Part shown: one piece after another, positions 1 through 10,175 of the stretch
How positions within the stretch are numbered: the first letter of the stretch is position 1
How the letters are laid out: each line of letters opens with the position of its first letter
DNA from: a virus
Taxonomy: Duplodnaviria; Heunggongvirae; Uroviricota; Caudoviricetes
Virus record (IMG/VR): IMGVR_UViG_2703718840_000003
Span: 1-10,175 of that record
Reading direction: 5' to 3' (one strand)
Length of the DNA: 10,175 bases
Made by a program: the position numbers and the translations under genes
Notes under the pieces: generated by a model
Seen by the model: only the letters and a program-made list of their open reading frames with translations
Told to the model about the DNA's origin: nothing
Database searches by the model: none

Positions 1-2
1 AG

Positions 3-95
3 GCGGAGTTATCCCGCGTGGAGATAGTCGAGCTGCTCAGTCAGGAGTCGGAAAAATTTCACAATATCGGATTGTCTCGCGGGGAGGTGCTTTGA
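3..95 (+). CDS. C-terminal end of an upstream early-operon ORF (partial, starts before the window)
   Basis: Frame 3 is open from the window edge and ends at TGA 93-95 (...[30 protein letters not shown]), overlapping the next ATG at 95 in a TGATG arrangement. Identity not determinable from 31 residues. Confidence 0.4.
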
Positions 96-397
96 TGTCC
101 TGTTCTCGTTCAGTTGTATTACTGAATAACGCCTTAAAAATCACCGTTATGAAAAATGGCGATTTATCTCTTATTCAACTTGGTCTTGATAAAGAAAAAC
201 GCGAAATAACTGAGTCTGTTATCGCGATTTATCAGAACGAATTAAATCTCCTGTCTGATGTGGTCAATTTACTTGTTAAACGCGCTGTATTTCACAAGCA
301 AATCTCCTCCGTGGATGAACTGACGAAATTAACGACAGAAATTGCCAGCTATTGCGCTGATGAATTTAAAAAACTTAACGACAAAAGGAGCTGGTAA
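95..397 (+). CDS. Hypothetical small protein of the P2-type early/replication operon (orf81-like)
   Basis: ATG at 95 preceded by GGAGG at 82-86 (7-nt spacer); the six-frame track starts this ORF at TTG 92, one codon earlier. Stop TAA 395-397 overlaps the next ATG (TAATG). Position and coupling match the orf80-83 block upstream of gene A in P2; function unknown. Confidence 0.65.
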   Translation: MSCSRSVVLLNNALKITVMKNGDLSLIQLGLDKEKREITESVIAIYQNELNLLSDVVNLLVKRAVFHKQISSVDELTKLTTEIASYCADEFKKLNDKRSW

Positions 398-621
398 TGC
401 CGGACAACGTAGATTTTATTCAGGAACAACAGGCTGAATTACTGGAGCGTCAGATTAACGCGGCAAGGGTAAAACATTGCGGTGCTTCTGCGCTGGTTTG
501 CGAAGAGTGTGACGCGCCAATACCTGCTGCCCGTCGTGCGGCTTATCCGTCAGCCACGCGTTGTGTTTCCTGCCAGTCAGTCTTTGAAGCAAAAAACAAA
601 CATTACCGGAGAACGGCATGA
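397..621 (+). CDS. TraR/DksA-family C4 zinc-finger protein (P2 orf82-like)
   Basis: 74 aa with CxxC-(17)-CxxC (CEECDAPIPAARRAAYPSATRCVSCQ) near the C-terminus, typical of TraR/DksA zinc fingers. ATG 397 overlaps the upstream stop; stop TGA 619-621 overlaps the next ATG at 618 (ATGA). Confidence 0.8.
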   Translation: MPDNVDFIQEQQAELLERQINAARVKHCGASALVCEECDAPIPAARRAAYPSATRCVSCQSVFEAKNKHYRRTA

Positions 622-893
622 GTATTCGTATTGAAATTGGCGAACGTTATGTCGTTACCAGTGACAGCTTTCAGTTTATTCTCCACGAGAAAAAGAGAGC
701 GGAAAGCGGTAAAAACGCCGGTCAGGAATGGCTGGCGGTGGTTGGTTATTATCCGAAATTAAGCCAGCTCGTTTCCGGCCTGATGCATCACGATATTCTG
801 ACCGGAAGCGCAAAGTCTTTTGCTGATTTAAACGCGCAGGTTGAGCAACTCAGCAGGCGTTGTTCAGAGGCTTTTGGCTCATATGGCCGTTAA
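618..893 (+). CDS. Hypothetical protein (P2 orf83-like), last small ORF before gene A
   Basis: 91-aa ORF translationally coupled to the preceding gene; its 3' end overlaps the gpA start at 883 by 11 nt. No recognisable catalytic motif. Confidence 0.65.
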   Translation: MSIRIEIGERYVVTSDSFQFILHEKKRAESGKNAGQEWLAVVGYYPKLSQLVSGLMHHDILTGSAKSFADLNAQVEQLSRRCSEAFGSYGR

Positions 894-3156
894 AGCCTCC
901 GGGCGTTTTGTCCCTCCGTCAGCATTTGCTGCAGGCACCGGTAAGGCGTTTACCGGTGCTTATGCATGGAACGCGCCACGCGAGGCCGTCGGGCGCGAAA
1001 GATCCCTTACACGTGACGAGATGCGTCAGGTGCAAGGTGTTTTATCCACGATTAACCGCCTGCCTTACTTTTTGCGCTCGCTGTTTACTTCACGCTATGA
1101 CTACATCCGGCGCAATAAAAGCCCGGTGCACGGGTTTTATTTCCTCACATCCACTTTTCAGCGTCGTTTATGGCCGCGCATTGAGCGTGTGAATCAGCGC
1201 CATGAAATGAACACCGACGCGTCGTTACTGTTTCTGGCAGAGCGTGACCACTATGCTCGCCTGCCGGGAATGAATGACAAGGAGCTGAAAAAGTTTGCTG
1301 CCCGTATCTCATCGCAGCTTTTCATGATGTATGAGGAACTCAGCGATGCCTGGGTGGATGCGCATGGCGAAAAAGAATCGCTGTTTACGGATGAGGCGCA
1401 GGCTCACCTCTATGGTCATGTTGCTGGCGCTGCACGTGCTTTCAATATTTCCCCGCTCTACTGGAAAAAATACCGTAAAGGGCAGATGACCACGAGGCAG
1501 GCATATTCTGCCATTGCCCGTCTGTTTAACGATGAGTGGTGGACTCATCAGCTTAAAGGCCAGCGTATGCGCTGGCATGAAGCGTTACTGATAGCTGTCG
1601 GGGAGGTCAATAAAGACCGTTCTCCTTATGCCAGTAAACACGCCATTCGTGATGTGCGTGCGCGCCGCCAGGCAAATCTGGAATTTCTTAAATCGTGTGA
1701 CCTTGAAAACAGGGAAACCGGCGAGCGCATCGACCTTATCAGTAAGGTGATGGGCAGTATTTCTAATCCTGAAATTCGCCGGATGGAGCTGATGAACACC
1801 ATTGCCGGTATTGAGCGTTACGCCGCCGCAGAGGGTGATGTGGGGATGTTTATCACGCTGACCGCGCCGTCAAAGTATCACCCGACTCGTCAGGTCAGAA
1901 AAGGCGAAAGTAAAACCGTTCAGCTTAATCACGGCTGGAACGATGAGGCATTTAATCCAAAGGATGCGCAGCGTTATCTCTGCCGCATCTGGAGCCTGAT
2001 GCGCACGGCATTCAAGGATAATGATTTACAGGTCTACGGTTTGCGTGTCGTCGAGCCACACCACGACGGAACGCCGCACTGGCATATGATGCTTTTTTGT
2101 AATCCACGCCAGCGTAACCAGATTATCGAAATCATGCGTCGCTATGCGCTCAAAGAGGATGGTGACGAAAGAGGAGCCGCGCGAAACCGTTTTCAGGCAA
2201 AGCACCTTAACCGGGGCGGTGCTGCGGGATATATCGCGAAATACATTTCAAAAAATATCGACGGCTATGCACTGGATGGTCAGCTCGATAACGATACCGG
2301 TAAGCCGCTTAAAGATACTGCCGCGGCTGTTACCGCATGGGCGTCAACGTGGCGCATCCCGCAATTTAAAACGGTTGGACTGCCGACAATGGGGGCTTAC
2401 CGTGAACTACGCAAATTGCCTCGCGGCGTCAGTATTGCTGATGAGTTTGACGAACGCGTCGAGGCTGCTCGCGCTGCCGCAGACAGTGGTGATTTTGCGT
2501 TGTATATCAGCGCGCAGGGTGGGGCAAATGTCCCGCGCGATTGTCAGACTGTCAGGGTTGCCCGTAGCCCGTCGGATGACGTTAACGAGTACGAGGAAGA
2601 AGTCGGGAGAGTGGTCGGCATTTACGCGCCGCATCTCGGCGCGCGTCATATTCATATCACCAGAACGACGGACTGGCGCATTGTGCCGAAAGTTCCGGTC
2701 GTGGAGCCTTTGACTTTAAAAAGCGGCATCGCCGCGCCTCGGAGTCCTGTCAATAACTGTGGAAAGCTCACCGGTGGTGATACTTCGTTACCGGCTCCCA
2801 CGCCTTCTGAGCACGCCGCAGCAGTGCTTAATCTGGTTGATGACGGTGTTATCGAATGGAATGACCCGGAGGTCGTGAGGGCGCTCAGAAGCGCATTAAA
2901 ACACGGCCTGAGAAGACCAAACCGTCAGCAAAGAAACGGAAGCCCGTTAAAACTGCATGAAATAGCGCCATCGGCCAGACTTACCCGGTCGGAACGAATG
3001 CAAATTACCCGTATCCGCGTTGACCTTGCTCAGAACGGTATCAGGCCGCAGCGATGGGAGCTTGAGGCGCTGGCGCGTGGGGCAACCGTAAATTATGACG
3101 GGAAAAAATTCACGTATCCGATTGCTGAAGAGTGGTCGGGATTTTCCTCAAACTAA
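883..3156 (+). CDS. A: Rolling-circle replication initiation endonuclease gpA (HUH superfamily)
   Basis: 757-aa ORF from ATG 883 (the track's 841 start is an upstream in-frame TTG). Contains HUH motif HWH (nt 2077-2085, VEPHHDGTPHWHMMLF) and paired tyrosines YIAKY at residues 450/454 (nt 2230-2244), matching the recalled P2 gpA active-site tyrosines. N-terminus MAVKASGRFVPPSAF matches recalled P2 A. Stop TAA 3154-3156. Confidence 0.93.
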   Translation: MAVKASGRFVPPSAFAAGTGKAFTGAYAWNAPREAVGRERSLTRDEMRQVQGVLSTINRLPYFLRSLFTSRYDYIRRNKSPVHGFYFLTSTFQRRLWPRIERVNQRHEMNTDASLLFLAERDHYARLPGMNDKELKKFAARISSQLFMMYEELSDAWVDAHGEKESLFTDEAQAHLYGHVAGAARAFNISPLYWKKYRKGQMTTRQAYSAIARLFNDEWWTHQLKGQRMRWHEALLIAVGEVNKDRSPYASKHAIRDVRARRQANLEFLKSCDLENRETGERIDLISKVMGSISNPEIRRMELMNTIAGIERYAAAEGDVGMFITLTAPSKYHPTRQVRKGESKTVQLNHGWNDEAFNPKDAQRYLCRIWSLMRTAFKDNDLQVYGLRVVEPHHDGTPHWHMMLFCNPRQRNQIIEIMRRYALKEDGDERGAARNRFQAKHLNRGGAAGYIAKYISKNIDGYALDGQLDNDTGKPLKDTAAAVTAWASTWRIPQFKTVGLPTMGAYRELRKLPRGVSIADEFDERVEAARAAADSGDFALYISAQGGANVPRDCQTVRVARSPSDDVNEYEEEVGRVVGIYAPHLGARHIHITRTTDWRIVPKVPVVEPLTLKSGIAAPRSPVNNCGKLTGGDTSLPAPTPSEHAAAVLNLVDDGVIEWNDPEVVRALRSALKHGLRRPNRQQRNGSPLKLHEIAPSARLTRSERMQITRIRVDLAQNGIRPQRWELEALARGATVNYDGKKFTYPIAEEWSGFSSN

Positions 3157-3328
3157 TAATGATGTTTGACAAAGAGATGTTGATGAGACTAAAAATTTTA
3201 TTTGTCTGTATAACCATTCGGTTAGAGTACAATAGTTCCGAGTGATAGGAATACAAATAATGACTAAGTTTTCAACATGCGATTATTATGGGTTGAATTA
3301 AAGGTAAATAACTATGTTAAATAATATA

Positions 3329-3361
3329 GGGCAAGAGGGTGTTCTTGCCCTTTGTTTATTT
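3329..3361. terminator. Intrinsic terminator hairpin, probably bidirectional
   Basis: Perfect 8-bp stem GGGCAAGA (3329-3336) / TCTTGCCC (3343-3350) with 6-nt loop, followed on plus by TTTGTTTATTT and on minus by TATATTATTT. Lies immediately 3' of the minus-strand SIR2 gene stop (3360-3362) and about 170 nt 3' of gene A. Confidence 0.6.
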
Positions 3362-5954
3362 AAGCGGCGATTTCAATGTTGCTTTTATATTTTAAGAGGG
3401 CGTTTTTGGGAACTGCTGGCCAGGCTGAGTATCTATAATAGTTCATATAATCTTTCTCTATCAGTGTTTTTAGCTGTTTGTTAGCTTGAACTTCATCGCC
3501 AAGTAAAAAGAATGCACACATGGCCGTAGCCCCTTTTGAATTGTTATGTGCTAAAACTGAATTTATCTCATTCTTTTTAATGTCTTGCCCTTCTTTTTTC
3601 TTGGCAACTTCTCTATTGATTATTAAAACATCTTTTTCCCTGTAATCTTTAATTTTTTCAAGGTTTTCATTAGCGATTTTAATTGTTTCTTTATAGTTTC
3701 CTGCAAGAAGATTGGTATAAGATTTTCCTAAGATATAATCACTAAACCCGTAACCTTTTTCATAAGCTTCATCAAGAAGAACTATCGCTTTATCATAATC
3801 GCCGTTTAAAGATGCAATATCAGATTTTAATTTTAAAATGGTGATTTCTGATTTGTTTCTTGGCAGGCTATCAATAAACTCCTCTGCCAATTTGATGTTG
3901 TTTTTATCAATTAGTAATATGTCTACAATACTGTTTGTATGATTATTTTTCCACGGGCAGTTCATGGCTTCTTTGACTAATTCAATACCAGCTTTGATGT
4001 CCCTGTTGCAGCCTATCTCATATCGAGCTTTAAATATAATGAAAGGAGCAATTCTTGCAATGTCGCTCTCTTCTTCATATTTATCAATAAAGCCTTTCAT
4101 CAGGTTGGGAGTGTTTTCATCGAAGTCTGTTTCAAATAAAGATAGATGCAGTTGTGTTAAATATTTTAATATGTTTCTTTTTTTATTTTTTGATGATGTT
4201 TTGTAAGCGTTGGATAATGTATCTATGCATAATAATGTATCTTCTTTCTTTTGCAATGCGCAGGTGAAATCAGTATATAACGACAAATATGTATCGTGAG
4301 TAGGGTTGACCTCTTTTATTTTGTCAAGCAGTTCTTGTATTAATTTATTACAATCTTTCTTATCATGGCTTGATTGATGTTTTGTCTTTATTGCGTCATA
4401 TTTTATTCTCCATGCAATATTATCCAGATCACTGCTTTGGAGTAAGCTTTTATCAATTAAATCATGTATTTCATCAAAGGTTATTAATTCTTCATCATTA
4501 TTTTCTAGATGTAGAATAGCAATTCTGCTTAAATGATTCTTAAGATTTATGCTATATGGGAATTTTTCAAGCAATCCCTTAAGGTAATGTATTTTTGCCT
4601 TTAGATCTGTGAATATGTTTGCCCTTGAAAGGGCGTAATTTATATTAAATTCATCAAGAGCTATAAGATTATCACTAATTTCTAATGCTGACTTTGTGTC
4701 TTTTTGTTCTTCTTTTATTTCAATTAGCCTACGCAGATATTTAGACTTTATATTGTCACTATCAGCGTTATTGATTAATTCATTCAGTTTTGACTCTGCG
4801 TTTAAATAATTTTTATTTCTAATGAGGTTGTCAATGTATAACAAATTCTTAAAATCTTCTTCGGGGATCTTTTGATCGTCTAAATCACTTTGGGATAGCT
4901 CGTTTATTAATGACGATATGTCATGTGTTAGAGTGTGTTTTTTTAATTTTGAGAGGTCAGATTTGATAATGCCATTTTTAGATAAGTTGTACTCATCTGT
5001 TATAAAGTTTTGGATCATCATCTCTCTTTTTGTGGATTTTTGATTCCCTCCAAAAGAGAGTGCGCAGCCTAATTCTAGGGCTAGTTCTGCCATCAATTCA
5101 TCAAAACCTTCTATTTCTACCCAATAAACTTTATCTTGACCTAGAAGCCTAATAAGTTCTGGTGGGATGGAGTCATTTTTTCTAACGCACCAGTATACTC
5201 CATTTCTTAGGTAATCGTCCTGTTTTAATAAATGTTTTAAAACATCCATGATAGAGCTGTCATTGCCAGCATAACCAACAAAAATAATCCCGTATTCTTT
5301 AGTGAATTCAGTTAGTTTTTCACGAGTGTTACCTTCTAATGACTCGGTTTCTTTTAAAGAGCTTTTTATGCTATCAAATAAATAATCACCATGTAATTTT
5401 ATTATTTTTGGCCTTGAAGAAGTAATTGAGACGCCTTTAATTGATGAATCATGTGCACATAATAATGGTCTGTCAGAAGAAAATTGATAAAATGCTTCAT
5501 TTATTAAATCGTCAAAATTTGTTGTGAAGACAGTATCAAAAAACTTTGATTCAAATAGTTCAACGAGATAAGCATATCCAATTGAAGGTAATTTTTTGTC
5601 TACTTGAAGCTCAACAAATCTTCTGCGTTGAGATGGAAGATCAAATTTCTTTTCAAAAAGAGATGAGTATTCATTGTTTGGGTCGTACCAGACTGGATGG
5701 TTTTTGGATAGCCATTTTTTAGCTTCTTCGGCATCGACATATTCTTGATTAGATAGTCTTGTGTATATCTCTTCTCTCCATTTCGCTACTAACTCTTGAC
5801 CAGTTTTTATTCCAGATGTAACGGATGCGCCAGCACCAAGAAAAAGTGAATAGTTAGGTGATGTACCTGATTTGATTTTTATATAATCAGCTAAATCTTT
5901 AACGGTTCTTTTTTTGGCAACCAGTTGTTCCTTGGTAGTATCACGATCAGACAT
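3360..5954 (-). CDS. SIR2-like (sirtuin-fold NADase) domain protein with a large C-terminal alpha-helical/TPR-like domain; candidate single-gene anti-phage defence protein
   Basis: 864-aa minus-strand ORF, ATG at 5954-5952, stop TAA at 3362-3360. N-terminal about 300 aa carry SIR2 hallmarks: glycine-rich loop SLFLGAGASVTSG (res 37-48, nt 5811-5846), TTNFDDL with Asn146 (nt 5517-5519) and KLHGD with His188 (nt 5391-5393), an Asn-His spacing of 42. The remaining roughly 560 aa are K/N/I/E/D-rich, helix-like, with TPR-like stretches (e.g. GDYDKAIVLLDEAYEKGYGFSDYILGKSY). Strongly AT-rich codon usage unlike the flanks. Confidence 0.85.
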   Translation of the reverse strand: MSDRDTTKEQLVAKKRTVKDLADYIKIKSGTSPNYSLFLGAGASVTSGIKTGQELVAKWREEIYTRLSNQEYVDAEEAKKWLSKNHPVWYDPNNEYSSLFEKKFDLPSQRRRFVELQVDKKLPSIGYAYLVELFESKFFDTVFTTNFDDLINEAFYQFSSDRPLLCAHDSSIKGVSITSSRPKIIKLHGDYLFDSIKSSLKETESLEGNTREKLTEFTKEYGIIFVGYAGNDSSIMDVLKHLLKQDDYLRNGVYWCVRKNDSIPPELIRLLGQDKVYWVEIEGFDELMAELALELGCALSFGGNQKSTKREMMIQNFITDEYNLSKNGIIKSDLSKLKKHTLTHDISSLINELSQSDLDDQKIPEEDFKNLLYIDNLIRNKNYLNAESKLNELINNADSDNIKSKYLRRLIEIKEEQKDTKSALEISDNLIALDEFNINYALSRANIFTDLKAKIHYLKGLLEKFPYSINLKNHLSRIAILHLENNDEELITFDEIHDLIDKSLLQSSDLDNIAWRIKYDAIKTKHQSSHDKKDCNKLIQELLDKIKEVNPTHDTYLSLYTDFTCALQKKEDTLLCIDTLSNAYKTSSKNKKRNILKYLTQLHLSLFETDFDENTPNLMKGFIDKYEEESDIARIAPFIIFKARYEIGCNRDIKAGIELVKEAMNCPWKNNHTNSIVDILLIDKNNIKLAEEFIDSLPRNKSEITILKLKSDIASLNGDYDKAIVLLDEAYEKGYGFSDYILGKSYTNLLAGNYKETIKIANENLEKIKDYREKDVLIINREVAKKKEGQDIKKNEINSVLAHNNSKGATAMCAFFLLGDEVQANKQLKTLIEKDYMNYYRYSAWPAVPKNALLKYKSNIEIAA

Positions 5955-5957
5955 TTT

Positions 5958-5963
5958 CCCTCC
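5958..5963 (-). promoter_or_regulatory. Shine-Dalgarno sequence of the SIR2-domain gene
   Basis: Minus strand reads TATGGAGGGAAA-ATG; GGAGGG (plus-strand ccctcc at 5958-5963) sits 3-4 nt upstream of the ATG. Confidence 0.55.
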
Positions 5964-6266
5964 ATAAATTATGTGTGAGAAGTGAGAATAATCCTAGGTG
6001 CGGTTATTTTTACATGAAATTCAATGGGTTTTCGTTTTTCTTACATGCGTTTTGTGACTGAGATCAAGCTATGAGGGAGGAATGTTCTTTTATTGTTCGC
6101 TAGAGGCTAATTGGCTAATAAGCTTTTACTAATCGTTTATGATGTACCATAGCGTTGAATGATTTTGCATGCATTTGTCAGATGTTTACTGATGTTGTTA
6201 TGTCAGAGCTGGTGCGCTTTAGGTTATTTCATGCAACTGCATTAAAACCACCACATGAAGCGGGCG

Positions 6267-6285
6267 GGCGAGGCGGGGAAAGCAC
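6267..6285. other. Putative cos cohesive-end sequence of the P2/186 family
   Basis: GGCGAGGCGGGGAAAGCAC at 6267-6285 matches, from memory, the 19-nt cohesive end shared by P2, 186 and P4. It lies between the accessory island and portal gene Q, where cos sits in an integrated P2 genome. Not verified by search. Confidence 0.55.
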
Positions 6286-6427
6286 TGCGCGCTGGCGGTG
6301 GTGCTGATTTTATTTTTTCAGCGTCTGAGCGCGTCGTGATGGCGTTTAGATTGTGCGCCGGGGTGTTGGTGTGTCTGCGGGATGTTTTGTGCGGTGGTGA
6401 GCGTGTGAGGGCGTGATGACGGGGTGT

Positions 6428-6449
6428 AAAAAAGCCGCCCGCAGGCGGC
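6428..6449 (-). terminator. Intrinsic terminator downstream of portal gene Q (end of the leftward P-Q transcript)
   Basis: Stem GCCGCC (6434-6439) / GGCGGC (6444-6449) with 4-nt loop, preceded on plus by A6 (6428-6433), giving hairpin plus U6 on the minus-strand transcript 5 nt after the Q stop (6455-6457). Confidence 0.55.
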
Positions 6450-6454
6450 GATGT

Positions 6455-7489
6455 TCAGCCGTTGTCAGTGTCCAGTGAGTAGTTTTTAAAGCGGATGACC
6501 TCCTGACCGAGCCAGCCGTTTATCTCGCGGATCCTGTCCTGTAACGGGATAAGCTCATTGCGGACAAAGACCTTTGCCACTTTCTCAATATCACCCAGCG
6601 ACCCGACGTTCTCCGGCTTGCCGCCCATCAACTGAAAGGGGATGCGGTGCGCGTCCAGCAGGTCTGCGGCACTGGCTTTTTTGATATTAAAAAAATCGTC
6701 CTTCGTCGCCACTTCACTGAGCGGGATAATTTTAATGCCGTCGGCTTTCCCTTGTGGGGCATAGAGAAACAGATTTTTAAAGTTGTTGCGGCCTTTCGAC
6801 TTCACCATGTTTTCGCGAAGCATTTCGATATCGTTGCGATCCTGCACGGCATCGGTGACGTACATGATGTATCCGGCATGTGCGCCGTTTTCGTAATACT
6901 TGCGGCGGAACAGCGTGGCCGATTCATTCAGCCAGGCAGAGTTAAGGGCGCTGAGATATTCCGGCAGGCCGTACAGCTCCTGATTAATATCCGGCTCCAG
7001 CAGGTGAAACACGGAGCCGGGTGCGAAGGCTGTCGGCTCGTTGAAGGACGGCACCCACCAGTAAACATCCTCTTCCACGCCACGGCGGGTATATTTTGCC
7101 GGTGAGGTTTCCAGTCTGATGACCTTACCGGTGGTGCTGTAACGCTTTTCCAGAAACGCATTACCGAACACCAGAAAATCCAGCACAAAGCGGCTGAAAT
7201 CCTGCTGGGAAAGCCACGGATGCGGGATAAATGTCGAGGCCAGAATATTGCGTTTGACGTAAATCGGGGAGCTGTGATGCACGGCAGCACGCAGGCTTTT
7301 TGCCAGACCGGTAAAGCTGACCGGTGGCTCATACCATCTGCCGTTACTGATGCACTCAACGTAATCCAGAATGTCACGGCGGTCGAGTACCGGCACCGGC
7401 TCGCCAAAGGTGAATGCTTCCATTTTCGGGGCGCTGGCGGTCATTGTTTTTGCCGCAGGTCGCGGTGTTTTCCCTTTTTTCTTGCTCAT
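6455..7489 (-). CDS. Q: Portal (capsid vertex) protein gpQ
   Basis: 344-aa minus-strand ORF, the length recalled for P2 gpQ; placed between cos and the terminase gene as in P2. Start ATG 7489-7487 overlaps the stop of the upstream terminase ORF (TGATG on the minus strand). Confidence 0.88.
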   Translation of the reverse strand: MSKKKGKTPRPAAKTMTASAPKMEAFTFGEPVPVLDRRDILDYVECISNGRWYEPPVSFTGLAKSLRAAVHHSSPIYVKRNILASTFIPHPWLSQQDFSRFVLDFLVFGNAFLEKRYSTTGKVIRLETSPAKYTRRGVEEDVYWWVPSFNEPTAFAPGSVFHLLEPDINQELYGLPEYLSALNSAWLNESATLFRRKYYENGAHAGYIMYVTDAVQDRNDIEMLRENMVKSKGRNNFKNLFLYAPQGKADGIKIIPLSEVATKDDFFNIKKASAADLLDAHRIPFQLMGGKPENVGSLGDIEKVAKVFVRNELIPLQDRIREINGWLGQEVIRFKNYSLDTDNG

Positions 7490-8100
7490 CAGTAAAACTC
7501 CAGAATGGTGGATGTCAGCGGGGTGCTGATACCGGCGGTGAGTGGCTCATTTAACAGGGCGTGCATGGTCGCCCAGGCGAGGTCGGCGTGGCTGGCTTCC
7601 TCGCTGCGGCTGGCCTCATAGGTGGCACTGCGTCCGCTGCTGGTCATGGTCTTGCGGATAGCCATAAACGAGCTGGTGATGTCGGTGGCGCTGACGTCAT
7701 ATTCCAGACAGCCACGGCGGATAACGTCTTTTGCCTTGAGCACCATTGCGGTTTTCATTTCCGGCGTGTAGCGGATATCGCGCGCGGCGGGATAGAACGA
7801 GCGCACGAGCTGGAACACGCCGACACCGAGGCCGGTGGCATCAATCCCGATGTATTCAACGTTATATTTTTCGGTGAGTTTGCGGATGGATTCCGCCTGG
7901 GTGGCAAAGTCCATGCCTTTCCACTGGTGACGCTCAAGTATTCTGAATTTGCCACCGGCCACCACCGGCGGTGCCAGCACCACGCATCCGGCGCTGTCGC
8001 CACGGTGTGACGGGTCGTAACCAATCCATACCGGGCGGGAGCCGAACGGATTGGCGGCAAACGGCGCATAGTCTTCCCATTCTTCCAGCGTGTCGACCAT
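7489..8100 (-). pseudogene. P: Terminase large (ATPase) subunit gpP, C-terminal nuclease-domain fragment only
   Basis: 203-aa minus ORF with an RNase-H-like terminase nuclease signature (VWIGYDPSHRGDSAGCVVLA, YIGIDATGLG, HADLAWATMHAL). P2 gpP is recalled as about 590 aa with an N-terminal ATPase domain; here the frame upstream of Met 8100 runs straight into antisense of the capsid gene, so no Walker A/B region is present. Confidence 0.7.
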
Positions 8101-8106
8101 GCAGCG

Positions 8107-9141
8107 TTGCAGCTCCTCGAACTGAACGGCATCGACGCCGGTGATGTGTCGAAAAAATTCACCGTTGAACCGTCGGTCACCCAGACCCTGATGAACACCA
8201 TGCAGGAGTCCTCTGATTTTCTGACCCGCATCAACATTGTGCCGGTCAGCGAAATGAAAGGGGAAAAAATTGGTATTGGTGTCACCGGCTCCATCGCCAG
8301 CACCACCGACACCGCCGGTGGCACCGAGCGTCAGCCGAAGGACTTCTCGAAGCTGGCGTCAAACAAGTACGAATGCGACCAGATTAACTTCGATTTTTAT
8401 ATCCGCTACAAAACGCTTGACCTGTGGGCGCGTTATCAGGATTTCCAGCTCCGTATCCGTAACGCCATTATCAAACGCCAGTCCCTTGATTTCATCATGG
8501 CCGGTTTTAACGGCGTGAAGCGTGCCGAAACCTCTGACCGCAGCAGCAATCCGATGCTGCAGGATGTGGCGGTCGGCTGGCTGCAGAAATACCGCAATGA
8601 AGCCCCGGCGCGCGTGATGAGCAAGGTTACTGACGAGGAAGGTCACACCACCTCTGAGGTCATCCGCGTGGGTAAGGGCGGTGATTATGCCAGCCTCGAT
8701 GCACTGGTGATGGATGCGACCAACAACCTGATTGAGCCGTGGTATCAGGAAGACCCTGACCTTGTGGTGATTGTGGGGCGTCAGCTACTGGCGGACAAGT
8801 ATTTCCCCATCGTCAACAGGGAGCAGGACAACAGCGAAATGCTGGCCGCTGACGTCATCATCAGCCAGAAACGCATCGGTAACCTGCCGGCGGTACGCGT
8901 CCCGTACTTCCCGGCGGATGCGATGCTCATCACGAAGCTGGAAAACCTGTCCATCTACTACATGGATGACAGCCATCGCCGCGTGATTGAGGAAAACCCG
9001 AAACTCGACCGCGTGGAGAACTACGAGTCAATGAACATTGATTACGTGGTGGAAGACTACGCCGCCGGTTGTCTGGTGGAAAAAATTAAGGTCGGTGATT
9101 TCTCCACACCGGCTAAAGCGACCGCAGAGCCGGGAGCGTAA
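8107..9141 (+). CDS. N: Major capsid protein gpN, apparently 5'-truncated at a junction with the P fragment
   Basis: 344 aa from TTG 8107 to stop TAA 9139-9141; recognised as P2-type major capsid protein (recalled full length 357 aa). No upstream ATG/GTG and no SD; the in-frame sequence upstream is antisense of P. The native start and roughly the first 13-17 codons appear missing. Confidence 0.8.
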   Translation: MQLLELNGIDAGDVSKKFTVEPSVTQTLMNTMQESSDFLTRINIVPVSEMKGEKIGIGVTGSIASTTDTAGGTERQPKDFSKLASNKYECDQINFDFYIRYKTLDLWARYQDFQLRIRNAIIKRQSLDFIMAGFNGVKRAETSDRSSNPMLQDVAVGWLQKYRNEAPARVMSKVTDEEGHTTSEVIRVGKGGDYASLDALVMDATNNLIEPWYQEDPDLVVIVGRQLLADKYFPIVNREQDNSEMLAADVIISQKRIGNLPAVRVPYFPADAMLITKLENLSIYYMDDSHRRVIEENPKLDRVENYESMNIDYVVEDYAAGCLVEKIKVGDFSTPAKATAEPGA

Positions 9142-9144
9142 CCG

Positions 9145-9888
9145 ATGACGAGTCCCGCACAGCGCCACATGATGCGGGTCTCGGCAGCGATGACCGCGCA
9201 GCGGGAAGCCTCCCCGCTGCGACATGCAACTGTCTATGAGCAGATGCTGGTTAAGCTGGCCGCAGACCAGCGCACACTGAAAGCGATTTATTCAAAAGAG
9301 CTGAAGGCCGCAAAAAAACGCGAACTGCTGCCGTTCTGGTTGCCGTGGGTGAACGGCGTGCTGGAGCAGGGCAAAGGTGCACAGGATGACATTCTGATGA
9401 CGGTCATGCTGTGGCGTCTGGATACCGGCGATATTGCCGGTGCGCTGGAGATTGCCCGTTATGCCCTGAAGTACGGTCTGACCATGCCGGGTAAACACCG
9501 CCGTACCCCGCCGTACATGTTCACCGAGGAGGTGGCGCTCGCGGCCATGCGCGCTCACGCTGCCGGTGAGTCTGTGGATACCCGCCTGCTGACGGAGACC
9601 CTTGAACTGACCGCCACGGCTGACATGCCTGATGAAGTGCGCGCAAAGCTGCACAAAATTACCGGTCTGTTTCTGCGTGACGGTGGTGATGCCGCCGGTG
9701 CGCTGGCGCACCTGCAACGTGCGACACAGCTCGACTGTCAGGCAGGCGTCAAAAAAGAGATTGAACGACTGGAGCGGGAGCTGAAACCGAAGCCGGAGCC
9801 GCAGCCAAAAGCGGCCACCCGCGCCCCGCATAAGACCCGGAGCGTGACACCGGCAAAACGTGGACGCCCGAAAAAGAAAGCCAGTTAA
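9145..9888 (+). CDS. M: Terminase small (endonuclease) subunit gpM
   Basis: 247-aa ORF, ATG 9145 three nt after the N stop, stop TAA 9886-9888. Length and position match P2 gpM; basic C-terminal tail (KRGRPKKKAS). Confidence 0.88.
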   Translation: MTSPAQRHMMRVSAAMTAQREASPLRHATVYEQMLVKLAADQRTLKAIYSKELKAAKKRELLPFWLPWVNGVLEQGKGAQDDILMTVMLWRLDTGDIAGALEIARYALKYGLTMPGKHRRTPPYMFTEEVALAAMRAHAAGESVDTRLLTETLELTATADMPDEVRAKLHKITGLFLRDGGDAAGALAHLQRATQLDCQAGVKKEIERLERELKPKPEPQPKAATRAPHKTRSVTPAKRGRPKKKAS

Positions 9889-9987
9889 CAACCGAATGCG
9901 CCCCGCGCCAGGGCGGCACGCCGGTCAGTGAGGGTGAATCACCTGACACTGCACCGGCGTCCACCGCCCGACTTTTCAGAGGTAGTC

Positions 9988-10175
9988 ATGATGACGCTGA
10001 TTATTCCGCGAAAGGAGGCTCCCGTGTCCGGTGAGGGTACGGTGGTCATCCCGCAACCGGCAGGCGACGAGCCGGTGATTAAAAACACGTTCTTTTTTCC
10101 CGATATCGACCCGAAGCGCGTCCGGGAACGTATGCGCCTTGAGCAGACCGTCGCCCCCGCCCGTCTGCGTGAGGC
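9988..10175 (+). CDS. L: Head completion/stabilisation protein gpL, N-terminal part (runs off the window)
   Basis: ATG 9988 (MMTLIIPRKEAPVSGEGTVVIPQPAGDEPVIKNTFFFPDIDPKRVRERMRLEQT...) preceded by AGAGGT at 9977-9982; open to the window end. Position after M matches P2 gene order O-N-M-L. Confidence 0.8.
   Translation, partial: MMTLIIPRKEAPVSGEGTVVIPQPAGDEPVIKNTFFFPDIDPKRVRERMRLEQTVAPARLRE

Follow-up and report, generated by a model that had tools for sequence, protein, structure and literature searches.

The analysed window comprises 10,175 nucleotides of an IMG/VR virus record (IMGVR_UViG_2703718840_000003) and belongs to a P2-like prophage of E. coli. Between the replication endonuclease gene gpA and the cohesive-end sequence cos, an AT-rich segment with one gene sits at the position of orf91, tin and old in reference P2. 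The features of the locus are listed in Table 1. The mechanical ORF of gpA begins with TTG 841; the start given in the table is equivalent to that of PGAP. In a near-identical E. coli genome, the counterpart of gpA is labelled "replication endonuclease". The two flanks of the segment are ~97% identical to many P2-like phages. The prophage in the window is defective: gpO is missing altogether, as are most of gpP and the beginning of gpN, and the cargo is retained.

Table 1. Features of the gpA-cos-gpQ locus. Positions refer to the window, residues to the SIR2-solenoid protein.
Feature	Position	Strand	Details and basis
gpA replication endonuclease, left conserved flank	883..3156	+	Pfam Phage_GPA E 1e-122; 97% identical to P2 gpA
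AT-rich variable cargo segment	3147..6237	none	32% GC, in place of P2 orf91-tin-old; BLASTN breakpoints and composition
Bidirectional intrinsic-terminator hairpin	3328..3351	both	10-bp and 9-bp stems, followed by T-rich tails
Single cargo gene, SIR2-solenoid protein, 864 aa	3360..5954	-	ORF and translation; protein identical to WP_061357923
TPR-like alpha-solenoid, residues ~366-856, presumed sensor	3387..4859	-	
Helical linker, residues ~300-365	4860..5057	-	AlphaFold2 helices 308-354; pLDDT dip 351-360
SIR2 (SIRim-type) Rossmann domain, residues ~30-297	5064..5867	-	GAGxS 40-44, Asn146, His188, Asp232
Upstream untranslated/regulatory region	5955..6237	-	conserved blocks alignable across 93%, 86% and 78% alleles
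cos cohesive-end sequence GGCGAGGCGGGGAAAGCAC, opens right conserved flank	6267..6285	+	equals cosR/cosL of NC_001895
gpQ terminator tQ	6434-6449		terminator scan; P2 annotation
gpQ portal gene, right conserved flank	6455..7489	-	Pfam Phage_portal; 99% identical to P2-like gpQ

The GC content of positions 3147-6237 is 0.324, compared to 0.512 for positions 1-3146 and 0.573 for positions 6238-10175. In 100-nt windows, the highest value within the island (0.42) is below the lowest value of the flanks (0.43; Mann-Whitney p = 3e-15). Codon usage follows the same pattern, with a GC3 of 0.27 for the island gene, 0.55 for gpA and 0.66 for gpQ. An AT-rich island after the gpA stop codon, as described in the initial annotation, is therefore clearly delimited by composition. 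The breakpoints were determined by means of BLASTN. Homology to P2 (NC_001895) ends at 3146, ~10 nt short of the gpA stop at 3156, and restarts at 6238, 29 nt ahead of the cohesive end, which measures 19 nt. Two other P2-like phages place the breakpoints at 3143/6197 and 3171/6232. The segment thus takes the place of orf91-tin-old of P2, as proposed. The island had been assigned to positions 3157-6140 (GC content 0.322); the left edge holds, whereas the right edge was placed ~60-100 nt too far left, because the alignment breakpoints fall at 6197-6237.

In P2-like relatives, the same slot contains unrelated cargo, namely cdtABC, Dcm plus ParaMORC3, Fic/VbhT, a reverse transcriptase, DUF4238, DUF4209 or ParB-N. 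When 5,426 complete genomes of E. coli were searched, 2,176 matched the flanks, and 19 of these flank-positive genomes contained the present cargo, which means that it is not conserved in most P2-like genomes. The unrelated cargo of the relatives and the known gpA-gpQ variable hotspot of P2-like phages (Rousset et al. 2022, Cell Host Microbe, PMC9122126) support the suggestion that the segment was exchanged horizontally at a fixed phage locus. This hotspot is enriched in validated defence systems and also harbours non-defence cargo such as the cdt toxin and plasmid-partition genes (PMC9122126). Table S5A of the same study already contains the single-gene arrangement "SIR2_2" with WP_061357923 and WP_124831363; the arrangement of WP_061357923 was catalogued there, outside the set that was cloned and tested. 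At the level of the locus, no difference from the hotspot was found: position and flanks are the same, and variable AT-rich content and short systems of a single or a few genes are typical. Flanking repeats suggesting transposition or integration were not detected around the island, which fits recombination through the conserved flanks. A search for RNA families yielded no hit. The locus itself is thus ordinary, documented hotspot biology, and a SIR2 cargo is of an expected kind.

The cargo gene and its product

As initially annotated, the island holds one long ORF. The NCBI pipeline PGAP also predicts this gene when it annotates E. coli genomes that are nearly identical, and the product matches the Pfam family SIR2_2 (PF13289) with an E-value of 4e-15 and 56.6 bits (cutoff 24.5). 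Five alleles were compared, all of which have 864 codons; dN/dS values are in the range of 0.04-0.24, and dN is 0 relative to a near-identical E. coli allele. The gene is intact and under purifying selection. For the predicted hairpin on the left, an intrinsic terminator was scored in either direction. The gpA transcription unit and the SIR2 gene converge on this hairpin, which is located 9 nt past the SIR2 stop codon and whose stem is kept in the 93%, 86% and 78% alleles. On the right, the region upstream of the gene is, judged by its conserved blocks, inherited together with the cargo gene. A ribosome binding site and a promoter of its own had been postulated here. The former was found as a Shine-Dalgarno sequence GGAGGG at positions 5958-5963 of the minus strand, 3 nt ahead of the ATG. 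In contrast, the scan for sigma-70 consensus promoters gave no minus-strand site upstream of the gene and returned no more sites in total than shuffled sequence did; the promoter is therefore a presumed one.

The AlphaFold2 model of the protein (pLDDT 84.7) consists of an N-terminal SIR2 domain, a helical linker and a C-terminal alpha-solenoid. The SIR2 domain has a Rossmann fold with the conserved GAGxS motif and catalytic-type Asn and His residues, and it is devoid of a zinc-ribbon module. The GAGxS motif, Asn146 (codon 5517-5519), His188 (codon 5391-5393) and Asp232 are invariant. None of the features of the substrate-peptide site that are typical of protein-modifying sirtuins were found in the SIR2-solenoid protein. 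The conservation of the linker is intermediate (0.60), and part of it is modelled with low confidence. The solenoid comprises ~490 residues, with residues 521-745 being the most variable stretch, and its dN is 2.5-3 times that of the SIR2 domain. The faster change of the solenoid suggests a sensor-like mode of evolution. A search of a viral structure library yielded no match below an E-value of 1e-3.

Distribution of the family

The SIR2-solenoid family occurs widely, in Proteobacteria, Bacteroidota and Verrucomicrobiota, but is small, with 308 clusters among 1.84 billion representatives. Across 49 full-length loci, no conserved neighbour or partner gene was found. In Aeromonas, Cedecea, Citrobacter and Klebsiella, the gene is solitary amid housekeeping genes; the Klebsiella copy adjoins IS elements and a gene for DUF4238, a family whose role as a defence system Rousset et al. 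validated (PMC9122126). A P2 context in other species was considered and rejected: weak or partial gpA/gpQ matches only were seen near three of 80 loci, and elsewhere it is for the most part a solitary chromosomal gene. Among 50,697 records of sequenced phage genomes, no full-length homolog was found. In 14 of 14 hosts checked, the GC content of the gene is 11-33 points below that of the host, and this persistent AT-richness suggests a signature of mobility.

It is very improbable that the gene encodes a toxin for addiction or maintenance, by which the (defective) prophage would be stabilised, or that it persists as an inactive passive remnant. The loss of prophage genes next to a retained cargo would fit such a role, but no antitoxin-like partner is conserved, and the same gene is kept at non-prophage chromosomal sites in other genera. 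A remnant is further at odds with the five intact alleles and their low dN/dS values.

A profile of the sensor alone found only SIR2-fused proteins of ~850-930 aa and no long or STAND protein among the best 150 matches; the 10-16 PSI-BLAST rounds of PMC13581612 reach further than this HMMER search. Shorter matches, which might have indicated the sensor on other effectors, proved to be truncated SIR2 fragments. A literature search found no paper characterising the family or its WP accessions.

Relation to named SIR2 systems

By sequence and fold, the closest relative of the cargo SIR2 domain is that of SPARSA (SIR2-APAZ plus short pAgo), and the catalytic-type residues align. However, the cargo protein has no APAZ: the PADLOC alignments are confined to residues 33-381, with matches ending at ~293-381, and the C-terminus is an alpha-solenoid. 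Likewise, there is no pAgo gene near the cargo, whose neighbours are gpA and gpQ. Therefore, sensing would be based on protein repeats and not on a guide nucleic acid.

The overall plan seen in the AlphaFold2 model of the cargo protein is shared by DSR2 of Bacillus subtilis, in which one chain begins with a SIR2 domain of the NADase type, continues with a middle region and ends in a long alpha-solenoid. DSR2 is triggered by a phage tail tube protein and inhibited by DSAD1. It is the best whole-chain analogue in the PDB according to Foldseek (E ~1e-8), with a TM-score of only ~0.2. At the sequence level, phmmer and hmmsearch against the PDB gave no DSR2 chain at E-values up to 10, and there was no match to the PADLOC model Dsr2. 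Furthermore, DSR2 comprises ~1,000 aa compared to 864 aa for the cargo protein, whose SIR2 domain falls into the pAgo-associated clade and thus differs from that of DSR2.

Dsr1 of E. coli (EcDsr1, WP_029488749.1) is likewise a one-protein system, in which a SIR2 effector is fused straight to a TPR-type sensor without a STAND NTPase. The sensor of EcDsr1, a bilobed TPR of the Avs7 type, responds to the major capsid protein of the phage; this sensor of ~960 aa is common to 9,097 proteins with many effectors (PMC13581612). In contrast, the cargo sensor comprises ~490-560 aa, and SIR2 is its sole fusion partner among the matches listed. At the level of the profile, membership in Dsr1 is not supported, as the PADLOC model PDLC04166 (1,227 positions) gave no match at E-values up to 10; as a control, this HMM detects another SIR2 protein.

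The remaining candidates were rejected as well. For Avs5 (SIR2-STAND), the cargo protein contains neither a Walker A motif nor a Pfam or PADLOC match to an NTPase. For SIR2-HerA (Nezha), the HerA ATPase partner is absent from this single-gene locus. For Thoeris ThsA, neither a SLOG/Macro domain nor a ThsB gene was found by Pfam, PADLOC or inspection of the neighbourhood. PADLOC PDC-S65 matches only the SIR2 residues 34-343 (E 7e-26; 310 of 592 profile positions). The cargo protein is also distinct from pFR88, which originates in a hotspot of P4. Identity between the two is no more than ~26%, across 150 aa of the SIR2 core, and it is the PDC-S25 and ThsA models that pFR88 matches. pFR88 is the only single-gene SIR2 tested from these hotspots and is listed under "additional tested systems" and not among the validated ones (Rousset et al.). 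This placement weighs against the explanation proposed below.

SIR2 domains deplete NAD+ in DSR1, DSR2, SIR2/pAgo and SIR2-HerA (Garb et al.). A defence protein that acts without bulk NAD+ depletion could ADP-ribosylate a phage or host target in a SirTM-like manner, or could cause a transient, non-killing depletion as reported for DSR1. We regard this as unlikely, as every one of the nearest relatives by sequence and fold is an NADase effector in a defence system, and the protein lacks the zinc ribbon and the peptide-site features of protein-modifying sirtuins.

Proposed function of the cargo protein

The island is best explained as exchanged hotspot cargo of an E. coli P2-like prophage, whose gene probably encodes a stand-alone candidate anti-phage SIR2-solenoid protein that depletes NAD+. 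The mechanism is modelled by analogy with DSR2 and Dsr1, because the family could not be assigned by HMM or sequence to any of the named SIR2 defence systems; from this analogy would follow NADase activity, protein sensing and a defence phenotype. The cargo would have been swapped by recombination via the conserved flanks of the gpA-cos-gpQ hotspot. In the uninfected lysogen, the SIR2 enzyme would be kept inactive. Upon superinfection, the solenoid may bind a protein of the incoming phage, and binding would lift autoinhibition or promote oligomerisation. The SIR2 domain would then hydrolyse cellular NAD+, leading to abortive infection and protection of the prophage-bearing population. With respect to expression of the gene in its present host, the defective state of the prophage weighs against this explanation, and so does the negative promoter scan.

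There is a small chance that the cargo is not anti-phage and is instead a lysogenic-conversion, regulatory or virulence factor acting on host proteins or metabolism. Non-defensive cargo of the hotspot, i. e. cdt and partition genes, weighs in this direction and against the anti-phage reading, as does cdtABC in the slot of one relative. However, the SIR2_2/SIRim-type domain is of the type found in antiphage proteins, and the repeat sensor, the faster-evolving C-terminus, the patchy spread across phyla and the AT-richness are typical of defence genes. The IS elements and the DUF4238 gene next to the Klebsiella copy argue in the same sense.

Going beyond a candidate anti-phage protein, it is conceivable, albeit doubtful, that the ~865-aa family constitutes a third independent lineage of "defence-associated sirtuins". 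An Argonaute-clade SIR2 would then be detached from nucleic-acid sensing and mounted on a private alpha-solenoid that responds to a new phage-protein trigger and serves P2-like prophages in superinfection exclusion, and the alleles of this slot (dS > 1.5) would represent different trigger specificities.

The cargo is a compact, widespread single-gene SIR2-sensor protein that is absent by name from the defence catalogues, and it forms a self-contained E. coli cassette of 3.1 kb that is readily testable. If active, it would be another NAD+-depleting immune sensor with a recognition domain of its own. Its alleles, which range from 99% to 78% identity in one slot, would then provide a natural series for mapping trigger specificity. 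Moreover, an active protein would imply that a sensor made of protein repeats can replace Argonaute in driving a SIR2 effector of the pAgo type.

The gpA-cos interval and its cargo

The window belongs to a P2-like prophage of E. coli. Positions 3000-6450 are 99.7% identical to E. coli LR-46, and the island flanks are about 97% identical to many Peduovirus genomes. The initial annotation had proposed that an AT-rich cargo island replaces orf91-tin-old, and alignment to the P2 reference NC_001895 bore this out. Left homology covers 349-3146, ending about 10 nt short of the gpA stop at 3156, and restarts at 6238, 29 nt left of the cohesive end; the corresponding P2 interval spans 3.2 kb and holds orf91, tin and old. 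Two P2-like phages carry other cargo in this slot, and alignment to them gave breakpoints of 3143/6197 (cdtABC) and 3171/6232 (Dcm and ParaMORC3). The right edge had been placed at 6140, which is 60-100 nt short. Since the breakpoints differ among P2 and these two phages, each junction is a mosaic that shifts by a few tens of bases. The cargo segment is flanked by neither direct nor inverted repeats, and a search against Rfam gave no match. This speaks against transposition and agrees with a swap of cargo through recombination in the conserved flanks, at the end of gpA and in the cos/Q region.

The suspected sharp fall in GC content is evident. In the sliding profile, GC is 0.54-0.56 at 2800-3100 and 0.33 by 3101-3300; it remains at 0.28-0.38 to about 6200 and is back at 0.55 by 6201-6400. 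Between the homology breakpoints 3147-6237 it is 0.324, compared to 0.512 in the left and 0.573 in the right flank. Non-overlapping 100-nt windows of the island (mean 0.324, maximum 0.42) and the flanks (mean 0.552, minimum 0.43) show zero overlap (Mann-Whitney p = 3e-15). GC3 is 0.27 for the island gene, 0.55 for gpA and 0.66 for gpQ.

As initially annotated, the island contains a single gene: the remaining ORFs listed within it do not exceed 80 aa, and PGAP annotation of near-identical E. coli chromosomes likewise places the cargo gene alone. The terminator hairpin expected on the left is present; it marks the convergence point of gpA transcription and the cargo gene and is kept in divergent alleles. 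On the right, the predicted ribosome binding site was found and a consensus promoter was not. The presence of a promoter is thus only inferred: a consensus scan of 5955-6237 detected no sigma-70 site on the coding strand, and shuffled sequence contained promoter-like sites at least as often overall. Several blocks of this upstream region (minus strand), e.g. ATGCATGCAAAATCATTCAAC and TGATCTCAGTCACAAAACGC, are invariant even in the 78% allele and could be putative sites of an unusual promoter or of regulator binding.

Features of the window, of the cargo protein (residues) and of phage records
Feature	Position	Strand	Remarks
GC-rich hairpin, 10 bp	3328-3351	both	scores as intrinsic terminator
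Sole long island ORF	3360-5954	-	864 aa
Shine-Dalgarno GGAGGG	5958-5963	-	upstream of cargo-gene ATG
19-nt cohesive end GGCGAGGCGGGGAAAGCAC	6267-6285		
Residual gpP fragment	7489-8100	-	203 aa, Terminase_6C nuclease domain only
Rossmann-type SIR2 domain	residues ~30-297		AlphaFold2 model
Helical linker	residues 308-354		AlphaFold2 model; low-confidence loop 351-360
Uninterrupted alpha-solenoid, ~30 helices	residues 365-856		AlphaFold2 model, pLDDT mostly >90
SIR2-part match in phage record	PQ189330.1 1770-3080		
SIR2-part match in phage record	PQ189367.1 12116-13039		
SIR2-part match in phage record	MW344766.1 13377-14186		

The gpA-gpQ interval beside cos is the locus studied by Rousset et al. 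2022 (PMC9122126), with 18,150 occurrences, 1,650 gene arrangements and 169 systems in E. coli. These include validated defence systems; some cargo, such as cdt and partition genes, is non-defence (PMC9122126). That the island gene is itself a non-defence conversion factor is quite improbable. Table S5A of that study has an entry 'SIR2_2', as a single-gene arrangement, under which WP_061357923 and WP_124831363 are given. The former is the LR-46 protein, to which the window protein is identical (dN = 0); the latter is the 86% allele. The island is thus explained by a published hotspot whose supplementary table already holds the same cargo, and its identity as hotspot cargo is near certain. SIR2_2 cargo is absent from the systems that Rousset et al. 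cloned from P2 (PMC9122126). Their only tested single-gene SIR2, pFR88, tabulated under 'additional tested systems' (PMC9122126), was rejected as the window protein, being a different protein that comes from a P4 hotspot. The cargo is rare: it occurs in 19 of 5,426 complete E. coli genomes, with flank matches in 2,176, and it is absent from all deposited phage genomes.

The prophage is defective. Compared to intact P2-like phages, about 2.27 kb are gone at a junction at 8100-8140 of the window, affecting 7489-9141; the ATPase part of the terminase gpP, all of the scaffold gpO and about the first dozen codons of the capsid gpN are missing. The homology blocks overlap by 22 nt (8118-8139), and the crossover in the alignment shows short microhomology only. 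Because the junction occurs in none of the 5,426 complete E. coli genomes, it is a deletion private to this prophage or else an artefact of assembly.

Domain structure of the cargo protein

Pfam identified SIR2_2 at residues 141-261 (E 4e-15) and, at the C-terminus, only a sub-threshold TPR match; the NCBIfam scan gave no match. The best PADLOC matches (E 2e-59) are to the SIR2 modules of proteins that partner short pAgos and are confined to residues 33-293 or so, with one model reaching about 381; the candidate family PDC-S65 matched partially. A PDB sequence search retrieved solely the SIR2-APAZ protein of SPARSA (8jkz/8in8) over residues 33-297, with E 1e-23 for the single sequence and 4e-29 for a 40-sequence profile. 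With a mean pLDDT of 84.7, the AlphaFold2 model computed from the alignment of 40 sequences is confident. In Foldseek searches against the PDB, the SPARSA SIR2 ranked top for the N-terminal domain; for the whole chain DSR2 came next, with E ~1e-8 but TM ~0.2. Viral structure libraries contained no significant fold match.

Invariant in 40 full-length homologs of 38-77% identity are GAGxS (40-44), Asn146 (TTNFDD), His188 (KLHGDY) and Asp232 (GYAGND), which align with the same motifs of the SPARSA SIR2. They correspond to the NAD-binding loop and to the Asn/His pair whose mutation inactivates DSR2 (H171A, PDB titles). Their assignment as catalytic draws on what is established for SIR2 NADases. 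A defence protein with other SIR2 chemistry, or with a non-lethal outcome, is unlikely. Neither a zinc-ribbon cysteine cluster nor a Walker A motif was found in the protein.

Alleles, selection and distribution

Five E. coli alleles occupy the same P2 slot, each of exactly 864 codons; DNA identities to the window are 99.7%, 93%, 86% and 78%. Pairwise dN/dS values among the five are 0.04-0.24, and dN of the solenoid is 2.5-3 times that of the SIR2 domain. In the 40-sequence alignment, mean conservation is 0.79 for SIR2, 0.60 for the linker and 0.50, 0.41 and 0.52 for solenoid residues 366-520, 521-745 and 746-856, respectively. Between window 3360-5954 and the slot alleles L089-L092, synonymous divergence rises to >1.5 substitutions per site, yet the phage genes on either side are still about 97% identical. 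A single acquisition would fit this less well than an old polymorphism or repeated replacement of the cargo by divergent versions. In the 78% allele of E. coli ATCC 43886 (L092, 401-1045), a P2-type gpA end is followed by the start of orf91 (MAKIHEVKLH...) and about 370 nt of extra sequence precede the SIR2 terminator. These are the remains of an earlier cargo that contained orf91; hence, the left recombination endpoint varies.

A word-indexed search yielded 1,734 relatives. The best 120 are named merely 'SIR2 family protein', are nearly all 860-890 aa long with 98-100% query coverage, and stem from Enterobacterales, Aeromonas, Vibrio, Shewanella and Pseudoalteromonas. Scanning species-representative genomes added full-length matches in Pseudomonas, Acinetobacter, Betaproteobacteria, Bacteroidota, Verrucomicrobiota and one Firmicutes MAG. 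In 14 of 14 hosts, the GC content of the gene is 11-33 percentage points lower than that of the host (e.g. the homolog loci L004, L006, L021 and L032; in Aeromonas, 0.32 versus 0.65). The AT-richness is therefore a stable family property and no marker of a recent low-GC donor; it could result from continual transfer or from selection, e.g. xenogeneic silencing.

Matches to gpA or gpQ, partial or weak at best, were nearby in only 3 of 80 loci. In Aeromonas, Cedecea, Citrobacter and Klebsiella the gene stands alone, inserted amid housekeeping genes, and a Pantoea plasmid carries one full-length copy. On one Klebsiella contig, from Klebsiella aerogenes (L095, 6133-13708), the homolog has an HTH/transposase fragment on one side and IS genes (rve, IS110-type) on the other. 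About 3 kb away is a gene of DUF4238, a family validated as defence in the P2 hotspot (PMC9122126). All of this lies within an apparent contact-dependent-inhibition orphan-toxin array (Fil_haemagg/DUF637, DUF596) and resembles a small defence islet of non-phage origin. The neighbourhoods of 49 near-full-length matches share no ORF family in more than four loci, and the recurring families were generic. Together with the selection data, this lack of a partner gene largely excludes an addiction toxin or an inactive remnant, both of which are highly improbable.

A solenoid-only profile matched 308 proteins at E <=1e-3 among 1.84 billion cluster representatives. In the best 150, all complete proteins have 840-930 aa with the solenoid at about 305-860. 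Seven shorter matches have 90-190 residues before it; none bears a different effector, since Pfam detected a cut SIR2 in five and no domain in two. Judged from these best 150 matches, the putative sensor is private to the family. No paper characterising it was found in the literature searched; the SIR2-solenoid proteins to which the cargo belongs form a coherent and widespread family that as yet has no name. Its SIR2 part recurs in proteins of two Vibrio cyclitrophicus 'PE' phage-like elements (39-47% identity); in PQ189330.1 the match runs on as far as query residue 437, within the first part of the solenoid. The archaeal Haloferax virus Halfgib1 has a protein that carries a TPR annotation and is 33% identical to the SIR2 part. 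Such SIR2-repeat fusions on other mobile elements may merit comparison.

Likeness to known systems and putative function

SIR2 domains deplete NAD+ in DSR1, DSR2, SIR2/pAgo and SIR2-HerA (Garb et al.). DSR2 senses a tail tube protein via its solenoid. EcDsr1 senses the major capsid protein via a TPR sensor (PMC13581612). Like the cargo protein, both combine SIR2 and a repeat sensor in one chain, and by this analogy the cargo protein most likely works as they do. By the tests applied to its sequence, it appears to be a member of neither. No DSR2 chain was retrieved by sequence or profile search at E up to 10. The PADLOC Dsr1 model (1,227 positions) likewise gave no match up to E 10; it is in the library and sensitive, as a control protein showed. 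Moreover, the Dsr1/Avs7 sensor of about 960 aa is common to 9,097 proteins with many effectors (PMC13581612), whereas the cargo sensor comprises about 490-560 aa and, in the best 150 of 308 matches, has SIR2 as its only fusion partner. A very distant kinship of the two TPR sensors may exist, Dsr1 having been compared via the PADLOC model. SPARSA, whose SIR2 is the closest relative of the cargo SIR2 domain, has an APAZ region and an Argonaute gene, both absent from the cargo locus. Avs5 has a STAND NTPase, which the cargo protein lacks, and the HerA of SIR2-HerA and the ThsB of Thoeris are likewise missing from the locus.

A system of abortive infection or NAD depletion that consists of one protein is the reading with the best support. 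In it, the solenoid would bind a phage-derived protein, binding would relieve autoinhibition or drive oligomerisation, and the SIR2 domain would then hydrolyse NAD+. The evidence is circumstantial but consistent: the SIR2 is of the defence type with intact catalytic-type residues, the repeat domain evolves faster than the effector, partner genes are lacking, the hotspot is rich in validated defence systems, and the distribution is patchy, mobile and AT-rich. The cargo protein is probably an NADase defence protein, and the explanation as a whole, hotspot cargo encoding a SIR2 NADase-type defence protein, is considered likely. The cargo is a clean, testable 3.1-kb candidate that comes with a natural allelic series.

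Follow-up and report, generated by a model that had tools for sequence, protein, structure and literature searches.

DSR2 (defence-associated sirtuin 2) of Bacillus subtilis combines an N-terminal SIR2 NADase with a long C-terminal alpha-solenoid in one polypeptide; the C-terminus senses a phage protein, and depletion of NAD+ leads to abortive infection. In SPARSA of Geobacter sulfurreducens (PDB 8jkz and 8in8), a SIR2-APAZ protein is paired with a short prokaryotic Argonaute (pAgo) and sensing is nucleic-acid guided. Avs5, or AVAST type 5 (SIR2-STAND-TPR), joins a SIR2 effector through a central STAND NTPase to C-terminal TPR-type repeats, a sensor whose presumed ligand is a phage protein (PMC12931631, PMC11897194). 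The tin/old hotspot of P2-like prophages is rich in anti-phage systems (Rousset et al., PMC9122126; Vassallo et al., PMC9519451), and holds non-defence cargo as well, including partition systems and toxins (PMC9122126). Rousset et al. catalogued a SIR2-TPR family without cloning it, and the allele WP_124831363 is given as 'SIR2_2' in their Table S5A; the SIR2 gene that they did clone is of P4 satellite origin (pFR88) and has a different sequence (PMC9122126). We found no literature on 'SIR2-TPR' and no experimental test of a SIR2-TPR protein.

The window, the whole stretch of 10,175 nucleotides analysed here (IMG/VR virus record IMGVR_UViG_2703718840_000003, Caudoviricetes), is a P2-like prophage whose single long minus-strand ORF (3360-5954, stop codon included) is a complete SIR2-TPR gene of 864 aa. 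A Shine-Dalgarno-like GGAGGG can be read on the same strand at 5958-5963, 3 nt 5' of the ATG, and 9 nt past the stop codon a G+C-rich palindromic hairpin (3328-3351), strand-neutral and terminator-like on both strands, closes the single-gene cassette. The replication endonuclease gene gpA (841-3156, plus strand) lies on one side. On the other, between the SIR2 cassette and the portal gene Q (gpQ, 6455-7489), positions 6267-6285 are an exact copy of the 19-nt P2 cohesive-end (cos) sequence, GGCGAGGCGGGGAAAGCAC. With gpA and cos/gpQ as its neighbours, the SIR2 gene is the sole cargo of the gpA-cos-gpQ locus, and the position of cos places the cassette in the cos-adjacent tin/old hotspot. Its composition is that of the variable low-GC cargo of this site, with 32% G+C in the gene against 53-57% in the flanks. 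Past gpQ come a terminase fragment, the capsid gene gpN and the small terminase gene gpM; an Rfam scan of the window returned no RNA families. The identical single-gene arrangement is present in six other inspected E. coli prophages. When the gene and its flanks (window 3100-6450) were used as query and at least 80% coverage was required, 19 of 5426 complete E. coli genomes matched, in all of which RefSeq labels the product 'SIR2 family protein'.

The prophage itself is defective. It lacks 2275 bp compared with the prophage of E. coli GB089, to which it is otherwise 98.4% identical; missing are the 5' two-thirds of the terminase gene gpP, the whole scaffold gene gpO and the start of the capsid gene gpN. 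A 203-aa Terminase_6C fragment (7489-8122) abuts the capsid gene (8107-9141), the junction lying at ~8118-8122. The SIR2 gene is intact despite this deletion. Two paralogous DUF5405 ORFs (92-397 and 618-893) are found 5' of gpA, here and in the GB089 prophage, an ordinary arrangement of the P2-like early region.

Residues 1-299 (5058-5954, minus strand) form a SIRim-type SIR2 NADase domain which, judged by sequence and structural matches, belongs to the SIR2 clade associated with short prokaryotic Argonautes. The domain matches the PADLOC model Aga_SIR2 at 2.1e-59, Pfam SIR2_2 at 4e-15 (residues 141-261) and the SIR2-APAZ protein of SPARSA (8jkz, also 8in8) at 1e-23 as a single sequence and 2e-36 with the family profile; SPARSA is also the best structural match in Foldseek (3e-9). 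The SIR2 motifs are GAGAS (40-44), TTNFDD (144-149, with N146), KLHGD (with H188) and GYAGND (with D232), and the catalytic and NAD-binding residues, N146 and H188 among them, are invariant in 83 family members. Matches to Aga_SIR2 span only profile positions ~6-296 of 558-1010; because they end at position ~280-300, we conclude that an APAZ domain is missing; the rest of the protein is TPR. The pAgo-type SIR2 appears to behave as a portable effector module, since shorter proteins of 525-645 aa with different C-termini, from Vibrio prophages, Dehalococcoidia and Thermoproteota, have only this module in common with ours. Vibrio cyclitrophicus offers two instances (L002, 2977-4815, and L003, 1354-3228), each a single protein of 612-624 aa, carried by a 186/P2-like prophage and by a Vinavirales-type element, with an integrase adjoining. 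Their pAgo-type SIR2 is 39-47% identical and their C-terminus shorter and unrelated; one of them is labelled 'pAgo__SIR2APAZ' though no Argonaute gene adjoins. An alignment to a Vibrio prophage protein that ran up to residue 437 was rejected as a heavily gapped extension, the homology being limited to SIR2.

What is the rest of the protein? Positions 3363-5057 correspond exactly to residues 300-864, which the initial annotation had described as a large helical region, TPR-like, rich in K, N, I, E, D and L, and without a family. This description is correct. These six amino acids make up 59.6% of residues 300-864 against 45.2% of residues 1-299; Pfam gives only sub-threshold TPR matches (the best, TPR_19, at 15.4 bits with a cutoff of 25), and PADLOC and NCBIfam give no match. 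No named family for the region emerged from the PADLOC, Pfam, NCBIfam and PHROGs scans; PHROG 14359, which matches the full length of the protein, has no assigned function. Rather than a chance ORF, the region is genuine coding sequence under constraint: it is conserved in 246 clusters (50% identity) and shows a dN/dS of 0.10-0.16 among E. coli alleles. Its boundary needed refinement: an AF2 model of the C-terminal domain alone, built with 36 homologues, is all-helical (~31 helices, zero strands; pLDDT 87.9, pTM 0.80) and separates a low-confidence linker at residues 300-364 (4863-5057, minus strand; pLDDT 34-67) from a solenoid proper of ~29 helices in ~14 hairpins, running from residue 365 to 856 (3387-4862, minus strand). 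The full-length model agrees on a solenoid of helical hairpins, while its pTM of 0.56 makes the inter-domain geometry unreliable.

Residues 365-856 are almost certainly a TPR solenoid. The predicted tandem antiparallel helix-turn-helix units wind into a superhelix, and the family profiles match designed consensus TPR proteins at 6.4e-15 (A4) and 1.4e-11 (A2), the TPR consensus being defined by small residues at 8/20/27 and by the turn P32-x-x-N...A-W/Y. Turns of the ALxLDPxN and DPxNxxAW types occur at residues 431-437 and 503-515, together with a conserved Ala at helix position 4. The second of these is a canonical inter-repeat motif (SLLQSSDLDNIAW; 4410-4448, minus strand) of the pattern A-L-x-x-[DP]-x-x-N-x-x-A-W; it includes P508 of the family consensus and N512, which is conserved more strongly than any other position of the domain and alone is invariant in every alignment (83 and 46 sequences). 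The single E. coli sequence stays below the Pfam TPR gathering threshold, whereas a distant family member exceeds it for TPR_19 (27.0 bits), which indicates divergence from the Pfam models rather than a different fold. The modelled hairpins, the consensus-TPR profile matches and the TPR-signature character of the conserved residues identify the C-terminal domain, on sequence and modelling grounds, as a divergent TPR superhelix of ~14 repeats and no new fold. The conserved positions of the solenoid are structural TPR signatures and outline no obvious binding site. Column conservation is lowest at residues 554-716 (helices H13-H22; 3807-4295, minus strand), where its mean is 0.19-0.30 for nine of the ten helices and 0.37 for H19, against 0.65 for SIR2; this stretch is a candidate specificity region.

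The linker comprises two helices and an acidic loop. Within it the segment DISSLINELS (residues 345-354; window 4893-4922), directly followed by the acidic loop (355-364), is invariant in 36 Enterobacterales homologues despite TPR arms that are only 33-93% identical; its pLDDT in the model is under 50, and the wider family does not share this conservation. The segment and the loop may constitute a lineage-specific regulatory or interaction element.

The two parts of the protein evolve differently. Enterobacterales homologues share 71-97% identity with the window protein in SIR2 and 33-93% over residues 381-864, and dN/dS among E. coli alleles is 0.04-0.09 for SIR2 against 0.10-0.16 for the TPR part. 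No diversifying selection was detected in the TPR, where pN/pS is 0.08-0.24 and no 36-codon window rises above 0.24; on these values the TPR arm is less constrained than SIR2, without visible diversifying selection. In strains 20A24 and NWU_3 the two alleles share 99-100% identity over codons 1-288, except for one 48-codon window (codons 49-96, 98.6%), and 82-97% past codon 288, with TPR arms that diverge by about 12% and dS jumping from 0.02 to 0.47. This jump places a recombination breakpoint at codons ~289-300 (5055-5090, minus strand), at the SIR2/TPR junction, and shows that TPR arms are exchanged as modules.

How widespread is this architecture? With the C-terminal domain as query, an exhaustive profile search yielded 246 clusters (50% identity) at E<=1e-3, of which 156 reached E<=1e-10. 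Nearly all of the 150 clusters listed are ~850-930 aa long, with the domain starting near residue 300. Seven of ten odd-length matches that were scanned carry SIR2_2 (Pfam), N-terminally cut in five of the seven. Two profile searches and Pfam scans of the odd-length matches revealed no other effector on the TPR domain, every match being a SIR2 fusion, a fragment or a generic TPR protein; in the second search, generic TPR proteins alone were found outside the family. One-genome-per-species data place full-length relatives of 30-45% identity in many lineages, including Enterobacterales, Vibrio, Pseudomonas, Acinetobacter, Stenotrophomonas and Halomonas, as well as Bacteroidota, Verrucomicrobiota, Desulfobacterota, Firmicutes, SAR324 and Deferribacterales. 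Across 45 loci the C-terminal length is constant (553-601 aa), while identity to the E. coli domain drops to 15-30%. No conserved neighbour or partner gene was detected across 41 loci; the surroundings are integrases, P2 tail genes, a transposase and scattered defence genes (dGTPase, AbiD, type II RM, SoFic, DarG and PD-T4-2). SIR2-TPR is a widespread family of fixed architecture, an Argonaute-type SIR2 with a ~14-repeat TPR, no NTPase and no partner gene. Split or interrupted copies occur in Pectobacterium carotovorum, in Vibrio sp. nBUS_14, where a match stretching over 3.8 kb suggests an insertion, and in Verrucomicrobiales, and Klebsiella michiganensis has separate ORFs for a 272-aa SIR2 and a 557-aa TPR protein. 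Such copies suggest recurrent gene inactivation.

What are the implications for the function of the protein? We consider it probable that SIR2-TPR is an anti-phage effector. The C-terminal TPR is most likely the infection-sensing arm of this putative single-gene anti-phage system, as it is a long solenoid of fixed length fused solely to an Argonaute-type SIR2 NADase; taken on its own, the assignment of sensing to the TPR is one that we regard as fairly probable. A phage-sensing C-terminus had initially been proposed from the analogy with DSR2. The sensing role is retained in our model, as the solenoid is fused only to SIR2, and homology to the DSR2 C-terminus is not. By analogy with DSR2, SPARSA and Avs5, we envisage a stand-alone, prophage-carried effector of the abortive-infection type. 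As long as the lysogen is at rest, SIR2 would be held inactive by the TPR arm together with the linker. When a heterologous phage infects, one of its proteins or peptides would bind the TPR solenoid; binding would relieve the inhibition and/or drive SIR2-SIR2 oligomerization, comparable to target binding in SPARSA and tail-tube binding in DSR2. Hydrolysis of NAD+ would then halt phage replication and abort the infection, an outcome from which the population of lysogens and the P2-like prophage that resides in it would both benefit. The entire chain, from sensing of a phage protein by the TPR through SIR2 activation and NAD+ depletion to abortive infection, seems to us reasonably likely.

A different role for the TPR arm is rather unlikely but has to be weighed. 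The arm might be mainly architectural, an autoinhibitory or oligomerization scaffold, with the trigger sensed elsewhere: a small molecule or nucleotide could act on SIR2 or the linker, or the TPR could carry a guarded host protein whose loss or modification serves as the signal. Several observations count against sensing and favour a scaffold. Selection is purifying throughout and nowhere in the TPR diversifying (pN/pS at most 0.24), the conserved positions are structural TPR signatures, and the length of 553-601 aa, held across phyla at 15-30% identity, also fits a structural or oligomerization role. The invariance of DISSLINELS in the Enterobacterales linker is in keeping with a scaffold too, and the helical arms of DSR2 also build its tetramer (PMC11850899). 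In addition, there is no NTPase switch that could couple binding with activation, and the unreliable geometry of the full-length model (pTM 0.56) weakens the autoinhibition step. The exclusive fusion of a solenoid of this length to an Argonaute-type SIR2 nevertheless leads us to prefer the TPR as the sensing arm.

A non-immune function is improbable. The gene could be a prophage 'moron' whose product acts as an NAD-dependent deacylase or ADP-ribosyltransferase; its TPR arm would bring in substrates from the host or a phage, to the advantage of lysogen or phage. TPRs are often substrate adaptors, OGT and SPINDLY are among the Foldseek matches, and the P2 hotspot does accommodate partition systems and toxins (PMC9122126). 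However, the SIR2 domain lies in the immune (pAgo-type) clade and not among deacetylase sirtuins, the family is spread patchily across phyla in mobile, variable contexts beside defence genes, and its pseudogenised and split copies are typical of costly defence genes. That the protein is a divergent DSR1/DSR2 member, with a homologous C-terminus that probably senses a tail tube protein, is very unlikely: the layout is shared, one gene coding for an N-terminal SIR2 followed by a long helical C-terminus, and full-length Foldseek aligns DSR2 chains at E ~3e-7, but a DSR2-like C-terminal domain was rejected by both structure (Foldseek) and profile comparisons.

The initial annotation had located any novelty in the C-terminal domain. 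The fold of this domain is that of an ordinary TPR; the unusual point is an uncharacterised family of fixed architecture. As a broader and more tentative proposal, SIR2-TPR could be a distinct, widespread and unnamed single-protein family in which the nucleic-acid-guided APAZ/pAgo sensor has been exchanged for a ~14-repeat TPR receptor of fixed geometry that binds a conserved phage protein or peptide directly and depletes NAD+ without an NTPase, whole TPR modules being swapped at the junction to re-assort specificity. If confirmed, a compact, NTPase-free SIR2 receptor would join the NAD+-depleting immune systems, and the Argonaute-type SIR2 effector would prove portable, able to work with protein and nucleic-acid sensors alike. 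The gain would be incremental, given that the fold and the logic of an effector plus a repeat sensor are already familiar. Natural alleles that combine the same SIR2 with differing TPR arms are ready-made chimeras for mapping phage specificity, and the P2 hotspot context makes it possible to test directly whether the prophage excludes other phages.

How does SIR2-TPR compare with described systems? Avs5 resembles it in combining a SIR2 effector with C-terminal TPR-type repeats. At the place of the central STAND NTPase, however, SIR2-TPR has only a 65-residue helical and disordered linker, and Pfam and PADLOC gave no NTPase match (Walker A/B) between effector and repeats; without a STAND module, an ATP-dependent switch is absent. 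The PADLOC candidate PDC-S65 and the unnamed prophage SIR2 proteins of 525-645 aa use the same pAgo-type SIR2 as a mobile effector. Their C-terminal parts are different and shorter, some with weak TPR signals, and alignment is limited to the SIR2 portion. SPARSA contains the nearest SIR2 domain by sequence and structure, of the same pAgo clade and with the same catalytic motifs, and activation by SIR2 oligomerization is plausibly shared. SPARSA differs in possessing APAZ, in pairing with an Argonaute gene, whereas the neighbours of SIR2-TPR are gpA and cos/gpQ, and in relying on a nucleic-acid-guided sensor in place of a TPR array. PADLOC-DB includes DSR1 and DSR2 models; an hmmscan against it at E<=0.1 returned the Aga_SIR2, pAgo and PDC-S65 models only. 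[quoted passage not shown] The two proteins belong to different SIR2 clades, the DSR2 linker is alpha/beta and that of SIR2-TPR helical, the C-terminus is HEAT-like in one and TPR in the other without detectable homology, and the lengths are ~1005 and 864 aa. Both are single polypeptides in which an N-terminal SIR2 with a catalytic Asn and His (N146 and H188 in our protein) precedes a long alpha-solenoid, and by this analogy DSR2 would provide the best working model for the action of the SIR2-TPR protein.

Follow-up and report, generated by a model that had tools for sequence, protein, structure and literature searches.

A probable microhomology-mediated deletion joining the terminase gene P to the capsid gene N in a P2-like prophage of Escherichia coli

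The DNA considered here, referred to throughout as the window, is a stretch of 10,175 bases that constitutes the entire contig LOOF01000015.1 of the E. coli draft assembly GCA_001576305.1 (locus L024). Two DUF5405 genes and a TraR/DksA zinc-finger gene lie ahead of replication gene A, which is intact on the plus strand at 883–3156 and encodes 757 aa with a match to Pfam Phage_GPA. An intact gene for an 864-aa SIR2-domain protein (3360–5954, minus strand; Pfam SIR2_2) occupies the hot spot between A and cos/Q. The cos cohesive end (GGCGAGGCGGGGAAAGCAC) is retained at 6267–6285 and agrees in all 19 nt with that of phage P2, whose linear record carries the annotation at either end (nt 1–19 and 33575–33593). 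A terminator scan located a tQ-like intrinsic terminator of the P-Q operon, likewise retained, at 6434–6449 on the minus strand, and tQ of P2 is annotated at the equivalent position (160–181). The portal gene Q (6455–7489, minus strand; Pfam Phage_portal) is intact, its 344 aa matching the length of Q in P2. Next comes a remnant of the terminase gene P, also on the minus strand, in which DNA for codons 381–590 spans 7489–8122 and the open reading frame covers 7489–8100 (203 aa from Met388). The deletion junction, placed at 8118–8122 by overlapping BLAST blocks and by a three-way alignment, consists of a CGAAC microhomology, and beyond it the 5′-truncated capsid gene N is read on the plus strand at 8107–9141 (344 aa from a TTG codon), with N-derived DNA from 8118/8123 supplying residues 18–357. 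The small terminase gene M (9145–9888, plus strand, 247 aa; Pfam Phage_term_smal) is intact with its promoter pO gone, and the 5′ part of the head-completion gene L (9988–10175, plus strand) is cut by the contig end, L being complete in a second assembly that carries the same junction (locus L023).

The window aligns with P2 (NC_001895) in BLAST blocks of 96.8–98.5% identity that keep the P2 order, its Pfam families include GPA, portal, Terminase_6C, cap_P2 and term_smal, and identity and synteny with P2 run across A, the hot spot, cos, Q, P, N, M and L, as expected of a member of Peduovirus. Judged by this identity, synteny and cos, the window is a piece of a P2-like (Peduovirus) prophage, and a defective member of that group: a functional phage would carry the full essential late-gene set, of which O is absent here and P and N are truncated. 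An earlier reading made from the letters and open reading frames only (the sequence-only reading) had assigned the DNA to the P2 family with the gene order Q, P, N, M, and both Pfam and colinearity with P2 bear this out. With P2 and other P2-like prophages the window shares the gene order and, at 97.5–98.5% nucleotide identity, A, cos, Q, the 3′ third of P, N from codon 18, M and L; it differs from P2 in carrying the SIR2 gene where P2 has old and tin, and in the genes and promoters that are missing at the junction. The replication and defence genes had also been read as intact, which holds, as both are full length and identical proteins occur elsewhere: the SIR2 protein in many intact P2-like prophages, and the exact gpA protein only in the two assemblies that bear the junction.

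The junction was mapped by BLAST and by a three-way alignment against P2 and an intact relative, the prophage of E. coli TK3887. Two colinear blocks result, window 6267–8122 corresponding to P2 1–1854 and window 8118–10175 to P2 4130–6187, which share 5 nt, with 2,280 bp gone and zero inserted bases. Nucleotide 1854 of P2, in gene P, is thereby joined to nt 4130, in gene N, on the same strand. The sequence CGAAC occurs at P2 1850–1854 and again at 4130–4134, a single copy is kept in the window, and P2 nt 1855–4134 are absent from it. The flanks lie in the same orientation and are colinear in TK3887 as well, and in nine intact SIR2-carrying loci (L003–L009, L011 and L012). The locus therefore shows what a simple microhomology deletion should show, namely colinear flanks and a direct repeat of which one copy is kept, with no filler or mobile-element DNA, and the expected probability that a random join would have an ambiguity of at least 5 nt is ~0.005 (~0.5%). 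Junctions of eight other P2-like prophage deletions have overlaps of 0–7 nt, a like signature. In all of the 30 best-matching complete genomes listed, the right half of the window splits into two pieces spanning 6,056 bp versus 3,776 bp, and the query is covered to at least 80% at a single place in 1,465 records, which implies the intact layout. An adjacent deletion mediated by an insertion sequence or transposon would leave a mobile element or its end at the junction, whereas every base flanking 8118–8122 aligns to P2.

An alignment to P2 had been proposed in the sequence-only reading as the means of finding endpoints and any microhomology; it yields P2 1854|4130 and CGAAC, and reveals neither an uninterrupted P nor an O gene. 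The head-to-head arrangement of a truncated P and a 5′-truncated N described there agrees with the layout of the open reading frames, with Pfam and with BLAST against P2. The junction itself, which had been put at 8090–8115, exists, but the alignment places the DNA join slightly further right. The estimate that roughly 390 codons of P and about 2 kb were missing came close to the computed values of ~380 codons and 2,280 bp.

The lost content was computed by arithmetic on the P2 annotation. It comprises P codons 1–380, which encode the HTH and ATPase domains; the pP/pO region, with the P-operon start site (3016), the shared activator site (3057–3087) and the O-operon start site (3127), all in P2 coordinates; the whole of O (P2 3167–4021); and the first 50 nt of N, corresponding to codons 1–17. 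The earlier claim that the divergent late promoters, the entire O gene and the opening codons of N were missing is in accordance with the P2 annotation of the gap. What is kept, in addition to Q, cos and M, is the nuclease domain of P and the entire coding part for the mature capsid. While ~380 codons of P are deleted, 387 are untranslated, since the P frame is open 5′ of Met388 in the window but has no start codon there. The P remnant matches only Terminase_6C, the RNaseH-like nuclease domain (Pfam, E 4e-48, profile positions 1–154 of 155), whereas P of intact relatives contains Terminase_5 (HTH), Terminase_6N (ATPase) and Terminase_6C within 590 aa. The N remnant matches Phage_cap_P2 over profile positions 8–327 of 327 (Pfam, E 3e-147). 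In the intact system gpO removes a 31-residue N-terminal peptide from gpN (PMC7552001), and because the remnant misses only part of that peptide, the mature capsid is still fully encoded.

The reading frames that begin at 8100 on the minus strand and 8107 on the plus strand, the latter without a native start or ribosome-binding site, had been noted before and are confirmed. The first four codons of the N reading frame (TTG CAG CTC CTC) are antisense P that happens by chance to be in frame with N, no Shine–Dalgarno-like sequence was found upstream of TTG 8107, and no promoter-like site near the junction rose above chance; the N remnant has no native start, ribosome-binding site or promoter. In GenBank the fused reading frame was called as a 357-aa capsid protein from ATA 8068 (KXR96549.1), a length that coincidentally equals that of intact gpN, and RefSeq later trimmed it to 344 aa from TTG 8107 (WP_077875788.1). 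The truncation goes unmarked in both capsid annotations, and these records call no gene at the P remnant. The N locus is thus labelled as an ordinary ‘phage major capsid protein’, when in fact P and N are both pseudogene remnants.

The junction has very probably arisen by a spontaneous, microhomology-mediated deletion of 2,280 bp in an integrated P2-like (Peduovirus) E. coli prophage. A junction that keeps one copy of a short direct repeat and drops the interval exactly, without filler, is what RecA-independent illegitimate recombination or replication slippage leaves behind, and either process may have acted here between the CGAAC copies in P and N. Classical lacI-type deletions in E. coli occur between short direct repeats and are independent of RecA; the present deletion resembles them in the single 5-bp repeat copy, the exact interval lost and the absence of filler, with no difference in kind. 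The loss took away the terminase HTH and ATPase parts, the divergent, Ogr-activated pP/pO region, the scaffold and protease gene O and the start of N, and left cos, gene A for replication and the SIR2 gene of the hot spot in place. The deletion is probably recent, because it is seen in just two related assemblies and because the protein sequences of the P and N remnants show no difference from their counterparts in intact prophages. In other prophages P ends in exactly the sequence of the P remnant protein, and a Logan N fragment matches the final 316 residues of the N remnant without a difference. This Logan fragment was considered as independent support for the junction and rejected, as it derives from a split N gene (calls of 40 aa and 316 aa) in an otherwise intact prophage (L025).

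As to function, gpO is an essential scaffold and maturation protease, and gpP and gpM are required for packaging (PMC7552001). With the ATPase of gpP gone, no functional terminase would be expected, and from the P2 annotation and this literature neither a scaffold nor a maturation protease would be made. Q is the distal gene of the P operon in the P2 annotation and has lost its promoter pP, and M belongs to the O operon; according to the P2 operon notes, no late promoter serves Q, the N remnant, M, L, X, Y, K, lysA, lysB, R or S once pP/pO are lost. Expression of Q, N, M and the downstream genes of the O operon, including those for the holin Y and the endolysin K, would accordingly be abolished on the P2 model. 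The prophage is thus predicted to be unable to make heads or to package DNA, and host lysis by it is probably lost as well. A defect in terminase, scaffold and packaging had been foreseen by the sequence-only reading and is supported on the same P2-based grounds, but its extent was drawn too narrowly, given that the lysis genes, R and S also lose pO. Induction with mitomycin C had been suggested as a test for particle production; P2-type phages are not known to be SOS-inducible, and this would therefore be a poor test. For practical purposes the prophage should be scored as defective, producing no virions and playing no helper role for P4-type satellites, unless complemented.

The identical junction is located inside the 163.7-kb contig LOOG01000007.1 of assembly GCA_001575455.1 (L023), which is identical to the window over 1–9129. 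There Q, M, L, X, the lysis genes, R and S are all kept; the downstream genes L to R are of normal length, and S runs off the end of the stretch examined. The prophage sequence seen extends as far as S, with the tail genes beyond S, ogr, int and the att sites lying outside it. The junction rests on these two draft assemblies, which are possibly related isolates of one project, and searches of 5,426 complete E. coli genomes, the GTDB species representatives, IMG/VR and JGI metagenomes did not find it elsewhere. A literature search on the assembly accessions gave no result. The 67 GTDB matches to an 18-mer were in unrelated taxa, two matches in Enterobacteriaceae MAGs proving on checking to be due to chance, and one complete-genome match (H56) that seemed to run 40 nt past the junction was a gapped chance extension through shared AAATTCAC. 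The two assemblies differ at 10 clustered sites between 9130 and 9706, at the end of N and in M, and this cluster suggests either a recombination patch from a second P2-like copy in the genome or mixing with such a copy in the consensus. At these sites each haplotype combines variants that are found segregating in other P2-like prophages. Both contigs begin at the same base within the DUF2732 (orf80) gene, the window stops within L, and P2-like sequence reaches both window ends. Contigs typically break in this way where a repeat begins or ends, and the probable cause is a second P2-like prophage in these strains, which could complicate the assembly and could complement the defect in trans.

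Gene P is also found broken at similar places elsewhere. The exact 203-aa P remnant is present on 128 contigs in varied contexts, with the neighbouring gene being H (L013, L018), gpI (L017), FII (L020), FI (L016) or D (L019); in L015 the remnant adjoins an ogr remnant beside the host flank, and in L021 and L022 it is created by nonsense codons just before Met388. The search was for the 203-aa product and mainly recovers junctions ~30 nt or less upstream of Met388, on account of an in-frame GTG 10 codons upstream of it, and a few were recovered further upstream (P2 2003–2118), where an overlapping antisense fusion reading frame limits the gene call. Clustering near Met388 is to be expected, because the search selects junctions that yield 203 aa. 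Probes along P hit similar numbers of places in the 5,426 complete genomes (1,746 for P2 1700–1850, 1,753 for 1866–2016 and 1,728 for 2800–2950), so that no step in P copy number is seen in them at the breakpoint position, and 5′-truncated P accounts for only ~1% of copies. The apparent recurrence of a P breakpoint looks like ascertainment bias. Two pairs of these loci deserve separate mention. L013 and L018 have the same P|H junction, at ~9981 in each (P2 1852 joined to 13664), in the Asp codon of the H motif GNDPNF, and the H-derived DNA next to it shows an identity of only ~70% between the two loci; either one ancestral event was followed by tail-fibre exchange, or two events occurred at the same spot. 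L016 (P2 2117|18029) and L019 (2118|23191) have P endpoints 1 nt apart and different partners, FI and D respectively; they are related remnants that share a DEAD-helicase cargo and an integration site, and their near-coincident endpoints may be a coincidence or the result of nested deletions.

The microhomology deletion has to be weighed against several other accounts of the junction. The two copies suggested by the contig ends and the SNP cluster bear on whether it exists at all, since an assembly or library artefact could have joined P of one P2-like prophage to N of the same or a second copy in a chimera. Such an origin might be suspected of a short draft contig with both ends in P2-like sequence, with 10 SNPs clustered against its sister assembly and with a junction seen nowhere beyond the two. 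The same junction is, however, embedded in the 163.7-kb contig of a second, independently assembled genome, the microhomology at the join is of the kind found at real deletions and at those in the other prophages, and a 5-nt overlap is far below any assembler's overlap or k-mer. The artefact, which the sequence-only reading had allowed for, is for these reasons very unlikely, and we conclude that the junction is a real, lineage-specific deletion. A real junction might still have been made by a site-directed break that recurs near P codons 380–388, whether at a quasi-site of a recombinase or through self-targeting by a nuclease or CRISPR followed by one-sided resection. Five independent junctions at P2 1852–1863 with different partners (N, H, H-like, I and ogr) would agree with this, as would the two at P2 2117/2118 and the sharing of one P|H junction by L013 and L018 in diverged H genes. 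Yet the endpoints differ in nucleotide position, and N at the window junction has no recombinase-site features beyond CGAAC, which makes a directed break of this kind highly improbable. A quasi-site for a Din-type invertase was among the candidates examined; L018 has pix/cix-like sites (TTCTCCCAAACCAAGGT...) ~100 nt from its own junction, and these have no counterpart at the window junction.

The remaining accounts concern what has become of the prophage. It could be a cos-bearing, replication-competent, helper-dependent derivative that is packaged in trans by a co-resident intact P2-like prophage and spreads the SIR2 gene. In keeping with this, cos, A, Q and M are intact, the contig ends and SNP cluster point to a second P2-like copy in the same genome, and the loss is only 2.28 kb (~7%) relative to the 33.6-kb P2 reference. 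Against it, there is no sign of spread, because the junction occurs in only two related assemblies; genes of satellite type are absent from the window, the helper is itself hypothetical, and this must be considered extremely unlikely. A P4-like satellite or PICI was likewise rejected, as the structural genes are kept and genes of the sid, psu and delta type are absent from the Pfam matches. Taken more broadly, it is unlikely either that the prophage is a domesticated or helper-dependent element (harmless, with cos, replication and SIR2 kept, and packageable in trans) or that domesticating deletions preferentially break P in the linker between its ATPase and nuclease domains. Were domestication the right account, loss of the pP/pO hub would be what makes the prophage harmless to its host, with no heads formed and no lysis. 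On the favoured reading, a spontaneous microhomology deletion, the event is ordinary prophage decay, and what is particular here is only its small size and its position, by which the head and packaging promoter hub was removed in one step.

Prophages that decay through deletions yet retain their cargo are well documented (for example Bobay et al., 2014; for the defective prophage pool of O157, PMC2669165). Other P2-like remnants (L010, L013, L015–L020) resemble the window in the loss of morphogenesis genes in one step, in short microhomology and in keeping the early region and its cargo. They differ in scale and target, the deletion in the window measuring 2.3 kb versus 11–22 kb in those remnants, and it strikes the head and packaging promoter hub while leaving the late genes L to S (as seen in L023) apparently intact. 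The window thus adds one more P2-like prophage that is decaying with its defence hot-spot cargo intact; this fits known prophage domestication and opens no new question.

The hot spot for defence genes in P2 lies between A and cos/Q (bioRxiv 10.1101/2021.01.21.427644). Residues ~30–380 of the SIR2 protein in the window match Pfam SIR2_2 and the PADLOC SIR2 models associated with pAgo systems, and its C-terminal ~480 residues have no family match in Pfam or PADLOC. Between prophages that diverge by 2–3% in the flanking phage genes, the hot-spot cassette of ~3.1 kb varies by only 1–7 nt. An identical SIR2 protein is encoded in the far more degraded remnant L010 (region 6000–8466), which has two deletions, P2 2194|2534 and 2652|22909. 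L010 retains ogr, a piece of D, P in two fragments, Q, SIR2, A and a single DUF5405 gene, with the host gene yegR directly adjoining, and its cos-Q segment has 2 mismatches in 1,248 nt with that of the window. At L013–L022 the hot spot, from gpA to Q, has different cargo at nearly every locus, in agreement with the published description; the cargoes include DUF7380, a HATPase with a DNA methylase, SIR2 with DUF87, DEAD helicases, Fic, GmrSD, and the retron Ec48 with reverse transcriptases.
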